Of a DNA stretch of 64,000 nucleotides, positions 1 through 64,000 are shown in pieces. Positions within the stretch are counted from its first letter, which is position 1. Each line of letters begins with the position of its first letter. Below the pieces are notes generated by a model, which made no database searches, was not told where the DNA came from, and was given only the letters and a program-made list of their open reading frames with translations. Location of the stretch: NCBI GenBank assembly GCA_964188305.1, contig OZ076893.1. One strand, 5' to 3'. This stretch comes from Podarcis bocagei (lineage: Eukaryota). The position numbers and the translations under genes were made by a program.

Positions 1-2570
1 CTTTAGGAGGGCAGGAAGTAAAGAGCTGTTTTATGGTGCTTTACAGTGGATTTAGATTCCATTACTGAATATGCGTAGTGATAAAAGGATGTGATGCTGC
101 TGATATTAAAATATTTTACCTCTGTATCGCTATACCAAAGCCATTTTGACAGTAACAAGTTGCAGCGTATAGTTATTAGAATGCTGGATATTGTTACAAG
201 TTTATGAAAGCGCCTATCGCTTTGGTTTTATGTAAGAGGATGGTCGATAAAACAAGCTTAATGCACCTAAATTGTTCCGAATCTTTCTCCAGCCTTTACA
301 CTGGTGGGAAGCTAGGAAATATTTTGCTGAGAGACAAACTTCTGCAGCTTCAGGAGAGGTACCTGAAGGGAGTCCATGCTGAAGGTCTCTGGGGATATGA
401 TGCAGTTAGCAATTGTAATGTCTGCTTTAGGCATTTGGCCACTTCCAATATTGCTTTTATTTTTAAAAAATAGATATTCGAATGATAATATGAGTCACTT
501 TAATTAATAGGAAACAAATCCAACTGCTCTGGAACTTTGGCTGAGCTGCTTCTTTGCATTCAATTTGTTCAGCTATTCTTTAAACTAAGGCACAGACATG
601 GTAAGAGGGATGGATGTCACATGCCTGCTCTTTGCACTACAATAATGGTGCCAAGAAAAAGGGCAGTTTTGAAAGCTTCCTTGGTAAGAATTCTTTCTTT
701 ACACCTTCTCAGAAGTGTCTCTTCCTTGCAAGCAAACGCCTCATTCAACATACCCTTATTCTATTCACTACATAATATGCTCTCCTGTAAATGTACCCAG
801 TGTCAGCTAATGTGTATTTGTCAAAATCCATTACCCTATTTTAGCAAACGTTCCACACTTGTATAACCCTTATTCTTTAATGGTTCTACTTTTAAGTCAA
901 GAGACCTTCAGATAAGAGGATGGCAAAGCCATTAAATGCTTTCCTCATAGTGAACATGAACCTTAGTGAAGTCTATTCGCTAGAGGCCGTCTTCAAAAGG
1001 GCGAATGCTTATTATTTAGTGTCATCATTTACCTATCTGTGTGATTAATTAAAACTCTGATCCAGTAGGAATGAAGACTGCAATCCTACACACACTTACC
1101 TAGAAGAAAGTTCTGTCATACTTGTGGGGAAAGTGTCATGAATGGCTGTAAGCCACATGAGGAAATGGGGTCACAGACTATTTTAATTACATAAAATGTG
1201 ATGCTCAACTCTCTTTGGACGTCTTTAGTTTTACTGACTAAAGGAGCATATTTTAAGCAACATGTGTCTGAAGCTAGTGTAACTGGCATTGGGCTGTAGA
1301 TGTAGCAGTTTGTAGACAATATATTTTAAACAAAAACAATACCATCATTGCTTACTTGATATTTACACAAACCTTCAGCCACAGTGGACACAATCCAGCA
1401 AATGTTAGGCATTTCTGAGAGCCAAACTAAATGTGCAGGCAGTTTCACATACAAATGGGAATGAGATGGTCTGCTTATGAGTTCAAGGGTGGGAACTAAA
1501 ACCCAACCTCCTCTCCTGCCTTGTGTTGCTATTTAAGTAGTTTCTCCTTAGCTGCCTCCAGTATGAGACATGAGCTGGGCACTGAGAAGTTTGCTTCAAA
1601 CCTACAGAGTACAGTGTAATAGACAAGGGAGGGGTTGATTTCCCCCTCCTCCCCCATATGCTTTTTTTTAAAGAAGACATGTGTAGACCCTCCCCTCCTT
1701 CATTTCATGTGCTTAATAGACACACAACTGCCACACATGTCTACTTTGGTTCTCAAAGTCCCACTGAAATAAATGGAAATCAAGTGTACCACTAACCCTT
1801 TATTGGGAGCTAGGTGTGTTTCGCTTTCACAGCATTCCACTCCCCACTTCTGTATGGAAACATTATGGTTGAAGCATTACGTATAAAAACATTACAGCTG
1901 AAATATGAGACAAGTTATTATATGTGTACTTATCAACAGTACTGATTCCACATCAATAATCAGTAATGTAGTACTGTAACAACCTGTCTCATATTTCAAC
2001 TGTAATGTTTTCAGGACAGGGGACCATATTTCAATTTCCATTTTTCCATTGTGCTACTGTAGGAGGATCCTAGACCCTAGAGAATATAATATATCATTAT
2101 TAAATATAGTTTGGTTCTATCCTTCCTCTGAGGAGCTCAAGGTCACCAGCCTGAGCGCCATGGCTAAGATACAAGGTGAAATCCTTTCCTGCAGTCCAAC
2201 ACTAATCACTATTCCACACTGGATCTCTCGCCAATTCTGTTCTGAAGTCTTTAAGCTATTAAAGTACTTACTTCTCCCATATTCTTTAATTATGGTGGCT
2301 GGAGCTCAGTTTTTTACTCCACACAAATAGATGGTAATTGTTTTATTGATTTGTTAATTACTTTGTATAGTTTATGCTGCATTTGTGATGTTCTATTATG
2401 TTCTGGTTATTTATTATTTGTAAGCCGCTTTGGGATTCATTTGAATGAAAAGTGGCAAAGAAATACAATAAACGAAGTCAACACAAATCAAACATATAGA
2501 GGTGGGCAGCGTTGTCAAGTTGCTAAAAGGAAATTTACACAGAGGTACAACTACACTTGTCAACACTTAC

Positions 2571-2658
2571 ATGCAATGATATTCCCATATCTATTCTTCA
2601 TTCGGTTCTCATCTTTTTTAGCTGAGTCCCAAGGTGCAGACTGTCCTTCAAAGAAACT
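2571..2658 (-). CDS. PTPRM: PTPRM exon (88 bp), wedge region and start of PTP domain D1: [29 protein letters not shown](Y)
   Basis: Not in the ORF track; manual translation contains the classical PTP KNRY phosphotyrosine-recognition motif. Acceptor tctttttaacag|AGT, donor GCAT|gtaagt. Phase 0 in matches the previous exon. Confidence 0.96.
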
Positions 2659-3184
2659 CTGTTAAAAAGAAACAGGGGAAGCAAAAACAACACTAAGCGA
2701 AAGAATATGTAGTAGAACAAACACTGAAGATAACACAGAAAGACACAAGGAGAAAATACCACAGCAACGTGCAAAACACGTAAAGGCTGAACTGTAGTTA
2801 TTGTTTGTTCCTTTGCTTGTTACTTATAAGTAATTTCATGAGCGGTTATGAAAACATTTTTCTTTTTAAAATAAACGAAGCATCAATAGATTTAGAAGAT
2901 AAGGCTGAAGCATAGTACAGTCGAGTATTAGCAGAGATAGGATGAGCCGGACATTCAGAATAATGACAGCAAAAAAGAAGTGAAAGGTTTTTAAGAATCA
3001 TCCTGAAACTTTTAGAGGTCATTTCCATTACAACAAAAGTCAAAAGTTTATCCTGCTCTGATTATCATGGATCAGTGAGGCTCAATATGGTGTTTAAACT
3101 TTCAGAATACACAGTCAACTGAAGGTATGAAATACTCTTTCACTACCCCGGACACACGTGTGTCTTCTTCAGATTTAAAGGTCT

Positions 3185-3491
3185 GTATACACACATTTAA
3201 AGTGCATGGCTTCCCCCCAAGAATCCTTGAAATGTAGTTTGTTATTGGTGTTAGGAATTGTAGCTTTGTGGGGGGTAAGTTTTTAATATTTGATGAATTA
3301 CTGTATTTTAATCTTTTGTTGGAAGCCGCCCAGAGTGGCTGGGGAAACCCAGCCAGATGGGAAGGAAGGAAGGAATGAGGGAAAGAATAAACAAACAAAC
3401 AAACAAACAAACAAACAAACAAACTATAGTTGCTAAGATGGGGTGGGGAGTCATGTGCTTTAAATGTGTTTTTATGTATGGTGTGTATGCA
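3185..3491. mobile_element. Palindromic MITE interrupted by an L2-like 3' end (~3279-3360) plus (GGAA)/(CAAA)n repeats
   Basis: Ends TACACACATTTAAAGTGCATG / CATGTGCTTTAAATGTGT are inverted; the insert contains GCCGCCCAGAGTGGCTGGGGAAACCCAGCCAGATGGG. Confidence 0.6.
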
Positions 3492-6190
3492 GTCCATGAG
3501 AAAGGAGCATCATTCATTTATTCCATATTGTTCACTGGATCATTAAGGTTGGGACAACTTGTCATGACTGGATTTCTCTTTAAAAGGACAGAATTCCATT
3601 ATGCAGCCTAAATAAGGGGGACCCAATAAGACGCGATTCAGTTATAAAGGCTTTCCACTGAAGAAAAGACTTCTATAGCTAATGGCACTTGGCTAAATGG
3701 CTTTTCCTTAGGCAATACCTCTTTGCATGCAATTCATGTCCACATTTGTTTTGTTAAAGTCATTATTTACAATACCTCATAAGATTATTGAATTTCCAGG
3801 AAGGGGAAAATGTTTTCATCATGCAGATAACCTGGTTCAATATTTGCTTAACCATAGCACTATATTATTTAATCAGGTTTATTTAAGAATTAATTCATTT
3901 GGGTTAGGAGTGCACATTCACTGGTCAACTAGGGATGAAAGTAGGCAGATAGATTTCCACCCCAGGCTGTATTTGTCCCAAGCAGAGCCGTTTCTCTTCC
4001 GCTACAGCTTGGCTTTCACTACAACCCACATTGCTTGTCTCCTATCTGCTATATGACCAGATATAATGTAAATAATGATGTAATTGATTTCAGTGCATCT
4101 CAATGGAAAAGGGACAACTAAAACAATCCAGAAAACACTGTAAATATTTACATGATGTTTGTGGGCTAAAAAAACAAACAAGAAAGGCAGCAGATACTAC
4201 TTGTCTTTGCTTGCATGATTTCCATTCCTGACCTCCGACGAAAATGAGAATGGCAGCAATTCCCACTCTCGTTTCCCTTTCTGATGGAATTATCTGACAT
4301 CCCTGGTTAGAGTTCCGTTGCCATAGGGATTTGTGTGCGGCAGAAATGGTTTGTGCCTGCTTGGCCCCATTACCTGCCCTACCTGTGCTCAGCATAACTT
4401 ATGAAAGAGTCTGTATGTCTGGGCGTAGGCTATGTACATAGAACCGGGGGCATACAGTGTTCCCATGTGTACAATTTGTTGGTATGAAGGCTGTTTCAGA
4501 ATGGATGCCAAAAGCACCGAGGACAGTGGTCATGAACCTGCACCTTCCTATGTATACTCACTCTCCTCAGAAATAATAATCCTTCATTGTGAATAATATT
4601 TTCTCTAGTAAATACAACAGCAGTTGTCTGATTCTGAATGCATAAGTGGTATCTTTAGGCCTGTGAGTGCTGTAGGAAAGAGCTTCCATTTCTCTGCCTC
4701 TCTCTCTCTCCCTGACCTGCCATCCACCAATATAAATGCTCAGTCTCCCCTAATAAAACTTCTGAACAGGACTTAAAACCCTTATAAGATAAAGTTAAAA
4801 ATTTGAATAGAAAGAACATCCTTCTCTATTTAACTATAAGTACTTTAAGAATAATTTTCACAAAAACCAATTTAAATTTTAGAGACATCTAGCAGCCTCT
4901 TCTCCTTTTAAATTCTAATGCCGGGTCTTCCAAAAGGGAAGATTTCTATATGAGGCTTATTCTGTATTAATATGAAGAATGTACGAAGAACAACAACTCA
5001 AATTCAACTGTAGCAACACACTCCTTGGCACCATAGTTAACTGTAACAAAGTAAATTGTCTTTCAGATTTATCTCTAAACAATGAACCTCTAGAGTGAGC
5101 AGATAAGTTTTTATAATTCTCCTCTTATTCAAAGAATTCCCTAGGTTCAATATACACATTTATGATATAATTAATGTACAAGGTGTGTGTGTGTGTATGT
5201 TTGTGTATGTTTGTGTATCTAAAATTTACATTTGTTCTCAAGCTGCAGTCCCCCTCCCTACTTCCTGCAATAAAAATGGTTTCAGGAGGGTTGAACAAAT
5301 GCTTTCACTGAAATGTATGTGGCATTTTCACAAATAAACCCCAATTTCATTCTTTATAGTATGTAATTAAAGTGTTGTTTCTGACTATATCTCATATATT
5401 CTGCAGCAAGTCAGTGAACCATGGAAACACTCATAATAGTAGAATGTCTATAATACAATAAAATGAAACCACTCCATGAATATCAACTACTTTGCATTTT
5501 CAGAACTATTTCTGAATACTGTGTATAAGGAAATTGAACATTTCACAAACAAGCATATATTTTTCCTAAGCAAAACACATGCCTTGTGATTCTAAAACCT
5601 TCTCCAGATCAACCTTCCCTCATCAATTTCTGAAAGATATAATTACATGTCCCAATTGGACAACTCAGGAGACTGCAAGTACAAAATGGCAACAAGATAT
5701 TTAAAATGAGAACTCCCTATTCCCATAAATAGATATATTATTACCCAGAAGGGTACCGATGTCAGAGTTATACATCATGTGCTGTAGGTTTGCCATGCAG
5801 TATGGATACAAGTTTTAGAGTTTTGCTTGTCTTTTACAATTCTACTCCATAATACACAATGAAAGTGAGTCCACAATAATAAAATGGAATACCAGAACTT
5901 GTCGCATCATAATTCATGGCTGGCTTATACATTTGTCAGAATCAAGGGGTAAAGCTATTCTCAGACTGTACCATGTGAAACTGCAGGTGGGGGATTCCAG
6001 GATAAATACTACTCCATAAAATTATTCACTGAAAATAGAAAACTAGTATACCTGAGAGCTGATTTCAGTTTTCTCCATGAGAAAGTATTATTCAAACATG
6101 TTTTCCTGCAGCTTAAAATGGTATAACCTGAGAACTGGACTCTGCTGAATGTAAAAAAAAATGGGCCCTAAGAAATGTTTCGGCTTTTGA

Positions 6191-6193
<3 letters not shown>

Positions 6194-6230
<37 letters not shown>
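6194..6230. repeat. (CT)n microsatellite
   Basis: Direct reading. Confidence 0.95.
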
Positions 6231-6234
<4 letters not shown>

Positions 6235-6501
6235 CAGACAGTTTCACTACTAACATCTTAAATTAAGAAACTACAGATAAAGCCTTAAACTACCATTATA
6301 GAATCTGAAGCTGTACAGATCCTATGTTCTCTATATTAAAACTGTCAGGCACCCTAAGCATAGTTTCCCATGCAAACCATCATTTTAAGGATGCTTTGGC
6401 AAGTTCCAGCTGAAAAAAAAGCCCTGAAGACATGCCCATTGTGCACAACAGTTGCACAAGTATCAAACAAAAATGGTATCTGTGCAGGCAAGGTTTTAGA
6501 C

Positions 6502-6599
6502 CAGGCATAGGCAAACTCGGCCCTCCAGATGTTTTGGGACTACAACTCCCATCATCCCTGACCACTGGTCCTGTTAGCTAGGGATGATGCCTATGCCTG
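6502..6599. mobile_element. Internally deleted hAT-type MITE
   Basis: TIRs CAGGCATAGGC...GCCTATGCCTG with a perfect 8-bp TSD TTTTAGAC (6494-6501 and 6600-6607). Confidence 0.88.
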
Positions 6600-8024
6600 T
6601 TTTAGACAAAGCCACTGCCATCTTCATGAAGCAAAGTTATACAAAATAATGAAGAAGCCAGTTCTTTATGCCACCCAGTTATGCACTGTAGTTTGAACAC
6701 CGCTGAAAGCATTAAACTACAAGGTTTTTTTTATTCCAAGACATATAACAAACAGCATGTGGACAATTAAGAAGTATGATCGATATTGTTAATGTTTTTT
6801 AAAATATGTATATATTAGAAAAAAACCTGGATTGTTATGTTTTTTAGCCAAAAGTATTATTGTTCTTTTTGTGAGCATACCCTCCTTTTTGGCAATTTTT
6901 CAGAGACGTGAAAGTGTTTGCTATTCAGGAAACATTGTCCTCACTCTGAACTGCCTTTGCTTGTTCTCAGTGGTACCATAGCCAAAACTTGTTGGCTTTG
7001 CGGCATTGTTACATGCCATTTATCACACAATTCTCAAATGGATGGAATTTTCCAGGTTATTACTCCAGGAATTAGAGCAATTAGAAAGAAAAAAATGGCA
7101 CTGAAACAGCAAAAGATAGGAAAAATTGTGGCCATAAAAAGAATGGAAGAATAGTGAACATTTTCACAACTAAGTCCCCATCCCCCGCCCCCGAAATAGT
7201 TCTCCTCCTGCTCTCCCAAAAGTGCTACTTTTCACCCGGCTATCAAAATGCAGTTCTAATCGTATGAAAAGGATGTAATCCTGAACAATAAAATGGCTTT
7301 TATTTTACAAAGCCAATTCAATTTTTCTCAAATAAAACTGACTAGTTCAATCTTTCATAGCCACCGGGGGGGGGGGGGGCTTGGTCTCAAGAGTATTCTC
7401 TATGACATGGTTCATGACAAGTCACCCCTTTCCTGATAATCAAGTGGTGAGTGCCTTTGCTTATGCAGCTGAAAAGCTGCGAAAGAAAGAGGGATCAGCA
7501 GGCTTAGGAGAACTCAAAGGTGTTTAGAAGGAGAGAGACAGAGTGTCTGATCTTTATTTGACCTCCTGATCTGATACTCAACTAAATTTCTTTCTGGTAC
7601 AACTTTACTGTAGATCTAACCTATTATATCATATTTGGCGGAAGCACTTCATTTGTACTAAGTCTGGCCCGAGCTGAAAGATTGTACATGATGAAGAATC
7701 CAACACCAGTTCCCTTGATAGTTTGTCGTAACAGTAAATCAACGCTATCACTACTTTATGCTTTATTTCTAATTTGAGATTTTCAAGGTTTAGCCATTTG
7801 TCCTCTTAATGTTTCACTCTGTTAAGATTTAGAAGTGCTCCTATACTTTCTCCCCAATAAGTTACTTACACTTCCTAAGATGTAACAACATTTTCTGTTT
7901 GATGTGCTAATTTGTGTAATCTACTTTTTCCAGGCCTTTTCCCATATCCCAGCAGTTTTTCAAAATCTTTTATAATGGGTCAAAACTGGAAAAAATATTT
8001 ATATCTATGTCCATATGAATGAGA

Positions 8025-8038
8025 CTGCCACCTTGTGG
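8025..8038 (-). promoter_or_regulatory. Candidate CTCF site
   Basis: Minus strand CCACAAGGTGGCAG, close to the CCACNAGGTGGCAG core consensus. Motif match only. Confidence 0.5.
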
Positions 8039-8180
8039 GGCTTATTTAAAACTTGCTGTGCATGGCAACTGGTCCACAAGCCAATTTATGTCCAGTGCCT
8101 TGCTAAATAAATCTGTCCCTCCATATTACTGGGCAAACCAAGGGTGTTAGAAATACGTTCAAAAAGAAATTGTTATGATA

Positions 8181-8406
8181 CAGTGTTACCTCGGGTTACA
8201 TATGCTTCAGGTTACAGACTCCGTTAACCCAGAAATATTACCTCGGGTTAAGAACTTTGCTTCAGGATGAGAACTGAAATCTTGCTCCCGCAATGCGGCA
8301 GCAGCAGGAGGCCCCATTAGCTAAAGTGGTGCTTCAGGTTAAGAACAGTTTCAGGTTAAGAACGGACCTCCGGAACAAATTAAGTACTTAACCCGAGGTA
8401 CCACTG
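8181..8406 (+). mobile_element. Tc1/mariner-superfamily (Tigger/pogo-like) MITE, copy A
   Basis: TIRs CAGTG(G/T)TACCTCGGGTTA...TAACCCGAGGTACCACTG, TA on both sides, internal CTTCAGGTTA repeats. Confidence 0.9.
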
Positions 8407-9769
8407 TATTCTGAATTTTCCATAGAATGGTTAACTATGTAATGGTTTCTGTTATCATAGCTGTTGCCATTGCTCATTGATATCATTTTGAAAACAAAAT
8501 ACATCCAGGTAGAACAGAATCAGTTAATTAACCTAGTAAGTAAACATTAGAAACAGCTAGAAGCAGGGGGTGAAAAAAAGGGGGGAAAGTAAGTCGTTTC
8601 CCACAGGCAAATATTCAGCAACCGTGGGAACAGGATGCTGGGTGGAATCTACACACATGTAAACAACACTGTGTAAATGCGTTTTTAAAAAACGTTTTGA
8701 AAAATACATTTAATTTGGCATAGCTCACTGTCGCCATCTAGTGTCACATTTGTATACTGTACTTTACAACACATTTAGAATGTTTCGTTTGCAGCTGTGT
8801 AGCGGAGTCCCTGGTCTGGATTGGGCCATTGGCCTGATCCAGCAGACTCTTCTTATGTTCTTAGAAAAAAAAGATTACTATCAGATTATTCCTAGTACAT
8901 CATATGGTTGAATTGCTTCCTTGCATTTTGTTCCAATATTGGATGAACAACCTCCACTTCTATAAAGGCAGGCCATTTTGCTGTCTGTCCTACCTGGTTC
9001 GTATAATATTGGTAAGCTTAACAATATAAGTGTATGATCATGCCTCTGAGTATGTAAAATACGTTATTCTTATTTGTGTATGAATAAGAAAGAATAACGT
9101 ATTTTACACACTCAAGGATAAAGTTTGGGGAAAAATTACTACTTCTTCTCTCTCCCCTGCAGGTTAAAACACATGCAATCAGATGTGCTGAGATTAATCT
9201 TGTATCCTGATATAGTAATTAAGTAATTTGTTTATTATGCCAAAAAATATTTCCCAAGTTGTGTAAATTCTCTGCCTAGAGCGCAGGTAGGGAAACTGAG
9301 GGATAAGCACCCTCCCTGAGTATTTTTATTGGCTGGAATGTGTCCTTAAACTCTGATAATGTGGGTGAGGGTGTGTAGAAACTAGCCTATTATGCAAACA
9401 TCAATTTATATCCATGCCTCTGCCCACTGTCAGACAGTGGGGAACAGTAGGGAGTGCTCAGGTGAGTCAACGGCTTCAGATAGCGGCAGTAAGGCATCCC
9501 TGGACAGGTAATGGTTGCCAGAGTGGTGCCAGGGTGCCCAAGCACATAAAGCAAAAAAGGGGAATCAAATTACAGTACTGTACATGGATTCTGAGGATCC
9601 TTCTGGCATTCACCTATTGAAGTAAGTCAGGGAACATATTTTGAATGAAGACTATGTTCCCCATGTTGCCCCCCAGAGACAGAAAAGGGTAAATGGGATA
9701 ACAGAAAATCAGATGGCTCAAGGAAAGGTAAAAAAGGTTCAGGTGCAATGCACCTTTGCAAATTGGTTG

Positions 9770-10035
9770 TCTGCCTTCTCCATTTATGTGGGGGTGGGCT
9801 TATGCAGGCAATGAAAGAGGATCTGAGGGTCAGATTAACCTTTTTGCAGGCATACAATGGGGTCTCTCTCTGGCAGGCCCTGCTGGTCACATGCCAGGAC
9901 TACCAGGTTCATTCAAATGCCTCAGGCAGCCTGGGCTTTGGGGTTTACTTCAGGGGTTATTGGTGCTCCAATCCATGGAGGGAGGGGATCACTCTGATCT
10001 CACCTTTCTAGAATTATTCCCCATCCTGTAGACAA
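9770..10035 (+). mobile_element. RNase H relic of a tyrosine-recombinase retrotransposon (DIRS/Ngaro-like)
   Basis: EDLRVRLTFLQAYNGVSLW...HSNASGSLGFGVYFRGYWCSNPW, then after a frameshift DLTFLELFPIL. Resembles the (T/S)DASG..GFG...W...LELxPI RNase H pattern. Confidence 0.75.
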
Positions 10036-10523
10036 TACTGAGCTAAGTGGACCAATCACCTGACAAGGTATTGTCCATATGGTGAAGGGGATTGGAAGGA
10101 TTTCTGTGAAGAACTGTCAAATGACAGTTCTGTAACTAGTATATTTATGAATCCAAGGTAAGAGTAAATAATTCGTTTTAATTCTTTGTCTGAATATACC
10201 TTTGGATATATTGAGGAATGAATCATATTTAGCTGACACGCAAACACAGCTGCTGACTCTAGAGAGCCAGAGCCAGTTTGAAGCATTAAGAAGGAAAACA
10301 TATTGGCTTAATCCAACATTCTATCCATCCAAGTGTCACTTCCATAATACTGATTTGGCATTAGATTGTTGTCATCATTACTTTATGATTAGGTCAACAG
10401 CAGAGTGGAGAACACAAATGACAGCTTTAACAACAACAACAACAAAAAGTCTAACTAGAAAACAAAATCAGTACTCATATAAACAATATGGTTAATTTCA
10501 AATGATTTTAAAGCACATTTATA

Positions 10524-10765
10524 CAGTGGTACCTCAGGTTACATACACTTCAGGTTACATACACTTCAGGTTACAGACTCCGCTAACCCAGAAATAGTGC
10601 TTCAGGTTAAGAACTTTGCTTCAGGATGAGAACAGAAATCGGGCTCTGGCGGAGCGGCAGCAGCAGGAGGCCCCATTAGCTAAAGTGGTGCTTCAGGTTA
10701 AGAACAGTTTCAGGTTAAGTACAGACCTCTGGAACGAATTAAGTACTTAACCCAAGGTACCACTG
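10524..10765 (+). mobile_element. Tigger/pogo-like MITE, copy B
   Basis: Same TIRs and body as copy A, with TA target-site duplication. Confidence 0.9.
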
Positions 10766-11575
10766 TATATGTTTTCTTTTCTATCAAAGGCCTATTCTGA
10801 TATTTTCCTTATTTTGTTTTCCACCAATGAATGATCCAGAATTGTGAAATAATTTTGGCTAGTCCTATTGGTACCTTCCCTGCCTATTACAACCTTTGTA
10901 TGAATGTGGCTACTCAGGGACTACTACTCTCCCCGCCCCCGCCCCCCCCCCCCCAGTTCTGCTAATGACATCAGTGAAATCTGCAAAGGTGGAGGGGGTT
11001 TACGTGTGTGAAAGAACCTTGGAATATTTATACTTATTAATTTTTTGAATGTGTTAATAACAAATTTGTTAATTTGGATTTCAACATGTTTAACTTTGTT
11101 CCTAATTAACAAAACAAAAAAGAAAAAGAAAAAAGAAAAAAGAAAAAAGAGAGGATTAAATGCTCCCATGAGGAATATTGCTTTCAGCTGCATGTGGAAG
11201 GAATCACTCCCATCACTTGACCAAAATAATAAACAGGTTGCGGGGGTGGGGAGGGGAGACAGCATACTAGACTGCCAGAACTACTTCAGGAATATTCACT
11301 ACTTCAGCATAATAAGGCATACCAAGCTAAAACAGACTCTCTTCAAGTACAGTATGAATTATAAATTGCTGCCTGTTTAATCAATTATACTTTAATGCTT
11401 TCAAAGTTGTTTGAATATCCAAGGCTAACAAATGCTAATCTTATACTGGTCTAATAAAATTAGGGTTTCATCTCTCTCTCACCCACACATAATTTTACAT
11501 ACTCTATACTGATAAAAATAACCACAAAGAACAAATATCTAATGCAATAAAAAAAACCCTGCCTTAATTCAATTA

Positions 11576-11946
11576 AAAGGTAAAGGTAAAGGACCCCTGA
11601 CAGTTAGGTCCAGCTGCGGACAACTCTGGGGTTGCAGCGCTTATCTCACTTTACAGGCCGAGGGAGCCAGTGTTTGTCCACAGACAGTTTTTCCGGGCCA
11701 TGTGGCCAGCATGACTAAGCCTCTTCTGGTGAAACCAGAACAGTGCACGGAAATGCTGTTTACCTTCCCGCCAGAGCGGTACCTATTTATCTACTTTCAA
11801 TTTGATGTGCTTTCGAACTGCTAGGTTGGAAGGAGCAGGGACCGAGCAACGGGAGCTCACCCCGTTGTGGGGATTCGAACCGCCGACCTTCTGATTGGCA
11901 AGCCCAAGGCTCAGTGGTGTAGACCACAGCGTCACCTGCGTCTCTT
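11576..11946 (-). mobile_element. Sauria SINE, near full length
   Basis: (AAAGGT)n tail at the left, tRNA-like head with GGTTCGAATCCC B-box on the minus strand, TSD TTAATTCA(A/G)TTA at 11564-11575 and 11947-11958. Confidence 0.9.
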
Positions 11947-14346
11947 TTAATTCAGTTAGCATACATTTTTTTTCCAGCAGGAGGCAAAGGTCCAAGTAGC
12001 TAAGAGGTTTACATACATTTAGCATTTCGACCTGCTTTTTTTCAGAATACAATTCCCCAACAACTGAGCTGCCAACACATGAGAGCTCAGTGGTGCATCT
12101 GCAGAAAGCTCACTTACAGGATGCCTGCAGAGGGAATAGCAAGACATGTGCAAGCATCATAGCCAAGACACCAAGTAACTCCCTCATGAGATCTGCAGGA
12201 GTCATCCAAAAGTGTCTCCTGCCCTCATTCACTTAGAATGAGAATGCAATTCTTCAGTAGTTCTAATACGCTCCGTTTTAAATGTTGCGTATACTTAAAA
12301 AATATGAACATACTGTTTCTCTGGAGAATATTATGATTTCTCCACATTGTAGATTTATGTAACATACCCTTTTAAAGAACCAGGGACTTAAATTCAAGTC
12401 ACAGAATATTTTCTTTTTTTTAAAAAAAGAACAAAACTTTAGCTGAAGTCTTTATTTTCTGCAAGCGCCCATAAAACGAACATTTTAAAATTGAGTTCCT
12501 AGAAATATTTCCTTTGTAAGGCATTGAAATGAAATGCCTGACATCTGTTTCTCATTAAATCCATTAGAGATTGCTTGAAATAATGTACACAGCAATTATC
12601 TGCTAACAATGCTGCATAGTTATTAGCATACTAAGATGCTGCCCTGTGACCCATGAAAGTGAGGGGTACTTGCGTGTACTCATATTTAAGTTGCATTCAT
12701 AAGACCATGTGGGCATGTAATAAATGCTGTAGAATCCTGTGGCTGTTGCTTCCCAGCAAGCTACTAGGCAGACACATGTAGCTGCTGCCGCCAGGTTCAC
12801 GATTCAACTTTTGTCAAGGCACTGCACAAAACTCCTTTTTTGCAGCCATGCACCAAAGGAAGAATTTTGTGTCTGGTGGTAGAAACATCTGCTCATTTGC
12901 CATAGGCTAGGAACCAATACACAGAGTTGCCATTTTTCTTTTTGACAGGGCTACTGTGCATGTCAACATCCTGCTTGTCTTGCCGCCTTAAGGGAATAGG
13001 TGCTCCTCCCACCCTAAAAGCTGGCAAACCTAACTACATATGTAAATGCTGATGTGAATAGGCCCTTTAAGTCCTTTTCTTCCAATAAGCCAATAAATGT
13101 AGCTTAGGTGATTGAGAGCCGCTGAGTAACATACTGCTGTGTTAGGCAGGAGAGAAAAACTGATGAAGTCGGACCTACTTCCCAAATATCTTTGGTCCTG
13201 CCTGTGTCAGCTGACAAAATATGTCCCACTTCCATCGGCTATGGGGTTCCATAAAGTAAACTGATCAGGGCGCTTTCTCCAACCCATATTTCCTGTGCTC
13301 CTCAATGTATTTTCACACATATCCAGTATGTTAATAGATTTGTGAATCATACCGTGCTATAATCTTGACTTTCTAAACAGCAACAGCTTTAATCAAACTA
13401 AGATGTCTTTCTAGTTGGGATTTAAATTCATCCATAAATAAGCCAGTCTTTTTTAATGGGAAAACAGAGTCTACAAAAAAAGTGTGTGTGTGAAGTCAGA
13501 TGAATACTAAATTTTAAAATTGCTTAAGAGGAAGACATGCTTACAAAACCTGTTCTTTGTCACTGATAAATGTTTCACCAAGACTTCTGATCTCCTAAGA
13601 CAAATGCATCATAAATTTATATGGGCATGCTTTAAAAATACAACAGATAAACTAAAGTTAAATTAGACGGATTTCATGGCTAAAATAGCTTAATGTGATT
13701 CAAAATGTATTATTTAGCCAAGAATAATATTTTAGTTATAAAAAAGCAATAGACTGAAATATCTAATTATCTAAAGATAAACAAATACAATTCATGCAAT
13801 ATGTAAAGGGTGCATTTATAATTAATAGTGAACATTGTAATTGCAAGTAAAATCATTTGCATAATTTACAAGTAAATAAATGGATGTTTAATGGTCTTAT
13901 AATAAAATATAAAAGAAGTTATATTGCTTTTGCATCCAATAAAATTAATGCACACTATCCATATGAATGAAAGATGTTGATTTCTGTGTGCATTAATAGA
14001 ATCCGCTTATTTTTAAAATAGAGCTAAAAAGACAGCCATTTAAAAGAAGTGTAACATATGAAGAAACTATTATTATATATGATCAAAAATTCAGCGCCAT
14101 ATTTCAATAACACATATATCAGGCCAGCAGCCATTGCTTTGCAGGTTGCCTGTTACAGTACTTCATCATATCAGTTCTGTATTGAATTTATCTCTCATAT
14201 ATAATTGAAAGCACACTGTCTTCAAACAAAGCTCTTTGTTTCCATACAAGAAGACAAATTGTCCAAAGACCCATGCAGCATACAGACGTACCTCAGAATC
14301 TTGATGAACATAATAAAATAGTATCCACCTATATTACTATGAATAA

Positions 14347-14648
14347 AAAAAGGTAAAAGACCCCTGGATGGTTAAGTCCAGTCAAAGGTGACTATGGGGT
14401 TGCTTTCAGGCTGAGGGAGCCGGCGTTTGTCCACAGGCGGCTTTCTGGGTCATGTGGTCAGCATGACTAAACCACTTCTGGTGCAACAGGACATCGTGAT
14501 GGAAACCAGAGCACTGTGGTCTAAACCACTGAGCCTCTTGGGCTTGCCAATCAGAAGGTCAGTGGTTTGAATCCCTGTGACGGAGTGATCTCTCGGTCAC
14601 CTTTGACTGGACTTAACTGTCCAGGGTGTCCTTTAACTTTTTTATTTT
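14347..14648. mobile_element. Rearranged Sauria SINE with a 3' end at both termini
   Basis: Minus-strand 3' half (14348-14514), plus-strand 5' part (14511-14595), plus-strand 3' end (14596-14643); 13-bp TSD TTACTATGAATAA. Confidence 0.85.
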
Positions 14649-15636
14649 TTACTATGAATAACATGCTAGATAGAGATCTAACCTGATGACTACATGACTG
14701 CTATCCTAGTAAAATTGCTCTTCCTGGTCTGTGTTGACAAGTTCAACCAAAATGCACCCAAAGATAACTATGACTTGTAAACAATGCAGTGCTAAGTTAT
14801 ATACCCCGTCAGCACAATGATGTACATTTCTGAAAAGGAACTTTCCTCCCCACCGCAAAAATGTGTTCCTGTACCTCCTGCTGAGCAGATTTGGGGAGGA
14901 AACAAGAGTACAGAGGATGGGAGTCCTGCTATGCAATCATAAATCCTTGTGCTGCTGGGAACTGCACTGGAAACAAGCCTTGCAGTCCAATGCTTTTATG
15001 TAGCTTTATGAGTCCTGCCAGACTTGGGCATGGAGTGACAGGTGAAGAAGAGGAGGGGGGAGAGGAAGAGGAAATGGCTCTGAGACTGAAGAACAGAGGT
15101 CAGAAGAGGCAGGTACTTCTATCTTCCAGTAAATGGCTGTTCTGGATGGGGAAGCAGGGCTCCTCACTCCCTTCCCAACTCACGGGGACAGAAGAGCACC
15201 AATGGAATCTGGGGAGGGCCTTAATCAATTGTTCAGGGTGCAGGAACCAGTGTTTGAAGTTATTTTTGGGGCAGGGGAGGGGAGCCTGTTCACCCAGGAC
15301 CCAGCAACCTTTTCATCAATTGGAACAGACACATTATCCCCAACACAATGCAGGTCTGCATGATCACAATTCTCACAACACTCTCACAAGGCCCAGGGGG
15401 TTTGTGAGTAAGCCAGCCTTTACATTTAAAAGCTTGAGAGGTCGGTGTGCTGACCCACTGGAATGACCTCATTGCTTCTGTCATCCTTGTCCTGATCTTG
15501 GACTCCCTAAACTTGGGCTGCTGCTTCTATCTAGCCCAGCTAAGATTGCCTTTCCTTCACCTAGCCTGAAAGTTGCGGCTGCTGTGACATTACCGGTGCA
15601 CACCTTTACTCTGCCTCAGTAAAGATATCTTCTGTA

Positions 15637-16309
15637 CAGTGCTACCTCAGGTTACATACGCTTCAGGTTACATACGCTTCAGGTTAAAGACTCCGCTAAC
15701 CCAGAAATAGTGCTTCAGGTTAAGAACTTTGCTTCAGGATGAGAACAGAAATCGGGCTCCGGCGGCACGGCAGCAGCAGGAGGCCCCATTAGCTAAAGTG
15801 GTGCTTCAGGTTAAGAACAGTTTCAGGTTAAGTAAGGACCTCTGGAATGAATGAAGTACTTAGCCCAAGGTACCACTGTATATGTTTTCTTTTCTATCAA
15901 AGGCCTATTCTGATATTTTCCTTATTTTGTTTTCCACCAATGAATGATCCAGAATTGTGAAATAATTTTGGCTAGTGCTATTGGTACCTTCCCTGCCTAT
16001 TACAACCTTTGTATGAATGTGGCTACTCAGGGACTACTACTCTCCCCCCCCCCTGTTCTGCTAATGACATCAGTGAAATCTGCAAAGGTGGAGGGGGTTT
16101 ACGTGTGTGAAAGAACCTTGGAATATTTATACTTATTAATTTTTTGAATGTGTTAATAACAAATTTGTTAATTTGGATTTCAACATGTTTAACTTTGTTC
16201 CTAATTAACAAAACAAAAAAAGAAAAGAAAAAAAGAGAGGATTAAATGCTCCCATGAGGAATATTGCTTTCAGCTGCATGTGGAAGGAATCACTCCCGAG
16301 GTACCACTG
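15637..16309 (+). mobile_element. Composite element: MITE copy C (15637-15878) + duplicated intron DNA (15879-16297) + extra outer TIR end (16295-16309)
   Basis: TA|CAGTG at the left; the middle matches 10766-11211; it ends CCCGAGGTACCACTG|TA. Confidence 0.88.
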
Positions 16310-16829
16310 TACTCTTAAGTTGCTCTAAACAGGAGTCTAGGATAGGATTTTTTTCTTGAAAATTACTCGAGTCATGTTCCCTGCCTCAAGGTACCATTGT
16401 TGCCCTCAAGCAAACCCTTCTCTGCAAATGAGTTCTCGCATTAGGATGCCTTGGAGGCCTGGCCAGCGTTGGAACAAGCCAATGGGGCGCCTGGGGTGGC
16501 GTGTGTCCCGTGCACCCAGGGGGCAGGGCCAGCCGCCCATAGGGCAGGGTGAGCAAGGGCAGGACGCTCCGTGGGGCTGCTGAGGAGTCTGTCTGCCTCC
16601 TCCCACTCAGCTGCCCTACAGCTGAGGGGGAGGTGGTGGACGGACCATTTGGGGTAGGGCAGAGCCTGCAGGCGCCCAAGCCACTGCGTCACTCTCAGGA
16701 GAGACACATGGCTTGGCCCCGCGGTGAGTGCCACCCGGCATTTTGTCACCCCCCTCAGTGGAGACACCCAGGGTGGCCTGCCTCCACCGCACCACCTTTC
16801 CTCTGCTCCTGGGCCCAGGGATTACAAGA

Positions 16830-17295
16830 AAGTCCTAGATCAGGCTCGGTTTGCAAACACTTCATGGAGCTCAGATTCCAAGTGATGCCAATGGCGGCCT
16901 TGGGTGGCCATTACAATAGGGTTCCATATGATGACAGACTCTGCATATGTAGCCAACCACAGGTGGAAAATATCATACATTACTTGCTAATCTGCCCTTT
17001 GTATAGGGATACAAGAGATCGATTCCTGAAACCTTTGCTAATTCCTAGAAGCAGGGACGCTAACAGATTTTTTTATACATAAAGTGGCACTTTATGCTCT
17101 GGCTGCAAGAAAGATAAGAAAGAGAGATGGGCATTATTGTAACAAGTTGTGATGGTGATCTGGAGGCATAACGGAAGTTAAGCTGGGTATGAGATAACAG
17201 ATGACACTTATGAACTCTGATGCCCTTTCTTTAAACACTTGATGCCTTGTATTATGTAATTATTGTTTTATGGCCTTTGGTTAATACAGTAAGCC
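16830..17295 (+). mobile_element. 3' end of a non-LTR retrotransposon (RTE-X-like) with a C-terminal Cys/His motif
   Basis: C-terminus of ORF 16549-17082 reads RLCICSQPQVENIIHYLLICPLYRDTR, typical of a LINE ORF2 zinc knuckle; AT-rich 3'UTR-like tail follows. Confidence 0.65.
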
Positions 17296-19715
17296 TGTTG
17301 ATGATCTCAGTAGTTGCAAACACAATGTAACTTTTTTGAGTTATCATACTGTGGTAATGGGGCATGCATGTGATTTGAGAACAGGAGCAGACTACCTATT
17401 TGGTGAATAATAGACTCCCATAGCTGCATAACTAAGTGGTATCTACAGATTCCACTTGACTATGTTAAATACCAGTGCTAATATTTTGCTTTTCATTTTC
17501 TTTTATTGACAGGTGAAACCATTACATAGAGAATTAATTTTTTTGGGATGTCCGTGAAGGAACTAATTAGCAACGTAACACACAAACATGGGAAAATAAT
17601 ATAATTCAAATTGCAAAAATCAGTGACTATTAAGGTTGATTCACTTTGCTAACTTTTAAACCAAAATATTAATGTTTGTTTGAATCATAATAACTAGTGT
17701 TTTTGTTTAAAATGGTGATAGAGACTTGCATGCAGCCAAACAAAATATAACTGTATTCGTTAATTTTTTTGTTATTATTTATATATAGTGTGTGTTGCTT
17801 TTGTTTTTCCATAAATGTTATGTTGGACAATACAGTGATGTATAGTTTGATCCTTCCCATTTTTCCCTTCCCTAATGGTATTATGTGTACTGCGTTTCCC
17901 AAACATGGGTCTCCAGCTGTTGGGAGTAAATTACACTGAATTCATGGTGAGGATTGCACTGTTAGTTACTATTATGGAGAGACAGAAGGGGAGGAGCTAA
18001 AGGAGGGTTCCTAAATTAGGCATAGTTCTAAAGACTTGTCTTGGCTAAGACTAAGACAACCAGGAAGGGGAAGAGTTCACACGCTAAGCATTATTGTTCA
18101 AAATATTGTGAGCAAAAGTTGGGTGAGATTAGGGACACACAAAATGTATAAGAGAGAGGGCTACTTGTCTGGAGAGCATGATGAAGCAAAATATAGAATA
18201 TCTGTTCTAATCTGTATTAGCGCTGTTAGATATGAGGTTATGTTTCTGAGGGGGATTTGCCTATTAACAAATAGCAGAACAACAAGTACATGGTTCAGAG
18301 ACTTAGTGGTAATACAAGGGTATGAAAATAAGACTCAGACTCAAGGCAGGATATGTGGATGAGGGGCAAGGAAGGATTATCTCATCTCTTGCTAAAGGGA
18401 GCTGTGCTTAAAAATACCTATTCATTTATTACGTGACTATTATTTTAGCCTTTAAACTCTGCAGTGGAATTTTAATATTTTTTTTTAAAGTTCTGTTCCT
18501 GACTTGGTGAGCTATACTGACCAGATGTTTGTGAGTTTGCTCCTGAACTGAGATGTAGTTTCCATTCTGGAAGAACCATCTTCAAGTTCAGTGGAACAAA
18601 CATAAATACATGGGTCCCGCTGCAGCACCAGCCACAGTGAAGTATCTATCTTTCCATTGTTTTCCTGATGAGGCAGGTCACTGTGTGGTCTTGGTAAGCC
18701 TTTTCAACAAAAGGGATAAAGTCCTTTGGGGAGATGTTCCATTAATGTCCAGGTATTAGAAGCAACTCCTGAAGCAATTTACTGTTTTGTGATTGGTTCT
18801 TTTTGTGCATTAATCACTGCATCTTGTATTATAAGGTTGCATGATTGGCATGATTAGAGCCTGAGGGAAGCCTTCTAACTTTTGACAAAGTTACCTACTA
18901 AGGTGTGCTGCTGTCTGCTTTCTTTCACTATCTACATTTATAATTTCAACTGCCATTTCTTTTTTTAAAAAAAGAGTAACATGACTTCCTTCCACTCCTA
19001 ATGTTCTTTAAGAAGTTACCTCCCATTTCAGCTACAGTGGGGAAAGAAATTGTAGAGGACAAGGAAGACATTGGCAAGGAAAAAAGAGGGGACAGAAGTA
19101 CAAACGAAGATACAGCCACAGAGGCTGTTAAACAAAATATTAACGGCAACTCAAGTAATGCTCAACATGAGAGCCAACAACATCATTGACTGTGGTGGCA
19201 TCCAAGGAAAGGCACACAGGTTCAGTCTTGTCTGTTCCCCACTGCCTACTTCATGCCACTGTGTAGCACATTGGGGAAGTGAACCAGGTTTCAGTGCTGT
19301 CAATTTTCTTCCATGCATAAAAGCGGATCTCCAACTGGTGTGGCCATCAAACCCAGGTCAAATCCCTAATCCACAGTCTCAAAGTTTCCCAGACCCTACC
19401 ACAAATTGATTCAGAAACAAGGGGTGAAACTGAAAAATAAATCACATGTAGTTCCATTCCCGATGTGGTTTCCCTTGTTATTACTAAAATAACATACACA
19501 TGGTTTAGGCAACTGACAGACAAAGATGCAAGGATGAGACGCAAGGAAGCTTTCTCTTTCAATAGTAAACAGAAAATTCAAAGTTCCAGTGAGAATCCCT
19601 AGGTTTGCAAATACACCTTACTCATTTTTTCTTTAATCTCACTACTAACACTCTCTTCATGGAACCCACTATTTTCTGTCCACATGTTTACCTGAATTAT
19701 TTATCTTCTCACATA

Positions 19716-19941
19716 CAGTGGTAACTCGGGTTACATACGCTTCAGGTTACACACTCCACTAAGCCAGAAATAATGCTTCAGGTTAAGAACTTTGCTTCAG
19801 GATAAGAACAGAAATCGGGCTCCGGCGGCACGGCGGCAGCAGGAAGCCCCATTAGCTAAAGTGGTGTTTCAGGTTAAGAACAGTTTCAGGTTAAGTACGG
19901 ACCTCCGGAACAATTTAAGTACTTAACCAGAGGTACCACTG
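19716..19941 (+). mobile_element. Tigger/pogo-like MITE, copy D
   Basis: Same TIRs and body, TA flanks. Confidence 0.9.
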
Positions 19942-22900
19942 TATTTATTTGTGCAGGAAGAACATGAAATAGGTACTGCTGCAATGTGATTTCTTACATA
20001 CTTAACTGTAAGGGTAATGAACAAAATCTAATTGTAAATGTAATGAACAATGCAAAAAGAAAAAAAAAGCAACAACCCCAGCATATAATTTACTGTGCAA
20101 GGAGAAAAAAGAGGCCGCTGAATTCCAACTTTTTCATGTGACATGAAACAAAGGACAAAATTATTTGGTCAACAAACAGGGTGGAATATTGGTGATTTGC
20201 ACATTCTGCTTGGGGAAGCATAATTGATGTCACCAAAATTACAAAGTGAAGCAGCAAACCATATTACGGTATAGACAAGACATGCTTCCTAACTTCACCC
20301 ACTACATAAAATGATAATAGAAGTTCCCAAACACTTCAGGGACATATTGACAAAACTTCATCCTAATCAACCTAGCCTGAAGATGTAAAGATAATAACCA
20401 AAGTTAAAATGCATGTCTGGACTCAGCAGAATACAGCCCCATGCCCACCCAAACTTCAGTCACAAAGTAGACCAACATGATGCCATTTGTTCAATACCAA
20501 AACGCTGGAGGCATTTTCTGATGTCTCCAAATCATAATTTTATGGCAGTTAACATTCCCCTCCCACAACACTAGTGAATGGGGATAGTCATTAAGAATGC
20601 TAGAGTTTAAGGCAATGAAAGAGAATGGGAGATATGGGAATATTGTTTATTTAGGAACAGCCGTCTTGTTCATTGTAGAAGAGAACCAGTGAACAGATGG
20701 CTGTAGATCTGAGTGCTATGATGGATCTCAAAAGATACTGAATTGCGTTTGTTGCAGAATTCTTTAATGTGCAAAACTGCACAAATGTACTCTTATTAAT
20801 AGAGGATATAACTGTTCAGTAATTATCCGTTTACATGCAAATTGGAAACCACAAAAGTGGAATTTCTACAAGAAATTCATCCCACTGAAAAGATTGTTCC
20901 CTGCTTTAGAGTAAATGAGTGTGTGAGTGTGTGTGTGTGTGTGTGCGTGCATGTTTTGACTCATTAACTGATTCTTGAAAACTATCCCTGTTTGTTTTCT
21001 TAAACATGCCTTTCATTAAACTTCAACCACAAATATTAATACATTAAATATATGAAAGCATGATATGCAATAAATAACTATAATAATAGGAGAAAGGAAA
21101 AACTAACTACATTGTTTTATATAATAATGATTGGCTGCACCGAAAAAAATACCTTCCTTTTTTCCCCAAAACCTATGAACCCAAAAAAGGACAAGAATAG
21201 TAAGGAGCGTTGAATTGGTGATCCAAATGAGAAATCATGTACAGGACCAGAAAAGGGGCATGCCTTAACTCATGACTGCATCTGGCAGGAGTGCATTTAT
21301 ATTCTGGGAGAGACTCCACAAATGAGATACAGTATAGGGAAACTAGGATGCCATGGGTTTCTGTTTAGGTACTGGATTTGTTGTGTTGCAAGGGACATAT
21401 TTTGAGTGAGTTTGTACATGATCATGGTCACCCAAATTTTATTTAGCCATTATTAAGGTGTTATTAAGCCATGGGTAGGCTGATAGGAATTTCCAGTTCC
21501 TGTCTGCAAAAAGTTTGTTGCAAACCAAATTGTTGGAAGATATTTTTATGAATGTAGCAAGAGTCACCTTGCACACACTTGAGGGTTAACATATGCTTAC
21601 AATAAATTTATTCTCATGCGTAATAAATATTTATTGTCCTTCATGGGATTTACCTATGAGCACAGGAGTTAATGTTATTATTACTTAATTTATTTACTTA
21701 ATTTGTAAACTACTTTTCAACTAAAAAAAAAAAAGATTTCTCAATAAAGTTTACAAGCCGCATATCAAACCCACAGAGTAAATATTACTATAAACAATTA
21801 GATGGGCATGTGGGTAAGAAACAAGGTTGTTATCATCGCCACATAAAAAAATTATTATAAGTAAATAGGAACCTAACAAGACAAAATAGGATTTATCTCA
21901 TTTTGTTAATTTTGTAACCTGCTTGGAATATTTCTTTTATATAAAAAAGCAACCTTGAATTGCAGTGATTGGTGCAGATTCCCTTTAGATCCCAATTTGC
22001 ATATGGGTAGTGCCACATCCATATGGATTTGTCTAATGCAATTTTACAAAATCATCATCACATGAAATGAGAGAGAGTTCATTTTTAATGGGTGCTCAGG
22101 AGAGACAATGCACACTATAAAAAGTATTTATACTATTATCATTTATTTAAGAACTTGAGGATTCTTTCTCTTGGCCAGGTTTTTTACTCGCTTACCTGCC
22201 TTATTTTCCCCATTTCCAACTCAGTATCTAATGAAGTTTGTGTCTATGAAAGTGTCTGGCTGTTTTTAAAAAGTCCCTGGATGCCATCAAATAGTTTTCT
22301 TTCTAAACCTTACCATAATCATTATCTCAATCATTATTGTAAACAGAGAAGCAAGAAAATAAGTAGTACATGCATTTCCAGATGTATCAATACGGCTTGC
22401 TAACATCCCCTATTTTCATTCAATATTCCATACTTATTTTGGTTTTGGTCATTATTTATACTCTATACAACAGAAATAACCTGTAGCGATGACTACAATT
22501 GAGTGACGCAGCTGGTGCTGCAGAATATGAAATAAGAACACTTGAAGAGAGTGCAGGTTGGTGGTGCAATTTGGATGTGTCATGTCACAGCAGACTTGTG
22601 TAGAACAACAATGCCAGCTAGGCCCTGTAAATGGCTGCATCAACCACTACAAAACAAAAACAAACCAACCACCCCAGCTTTTCTGCATGGATCACACTGT
22701 TTTCAGAAAATAAAGTTGCTTTTAAGTATTTTCTTATGAAGAAAAAAATAATGTGCTGCCCAAATGAAGACAAACTATCAAAAAGTTTTGTGCAATGGGA
22801 GGGCAAATGTAGTGTAATATTTCTCCTAGAAACCTCCCTGCTTATAAGCTTCAACTGGATGAAAGGATGTTGATAAACTGGCATCTCCTCCTAGTCTGAC

Positions 22901-23039
22901 CAAAAACATAAGCCCAGCGGTTAGGATAGACAGAGGAGGGGTTGGCACATGGCATATGCACTAACTATAACACAGAGGCAAAATTTTCCAGATATTCTGA
23001 ATTAGTGTGCCCTAGAACAGTAGATCATGGAATCAGCCA

Positions 23040-23920
23040 TGTATAATCCTAAGTGATTCCAAAGACCTGATGGAAGACGTTTTATGACAAGAAACATGCA
23101 CTGCAGCACTATCAAATTCAAAAGGGGAGATAACATTAAACTGAATTCTAAATGGTAGTCAGAACCTAGAACAAGGTGTAAATTTTGTTGAATTCATTGG
23201 AAACAGTGACCACAATGTTATCAAATTTAATGCATATGAACAATTCCCAAGGAAGGACAACATTATTTGACTTCAAAGAATGAACTTCTAAAAAAAAAAT
23301 AGGGGCTTGGTAAAAAGGAAGTTGAAAGAACAGTCAACTTCCTAGAACATTTGGGAGTTATTGAAAATTGAAACAGATCTAACTCAGCTAGAATGTATAC
23401 GCCAGATCAGGACAGTTACCACCAAATCCAAGAGGACTGCAACATGGCTAAAGTGATCAAAGAAGGTAATGGAGAGAAAAGGAATAGTTTTCAAAACTGA
23501 TGAATTAGCCTTAGGAATAAGCAGTGAGGTGATCGGCTTTGCTGATGACAACTAATTGTTCAAGGTGGTTAGAACAAAGGATTGCAATGAGCTTCAAAAC
23601 GAATGTCAAAGACTGCCAGACTAGGTGAATGGGCAATAAAATGTTAAATGTGGTTAATGTAAGTAACTGTAACACATTGGGGCAAAAACATGTACCCTAA
23701 CTTCACATATACACTGATGCAGAAGTTTACCAAGAAAGAAATATTTGGTTCGTGGTAGATAGATTCAGAACAGACAAAAGGAAGTATTTATTCAGACTGC
23801 ACATAATAAAACTATGGATTTCACTACCATAAGATGTGATGGCAAGCCAGCAACTTACTCAAAGGCTTTAAAAGGGGATTATACAAATTCATGGAGGATA
23901 AGATTATCAGTGGCTACTAT
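23040..23920 (+). mobile_element. Decayed CR1 LINE fragments
   Basis: TTTGCTGATGAC (FADD RT motif) near 23538 and a CR1-like 3' end (AGATTCAGAACAGACAAAAGGAAGTA...GGATTATACAAATTCATGGAGGATA). Boundaries approximate. Confidence 0.75.
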
Positions 23921-24172
23921 TTGCTGGGAAACAGAAGCAGGAGAGAATTATCACCCTACAATCAGGTTGGCCACTGTGGGAAACGAGACTGGCCTTTGAT
24001 TTCATCTAGCACAACTCTTATATTTTTAAACAGCGTCTCTCTCCCCCCCCCCCCCGGTTTCTGCATCATTGCTGCTTTGCAAGGAAACTGTTCTTCTCGC
24101 AGTACACACACACACGTGGTTGTGATAGGGGAAACACCACAGAGCACCATGTGTAGCTTGAAGCTTACTCAC

Positions 24173-24360
24173 TTCATATTCCTCCTTGAATCCATAGCCT
24201 TCTGCACATTTCATCTGTGTAATGTGCTGCAGCAAATCGGCGACACGGATGGCTGGATGGAGTTGTCCTGTTTGGTACGGCACATCCACAGGGTCTCGCT
24301 TCTTGTAGGTGTGTGACTGGACCAAGCTGCTTGTGTCACTGCCCATTGTGTGAGTTTCAT
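24173..24360 (-). CDS. PTPRM: PTPRM exon (188 bp): (D)[62 protein letters not shown]
   Basis: Overlaps ORF 24026-24346; acceptor cttttcctag|AT, donor GAA|gtgagt. Phase 1 in, phase 0 out. Confidence 0.97.
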
Positions 24361-25109
24361 CTAGGAAAAGAACACTGAATAATATACCAGCTATTTCCAG
24401 TTTTCCACAGAAGTATATGATACATTGCCTTTATGAGATGGCGTCTGACACCAACAGAATTTTCTATCATCACTATTTGGTGGGCTAAACCATAATGAAA
24501 ATAAACTCAGTTGAGTAATTTACTTGGGGAGTTATCAAGATATATTGGAAAGAGGGGGCTCTATTGGTTTACAATGAAAAGCACTGTATAGTCCATACTG
24601 TATGTTTGTTTATTTCGCTGTACTAATAAATTCTTTAGGTGTTTAGTTGTAAATGGTGCAGAAGTTTCAGGCTGAAACTTCATCAAGTCCCAGTAATATA
24701 AAAAAGGACTTGAGTGTTTTCTGGATTAGTAAACTTTTTATTTTCTCTTTCACAGTGATTCAGGACATGTTAGTGAAAGCAAAATTTTTAATGCATAAAA
24801 TGATATGGGTTATTAAGCCAGGAGAAAAATGGAAATGTAGATTGGATACAACACTAGGAAAGAAAATACACAAGGATAAATGCAAGGAGTAAGTTTGATT
24901 TGGGTTAATGCTTTGACTGAATTTAGCATGCTGCAGTTTCAAATAAGCAATATATCATGGGCCATCACATAAGGCATGAAATGTTATATGTCAACTGACA
25001 TGCAAGCCAACACACAACATAACCCCAACTAGGTTGGTCAATACTGGTATGAAGCAAACAATCACCCACCCCCTCCACACCTCTTCAATGGGGCAAATGG
25101 GCAACTTAC

Positions 25110-25121
25110 CATTTATTGGCA
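25110..25121 (-). CDS. PTPRM: PTPRM 12-nt microexon: (V)PIN
   Basis: Minus strand: long pyrimidine tract, then ctcctgataag|TGCCAATAAATG|gtaagt. Phase 1-1; completes the recalled DPFVPTAILVPIND insert. Confidence 0.88.
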
Positions 25122-25650
25122 CTTATCAGGAGAAAAAGAGGAGGAGGAGAAGAAAAAGGAAACAGGCCATAAGCAACAGTACTGCAGTAATAATTACAGG
25201 TATTTTAATGTTTGTAATTAAGTGTCTTCAGCTTGGTTTCCTAGCAAAGCAACTAAATATAAAGGGTAGTGTAGAATAGCCAATATAATTATCTCTCCCC
25301 CCACCCCACTTTACTAGGTTGGGGTGCCACTTTTAAGTTCCTATGTAACAAAAAGAAGAGGGTGGGGGAAACCTAAAACTGAAAACCATGTCTCATCATA
25401 GCTCCCCCCCCAAGCAACAATTTTCAAAATATGTTTGTATCTGCCACAAAGCTGTTATTTAAACAAGCCTATCATCTTACTAAGCTAGAGAGTTTCTCAC
25501 AAAAAAGCAGGCATATTTCAACTGGCATGTCCCTATTCAAGTATTAAAATGACAGCCCATTACATCATGTGGCTCCAATGGGGCTAATTGACACCACAGT
25601 TTTTATAGGGCAAATCTCAATATATTGCCTATAAATGTTGTGTGTGCTTA

Positions 25651-25735
25651 GGCTGCAATGCTGTATCTACTTAACTGGGAGTAAGGCCCACTGAACTCTA
25701 TGGGACTTACTTCTAAGTAAGACATAAACAGATTA
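25651..25735. repeat. Short (~85 bp) interspersed repeat; related copies near 1077-1105, 31715-31800 and 33605-33665
   Basis: Recurring GCTGCAAT(C/G)CT..AC.TAC..GGAGTAAG.CCCA.TGAACTC.ATGGGACTTACTTCT motif. Confidence 0.6.
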
Positions 25736-26214
25736 GCTCTGTAAGTGTCCTTATAAATACACCTTCATGTGACATCCTACTGCTGGAATTTAACAGTATC
25801 TTTCTGTGGTTCACCATAAGATGACAGGGATTTCCCTGCTTGTGGTTAAACATGTACTCATCCTAATCTTCATTTTTAAATATTTGTACAGATTATAAGG
25901 CTGCAGTGCCAGAATTACATCACTATAATCTTAACATTATATGCATGGTTTGAGATATGGCCTATGAAACAATGATATTGGATTCTACCCTAAGCATTAA
26001 TTTACTCATATAGCAAGTTTCTGACCAGACTGCAAAAGCCTCTCTCCAGTTATATTGATGACAAGAACAGAACCAAGCTGGCCCACAGGCTCTGATCTCC
26101 AGTTAACTCACTCAATTAATCTTGCCTAGCAGTTGAGGAGCAAGAGGGGATTAGCTTAGTGAGAATAGCTATTGATGTTATCAGCATCTTTGGCTCTTCT
26201 AGTGTGAATGGACA

Positions 26215-26620
26215 TATGCTAGTGTTCAAGCTTCTTGTCTTCATACACAAAACCCTGAACAACATGGGTCCAGGATACCTTAAGGACTGCCTGCCCCTAT
26301 AAATCCCAGCTTGATCAGGGAGATCTTCTGGAGGAGCCCTGCTAGTTGTTGCCTACGTTTAAGAAGTTGGGCATGTAGAGTTGCCGTCTCATGCTGCAGA
26401 ACGCTCTTCCAGCAGAGATCCGACAGGCACCCTCACTTTTTACTTTCAGGCATCTCTTCAAGGCTTTATGCCAAGAGGCCTATGTAGCCACTTACAATTT
26501 TTTTGGCTCAACAGTAATCTTAATGATACATTTATTCTGTTTTTATATTTTACTGTATACATATTGTGGAAAACCGCTATCCTATGAGAGGGTGGTCTAT
26601 AAATACTTTTATAAATAGAT
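26215..26620 (+). mobile_element. L2-clade LINE 3' fragment
   Basis: FKLLVFIHKTLNNMGPGYLKDCL and NALPAEIRQAPSLFTFR-like translations; L2-type 3' end. Confidence 0.75.
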
Positions 26621-29202
26621 AAGCACCTTCAGCTTTTCCTTCTCGTTCAGAATTCGCAACTGTCACAGCTTGATGGCTTTTCATGGTGCGAATATAACAA
26701 TGTAGCTAGTTTTTAGTGTCATTATTTAGACAGAACACTCTGCAATGATGGTAGACTATCAATCTTGATAAAAAGCTTTGTGGGGGATGTGATATGTACC
26801 TACAGCTCTGCGCATGGGTAGATATTTCTTCCCCTTCCTTCTCTGAGGGCTTCCAGGTGCATGCTTGCTGCAGCATGTGTACAAAAGTGGATTGGGGTGG
26901 TGTTGCAGAGGGAAAAAGCAATGGGCAAAGGAAACATTAAGCATCTTTTCCAATCCAATGCTCAGCTGCTGAAAACCACTCTCCTTTCCTACTGTTTTAT
27001 ACTGTTTGACACTGCCCTTGTTTCACTGTAGATCTTCTAGTTTTTGCCTATGATAGGAAATGCTCACACTTACTGCCTTGTCACACTCTTCCCTTGTGTA
27101 AAAGAGCCCCTCAGTGTGCAAACAGTGTGCAGACCCCATGTAGGAGTTACATTAAAAATAATAATGTTAATTTTACTAGGGGAAACAGCATATACAAGGA
27201 TTAGTTGGGATGGTATGATTATCATTGTTCTTGTTTTATATGTGGCAACAGATAGCTTCACTAATCATATTCTGTAGATATTGACTTGGAGCCTAACTTT
27301 CCTTCCATGAACAGAAAAGAGTTCATGTTCATCGAAAATCTCATTCAGACATACTACAGCACCTCATGAAAGCTGTAGTTCCCAAACTTCTCAATCAGCT
27401 CCAGCCCTTTATAACACAGTGGGCTTTGTACCTGAAGCAGATAAGACTCTAACACCTCATAATCCATATAAAGGAAGCAACACAAAAATTACTGAATTGA
27501 AATTACTTTGGCCCAGTTATTTGAATCTTATAGTGAGGCACATAAAAGTAGTCTAATCTTACTCTGAAAACTTAGCAAAGGTCTCAAAGCCTAACAGAAA
27601 ATAATATATGCAACAATTTATTTACATGAACGTAACCATTTTCCCCTTACTCTGGGCCTGCCTTAATATTTTTATACCAATACAGAAAAGCATTGTTCCT
27701 CTTAGCTAACCATTATCAAAACTGTAATGCAAAGCACCTTGGAATGCATGGCATGAAAGGTGATATATACAAGTGTTGTTACAGTATGTTGTTGTTGAAA
27801 TGGCACCTGATTACTACAAGGTGGCTAAGACACAAAACGACAAAGTAAGTAAATAAATAAAAAGAAAGAGTTGGAAGTTGATTTATGATATTTTAAAATA
27901 AATTTATGCAGAAAAGTCATGGTTTTTTTGTAACTTTAGCTTTTATTATTATTGTTAGATAAAGGTCAGGATCAAGTCCTTTGATGCAAAACCAGGTTAA
28001 GTGCAACTTTGCAGACATGCTACGTGTTCATATGTTTTTGTGTCAAATGGAACCAGAGTATAGTGAAGTTATTTCTGCTAGCTGCCTATCCATATTTTTA
28101 GCATTAGTATTATTATTTTCATAAGTAAATAATTTTACAAGGGTCTTTGAAATGATGACTTTTTTTATCCAGTCTGCTTTTACTAAGTGTACTAGACTTT
28201 CAGGTTATTGTTTTTCGTTAGAAACAGGATTTGCTGTGGTACACCTTAAAACTGGGTTGCCAAAATATGTAACATAGCTGAAGGCTTTCTGGTCTAAAAA
28301 TGTTTTGTAACATTTCAACAAGTAATCGTGGTTTATGAATTGCTCCCCAAGCCCTTAAATACTGAGAGTTTCAGAATAGTTATACATAGGAGATATTATA
28401 AGCCCTAGTTATTGTTTTCCATTTCCAAGGCATAACATTTTTTAATGGGTAGTTATTCTAATGTTATTTTACATTTCATTTCCATTTGAATTACATCTCG
28501 TGTTATATCTCGTGTTACATTAACTGTAAGGAAATGTGGCTTCTCTGATCTGGTCTGTGTCAAATATATTTGCCAAAACTCACTGCTGTATAAAAATACA
28601 TGGAACATGATGCAACCAAGTCCTTTAGAATTAACTGGACTTATCAGTGATTTACTTTGGTTAGACTATGCCCGCTGTAGGATCACAAAGAGCTTTTTAA
28701 TATGAAAAGTTACTCCGCATGTCATAATTTAATGAACATGAAAAATCCAGCTCCCTCGTAGGTCATGAATAAACATTTTGATTTGTTCAGATGGACCCAA
28801 CTTGGCTGTCACTTTCTGTTTCAGACAAAAATATATGTAGTGTGGAAGGACTGCTACTACAGGCAGAAGTGTAAATGTATCCAGGAAGTGGAGAAAAGAT
28901 AAAACAGAATTTGTAATGCTAGTTCAGATTTTCAGACAGTAAATCAGGGAGAAAGGGCACAATCCTAATCCTACATACACCACAATGAATAATTTGGGAT
29001 GTGGCGAACCTTCAGCTCATCGAGCAGGTTCCTGGCTCAGTTGAGCTCAGCTGCCTTAAGCATCTAACCAGAGTTATGCTCTGCAGGAGATACACTGGTG
29101 TAACTCCCTCAGACTGATAGAACTTTCACTGGCATAAGCCTTGAAAAATGGGTATTCTGAGGGAATGGGGCGAGTGGAAGGGATGGGATGAGACTCACGT
29201 TG

Positions 29203-29362
29203 GATCCTAACTCTGTTCAGCTCCATCATGTAACCTGACAACCTGGTGGGACTTACACTGGCAAAGAGGGTGGTGTAAGTCAAACTATCTTGGAGGCTTA
29301 TTTCCCCTCTGCCAGGTTTAGGCCAGCTCAGCCAGCAATAACTCCTGAATGGAGTTAGGATC
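29203..29362. mobile_element. Small MITE-like element
   Basis: Inverted ends GATCCTAACTCTGTTCAG / CTGAATGGAGTTAGGATC (16 of 18 complementary). Confidence 0.55.
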
Positions 29363-32300
29363 TGTGTATTTTACTTGGGTTTTACTTAAGTCAGCATAAA
29401 TTATGCTGGCTTCCCATTCTTAGGCTTGCTCCTTAAGTGATATTTACTCTTTGATCAGGAGTGGAGAACAGTGTGGGGGTTGTGGTTCCTAAATGTTTGG
29501 CAAGCAGTGCTCTGCTGATATACAGAACTCTATTCACTTTGCAGTATAAAAGCTATAATTAAGCAAGCTATTTCTGCACATGCATGTGGAGCTTTTCTGT
29601 TTCTTGCTAATGTAACTGGAAGGAATTCACAGGGCTCTGTCTGAGAGTTGCTTCACACAAATCTTTCAATGAAAGAGAGCTGCTGGACACATCCAACTTG
29701 TTCTTAAATCCATTTCCTTTCGTTTGTGACAAGCTGGTTGTACGCATACATCACCATGAACTCAATTTGGTTTTCAAGATAACACTGCTAAACTATAGCT
29801 ACAGTGGCTTCCAAATTCACCACAATGTGGCAAATTCACAGAATGAACTGTAACGTCCTAATGTTGGAGGAATTTCAGTAGGCTTCACACACCTTGTGTC
29901 AAATTGGCTATGTGGATGGGCAATGGGTTTGTTGTAATCCACAGTCCTGCATGCACATAAAGTTCACATTAGGGCTGTTCAGTCATGATGCTAAACCATG
30001 TCAACTTTTCCCTTTTCTTGCAAGGAATCCTATTCAGAATAAGGGAATTTCCCTTTTAAAAAGGGAAACATTGACAGCTATGTGCTAAACCATGTTTCTG
30101 CTAACAATTATTGTTTATTATATGCATTATTATATGTGTAAGATTATACACATAAACACTATACACAAAAATAGATGCTCCACCAATGAGAGAACAAACT
30201 CATGGAGCAAGTTCTGAAAGCTGCTGCTACAGTAGCAGTCAGCAGAGGACTGAAGGGGAAGGTGTATGCTTCTCTTAACTGTAGCACCTCTTCTTTGGTT
30301 AAAGAGCACTAAAAGGTTCTATGCAAATCCATTCATCCAATTGTGGGATGCAAACCATATGTGGCCTGTTTGGAGAAAACAACAAACTGCTTTGTTGAGA
30401 AGATAAGCAAGGATTCAAAGTTGCTAATTGAGCAGAGGGGAGAAGGCTACGTGAACCCCAAACTTGTGCCTCCGCATTCTCGTAACACCAAACCATGGTT
30501 AGGTCTGAAAATACCCAGTATGAGCCCCATGTGCATGAGAGCCATGGATTACAATCAAAGCCCATATCAAAGAGCTGCTTCAGATGTTGTTTTTAAATCA
30601 TAGTCATTATTTTAAGACATTAAAGTGTGTGTTAGACAGCAAATTGACATACCGTAAGTGTTAAAAAATGGCAAGGGTATGGGTCACTGGCAACAAAAAG
30701 AACTTTTTTGGTATACAATGTACCAATTAAAAATGAAACAATTTTTCTACAGGGAAGTTCATAAATAGCGATTTTTAAGGTTACTAGAAAATTTCACGGT
30801 TTCTGATTCAATGAGGAAAAATGCCTCTAAATTTGCATCTTTGTTAAAAAGAAAAACAACCCTTAATTGCTAAGGTTATATTCTTAATTGTTTTTCTCAT
30901 ATTAAGCAAATAAAATTTCAAAACTTTACTGTACAGGAATGTACTTAAATATATCAAACAGTAAAGCATATTAGAAATCTACAAAATTTAATAGCAATGA
31001 TTTCCTTTTTGTCCACTGAGACTGTCATATGTCAGAGCTAAGAGATGTGCAATGCTCTCAGGCTGTTAAAAATCACTGCAAATTTCATTTGCACGGATGT
31101 TATTACATTATTATGGTGGCTGCAGTGTCATTTCCTCTGATTTATCAGATATTGTTTTCTTTGGATGTCAGATAAAATGAACTTTGCTAATTATATTTCT
31201 GTGGTAATTATTCTCTTGCATTATTTTTTCCCCTGAGGGATAGGGCACAAATTAACTCTTGAGAATTTAACACCACGGCCATAAAACAGGTAACTGGCCT
31301 AAAAGGGCTTTTTTCACTTTGTTTTTCTGAGAGCAACTCTCCTTTCTCCCATCACACCACAAATCACTTTTGAATCTTAGTATTTTCAAAAACAGCTTAT
31401 GATGCAACATGGCATGTTCCCCTTGAAAACTATTTTTTAAAGTCCGCTAGAATTATTTTAGGTGCACACATGTTCTAGTGATGATCTGAAGGTGCTTTCT
31501 GCATTGCAGACCATGTGCAGTTCAGTTCAAAAAATTCAGATTTGAGGAATTCACACCAGACTTCACATGGCAATGCTGCACACTAGTAAGAACTTAAGAG
31601 AGAAAGAAGGTGCATGGGCTTGGATGTAGAAAAAGTTAAAAAATCATTGCAAAGTCAGTGTGAAAACAAGAACTGAAATATTGGTATGAAACTCTTGCCA
31701 CAGCGCATTATAGCACAATCCTATACATGTCTACTCCAAAGCAAGCCCTACTGAGTTCAGCAGGACTTACTTGAAGGTAAGTGGGTACAGGATTGCAGCC
31801 TTATTAAATTTGCATTTTTGTTTGATGGTTTTTAAGAAAGCTGTGTGTAAATTGGGTTAGGTTAAGGTTAGTACAGTGGTAGTAGTTAAAAGCATAGCTC
31901 AGCTTTGTTGTTATATATTCCAGATACGATGATTTTTCATCTATATTTGTTATCTCAGCATGGTAAATCCATTTCCCTTCACTTTTTAATGGTTGTTTTT
32001 AGCTTCCTGACAGAAAGGTCTAAGTGCCTTTCCTTCTATAGTGCTGGTATCTTATTTTATGCCTTGTAGGATGTGGCACTTCATAAACATTATTTTAATG
32101 TTCTGCCATTTTGATGGTCACAATAACATTTCAAGTCTTTCGGAGGCATGTTGAAAAGAAAATGAAAGTCCTGTCTGTGCTATAGGCAGCAGAGAGATGA
32201 CCATCTTTTTCTTAAACCATACTTTATTTTTCAGATGATACTAAAATAATGACAAACCTTTAATTGCCAGCCATGATATTTACACTCTTTGGTGATTTGC

Positions 32301-32526
32301 TAATTCATTGCTTAAAAACGCACTCCTCCCCATCCCCTTTAATTCCCCCCTCCCTTTTACTGAATTTTCTGATGACAATAAGAATCCAGTATGTTAGCTG
32401 GCACTTGAATTAAAAATGCAGAACAGCTTGCATATTCTTCAGCAGCATAAAACAATGTTTTGTAGCCTAGTTTGGAACTTTTTTTTTAAATCTTCAACAG
32501 ATGTTGATAAAGGGAAATGTTCTCAC

Positions 32527-32553
32527 CTAAAATTGCAGTTGGCACAAATGGAT
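32527..32553 (-). CDS. PTPRM: PTPRM 27-nt microexon: (D)PFVPTAIL
   Basis: Minus strand atgacag|ATCCATTTGTGCCAACTGCAATTTTAG|gtgaga. Phase 1-1 and frame-preserving; matches the recalled DPFVPTAIL insert of long PTPmu isoforms. Confidence 0.92.
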   Translation of the reverse strand: MHLCQLQF

Positions 32554-33045
32554 CTGTCATACATCATAAGCAGGTCAATGCAGAAAAGGCAAAAAGAGAA
32601 AGAGAAGTAAATGACCTATAAATGTTCCCAAATTTTCTGCTAGAAAGCCACAAATAAGCAAGTTGTTATAACATGCAAAGCTATTTAGCGCTTTTTTGCG
32701 TTTGTTTTGTTTTAATTAACAGCACAACCTCAAGAATAATTTCACTGTTAAGTCTGGGGCATGATCCATTCCTGAGTGGGTGGGTCTTTTGAGCAGGCTA
32801 AAATCAGTAACCAACCAGGTTCCTGAAGGAGAGTAATGGCTGGATGATGTAAGAGAGGCATGTCCCAGCTTTTTATTCTGTGTAGGGGTCAGAGGTGGCC
32901 TTGGGGTGTGGTTAGAAAAGAGGGATCTATTGAGCCCTCTGTTGATCCCTTTCAAGATGTGTGCAAGTGTGCTTGCATGGGGAAAGACCCTCTATTTCCT
33001 AGGAGATTATGATTATTGAAATAAAACAAGCACAGAAATGGTTAC

Positions 33046-33120
33046 CTGGGTAGTAAGAATTAGGAACTGTTGTACTCAGTGTGTTTGTTTTCATTGTAAA
33101 TGAAGATGGTGAGGATACAG
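33046..33120 (-). CDS. PTPRM: PTPRM exon (75 bp): (S)VSSPSSFTMKTNTLSTTVPNSYYP(D)
   Basis: Manual translation; acceptor ctctttccag|CT, donor CCAG|gtaacc. Continues the frame of the previous exon (T+CT=Ser). Symmetric phase 1-1. Confidence 0.95.
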
Positions 33121-33662
33121 CTGGAAAGAGAAGCACAGTATTCAGGAAAACAAAAGCATTAGTAAGCCACACCGCATTTACAAAATCACCCTTATATGAT
33201 GAACATAGCAGTAACTGATTAGGTCATTCAAATCTGGTAAAACTGATTTGGTGGAGAAAAATATCCATGAAAAATGGCACTAGACTCCATTAATTTCTTT
33301 TATGTTTTATTGGGGCCCTTTGTGCTGTTACCTTTAACATCATCATCTTTTCTCAATAAGACTGAAAATCTTAAGTTATTGAGCGGGGCGGGGAGCCTAA
33401 ACTACAGCCCCTTCTCACACCAGATTTGCTTGAATTTTCTGAAGAGCAAAGCTGTTGGGATATGAAGATGTACTATGTATTCCTTCCATTGGATTCCTGA
33501 GATGATCAGGAAATGTAGGCAGGAACCATACTATAGCAGCTTCAGAGCTTCTATAGGCAATTTTGGAAGATGCTTTAGGTTAAAAGCATTTCTAATTTAG
33601 GACGGAATTCTACATCCATTTACTTGGAAGTAAGCCTCATTCAACTCAATGCGACTTCTGAG

Positions 33663-34127
33663 TGGAGATGGGAGAAAAATTTAATTCAGTTCATATTTAA
33701 AGGTGCATCTACCTAATTTGTACTTTCTGAAGCAATATGTAAATTGAAACACAGCCATCCTTTGAAAGTGACACTTCTATGAATTTTGCAATGCAGTTTT
33801 CTAGTCAAGTAATGTGAATAAAAATGCATATAATGGAACAAAGTGTGCACAAAAATGTATATATTAGCAAATATTGCATATAAAAATGCATTTTATTTGG
33901 AAATATAACTATATAAGGAAAAGCTTTTCAAAACTGTGTATATTAGGCAAAATGGCATACAAGAAAATGTATATTAGGATACATTCACACCACAATACTG
34001 ATGTACGTTCTGAATTTTTTTTTTTTAAACCACAAACTAATGTGGAAATGTGGGGATGGGGACCTGCATTTAAGATTGGAAAACTGAGAAACTAACAGAA
34101 ACTGAAATCAACGGACTTGCCCATCCT
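33663..34127. mobile_element. Non-autonomous DNA-element-like repeat
   Basis: Short inverted termini GATGGG...CCCATC around an AT-rich interior. Confidence 0.5.
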
Positions 34128-34367
34128 GATATAAATTAGGGCTGCCAGAATTTCCTGGACATATCCGGGATTCATTCTTCGGAAATAGCATTTGGATGGA
34201 ATTTCTGACCAACAGCATTTTAATGCTGGACACAAGCCTAATGCTTTCATGGAAACATGAAGCTAGACCACAATAATGTATTCTTTATTGATGCTCCATG
34301 TTAATTCATGGAGCATCTTTCTTTCTTGTGGTAGAAAATGAATATTTGTCCATTTCCTGGATAGCCA

Positions 34368-34480
34368 TGTTGGGATTTTCCACCTTAAGTTGCAGACATG
34401 TGAGATTGTTACATGTCACATGACTGTTTACATTCCAGCAGAGTTTGCTGGGAACTTCCATTGTGTATAGCTTTTGCTTT

Positions 34481-34515
<35 letters not shown>

Positions 34516-34769
34516 AGACGGCAATGAGAGACAACTTTTTGTGTGTCCTGATTTATGCTTAATAAATCTGTAGCTTGTTAGTATGTTTCCACAAGCCTCA
34601 CGCCTCTTCTGTTTGCGCAGTTTGCTCTGCTGATATAGTGTGCTCAGGCTTTGAAGTCTGAGTCGCTGATTTATGTCAAGCTGGATGTCAAGGGATTGTC
34701 ACAGCTGGAAGGGCATGATCCAGCTGGGGACTAGCCAGCTGGCTTCTCGACCCCCGAAGGATGCCGACA
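34368..34769 (+). mobile_element. Possible solo LTR
   Basis: TGTTGG...CCGACA termini, AATAAA at 34561, internal (CT)n. No clean TSD found. Confidence 0.35.
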
Positions 34770-35708
34770 CATAGTGCCCTCCAGATGTTGTAGACTGCAG
34801 CTCTCACCATCTCTGATCATTGTTGAGGCTGATGGGAAATGTAGCCAAAAACAGCTGGAAAGTGCCATACCAGCTACCCTTGGTTTACGGCCTGTGCACT
34901 GTTCTGACAGCGGTCAGCATATACTTTGTATGCAGGAAATCCCATGTTCAATCTCTGGCATCTCCTGTTAAAAGGAAGTCAACTAGCAAGGTTGAGAAGA
35001 ACATCTGCTTGAGGCCTTGGAGGACTGCAATCTATCAGTGTAGACAATCCCAGGCTAGATGGACAAAAAGCCTGACCTGCTATAGGCAGTTTCCTATATT
35101 CACTGTTCTATCTTGAGGAGAAAAGTGGAACTATTTTATTGGGCAATAATGGCAATATATGAGATTTGAGCTTCTTCTTCTTTTTACTGTCTTTAAGAAT
35201 TACTCTAGGTATGAGTCCAAAACATTTATTAATTTCACTAATTCTCTTACCCCAGGAAGCCTGAAATATGTCAATTGTAACATTAATTGATGTTTATGAC
35301 TGACTAAATGGCTGCCCTCCAAACGCATTATGACATTTTTAGAAAGTGGCTAAACTGACATGGGGACATGCAGCTGGTATGAAAGCAATAAAGCCTTCAG
35401 CATTGTAAAAATAAAAAAGGAAATAGAATCCAACACCTGCTACATTGATGTGTGCTTTTTTTGTCAAAGACAAAAATGCAAACTTATCTTTATTTTATAA
35501 CAACTATTCTTTCTCACCAGAATGCTTGCTGTGATGTAATGAACAGTGAGACATTCTGGGGCCTATGGATTTTCTATGAGTCAATAATCTGCCCATGGAA
35601 CTGACTAACAAGTATATTAAGAACCATTTACACCTCCCTCCCTCCCTCCCTCCCCTGCCCGACAAAAATAAAAAGTGATTGCTGTATCCCAGTGCATTTT
35701 AAACTTAC

Positions 35709-35860
35709 ATCTCCCATTTAGATTGTGTGTGTCCATGAAAGAGAAAGCCTCATCACAGTTGGTGCCTTGTTCAGTGTAGCTTTTATCCATTGAGTTCACC
35801 ATCACTGTCATTTCCTGCCGTGTGCTGCTCAATGTCTCTTTCCGCTTTTTAGCCAATTTC
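35709..35860 (-). CDS. PTPRM: PTPRM exon, first cytoplasmic juxtamembrane exon (152 bp): (R)KLAKKRKETLSSTRQEMTVMVNSMDKSYTEQGTNCDEAFSFMDTHNLNGR(S)
   Basis: Lies in ORF 35617-35907; peptide matches the recalled PTPmu juxtamembrane sequence. Minus-strand acceptor ...ttccttaag|G and donor AGAT|gtaagt. Phase 2 in, phase 1 out. Confidence 0.96.
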
Positions 35861-36189
35861 CTTAAGGAATGAACATTAGGGAAGAAAGATGATGCCACAG
35901 TAAGCAAGCACAGAATTTATCTTTTTATACCAGCTGTCCATTTGGAAATACAACTTTTACTGACAAAAACCCCCACACATTTAAGTCAACGGTAAAAAAC
36001 ACAATCTTCAATTATGTTAAAACAAATACTTGCTAAAGAGAAAAGCAGTAAAACGTAAATATAACCAGATTCATCAAAACACTATAAAATAGTTGCACTT
36101 GTTGTATGGATGGGGTGGGGTGGGGTAAGTGAAATAGAGGTTTTTAGGCTTAATCCAATCCATCAGGGGCACAGAGCCTGAACAGAGAG

Positions 36190-36325
36190 CAGGGATTGGG
36201 AACCTGCACCCTTCAGACGCTGTTGGACTATGTCTCCCATCAACCCCAGCCAGCACAGCAAATGGTCAGGGAAGATTTCAGTTGTAGTCTAGCAACATAT
36301 GGGTGCCCACAACTTTTCCACAGCT
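36190..36325. mobile_element. Degenerate hAT-type MITE related to the 6502 element (similar relics near 34775-34880 and 55830-55895)
   Basis: CAGGG start plus degenerate versions of the CCAGATGTT..GGACTACAACTCCCATCA core and its reverse complement. Confidence 0.55.
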
Positions 36326-37875
36326 AACACAGTGGATTCCCCTGAAGGCTTCTGTCACCTCCACTCACAAATGCCTATACATGGGCACACATTGTTAGGC
36401 TTATTATCAATGACTTTTTATCACCGTCTTTTTAAGCCATTCAACATGGTAACTATCACTGGATCTTGTGAGTATGCACGGACCTTCTCTTCCCTGCAGT
36501 GGTCTCTGATGCTACCTGCATTTGCACCTGAGGAAGTGGGGCAGAGAGGGCTCTACTCAGCCTATGACAAGTGTGCATCTAGTTACCTCCCCTGCTCTAA
36601 AAGTCTACTGTAACTTATCCATGTCCTTACTGTACAATGTTATACATTGCCCTAGCCCTGCTCTACTCCAGTGGCTGCTGTAGGCAGAGAAAGGAAATAC
36701 AATGTTTTGTTTCATCATGAGACTGGCAAATTATAGAGGAGGGAGTGAGAGCTATATGTGTGTCTGCTATTACTGCCACCCTTCACACAAAATTTCCAGA
36801 GTTAGTGCAGGTTTATATTTTCTGTGAAATAATGAACATTCCAATCAGTTTATAGATAGTGACAGACAGAACTATTAAGCCGGTTAAACTATAAGTATTA
36901 TAGGGAAAATAGGATATTGGTGAGAGTGAGATCATGCAACAAGCTTATAATGTTCAATTTCATATGAAATTGAAAAAATATCACTGCACAGTGACATTAA
37001 ACTATATATCAACACTCTTATCAGGCAACATATTTAAACAAGAATTTGCAGCAGCATTTTGTTAAAACAAGATTTTTAAGCAATGGAATGGTCTGAACTT
37101 TGGTGATAAAATTGGTTAAAAGAAAAACACTACTTGCTTACTTCTACAAGGTAAGCAAAAAATATATATTCCCCCCCCCCCCTTGTTGTTCAGGATTCAT
37201 ATGAAACGGCTGAATAAAGTCATCATAGAATAAGGAGTTGGGTGTCACCTAGATCTGTCTGCTTTTGAAATTAAGGTGATACAGAACTCCTGATCTGGGG
37301 TATGTAAGCAATAACAGACTGGAAGAGGGTCAAAATATTGAAACTCAGTCCCGAATAAACAGAGATAGAGTTCAGCAGCTCTGGAGGGGAATTGTATGTA
37401 CCACAAGGAAATGGTACTCCCCCCTAAGTATGGCAGACAGTGACTGGAGAGATAGCAGTTTCTTTGGTGACTCCTCATCTTTGGAATGCCTTACTATCAT
37501 TTCGGGACCAGATAAAAACATTTTGTTTTCCCACATTTTTAAGTCCTAAGCAATCTTTAACTAAGAGCAGTATGATTTTTAGCACGCATTTAAATTGGCT
37601 GTTGTTATTTTATTGTTTTATCTATATTAGTATTACTACTTTCAGTTGCACTTCTTCATTTCTTACTACTCTTGTCAGTCACTCTGGCAACATAAATCTA
37701 TGTTGAGGTGCAATATATTAATTATCTTGGGAATCTCAGGTGAGATATCCACGCAGTGGAAGTTGTTCCCAGTACCAGTCACCACATGGAAGCAGCTTAA
37801 TAATTTACTGTTGCAAAAGATAAGGCTCAGTAAAACAGTTCTAGACATAGATATATACAGCTTATAGGCTTTGGC

Positions 37876-37877
<2 letters not shown>

Positions 37878-37931
<54 letters not shown>
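37878..37931. repeat. (TA)n(CA)n microsatellite
   Basis: Direct reading. Confidence 0.95.
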
Positions 37932-37932
<1 letters not shown>

Positions 37933-39844
37933 GATACATTCAAGTACAAGGTATTTCCATTGCTCCAAATAAACTCCAGCAATTCAAAACATAACACTGG
38001 ACAAGTAACACCATCAGACTGACCACTCACAGATTAACAGATTGACACTACTGTGCTGATATGCATTAATCACAGATACAATCAGGACTCTGGGCTGTTA
38101 CCATAGCAAATGGCTTGGCTAACCTTGTACCTGCAATTAGCTCACCCATGGGGAGATTCAAACTCCTGAGGGAAATTAACCCCTTCTCATTTCTAGTTAC
38201 TCCAACAAATTATGGGTGGGATGCACCTAACCAGCCATATTAGTAAAAGTCCATGTCCAATGACTCCTGCTTGCACAACGGGGCATTCTTCCCTCTCTTC
38301 CCCGATGCCCCCTGAAATTGGGGGGGGGGGAGGAAAACCCCTAAAACAGCATGTGGAAGAAGGAGTATTGTTCTGTCAGGCAAGCTGGGGTGCTTGCACA
38401 GATGGAACAACTGGTACCTTTGCAGGGTTCCTGATTACATGGAGAGATCCCATGGGTGCACGTGGTACACATGTGGGCTCTATTCAGAACTTCCAATGAA
38501 CATCTAGAGATCAAAAGCAGGGATAGGACGAATGATCCCAATTCCTGTCTCCACACATTCAATGAAGGTCTGAAAACCACTTTAGTCCTCCTACATATGA
38601 TTAGCAAACTGAAAAACCAATCTAAAGAAACATGTTTCCAGTTCACCAATATCTCCAGGTTCTTTTCAAAGCTCCATATAGCATGTTTTGAACTGCCAAC
38701 TACAATTCTCAAAAGATGTCAGTCATTTCTAGATGGGTGATTGACAGAGATCAAGAAAACTTTGTTATATTGCTAGAATCAAGAGTATCTAAAAATGAGA
38801 AAGATTTTAGGGTCACTATATGATTTGCAAGGAATATGGTATCCAATTATTATATGATTAAAAAGGAAAGTTTTTTAAAATGATGCTTAAATTTGTCATA
38901 AAAACACACAATCCAAAATAATGAGTACTTATTTTGTTTCTCTTTGTTCAGGTATTTGTCATATTCTCTTTCAAAATATTCCTGTATTGAATTCAATTTC
39001 TGTTCAAGTACAAAAAAGTACAAAATGGCTGAAGTCACCTATCCACCACCTAGAAGCTATTTTAGCTATTCTACAAAATATTGAAATAGAAATTTTAAAA
39101 AGAATAAAATCAGAAAACCATATATAACAAGGATGTCAACTCTTGGCTCAGGTCACAGGTAAAAATGAATTTAACAGCTATATGCTAGTCAAGGCTGGCC
39201 ATTTTAAAAGACCACCCCTGAAGTTACAATGACTGACATTCTGTTCAAAAACAACCCTGAGCCAGGAAAAAGAATTTGAGGGAAAAAGCATTGAAAACTC
39301 TTAGCAGAACTATAGGACAAATATATGAACAGCTCCTACCGGCTATTATTTCTGACTATATTTGATTCTATCATTCCACCTCACCCCCACATTTCCACTC
39401 ACTCTGTTGGAATATGAACACCACTGAAAACATGCAAGTTGAGCAACTAGTATTAATTTTGACGGGTGTAATTTTTCACAATTGGTCAAAAGCCATTGTT
39501 TGCTTTTGACTCTTGGGGAAAATTAGGGTATTTATTTTTGCCTGACTTAACGTGCTATAAAAGTCTCTATAAGTTCGAGGGATGCCATGACTGTTTTTAA
39601 GTTTGCTGTCACCAGTTTTACCTGAAATTATTTAGGGTAGGCAATATAGCCTTGCAATACTTCATTGAATAACACTCAGATCTACTTTTATATGAATACA
39701 TTATCTGTTATGTAATAATGAGCATACCAACCTTAGTGGGCATAGCCAAATATTCAAAAGAAAAAAACACAGCAGGATAAAATTCAAGCAATTTATTAGT
39801 GATGTATACTATGAACAGCAGAAAGTACAGAAAATACAGACATA

Positions 39845-40103
39845 CCGTATTTTTCGCTCTATAAGATGCACCAGATCACAAGACGCAACTAGTTTTTTGA
39901 GGAGGAAAACAAGAAAAAAAATATTCTGAATCTCAGAAGCCAGAGCAGCAAGAGGGATTGCTGCGCAGTGAAAGCAGCAATCCCTCTTGCTGTTCTGGCT
40001 TCTGGTATAGCTACGCAGTCTGCATTCGCTCCATAAGACGCATACACATTTTCCCTAATTTTTTAGGAGGGAAAAAGTGAGTCTTATAGAGCAAAAAATA
40101 CGG
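39845..40103. mobile_element. Non-autonomous Tc1/mariner-superfamily element with CCGTATTTTTCGCTCTATAA TIRs (short form)
   Basis: TA|CCGTATTTTTCGCTCTATAAGA...TCTTATAGAGCAAAAAATACGG|TA. Confidence 0.88.
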
Positions 40104-41989
40104 TAGTTCAAGTATGCCAGTCTCGGTTGCTTTAATTCTTAACATATACTTTTGTTTTTGATTAGTTGTATACTGCTTTGAAAAGATGGGCGCAGAAAAT
40201 CAGTCTTTATAAATGACAAAAAATACAGAAGAAATAAATCCCTGCAAATGCAAAGGCCCACACTTGATCTACCAGTTCAAGTGTTAGTATTGTTTATGTG
40301 TTTGTGTTGTTTATGTGACTCAGTCACATTTATTTGTTCCATATATAACGTAACATTCCAATGTGAAATAAATGTCTGTGTCATGAGGTGTTCTGCTTGA
40401 GTTGTCTTTCATATATCAAGGCAGTAGAAAAATACATTTCAATTGCATATAAAGTAGAATTACATTTTCCCATTAGTAAAAAAAAGTTCATATTTGTCCT
40501 ATTGCTTTAAAAATGAAATCTGATATTTGGAAAGTTTGCCTTCTTCACCCTCGTTTTTTCTTACAATATCAAAGAAGCACAGTAAAGAGGAAATAAACAG
40601 ATACCACTGAGGCCTGTTCAGGGGGTAGCTGTGTGATATATAGCAGCAGACAACGTAGGCATGAAAGGTTTTCACTGGCTCTCCTTTATGACAGATTCTG
40701 AAATTCTCATCTTGAGACTAATTACCATTTTAGGGGGGAAAGAGACTAATGATTAAAGAGTCCACCTTCTTATTCAGTCATGCTGTCAATTGTATACAGA
40801 GCTTGAAACATATTAAGAGAGGTATGCGCTGTAGGCATCCATCTTCTGTTGCTTTTATGAAGCTAAGTAGGAGGCCTTTTTAAAACTAATGCAAATATAT
40901 TCGGAGATGTCCTGTGATACACCAAAGCTACATCTGTGAAAAGGCCACCTTTGATCCATATAGTAGGTAACTCAAGGACCCATATGATATGACTCTGTGA
41001 TAGCACTTCGGAGCTAGAGGTTATATTGATACCTCTAGATGCCACCATGCTTTGTAACCACAATTCAACCCTTTGATTTTATGCTAATATACATATCCTG
41101 AATAATTTCAAACACATGTCGCCTTTCTTCTTGTCTCTATGAAAATTGGTTGGTTTCTATGAAAATTCTAACTACAAATGTTTCCCTTTTCCAGACAAAG
41201 GACAGTCAATGCTGTGTCATTCACACAATGCCTCAATAAGAGATAAAGTTTGTGCTTAGACTTATGCTGGGTATCTGAATGTACTTTCCACATAGTAAAA
41301 CTCTGTTGTAGAAGCAGTAATTAAACCTTTATATAACTGCAAAAGGAAAACTTCTAGCTTTCTGGTCTCTGAAATGACAAATGCCATCATGTTAAAAACT
41401 GCCGTGTTATTATATGTAAAGAAAAGGATTTGGTGGCTGCTTCTCCTTTTAGAATTACTTTATAGTTTTCTCAACCGATTAAGAATGGGAAGTCACATCC
41501 TTGGGCTTACAAGCGTAATCATAGGTGGCTATATATTTTAAACCATCCAGCATAAATCGCTATCCCGAAATCGTGCAGTAAATTGTCCGTAATGCAATAG
41601 TTCTAAACAAGTGCACCAAAACTCATAGGGAAGTCTTGAAGGGAAAATTCTATGCTGCCCAGACTTTGTGGTTGGGCTAGTACACAAAGCACTTAGACCA
41701 AGTCAAAATACTTTATATGTTGCCAATTTAGGGTGCACACTATGTGCATACATGCATGCATACTGACACTTTTATTTCATTATGACCTATTAAATAAAAA
41801 GTTCAACCTGATTCCATATGGCAACATTTGGTATAATAAGAGCAAGGGGGGGGGGGAATCAGTTACATAAATTAGAGCCTTAGCAGTCAGGTAAGATAAA
41901 ACATGCAGAAAATAAACATGGAAATGTGTATCCCATTTATTTATCTAAATGAAATCTTTCCAGTCATATTATTTCTGTATTTGCAGAAA

Positions 41990-42810
41990 AAGATGGTCTC
42001 TGACACAGCCATCAACAGACCCTGCCTGTCTTGGAAGAGCTGGATGTCCCTCCCTCTCTCCCTTAATGAGCTGAAGAACACCATCAACACTCAGGCATGT
42101 GGCAAAGACGGAATCCCGACAGAAGTGTTGGAAGCCAGATCCATTTCCCCCTCACGACACACCTCCATGGCCCCCTCTTGTGGTGTTTGGAACAGGGATT
42201 CGTGCCACAAGACATGCATGACTCCAGCATTGTGACCTTCTCCAAGAACAAAGGTGACCGCCATGACTGTAACAATGATTGTGGGATCTCCCTGCTGAGT
42301 ACAGTGGGGAAAACCTTCTCCTGTGTAGTTCTCTACAGAGTAGTGTCACTTGCTGACTGGGTCTATCTAGAGTCATAATGTGGCTTTTGAGCTCAGAGAT
42401 CAACAGTCAACATGATTTTCTCACTGCACCAGCTGCAGTAGAAATGCCGAGAGAAGAGATGTCCCTTGAACCTCACCTACATAAACCTGACAAAGGCTTT
42501 TGATCTTGTCAGTTAAAAGGACTCTTCACACTGCTCAACAAGATAGAATGCCCACCTAACCTTCACAAGATGATTGTGTCCTTCCATGAGAATATGTGCA
42601 GCACCGTCCAAGTTGACGGCTCATACTGAAATGCCTTCCCTATAAACAGCAGTGTAATATAGGGCTGTGTTGTTGCTGTGATTCTCTTTGACATATTAAT
42701 AGTTCTTGCTCTCTTATGGCTTCAACTTGGCTGAAGCAGGTGTGTACATCCATTCAAGGAGCGACAAGGGTCTATTCAACTTGGTATGTCTTCAAGCCAA
42801 AAGTGCAGGG
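41990..42810 (+). mobile_element. Decayed RTE-clade LINE reverse-transcriptase fragment
   Basis: Translations give GKDGIPTEV, VPQDMHDSSIVTFSKNKGDRHDCNNDCGISLLSTVGK, CGF..RSTVNMIFSL and LTKAFDLV, with several stops and frameshifts. Confidence 0.88.
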
Positions 42811-43339
42811 AGCCCTTTTCTGAGAGATGTTGAGGGGGCAGGTAAGCCCCACCCTGCATAATCGATCACAATGCACACACACCATTTGAATTACAGTGCC
42901 CATCAACTTGGGGGGGGGTTCATCCTCCTCAAATATTTTATGGGGGAGCTGAAAAGACCTTGGCTCCTAGGAGTTGGCTCCTATGCCTGGTAGATACAGT
43001 TGGGACAACTTAATCTAACACAACACTATGTGCTGGTAATGATATTTATTTGTTTAGAGGAGGAGTTGAGCAGAAGCATCTATGAAGCCTCTGAGTCAGT
43101 GGAAATGTATTAATAATGATTGTGGATGACAGGAGAAAGACTGGGCTATTTTTTTTGGGGGGGAGGGCCTTAGAAACTTTGGAGGGCTGTGCCGCACTTC
43201 GTCCAACAGAGAAGCCTTCACTGCTACCAAGCACTGGCCTGGCATTAAGGAATAACACAAACCACAGGGACAGAGGGCTCACACTCACCAAGGACTAGCA
43301 TGCAGGACATTTGCCTAATTCCTCCTTCCGTTCACTGAC

Positions 43340-43375
43340 TGACTCAGTGAGTCAGGTGTTCCTCCCCCTATATAA
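43340..43375 (+). promoter_or_regulatory. Double AP-1 site followed by a TATA-like box
   Basis: TGACTCA (43340-46), G, TGAGTCA (43348-54); TATATAA at 43369-75. Motif match only. Confidence 0.4.
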
Positions 43376-45001
43376 CAGCCAAACAATGCTCAAAACATAC
43401 GATGCCAGCAAGAAAACAGTGATAAAACTGAAAGTAGCCACAGGCTTAATATATGATCACATAGAATAGCCAAGACAGAGATAATTTTAAACAGCACCTA
43501 TGCAGCAGCCGTATTTTGAAGAATCCTGAGGAATCCCTCATGTGCATATAGTTTCATGTACACCAACCTTGCCTTCCAATTGGCATTGCAAACCCAAAAT
43601 GTGTAACTGTTAATCTATTGTTTATTCAATGCCACCGACAGAAGTTAATAGATGGTTATAAACTAATTGAGTGTGTCTGTACTGTTATCTGCTCATTCAT
43701 CTCACTTTTTCAATTTAGCTTCGTTAGTGTTCCATATGGTACAGTGGCCCTGCTGCTTGGAGCAGCCATTCTCCACAAAAAAGCCCTTCTAACAACAGGA
43801 AGCTAATAGTTTAACTGTTCCTCTAAATTTGTTTGACAAAACTGACATTTAGCACATCATGTCACGTTGTCAGTAATCTGCAATTTACCCCTAGGCAGTC
43901 AGTGGATGCTCGTTTTATTTACTTCTCATAGTTAAGAGCGTAATTAATATTCCACTCTGAAACAAAGATTAGAGATTTGACAAACATTGTAATTTAAATT
44001 CTCCATTATAGCAAACATTAAAATCAAGCATCTTCTATATGCGCCATTACGTAAATGACACGTGTAGCTGTAATTTAACTTTTTAGATTTTAATACCACA
44101 AACTAATTTCTGCTGTCAGTTTAATGAGTTGGAAAACACAAATCTTAGCACTCTTGCACAGACTAATAGTTAAATTAGAGGGAGAGCATGGTTTGGTTAT
44201 TTTAACTCTTTAACTATCCTATGCAAGACTATAAATTATGGAGGGATATTACATTAAAATGTTTTAGCTGCTAAATGGGTGCAAATTACAAAGAGCTCAG
44301 GAGTAACTGCTAAGGCAACATTTCTATATTTTGTTCTATATTACTGTGACTTTGATAAGAAAATAAAGAATAGACTGAGGGTATTTTACAATAGAGTATG
44401 ATGGCCGCTGTTCACTTAGAATTCCAGCAAGCACCCACATACATTTAAGTCAAGGGCATTAGGAACATAGAAAGCTACTTTCTATAAAGCCAGTCCACTG
44501 GTCCACCTAGTCTTTCAAAACTGTATCTGGAGATGCTAGTGATTGTGCCTGGAGCATCTGCATGGAATGCATGTGCTAATACCACATTGTGTAGTAATGA
44601 GTCTATAGTGTGTGAGTGCTGTTCATTGAATAAATCTACTAAATACCACAACAATTATATAGTGTCAGTAATGACTTTGTCATAGCAACATATTACCAAA
44701 ATTCACTATGAATACTCATGGGGGGATTATTATACAAAGTCCAAATTAACACATAACATTTTAAAACAATTTAAAACACACACACCCCAAATAAAAATAA
44801 AACAACGCCCAATAGAAATAATAAGCTTTCCCATACCCAACCTCAAGGGCCTGCTAGGCAAATTGCATATTCTCTCCATTATCCTGTGGTTTGGTGTTAG
44901 CTTGATTCACATCCAGGACTGACTTTTCCATTCCAAGGCCACCCTGGCATTGGGCTAACATATGTTATGAGTTTGGAGGAGGTGGCGGAACTGGTTAAGT
45001 A

Positions 45002-45298
45002 CCATATATACTCGTGTATAAGCCGAGTTTTTCAGCACATTTTTAATGCTGAAAAAGCCCCCCTCGGCTTATACTCGAGTGAGGGTCCCACTTACTGTTT
45101 GTTGCCACCACTCTGCCAAGCGCGGCTCCCTTGTGCCTGCCCTTGCAGCGGCAGAGGCTGTTGTCAATGGCGCCTTTGCCACTGTTTGCATTTCCTACCC
45201 TAGGCTTATACTCGAGTCAATATGTTTTCCCAGTTTTTTGTGGTAAAATTAGGTGCCTTGGCTTATATTTGGGTTGGCTTATACTCGAGTATATATGG
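45002..45298. mobile_element. Non-autonomous TIR element, CCRTATATACTCGAGTATAAGCC family
   Basis: CCATATATACTCGTGTATAAGCC...GGCTTATACTCGAGTATATATGG. TA on the left, TG on the right. Confidence 0.8.
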
Positions 45299-45743
45299 TG
45301 TCCCTTTGTGGATAAAGACCAGATGAACAATTTAAGAGCTGGGTTGCAAGAAGCTGCATCTAAGATGGCAAAGAAGCAACAAGGGGAACTAGGGAGAATG
45401 GCTGTGTGAGTGAGCAAAAGAGCTGGGGAGAGCTGCTGCGAAGCTCAGGACATAGAGACATGTTTAGTTATGTGCTGCTCTGTGCTGGTCTCTGAGGCTG
45501 CCCTGATAACAGCATGGGGGGGGGAATATATGTTGGGGTGTTATTTATTATTAAGTTGTTGTTGGCATCCATCTGTCTTGAGAGATGGAAGTGAGTGCCA
45601 CTGGGGGTAAAGCCAAACTGCTGGAGTGCCTCCTGTGGCTGTAGAGACCAATATGGGAGAAACATGTTTTATTGCTGCTGAGCCGGATGAAGGCGTCTGG
45701 TTTTGCTGTTAAAGATGCACCACGGCATTTATTCTCTTTGCAC

Positions 45744-45744
<1 letters not shown>

Positions 45745-45780
<36 letters not shown>

Positions 45781-46350
45781 AAAAATTTCTACACCACCCT
45801 TTACCCAAGGATTACAAGACGATTTACAACATAAAAATGCAAAAATAATACAACAACAACAAAAATCACCAAGCAGTACCCCTCGACAGTTTATAAGGTC
45901 ATAGTTTGTTTAATGAGCCAAAGGCCTGGGAAAAGAGGCATGTTTTGCTTAGCACCTAAAGATATGGAACAAAGGCGCCAGGTGAGCTTCCCTGGGGAGA
46001 GCATTCCACAAATGGGGAGCCACTGTAGAGAACACCTGTTCTTGTGTTGCCACCCTCCAGACCTCTCACTGAGGAAGCAGATGAAAAAGGGCCTCAGATG
46101 ATGATCACAGGGTCCAGTTTGGTTCCTATGGGGAGGGGCGCTCCTTGAAGTATTGTGGTCTTAACCCAATTTTTAAGGCTTTATAGGTCAAATCTAACAC
46201 CTTTTTCTGTACAATGTAGCACATCAAATGTAAAAAAGGACTATATGACTTGTGAAAAGACAATTCACATTTTTGGTGAACCATGAAAATCTTTTAAAAA
46301 AATTATTTAAAAACACAATCAACCCAGCACTTTGAATTGTACTTGGACTG
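45745..46350 (-). mobile_element. L2-clade LINE 3' fragment with (TTA)n tail, interrupted near 46200-46320
   Basis: GGGGAGAGCATTCCACAAATGGGGAGCC and GGCTTTATAGGTCAA are reverse complements of L2 ORF2 C-terminal motifs. Confidence 0.7.
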
Positions 46351-46386
46351 CAGTTAGAGAGTAATCCTGAGAGCCCCTCCATTGTA

Positions 46387-46620
46387 CAGTGGTACCTCGG
46401 GTTAAGAACTTAATTTGTTCTGGAGGTCCGTTCTTAACCTGAAACTGTTCTTAACATGAGGTACCACTTTAGTTAATGGGGCCTCCTGCTGCTGCCGCTA
46501 GACAATTTCTGTTCTCATCCCGAAGCAAAGTTCTTAACCCGAGGTACTGTTTCTGGGTTAGTGGCGTCTGTAACCTGAAGCGTATGTAACCTGAAGTGTC
46601 TGTAACCCGAGGTACCACTG
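46387..46620 (-). mobile_element. Tigger/pogo-like MITE, copy E (opposite orientation)
   Basis: TA|CAGTGGTACCTCGGGTTAAG...TAACCCGAGGTACCACTG|TA; body is the reverse complement of copies A-D. Confidence 0.9.
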
Positions 46621-47143
46621 TAGTCTCAGGTTGTAGATATGTGCAAATAAACCATATATCATAAAGCCACCGCAATCTCCGCTGTGCCCCTTTGTCCAGA
46701 CACCCGTGTAAAGCTTGCCTGGAATCTAACACTGCTGTAGAGATTGTGGGTGGCATGTATCAATCCTGAACCCAAGCTCCAGCCACACGACAGATAAAAC
46801 AATATAGTCCCTCAGTGCAAAATGACAACAAAAATCCATATCCAAAATGCTTGCCTCCAATTGAAAAATGATTCCAGCTTCCAAGTTGGTCCATATGATT
46901 TATACCAATGATGGTTTTTCTTGCAAGGTTAAGTGACAATGAGGCCATATAGACAGATTGGGGAAGTCTAGGCGCCTCTCAGGAAAACAAATGGACTACA
47001 GCTCTAATTTATGGTAATTTGGGCTAGAATTCCAGCTTCATAAATTTTGTGCGACTGATTAAAATTATTATTATGTAGAACACCTCTAGGCAACTGTACT
47101 GGCTCATTAAACACGGAAGCCTGAAATTATCTGCTCTGTAAGA

Positions 47144-47144
47144 A

Positions 47145-47196
<52 letters not shown>
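47144..47196. repeat. (GT)n(GA)n compound microsatellite
   Basis: Direct reading. Confidence 0.95.
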
Positions 47197-47201
<5 letters not shown>

Positions 47202-47609
47202 AATATTAAGCAGCAGGACGGAAAGAGTTGGAAATATTTTCAAACCTTTTCCTCAGTCAATCTTGAGACACACCCACAAAGAACACAGACTTGACAAAGA
47301 AGCTGCTGTGTCTCTCTCTTCTCAATCTATGCTAGTGAGAAGCTACTGACTCTCCTGACTTCTGCACAAGACTTCATTAGTCACTGCCAACTTCAATCTG
47401 TTTCAGTTGTTTTACATTCAATTCTCAAAGGAAGAACACTCTCCCCAGTGATCACAGCGGGCTAAACTTATGAAAGATGAACTGGCTCATTTTGTAATAG
47501 ATCTCGACTCATTCTACCAGCTCTAAATTGGGGGGGGGGGGACACACACACCCTATAAATATTATTAAAAGGAAGGGGTGTGTGCTCAAATATATGCAGT
47601 GGACAGTTT

Positions 47610-48230
47610 CATTAACTATGAACCCCGAAATTTGTTATTCCCTCCAAGCCAGTTCCAAAGCTTTTCAGCCATTTTGCAGCATGAACCCCATGTTTTGCAG
47701 CACTCTCACACTAAGTAACTGATACAGCAAACCAGAGTTCGCAGTTCATACACAGAAATCCAACAGTGTCCTATTCACTCAAAACTGGTCCCAAAGTTTT
47801 GCAATCGTTTTGCATAGGTTTTCAGTGAAAACCCCACATTTTGTGGTGCCCCCAAACTGAGTAAATGATGCTCACACTGGGATCATAGGTATTAAAATGA
47901 AACTCAAAACCACCTGATTCACTCCAAACGGTTGCCAAAGTTTTGCAGCATTTTGCAGCGAAAACCCCATGTTTCACAGTGCCCCCCCAAACACAGCAAG
48001 TAAATACATCAAACCAGGCTTCAAAGTTAATGCCACTATAGTTAACAGCACTCAAATTCCCACATTGTCTAATTTACTCCAAACCAGTGCCAAAGTTTTG
48101 CAATTATTTTGCTACAGTTTACAGAGCAAACCCCATGTTTGTCATGTCTCCAAAACTGAGTTATTGATACTCAAACCAGGGGTCATAAGTAACACCCCAA
48201 AATGCAACATTTGGTGACTTGCATACTTCT
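47610..48230. repeat. Degenerate tandem array, ~4 units of ~135-155 bp
   Basis: CCAAAG(T/C)TTT at 47655, 47791, 47935 and 48090, each followed by AACCCCA(T/C). Confidence 0.75.
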
Positions 48231-49070
48231 GACTTACTGGGATTAAAAAAAATTATTATTATTTGTAGAAAACAAAAATACATACCAAATGAAAGTAAGT
48301 ACCTGTACAGTTCTGTTTAAAGTTACCAAGTTTTATACAATCATTAAGCACAACCCAAGCAGTCAACATAACCACAAAAAAACTGAAATGGAACCAAAGC
48401 TTAAAAACAAACCAAAAACCGTCTCAAAATTGATTGTAAACATTTCTGCTATTAGGCGATCTTAAGGAATCAGCCCAGCATCAGAGTTGTATGCAACTGA
48501 AGAGTTATATGCAGCAAATTTATGTTTTGGGGAATTCCAAAGGCTTGGGCAAACCAATCAGCCTCTCAAATGAACCCTTCTATGGCTGTCAGTGTAGTGG
48601 TCTTGGCATATTAATTTATAAAGAGAGATTGTGTTCTTTTTCAGTCAGCTAAGGGAATTTTCCTGAGCATGGCCCTTAGGTCTAATTCAGCTACAGCTTG
48701 GCTACTTTTTGATAAAAGGTCATGTTTAATTTTTTTTCTAGGGACAAGAAAATCTTATAAAAATCACACCAACAGTTTCTATTCTTAAGTGGATTGGTGG
48801 AGATAATCATGTGGCAGAAACCTATCAAGCTTACTGCTCATACAATGATCACTGCCATGCTTTTTGGGTTTTGTGTAGCTGACTTTTTCTTTAGCAGTCT
48901 TGTGGTGGCAAAACAGCTGCATATCTGTTGATATCTCATTGTAAGTCTGTCATCACATCTAGATAAAAGGTTTTAGTCCACTTCTGTAAATGATATAAAA
49001 TATTTCTCTTTAAAAGTAATCCTGAACCATGTTCATTACTTCCCCCTTTTATTCACCTACTTGGAATGTA

Positions 49071-49444
49071 CAGTGGTATCTCTGGTTACGAACTTAATTC
49101 GTTCCAGAGGTCCATTCTTAACCTGAAACCGTTCTTAAGCTGAGGTACCACTCAGCTTAATGGGGCCTCCTGCCGCTGCGCTACTGCCAGGTGATTTCTG
49201 TACAGTGGTACCTCTGGTTACGTACTTAATTCATTCCGGAGGTTCGTTCTTAACCTGAAACTGTTCTTAACCTGATTTGCCACTTTAGCTAATGGGGCCT
49301 CCTGCTGCTGCCGCGCCGCTGGCGTGCAATTTCTGTTCTCATTCTGGGGCAAAGTTCTTAACCCGAGGTACTACTTCCAGGTTAGCGGAGTTTGTAACCC
49401 GAAGTGTTTGTAACCCGAGGTGTTTGTAACCCAAGGTACCATTG
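49071..49444 (-). mobile_element. Tigger/pogo-like MITE: half copy (49071-49200) followed directly by a full copy (49203-49444)
   Basis: Two CAGTGGTA starts, each preceded by TA, but only one closing TIR (CCAAGGTACCATTG|TA). Confidence 0.85.
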
Positions 49445-52400
49445 TAATTAGGTAGTTAATGACTCATGAAAGCATAAAGAGGAGAAAATATTGAGTAGCA
49501 ACAATGCCATAGAAATAACATAAAACAAGTTCATTAAGTGGACTTTCACCTGGACAAAGCAGGTACGTAAAGGAGGTTTTTCTTAATATCTCCCTTCTTA
49601 AAAATAATTATTTCATCATAATTTTGTTGATTTTCTTCTTTTTACATACCTGCTTTTTTAACCACACAGAATGCAATGTTTCAGCATAGTCTTAAAGCAA
49701 TCTAGTATTTGATTTCTTAAGACTTCCAAATATATCACTAATAGAACCTTACTTGCACATTCTATTGTGAATTAAATGCCATCAGTTAAAGGTTGCTTCC
49801 TTACCAGGATATACTGCAATTATTTTGTGAAAACTTCCAAAACTTATTTTGATTTTTCATAAACCTTATTCTCTAAGTAAAACAGTTTCCTGAACATGGA
49901 AAAACCCCAACAAAAAGATGCTGCACTCTGAAACCATTATGCACCTAAAATGAAATTCATTTACACGTGCAGACATTACAGGCAGAGATGAAAAGATAGG
50001 CAATAATGTAGGAACGTTAACTATGGGTAAACATTTCAGCAGAATGGTTCTGAACTGAAAGCTGCAACATTTATTTTGGATGTGTCAATTTGTTCTGAAA
50101 TACCTGCATAATAAGTGCTGCTGTGTGTTGACATTTTGCATCGTATGGCTAATGGAGGAAGCATAATGGAAGCATGATAGGCAGGAATGTGACAGTCAAT
50201 ATATCTAGCATTTGACTTTTAACTATACCTCTCCTAGTGAAAACCTTTTGAATTGTAATTTTATGACACTGCAGATAACTAGGGAAACTCCACCAGGCAC
50301 TGCAGAATACTGCACCATTTCCGTTCAAGTAAATGGAGCTTGCACAGAGCACCCCGACAAGGCCTATTAAATTGCACAGAGGCTGAATACAAATCGGCTG
50401 CTCTTGCTGTCCTGCAGTTGAACTTTTAGATGGGGACATTTTCAATGCACGTTTGCCTGTTCAAGCCTCTCAAAATCAAACTGTATTTATTTATTTTAAT
50501 TGTACTTTGGATCTTTTTGTTACCTGAGATTACTCATCCCTAAGCTGGAAACTTAGCCCCTTGGCACTCATTTAACACTGCTACACGGAAGTGTCGAGTG
50601 GAAAACAGATCATTAACAAATAGAAGTTAAGGCTTGCAAATTGTACAGAGACGCATGGGCGCAGGTCACAAACGGGAGAATCTTTCTAAAAACTATAAAC
50701 TCTAATTGAAACGACTCAACGAATTATTTTGCTTGTGCTGCACTATTTGTTGTGATTTACTTACATATCAATGCATTTGGGCCTATCACAATGAGGGAAA
50801 GTGATGTTCTGCCACCGTCACATTCAAACAAGGTAACATACTTGTTCATTATAGTACTTTGAACCTGCTGTATCAGCAGGTACAAATCCATGTAATGCAG
50901 ACTCAGCTTTTTACTCATGAAGAAAGGAAACCATGAAGTTTTCGATACTTGAAAGTAAGAACTGTATGAACAGAAGCCTGCTTTGACGTTTTAAGCTCGT
51001 TTCATTTCCCCACCCCTGCTGCACTACACCTAAGAAAAGGATGTATCATCTCTGTGCTAAATTTAACTTACTATGTTATAGTATAAACATGTCCTGCAAT
51101 GGCAGATGAGTCCATAGGGTTGTTATTGTAAGTATCAGCCACATTTTAATTCTGTCAGTTTTACATGTCCGTTTCAAATCTCCTGAAACAAAACCCAAGT
51201 AGGCTCTTTTCTGCCATATTCTGACCAAATACTGCAGCCAGATGATCTGCTGCCATTGTTCCCATTGCAATGAGGTTAAAGATTAATTATAATACTATCT
51301 GAAGTTTTGTTAGCATACATTTTTGGAGGCATGCCATTTTGAATAGTGGTGAAATGTGAAGCCCCAACTCACTGGTGCCACCTGACATACTTTTTATCAG
51401 GCATTTTTTTTAAAAAACACCACACTATTTTTTGAAGAGTTTTTGATTACAAAAGAAATGTGCTGAGAACATGACTGCAGTAGAAGAGTCGGAGTGGAAC
51501 TTTTAAATACATTGAAATAGTATAATTTAAGTTAGGTAACTACAGCATTTTGAGTTTCCAAGTCTTTCATACTTCAGAGACTACTCCTAAAAGTTGGGGT
51601 GTGTGCACCATAGAGGAAGGGATTGGGCTCAGAGCTCCTTATATCTATGTCATAGACAAGTGTTGGGAGGTAGATTTTTTGCAACTGCAGCAACAGCTAC
51701 CAGAACCAACGTTTTAATAAAACAGAGAAGCCCTTATGTTGTCATAAACTGCCTGGCGAGATCAAGAAAGATGGAACACCAGTGTTTCACAAACATATAA
51801 ATATCCAATGAAATGCACAGGAATATAGAAAGCTGCCTTAGACTGAGTCAGAGCTTGCAATGTATGGACTGTGTGTGTTGCTCTAGAACGAAGCATCTTA
51901 TGCAAATTGCAGTAAGTAACTGTGTCCTGATTTGCTAGGTATTGCCAAGCTCAAGGAAAGACAGGTATTGGGAAGAACTGGTGCTTCTTGTTGCCCTGCC
52001 TGGACACTATTTTTCCATGGGGGGAAAGTTGTTTTTTCTCTCTCCCATTCTGGAAACTTATGAATGCAGGAATAGGTCATGCAGGATCCACTCAGGAAGA
52101 CAGGCAGAGTGATTATAAAATGGGAGAATAGGAATGGGAAAGTGGTCAAGCTCTGGGATTAAAGGGGGAGGAACTGGCTGCTTTTGGTGGCTTGCTGTCC
52201 ATTTGTCTTATGGGCCAACTATCCCCAAGTGCTTCTCTAATGATCTACATGTAGGCTCCTATAATGTTTTCATTCTTTTATAGTTCTGCTGTACGGAATC
52301 CATGGTACATTCACGATGTATTCCTTATCATTCTTTTTCCATCCCACAGTTCTTAATGTAGTGTTTTGGTTTTGCTGCAATTATAACTCAAGATATAGGC

Positions 52401-52978
52401 CAAGTATGTCTTCTAGACACATACTTCTCAGTCTCATCACCACCTTCAATCAAGTTCAAATGGAGTTTTTATCAAGATTTAAGTGAAATGAATTATAGAA
52501 AAATGACCTTCCTTATCACAATACTTTTCATTTCTTTCTCATTATAGCACCTTTCAGTGATACAGCTAGTAGGCTGCAGACCATTTCCTTTCATTTCTAG
52601 ATTTTTCACTCCTTCAAAGCTATTACAGACATCAAGGTATAGTCTACTTAAAAAAAAGAACTTTCTAAGAATCCATTGTGCTTTCAAAACTAATCTTCCT
52701 TCTATTTATATATCAACAGGAGGGGAAAAAACCCCTATCCACTGCAGTATTTCACTAAATAACTACAGGGATTTCAAAAAGAAAACATGACAATTTCACT
52801 CCAAAATGTCAAGATTCAATTCTCCCCACTATGCTTCTCGGCGCACACAAAGAAAAGGATGAAATACATCCCAAAGTGTCATGAACGAGCACCAATAAAA
52901 AATGTCACATTTGGGTAGATGGCTATTGATGGAGCTCTGAGAAGAAGAACAGTAAGAGGTAGTCACTAATAATAGTAA

Positions 52979-52981
<3 letters not shown>

Positions 52982-53044
<63 letters not shown>
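52982..53044. repeat. (CT)n(CA)n compound microsatellite
   Basis: Direct reading. Confidence 0.95.
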
Positions 53045-53894
53045 TGTACTAAGCAGAGAAAAGTATTACAACGGAAGAGGTAAGCAACAAAACAGCCTAG
53101 GATGAATAATAGCCAGCAATGACACAAAATATAAACTCACTATCTACAAGCACCCACCACAGATTGACTGGATTTGTGCAGTTTTTCAGTCTTTCAAGAA
53201 AACTAGCAGTGGCAGCTGAAATGATCAGTTTTCCCACCTCCATTTACTTAGTAAATGCTTGTGTTCCAGGGAGGAGGATTATAAAAGAACTGATGATACT
53301 TTTAACTTCAGCAGTCAGTGAGTGAAAAACCTCTTGCTACAAATTTTCACGACAGCCTTTTATCACTGGGAATAAAATACATAAACAGTTGCGCTGGAAA
53401 AGAATGAATCATGCCCAGGTATAATGAATGTTATTTCTAATGCATTGCATTTAACAATACTGAAGGGTAGTGTAGGTTGAAGCATCCAGGTGCCAACTCT
53501 ATCTCAATGCAACACGTGGATTATACTGATCTGTTGTGTTCTCCATCTACTTAGAAATAACAGGAGAAAAATGAAATATAAAATGGCCAGAATTATGCTG
53601 GGGCTGATTACAAATAGTTAGAACTTGTGGGTTTAAAAAACAAAATACAAGATGTTCATAAAATCATTAATTTGTGTAGAATATATTATAACATGTAAAA
53701 ATATTCTCATAGTTTCAAAACACAGGAACAAAGGCTCGCCCATTTAAACTGATAAGCAGTTGGAAGATAAACAAAAAGAAGTAGTTGTTCACATAATACA
53801 AGCCTGATCTGTGAAAGCCATTGTTGCACGATAGTGTAACAGTCACTAGCATAAAATAACTTAAAAGGGTTAGAAAAATTATGGAGGTATATTT

Positions 53895-54502
53895 CACAGA
53901 ATCATCGGAAGGGATGGGGGGGGCTCATCTAGTTCAACCCCCTGCAATGCAGGAATCACAGCTATAGAATCCCTGACAGGTGGCCATCCAAACTGCTTAA
54001 ACATATCTAATGCAGGAGAGTCCAGAACCTTCCAAGGTACCGTATTTTTCGCTCTATAACACGCACCTGACCATAACACGCACATCGTTTTTAGAGGAGG
54101 AAAACAAGGGAAAAAATATTCTGAATGAAACAGTGGACGTATCATTTTTGTGCTTCATGCTGTGGCCACAGACATGTGATCTGATGGTGAATTTGGGGTG
54201 ACCCAATGCAAAAATCCTGAGAATCCCTGTAACCACTTTTTTTGCACCATTGCAGCCCCAGGCAACAGTGGGTGCGTGATTTTTGGGGGGCAGGCTGTAG
54301 CCATGGACATGCTGTGTGCTCTGATGGTGAATTTGGGGTGACCCAATGCAAAGATCCTGAGGATCCATGTGGATCCATGCTTTGTAACCACATTTTAAGT
54401 GGGGAGGGAAGGAAAAACACAGAAGGCTAAGAATGCAGGAGAGGGCTATAACGTGAGGAAAGGAAGGCAAAAGTCCCCCCACCTACCCACACAAGCCAGC
54501 CA

Positions 54503-54544
<42 letters not shown>

Positions 54545-55328
54545 CCTCCCATCTGCATGTTTTCCGGCTGCCTGATATTTATTTTTTTTAATTGCCTTGA
54601 CAGAAGAAAGCATTTTAACTGCATTAAGAACTATTTAGCAGCGAAACCTAAGCTTTGCCATCCCTTAAGAGGTACACAACACTGTAATCTTCCAGATCGC
54701 ATGAATTTACAGGCAAAACACTGTTTAAGGATTTCATCCTTTTAAATTGAAGAAAGCATATTTGAATGCTGTGTGTCCCCAAAAACAAAAAGCAGGAAGT
54801 CAAATCAGAATTTTAAGCTGAACCTGTAATCTCTCTCCCTTCACAAACATTGTTCCCTCCGGAGCAGGGAGAGGATAGAACGAAGGACGCTCTGCTTTTC
54901 CCCTCTTCTTGCCTGGAGGGGAGGGGCTTTCCCTGCTCTTTGTTCCGTTTGAGCAAACACAGTAACGAAACAGAGCGGGTGGGCAGTAAGACCCTGAGGC
55001 AGAATGCAGGAAAGCAACCACTTCCTCTTCTTGCCTGGAGGGGAGGGGCTTTCCCTGCTCTTTGTTCCGTTTCAGCAATCGTGAAGCCCGATTTGATTTT
55101 TGTCTGATTTTTCGGCTCCAGGGACCACACATTCGCTCCATAACACGCACAGACATTTCCCCTTCCTTTTCAGGAGAAAAAATCTGCGTGTTATAGAGCG
55201 AAAAATACGGTAGTTCCTTCCATTGTTGAACAGCTCTTACTGTCAGAAAGTTCTTTGTGATGTGTAGTTGGAATCTCCTTTCTTGTAATTTGAATCCATT
55301 GGTTCAGGTCCTACCCTCTAGAGCAAAC
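53895..55328 (-). mobile_element. CR1 3' fragment split by the 54040-55210 DNA element
   Basis: CR1-like sequence (..TCATCTAGTTCAACCCCCTGC..CCTTCCAAGGTA) resumes after 55212 (..TTCCATTGTTGAACAGCTCTTACTGTCAGAAAGTT). Confidence 0.75.
54040..55210. mobile_element. Non-autonomous element with the same CCGTA TIRs (long form, ~1.17 kb), inserted in a CR1 fragment
   Basis: TA|CCGTATTTTTCGCTCTATAAC...GTTATAGAGCGAAAAATACGG|TA. Internal direct repeats; no transposase-like ORF. Confidence 0.88.
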
Positions 55329-57880
55329 AATAGGGGATTGTTGCAACATATTGACTTGTATGATAATCTCAAGACACCTTTTTGGCATTTTGAGACAGAG
55401 AATATTGACCTATGGAGAAAACTATATGTGACACCTAGCCACACGAAGACCATTCCTGTCTTCTTTTTTGCAAAGTAAATGTACATTTGTTGTATGTAGA
55501 AGTCCCACTCCAGGGGCACAATGGGGAAAAGTAACTGGGGAAGGGTGATTTTGATTTTAACCCCCCCCCAAAAAAAAAAAACAAAAAACACACAAACTAC
55601 CAGAGAGGAATGAGTAGCCTCTACCTTTCCTGTGCCCACACACAATGACTTGCATTGCATTCTGCAAATTCCAAATGTACATTTAGGGTTGTTGCTTTGA
55701 AGGTGTTGTGGGAGTCAAGTGAAGTTTGATGCTTGGACCAGCTTTCTGTTATTCAAGACGACAAATCTATATATACTCTGGATAATTTACAAACAAGTCA
55801 ACATGATCCTGTAAATCCTCTACTGACCATGGTGAGAAGTGATGGGAGTTGTAGTCCAGCAACATGTGGCATGCCAAAGGTTCTCACATCTGCTCTATAG
55901 TTGCAATGGACCTAAACATTGCCATCTACAACTTCTGTGGGGGCATTTTGTAAAAATAAATAGTAATTGGGGAAAGTGAACCATACATGGTGAAACTTAA
56001 AGTTATGTCATGTGACTGACAATAGCTATTCTTACAGACCACATGCTCAACTACTGCAATATGTTGTTGTTTGACCTTCAAATGAGAGTCTGCTAGAGCA
56101 ATGTACTTTGTTCTATGCATTTGTATTGCAAACCACTTTTGTGCTTACAAGGAGCAGAGGGAGCCTTCTGTTGAAGCTTCTTAGGGAAAAATAGGCTTGT
56201 TTATGGAGTCCTTAACCCTGAATTATCCTCTATTACATTCTTAGGACCTGATTCACCAAGTCTGTTCCAGCTGCTTTGTGCAGCTATGACAAAACAAAGG
56301 TATCATAAACCAGACTAAGTGGCCAGTAAAGAATTTTTAATAGCTTATTTGTATCCTCAGAATATCCCAAAGCAGTTGGAACATATTGGTAAATTTTTCT
56401 CTTAGGATTTCAGCTTGTATTGTCCTCAACCATAACCTTTAAATTGGGCGCTGTGTGTGTGCGCGCGTGCCAACTTACTGGTATCTTAATATTTATTTGA
56501 CTTTGGAAATCCTCTGACAGATAACAAAATCTACACTGTGTTTCTAAGAAACAAGCTTTTGTTAAAGTTAAAAAATATTGTTCTTTTAAAAAGAAAATAA
56601 ATGCAGGCTACATTTTTAAACAGACCACCTTCTGTGAGAGCGAATACTGCTTATGGATACCACTCTGATGGTGGCGGCAGTTGTGGTCTGGCACAATTGA
56701 TGGAGGGGGGCCAGGAGGAGGCAACCCTGCATGGTCAGGTTAGGCCAGCACTGTCCTCGACTAGTGGGATTGCCCGTCAGTGATTTTAAATACAAATGGG
56801 TCACTCAGAGGCCCTGAAGAGTGGTAACAGCCTGTCTTCGGAACTGGCTGGGCTAGTCTTCAGTCTGCTCTGACTGCAGGGCATAAAAGTCCTTAATCAA
56901 AAATTTTCGGAGGGAGTGTCCCACCCACAAAATTCCAGGATAAATTCTGCGTAACCCACTAAGGGGGTCCAAGGGTAGGGTTCTCTCTGGAAGTCCAGAC
57001 TGGGGCTGTTGGGCCACAGAACATCCTTGAATGGCATCCTGATGGGATTTCCCCAATAGATCTGCATCAATGGAGGATATCCTCTCACTAGGACCGACCC
57101 TGATGGAAATATCAGTCAGCAATGTCTAAGTCAAATCTGATCTACATCTGCAATCAATAAAGTTATGGCTGATTTTGATCCCAGGCTGGTGTCATGTCTT
57201 TCCTTACTGTATTCACACTGCTAATTCACACACACACACAGTCGACCATCACCAGCCTGCTGTGCTGTGGCCCACAAGATAATATGCTACCTTTTGCCTT
57301 ACACACTGTTCTTTAGGAGAAAGGATATAAAAGTGCCCAATTCCTAACAGCATCACAATGTTGTTACTATTGCACCTTTTACTACTTCAATGGCAGCATA
57401 CTGTCCAAAAGGGAGGGATGATTCCAACTGTATCTTTGTGCTTGTTGAAGAGCTTTTGATCCATTGGAAGCCTCTGCAAATGGGAGAGAAGAGGGCAGGT
57501 GATTTTGCCGGCTGCTTCTTCCTATGTTAAGTCCCCTGCATAACCTTATACACTGATCTGGAGGGTCTTCCAAAACCCCGTAACCAACCTTTTGGGACAC
57601 AGGGGGTTGCAGGGAGGAGGGGGAATTGGCAAATATCACCTTCCTTTCTCTTCCATTGGAACAAAAGGAAATTGGATTCCACCCACTGTCCATTTTGCTG
57701 AGTTAGGAACTCTAAATTTCTGTTTAGTCCTTTCACCATTAGGCATTTTTATGGTATTTACCTAAAGAAATAGCCTGCATTTGATCAAAATATCAGCTTC
57801 TATGATATTTTCTACAGTGTATTGGCATGAACAATTGGTGAGAAGAGTCGTGGGAACAGTGTTAGCTCTTGACAGCTATA

Positions 57881-58105
57881 CAGTGGTACCTCGGGTTACA
57901 TACACTTCAGGTTACATACGCTTCAGGTTACAGACTCTGCTAACCCAGAAATATTACCTCAGGTTAAGAACTTTGCTTCAGGATGAGAACAGAAATCGTG
58001 CTCCAGTGGTGCAGCGGCAGCAGGAGGCCCCATTAACTAATGTGATGCTTCAGGTTAAGAACAGACCTACAGAATGAATTAAGTTCTTAACCCAAGGTAC
58101 CACTG
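57881..58105 (+). mobile_element. Tigger/pogo-like MITE, copy G
   Basis: Same TIRs and body, TA flanks. Confidence 0.9.
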
Positions 58106-58596
58106 TAGTCAGCTCTCACCTTCCAAGCGGGGGCCAAACACTTCCCACACCCAATTTTTTTTGGGGGGAGGCAGGCCCCCCCAATGTCCAAAAGCTTCAG
58201 AGGAGGGGCTAAGCACAGAACCAAGTGTAGTGGGGCTTCAGTTACCAGCTCCTTCTCTTCCTCCTCCTGCCGTGGAGAGGAAGAAGTGGCAAAACAGCCC
58301 CTGGTTGGTGGCAGTGGCAGGAGGAGGAGCTGTGGCCATTGAAGCCATGCTGCTGCTGTGTTAGGCTCCATCCCCAGCTCCTCTGATGTCCTGACGTCAT
58401 GCACCACGTGATGTTGTACCCCCCTTCTCCTTCAGAAGCTGGCACCTCTTCTTCTAAGCATGTTCCAGCAGTCTAGGTTGGACCAATAGTGTTGATAATG
58501 CATGGACTATCAGAAATAGGACCTGGCTTGCTTCTTTGAAGTTGTATCCCATACAAATTTTGGTCTGTTTACTTCTTTTGGTATCTAGCATGTTCT

Positions 58597-58845
58597 CGGG
58601 TTCGCGTCTCCGCTCCTCCACATGCAGCTGCTGGGTGACCTTGGGCCAGTCACACTTCTCTGAAGTCTCTCAGCCCCACTCACCTCACAGAGTGTTTGTT
58701 GTGGGGGAGGAAGGGAAAGGAGAATGTTAGCCGCTTTGAGACTCCTTAAAGGGAGTGAAAGGCGGGGTATCAAATCCAAACTCTTCTTCTTCTTCTTCTT
58801 CTTCTTCTTCTTCTTCTTCTTCTTCTTCTTCTTCTTCTTCTTCTT
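58597..58845 (+). mobile_element. Ther1/MIR-derived SINE (Squam3-like), 5'-truncated, long (CTT)n tail
   Basis: MIR-like core GGGTGACCTTGGGCCAGTCAC; near-identical to the reverse complement of 59396-59659. Confidence 0.85.
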
Positions 58846-59395
58846 GAACACCACTACACTCTCCCCTGTGCGGCACAACCCAACTGCTTTCTCCAGACAT
58901 GTGCAGTGGGTTAAAACAGGTATTTGCTAGGCTATTCATATCTGCCACAGTGATGGGCTTTCACAAAACTGCTGCATGCCTTCTGCAAATCCTTAACATA
59001 CACTTGTGAAAGAAGAAAAGCTCTCTCTGTAATACCTATGTGCAACGCTATCACACAGTTTGCACCAGCAATGAACACCTTTACAGAGTTCAAAATCCAA
59101 GTTCAATTTTTCCAACACAGCAAACCTTTCTTAGTGTACTATTATGATCATCATAACTGGTGTTGTTTAACGTAAGTTCAAACAAGAATGTGGTTACAAA
59201 CAGATGTTCAAACATGTAAAAATAATATAACTTCCTTTCCGATATTAAGCATAAAATGTTGAGTGAAGGGAATCTGGTGACTGCATCAATGTAATGAGCT
59301 CACCATAAATATGTTTTGTTGTGACAGAAGGAAAACTGTACATTTCCTTTTAATTACCTTGAAGGAGTTGGGTAGGGGCTCAGTGGATAGTGTGG

Positions 59396-59659
59396 GAAGA
59401 AGAAGAAGAAGAAGAAGAAGAGTTTGGATTTGATATCCCGCCTTTCACTCCCCTTCAGGAGTCTCAAAGTGGCTAACATTCTCCTTTCCCTTCCTCCCCC
59501 ACAACAAACACTCTGTGAGGTGAGTGGGGCTGAGAGACTTCAGAGAAGTGTGACTGGCCCAAGGTCACCCAGCAGCTGCATGTGGAGGAGCGGGGAAGCG
59601 AACCCGGTTACCCAGATTACGTGACTACCGCTCTTAACCACTACACCACACTGGCTCTC
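59396..59659 (-). mobile_element. Ther1/MIR-derived SINE (Squam3-like), full length
   Basis: (GAA)n tail; tRNA-like head on the minus strand (GAGAGCCAGTGTGGTGTAGTGGTTAAGAGCGG, GGTTCGCTTCCCC). Confidence 0.87.
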
Positions 59660-62240
59660 AATGGGAACACCATTTCATGTTTCAGCATTAGTGAAATTAA
59701 CAGTACATGGATCTGGTTGAAAATCTGGATGGAGATGATTGTCCCTCCCCCATATAAATCAGTATTTTAAACAAATTCTTTAAAGTTAAAGGGATATTCT
59801 GATAGCTCAAAATGCTGCTAGTGAGTAAAGAACAATTCAAGCCAGCCCGATACCATTTAAAACAACAACAATCAGCAGAACATAACTGCGGTTATTCTAA
59901 ACAGATTTCCCCCTTCACATTATCACAAAAATGTCATCCAAACAGTGCTGCATTTTAACTAAGTGGACAGAATGTGTTGGACCTTTTAGCCAGTAGTTAT
60001 GTTTCTTCCTGTGTGTGATATTTAGAGCCTGAGTAGGCTATAAATCATTCTCTTGCTACAGTCACAACAAATAAATAATTGCTACCACAGACAAGCCAAG
60101 AATTTCCTATTCATAAAGTAGTTAGTTTATTTCTAGGCTTTTGTCCAGCAGTTTTTGCCATGATCAGTTATTACTCAACAGATTGAAAGCATCCTAGTCC
60201 GTGCTGTGCCTCTTATTTAATAGACAGAGTGCTAAGTGAGGCGTTACACTGGGGTGTGAAAATGGCATCTAATTTATTCCATTTTGTTTGTTTTTCTTGC
60301 TTTCCTGTTGACAGTTTCTTATTCCCCTGACAAACAGGAGTTTAAAATCACTATATCTCAGTCTCTTCCGTAAATGGAAGGAGCCTTTACTCACATGGAA
60401 GCGTAACTCTAGATTTAATTCAGTGAACCTAATGATGATTGGCAGCTGAATGTCTAAACTGAAGAGTAATATGAAATTCTGTAATAGTCCATTCCCACAT
60501 GCATATATTCACATTATATTTCAGCCATCAAATGATGAACAGACTGTATAAACCAGTTTGGTTTCACAGGAACATGGCTGCTACAATGAAGTTTTGTAAA
60601 TACTTTAGCTTTAACGGTGTTCATTCTTTCTCTCTCTCTCTCCCCGCCCCACAAGTTAATCAAAATGTTAGTTACATCCTGTGTCTATCATCTAGTAAGA
60701 AAATATCTCAGCTTTGTTCAATCAGATGCCTTCATATATGCATAAAAAACTGAAGTACTCAGCAGTTTGTTCTTGCATGCAAAAGTACCCATGCAATAAT
60801 TAATGAAAATGTACATAATTACTTTTTTTAACATTTATGAATCAACCCTTAATTTCAATCTGATCCTGGCAAATCATTTATTTTTAGTTTACAAGATGAA
60901 AAGCTGGCATGCTTAAAAAAACAACACACACAACCCCCCCCCCAACACTCAAAGGGAAATAAAGAATTGAAAATTCTTGTAGTTGCCACCTGCACGGTGG
61001 TCCCAGAATGGAAAGTGGAGGGGGGGGAGAGAGGGGGGGGGAAAGACCGTGCTGCTAAAATTATACAGGCATTTCTAGTTAATTAGATACAACAAGAAGC
61101 TGTCAGGCCGTCATGCTGTAAAAATGTTACTTCAACCACCATGACAAGTAATGTGCTTTACTTTTATAGTTATATCATGCTGTGCCCTAGAACACAAAAC
61201 ACAGCACCTGCTATGTGTGGATACTGGCTTCTGAGGTCACAGTAGTTGCACTCTTAAAATGGAAAAGTAGGAGCATACATTGCAATGAATGATAGTATAA
61301 GAAACACGCATTGGATTCTAACCTTCAAGTATGCTAGAAACGTGGCAACTCACAGAAAGTACAAAATACACCAAATAACATATAAACCTCTTAACAAAGC
61401 TATGGATCGAGGAGTTCTATGGCCAAATGCCCACCCAAGGTTATTGTAAAGATAAAATTGGTAACTTTTGTGCATAGAACCCTGAACTCCTTGGAGAAAA
61501 GGTGAGAATAAATAAATATAAATAGGAAGCTAATTTGATGCTGATAAGCCAATTAGATAACTACTTTTCTTTAATAAGCGAAAATAAGAAGCATTACTTT
61601 TAGTCTACATTAATATAATGGCATCATGCATTAATAATCTGAATAGCATTTTAAAGAGGATCTATAGCCTAAAGTGAAATATACAATTAATCAAGATTAG
61701 CTAGTTTGGGAGTGCTTGCAGTGGATACTAACCTTTTATTTATTGTTGAGGTTAATTTATTTTCCTAAGGTTCACTAGTTTGATCTCATTTGCTTGATTG
61801 CCTGATGGCATGACCCTAACAATAACAAAACCTTCCGTAAATAATGCTTCCACTAATGTAACCAATTACATTAAATGACATTTCCAATTTTACATTAATC
61901 CCACACTAAAATGAATATCCAGTAAAGCTAGATAGGCAACTACTATGTTATTATTATGGCAGATAACTAAAATGTATTTCAATGAGTCACAAACAGTGCG
62001 ATACTATTTATGTTTATTTAAGGCTTACTGTCTTCTGGCCGGGGGTGGATTACTGCCTAGTAAGCATATTTATCACTGCAGCCCACATATTCAAACCTAG
62101 AAAATAGGCATACTGTAGTATTTCAGGGTGGCCACCACAAAACTGGATGCTTAATAGCTTCCTTTCATTTCCCTTCTACTGTGTTGTTTGCTATGCATTC
62201 TTTAAAATATATTGGCTACAGATAATAAGCAAAACAGGTA

Positions 62241-62459
62241 TTTTATTTATTTGATGTATGTTCTTTCAAGGAGCTCAAGGTGGTATACGTGCTCCCCCCC
62301 CCCTTATTTCAACCTCACAACCACTTTGTGAGGTGGGTCAATCTAAGAGATAGTGACTGGCCCAAAGCCTAGAAAAGAGTTTAATGATTGAGTGGCGGTT
62401 TGAACCCTGGTGTCCCAAGTTCTGGTCTAACACTCTAACCACTATGATACACCAGCTCT
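62241..62459 (-). mobile_element. Older MIR/Ther1-like SINE
   Basis: GTGACTGGCCCAA core, TTTGAACCC B-box complement, CTCTAACCACTA A-box complement, (TTTA)n tail. Confidence 0.75.
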
Positions 62460-64000
62460 GGTAAATATGAAAATTCTGCCCCTTCAGTTGAAGGAAATCA
62501 AAGTTATGGTTCAATCTAACTGAATTTGTTTAATATTTCAGATGAAGAAAATCTATTGCAACCTGGCATGAAGTATATCCAAACAGAAGGACACATTATA
62601 ACAAATAAGCAATAAATAACCAGTGAAAAATAGTAAAATACAAATATTTGGGACCCTAAGGACTAAATACCAGATGCCCTTAACTGCATTGTTCTACCCT
62701 TGAGTGGAGGGCTCACTCCCTTCCTCCCCCGACCCTCAACAAAACAAAACCCTGCCTATGTTGACCTTTGATATGGATTGGGACTATGGGATGTAGGTTT
62801 TTTTAAAACCCATTGCTCCCATGCAATCAAAATAGAGCCTACAATTCACATGGTAAAAATGGTCCTGTTCGTTAAAGTCCTCAATCCTCCAGGCCAGGGG
62901 CCTGATCAGACTCTCTGTGGTGACAATTTGTGGGAGAAGAGAAAGCAATTTTATATTTACCTGTGCAGGATAGGACCTCCTATCCTTAGGGCATGCCTCC
63001 AAACTTGGAGCAGACTTTAACATGCACATTGTTATTAAATAAATGAGTTTCCCTGCAGTCTAGGCACCTTATCAGATTTAAAATGGCCTTTCCCTTGAAA
63101 GTGTGATTTCAGAATGTGCATCTTGATTTATGTTACGCAGAGGAACAGATAGAGAAGCAGTAGATAAATAGCACCTGACACTGATTTAAACAATTGCTGA
63201 ATACTTGCATGATAATGTCTACAGGTGCTTTCATTTTTAAAAGACCTGTGGAAGCAGGCCTGGTTCAATACTTGCTTTCTTTTGACTATATTTTTAAGCC
63301 TACAATCTAATCTTACATTATATAGATTTTTGCCTTTAGGTCATTGAAAAGTCAATAATAATGATGCTTATAAATTAATTTATCTCTAGCCCAGCATAAT
63401 AACCCTAATCTGCTATAAATCCAGTTGCCATATTTGCATATCCTGCATTTGCCTTAATTATGCTGTCGCCTAATTAGGAAGCTCAGTCTGGAGAAGAACT
63501 CACAAAAACCAATGGTGCAGAAAGCTGAAAAAGAGTTTATTCCACTTCATGGGTTTACAGCTATGGAATCCTATGGCAAAGTGGTTGGAACAGACTCTAT
63601 TTGTGAGGCAAACAGTGTTAGACAGAAGACACACGGCAATGACCTACCATGCTAATGAAAAGTGATATTGAAATTACTAATTCAGATAAGGGTACACAGA
63701 TTGCACTTTCTCCAAAGCGCAAAGGCCTGTCACTGAAACAAATGCACAGCCCTGGTTACAATTAATTTGATTCTTGTTCTTTTTAAGGCTCAGCTTGTAG
63801 ATTTAATTAAAGCTTTCATGCAGTAGGCACATTCAGCAAGTATCTGTGTTTAATGGCTTCTAGTGAGAGAGAAACAGAGAAGGCAAAGCTCCAAGTTAAC
63901 ATGCAATAATAAAATAAAAAAGAAATCCATAGGCACATTACCAGTCTTCCATATACACCTAGATTCAAACACTGTGAAAACATTATTTCAGTAGACTGTT

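Follow-up and report, generated by a model that had tools for sequence, protein, structure and literature searches.

A MITE in the 64-kb stretch of DNA analysed here (the window) carries three TIRs and a segment of host DNA whose second copy directly follows a sister element upstream. We refer to the three-TIR element as copy C and to the sister element as copy B. Most probably, C is an ordinary MITE that was patched by synthesis templated on B, with an exit through a CCC microhomology, and is a one-off repair scar. The anatomy of the composite, the direction of copying and the younger age of the patch can be read off directly. With donor and product 5 kb apart and every junction base assignable, the locus is an unusually legible record of host-DNA capture.

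The composite lies on the plus strand at 15637-16309, between a left TA target-site duplication at 15635-15636 (TCTG-TA-CAGTGC...) and its partner at 16310-16311, the right TA being placed by site reading and alignment; the interval 15637-16311 originally proposed is thus the element together with its right TA. Its order is TA|TIR-body-TIR|TA-flank-TIR|TA. The first segment is MITE C's own left TIR and body through CCC (15637-15866), which differs from B at 12 positions. It is followed by a 431-bp templated insert from B (15867-16297) that is about 99% identical to 10754-11211, two repeat-length differences aside, and that comprises an inner right TIR with B's CpG-decayed AAGG (15867-15878), B's TA (15879-15880) and 417 nt of B flank with CCC at the end (15881-16297). 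The last segment is MITE C's own terminal 12 nt (GAGGTACCACTG, 16298-16309), in the consensus state with its CpG intact, whereas that of the inner copy is not. This third perfect TIR tip, reading GAGGTACCACTG-TA-CTCTT, comes directly after 16297. The left end of the composite is complete, and the right end matches the consensus over 12 nt, or over 15 if the shared CCC is included. A repeat search found the two CCC-TIR starts at C separated by 431 nt. For the cargo, predicted to be about 420 bp, we measure 417 nt at C, or 431 nt when the inner TIR tip and TA are counted in, and 444 nt at B.

The donor, MITE B, is a complete, TA-flanked copy of 242 nt on the plus strand (10524-10765), oriented like C and lying 5.1 kb upstream of it, with ends that read CAGTGGTACCTC... 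on the left and ...AAGGTACCACTG on the right. The tract copied from it (10754-11211, plus strand) takes in the final 12 nt of its right TIR, the TA and 444 nt of native flank. This flank starts at 10768; it is unique, rich in A and T, and contains a long C/G-run as well as a (GAAAAA)n run. We aligned 10480-11260 with 15600-16350 and found homology that was unbroken from the TA before the left TIR (10524 at B, 15637 at C) to ...GAATCACTCCC (11211 and 16297), with unrelated outer flanks at the two sites. At C the cargo stops at ...GGAATCACTCCC (16297). Past the CCC, B reads on ATCACTTGACC and C reads GAGGTACCACTG-TA-CTCTT; a reading of the B site found no TIR or TA at 11212 in the flank, which simply runs on. 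In BLAST searches of the 64-kb window the cargo matched at the B and C sites only and the MITE at eight, leaving a single cargo parent in the window at about 99% identity and a length ratio of 417/444 = 0.94. The alignment confirms what had been noticed by eye, namely that B and its 444 bp of right flank (10524-11211) recur at 15637-16297 and that the second copy alone is capped by a TIR and TA, with CCC common to flank and TIR. While the whole of 15637-16297 does recur, the unit that was copied is smaller than this recurrence had implied, covering only the 431 bp at 15867-16297.

Both limits of the copied tract can be assigned from bases that distinguish the two elements. When the 12 differences between B and C were polarised against other family copies, C-private derived bases fell at family-alignment columns 16, 61, 209, 227 and 237, the last of them being position 15863, a G within TTAGCCC. 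Donor-type bases begin at 15867 with the A of AAGG; the inner TIR has AAGG as in B, unlike the outer TIR of C with its consensus GAGG. Since C-private bases extend up to 15863 and the next informative site is B-like, the switch from C to donor lies within the CCC at 15864-15866, and the switch back within that at 16295-16297. The length of the insert is 431 nt whether it is written as 15867-16297 or, equivalently, as 15864-16294. Its removal in silico leaves a 242-nt MITE with TA on both sides and the ending TTAGCCCGAGGTACCACTG, for which the family consensus reads TTAACCCGAGGTACCACTG, and the recipient bases lost at C number zero. Because taking out the insert restores a normal 242-bp TA-flanked MITE with the consensus right end, copying from B to C is supported by parsimony, as a direction that would explain every base and lose nothing, and the ancestor at C was presumably a simple MITE. 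These results uphold the original prediction in its main outline: a resident MITE C with its own TA duplication, a donor consisting of B's right end and flank, entry through the homology between the MITEs, and a CCC microhomology as the exit onto the terminal 12 nt that C already had. The computed chance of at least 3 nt of microhomology at a random junction is about 0.05, which counts in favor of this exit; taken by itself, a 3-nt microhomology is weak evidence.

Divergence between the two sites is uneven. The MITE bodies of B and C differ by 12 substitutions in 227-242 nt (5.0-5.3%), four of which are transitions at present-day CpGs and about three more of which fall at ancestral CpGs. Between the copied tract and its source, 2-4 of 434 sites differ, repeat-length changes apart. 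Two of these patch substitutions are clean, a C/G at 10864/15977 and an A/T at the end of the C-run, and the patch also has one shifted G in the A-rich microsatellite. Slippage, either while the tract was copied or later, is compatible with its two length differences, which are 14 nt in the C/G-run and 13 nt in the (GAAAAA)n run. The contrast between body (12/227) and patch (2-4/434) gave Fisher p = 1e-4 to 9e-4, in keeping with the expectation of about a dozen differences in the bodies and few in the cargo, for which an alignment of the two had been proposed as a check. Without the present-day CpG transitions the comparison of body and patch gave p = 0.004-0.03, and when ancestral-CpG changes were also set aside, about 6 body differences stood against 2-4 in the patch, which is only borderline. 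The case accordingly rests mainly on anatomy, with divergence in support, and both favor a patch younger than either MITE insertion.

Copies B and C belong to a family with eight members in the window. We located copies at 8181-8406, 10524-10765 (B), 15637-15878 (C), 19716-19941 and 57881-58105, and on the minus strand at 46387-46620, 49203-49444 and, as a partial copy, 49071-49201. All seven full copies of the window have TA on both sides. The copies are 225-242 nt long, with a TIR of CAGTGGTACCTCGGGTTA and about 18 nt of pairing, and the longest ORF within the MITE is 44 aa. The TIR 12-mer, at two or fewer mismatches, matched 28 times in the window against 3.8 expected. Family copies differ from one another by 5-17%, with CpG decay, and the family is consequently not young. 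The closest MITE pair of the window is B and C, at 95% identity versus 83-91% for other pairs. At one position C and a further copy, D, both have GGCACGG, where B differs.

A 13-nt motif, TCRGGTTAMRWAC, occurs as 30 exact matches in the window against 0.04 expected, all of them within MITE copies. It is repeated within each MITE (for example across 10534-10722), mostly in direct orientation with one inverted at the right end, and at most MITE ends one TCRGGTTAMRWAC directly adjoins the terminal CAGTGGTACC. The array looks like a set of putative transposase-binding sites. On the basis of the TA duplications and CAGTG termini, the family is placed as a Tc1/mariner-superfamily MITE, Stowaway-like and with a Tigger/pogo-like TIR. 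No autonomous partner encoding a DDE/DDD transposase and having the same ends was found in the 64-kb window. The 16 nt made up of the TA and the 14 nt that open the TIR (TACAGTGGTACCTCGG; for example 10522-10539, and at other left ends) are the same as the TIR of 'Tigger-like MITE_109' from the bug Rhodnius (PMC4678618), a resemblance only, which may reflect convergence or shared ancestry; Rhodnius prolixus is noted for horizontal transfer of transposons (PMC4678618).

The window also contains a second three-TIR arrangement, the F/F2 pair, on the minus strand at 49071-49444. Its order is TA, a full MITE (49444-49203), TA, a 5'-truncated MITE (49201-49071) and TA, the truncated half beginning at about family position 118 (CAGAAATC...). 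The two halves are only 79% alike. We considered F/F2 as a second example with its donor in the window and rejected it, as no copy is near either half (75-87% identity). With halves this dissimilar and neither of them near any other window copy, the arrangement is old, and may represent adjacent insertions or an old repair product.

The most likely course of events at C starts from an ordinary 242-bp TA-flanked family member. A DNA end or nascent strand in its right TIR (...TTAGCCC) would have paired with the 95%-identical B, 5.1 kb upstream, through an entry homology of about 230 nt. Synthesis would then have run over the final 12 bases of B's TIR and over its TA into about 444 nt of unique flank. 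The new strand would have released at ...CACTCCC and rejoined C's own end (GAGGTACCACTG-TA) via the 3-nt CCC. The sequence itself shows the entry through long element homology, the copying of about 458 nt across the donor end into unique flank, the exit at the 3-nt microhomology and the precise rejoining of the 12 nt left at C. As to the enzymology, we infer SDSA finished off by microhomology end joining, or else a template switch at a replication fork (FoSTeS/MMBIR type), two routes that sequence alone does not separate. The original prediction had proposed a break repaired by SDSA on B; its templated copying and microhomology exit stand, and its choice of SDSA is inseparable from a template switch.

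The process probably started from a break of the ordinary sort or from a fork that had stalled. Tc1/mariner excision leaves overhangs of 2-3 nt. A break made by transposase is not indicated, since such cleavage leaves 2-3 nt and not the 12 nt retained at C. Joining catalysed by transposase is excluded, since each junction falls 12 nt inside a TIR and not at a terminus beside a new TA. Alternatively, C may have been excised and repaired from the sister chromatid, the repair changing over partway to B as an ectopic template. Two further ideas were rejected. MITE B as a hairpin or fragile site found no backing, for in single-stranded form the element pairs its termini but gains no stability over shuffles (z = -0.58). 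Patchy conversion of the C body by B was set aside as well, the longest identical runs of 72 and 67 nt being nothing unusual when judged against a rough, uncomputed estimate for 12 differences over 227 nt.

Several other histories could in principle bring the same segments together. A variant of the same mechanism would have the entire interior of C resynthesised from B, for example in gap repair after excision, with the body differences arising later from CpG hypermutability and chance. In agreement with this, B and C are the closest MITE pair (95% versus 83-91%), and CpGs, present or ancestral, account for about half of the sites at which the bodies differ. We nevertheless consider it quite unlikely, because at least six body differences that are not CpG transitions face two clean ones in a tract twice as long, because GGCACGG is common to C and copy D and not to B, and because C-private non-CpG changes crowd up to the junction (columns 227 and 237). 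It is very unlikely that the cargo is instead the normal interior of a longer multi-copy element, TIR-MITE-TIR-cargo-TIR, from which B lost the terminal 12 nt. Local hops are common among cut-and-paste elements, and only 5 kb separates the two copies, but this history requires a deletion in B that ended precisely at the cargo/TIR boundary, where B has neither TA nor TIR at 11212. It also predicts equal divergence in body and cargo, which were observed to be unequal, and no third cargo copy was found among the eight MITE loci of the window.

In an end-bypass transduction, transposase would skip B's right end, use a downstream pseudo-end and move B together with its flank; the parent copy is physically linked to the TE, as this model requires (PMC8277862). 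The capping 12-nt TIR of C is, however, missing from the B flank at 11212, the C body is not the B body (5.3% against less than 1% in the flank copy), and the right junction lies 12 nt inside the TIR at a microhomology and not at a terminus, which makes such a transduction extremely improbable. Equally hard to credit is the reverse direction, with the cargo native to C and gained by B through run-on repair from C. Run-on repair is symmetrical in principle and the window holds no outgroup, but a perfect 12-15-nt TIR and TA would have to occur by chance in the C flank at the point where homology ends, and B would have to have lost its own right TIR. An assembly artefact, in which a chimeric or mis-collapsed stretch put a second copy of the B flank at C, would account for repeat-length differences that resemble sequencing errors. 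It would not account for the clean substitutions between the copies, for a junction that rebuilds a precise TIR at a microhomology, or for distinct MITE bodies with unique outer flanks on both, and we regard it as highly improbable. Segmental duplication is excluded by the capping TIR missing at the donor together with the unequal divergence. Together our results favor an ordinary MITE C patched from B over each of these.

How the patched element relates to Pack-type elements depends on its structure and on its capacity to move. The rules used to define Pack-TIRs ask for 100-5000 bp of non-TE sequence between the ends of one TIR element and for at least 10 bp of both consensus termini (PMC8277862); the composite, with 417 nt of non-MITE DNA, a complete left end and 12-15 nt of the right one, agrees with both. 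For the parent they ask for a unique copy, an identity of 90% or more and a length ratio between 80 and 120% (PMC8277862), against which the one parent in the window has about 99% and 0.94. A further rule asks for no TE within 100 bp of the parent, and here the parent starts 2 nt after MITE B. The purpose of that filter is to weed out segmental duplications (Tan et al. 2021, Nat Commun, PMC8277862). Because the pipeline drops parents with a TE within 100 bp, the configuration at C is missing from the catalogue of Tan et al., whose main text does not mention lizards (PMC8277862). The composite is a member of an already known kind, the animal Pack-TIR formed by gap filling.

The original prediction went further and held that the product could be mobilised whole by the family's transposase, as a Pack-type element. 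This claim fares less well: BLAST found one TIR-capped copy of the composite in the 64 kb, where a mobile element is expected to have at least two with different target-site duplications, and the outer right end, of which 15 nt are kept, has no TCRGGTTAMRWAC, nor does the cargo. TCRGGTTAMRWAC may be needed for transposase binding, and the complete inner end 431 nt away would compete with the outer one for transposase. The divergence of 5-17% among family copies likewise gives no hint of mobility. Mobility of the composite is unsupported, with no sign of movement. We find it unlikely that run-on repair primed by a sister copy is a recurrent, uncatalogued route by which the dense MITEs of this genome take up neighbouring host DNA, of which this three-TIR product would be a newborn and still transposable example.

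The neighbourhood of the composite is repeat-rich non-coding DNA. Searches across the 64-kb window returned no Pfam match among the 20 longest ORFs, no Rfam family and no exon signal, and the host intron named in the original prediction is putative. The G+C content is 0.48-0.50 at 15000-17000 versus about 0.38 elsewhere, and several GC-rich ORFs at 16386-17082 overlap one another and lack Pfam matches. Two ORFs flank C, one of 191 aa 170 bp to the left and one of 177 aa 240 bp to the right. Exact look-ups of four ATG-started ORFs from the cargo or its junctions, word searches with the cargo/B-junction ORF and both flanking ORFs, and a metagenome scan for a 22-mer of the cargo gave no match, negatives of no weight given that the conserved MITE core was equally missing from that collection. 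The 177-aa ORF had no Pfam match; by eye its 3' part (16800-17080, plus strand) reads ...DDRLCICSQPQVENIIHYLLICPLYRDTRDRF..., which we take to resemble the cysteine-histidine tail of LINE ORF2. Between donor and recipient there are two copies of a SINE-like repeat with tRNA-related sequence (11582-11908 and 14334-14661), which share direct and inverted segments at 83-87% over 41-59 nt. A TIR-like 13-mer, CAAGGTACCATTG, followed by TT, is found at 16387-16399, 78 nt to the right of the composite. We rejected it as a MITE relic, since alignment of its flank was at chance, with 69 of 300 shuffles scoring as well. As an apparently single and immobile scar in non-coding DNA, the composite has no evident effect on the host. 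Its broader relevance is to surveys of capture, which have a blind spot in that captures primed by a sister copy go uncounted; MITE-rich genomes should favor such captures.

Among known systems, the Pack-MULE, Pack-CACTA and Pack-TYPE elements of plants are mobile, often multi-copy carriers of gene fragments. The composite resembles them in having host DNA between transposon ends, but it exists in one copy in the window, its cargo is non-coding, and one of its ends is cut to 15 nt without the subterminal motif. The resemblance to end-bypass, or 3' transduction, as in TIR elements, Helitrons and L1, lies in the donor-adjacent flank inside a new composite; here, by contrast, the donor has no capping end, and its element body did not come along with the flank. 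The birth of Tc1/mariner MITEs (Yang et al. 2013, PMC3814204) shares with C the superfamily, gap repair with microhomology joining, possible template switching and junctions that preserve the termini. It differs in that it deletes interior sequence, whereas C gains exterior sequence (PMC3814204).

Closer in mechanism is the abortive gap repair of P elements (Gloor 1991; Nassif 1994, 'Efficient copying of nonhomologous sequences from ectopic sites') and of Ac/Ds (Rubin and Levy 1997), to the extent that these studies are described in PMC8277862 and PMC3814204. In those accounts, as at C, a homologous element copy elsewhere serves as template, adjoining non-homologous DNA is copied, and there is template switching and a microhomology join. 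The P element and Ac/Ds events, as far as those accounts describe them, were experimental or triggered by excision, in contrast to C with its 12 nt of retained end.

The nearest relatives are the Pack-TIRs of animals, which are overwhelmingly single-copy products of transposition-independent gap filling with a cis bias (PMC8277862). Their donor usually lies less than 5 kb away, the median microhomology is 2 bp, only one kind of carrier is commoner than TcMariner, and losses of TE sequence are small (PMC8277862). Consistent with this pattern, the composite has non-TE DNA between the ends of one TIR element, a carrier of the TcMariner superfamily, a donor about 5 kb off on the same chromosome and microhomology at the breakpoint; almost no TE sequence was lost, and the capture came after insertion and is apparently single-copy. 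Where it departs from them is at the donor, which here abuts a sister copy, and in its entry by about 230 nt of element homology. Because entry ran through the element, the patch carries the donor's TIR tip and TA, and the product has three TIRs.
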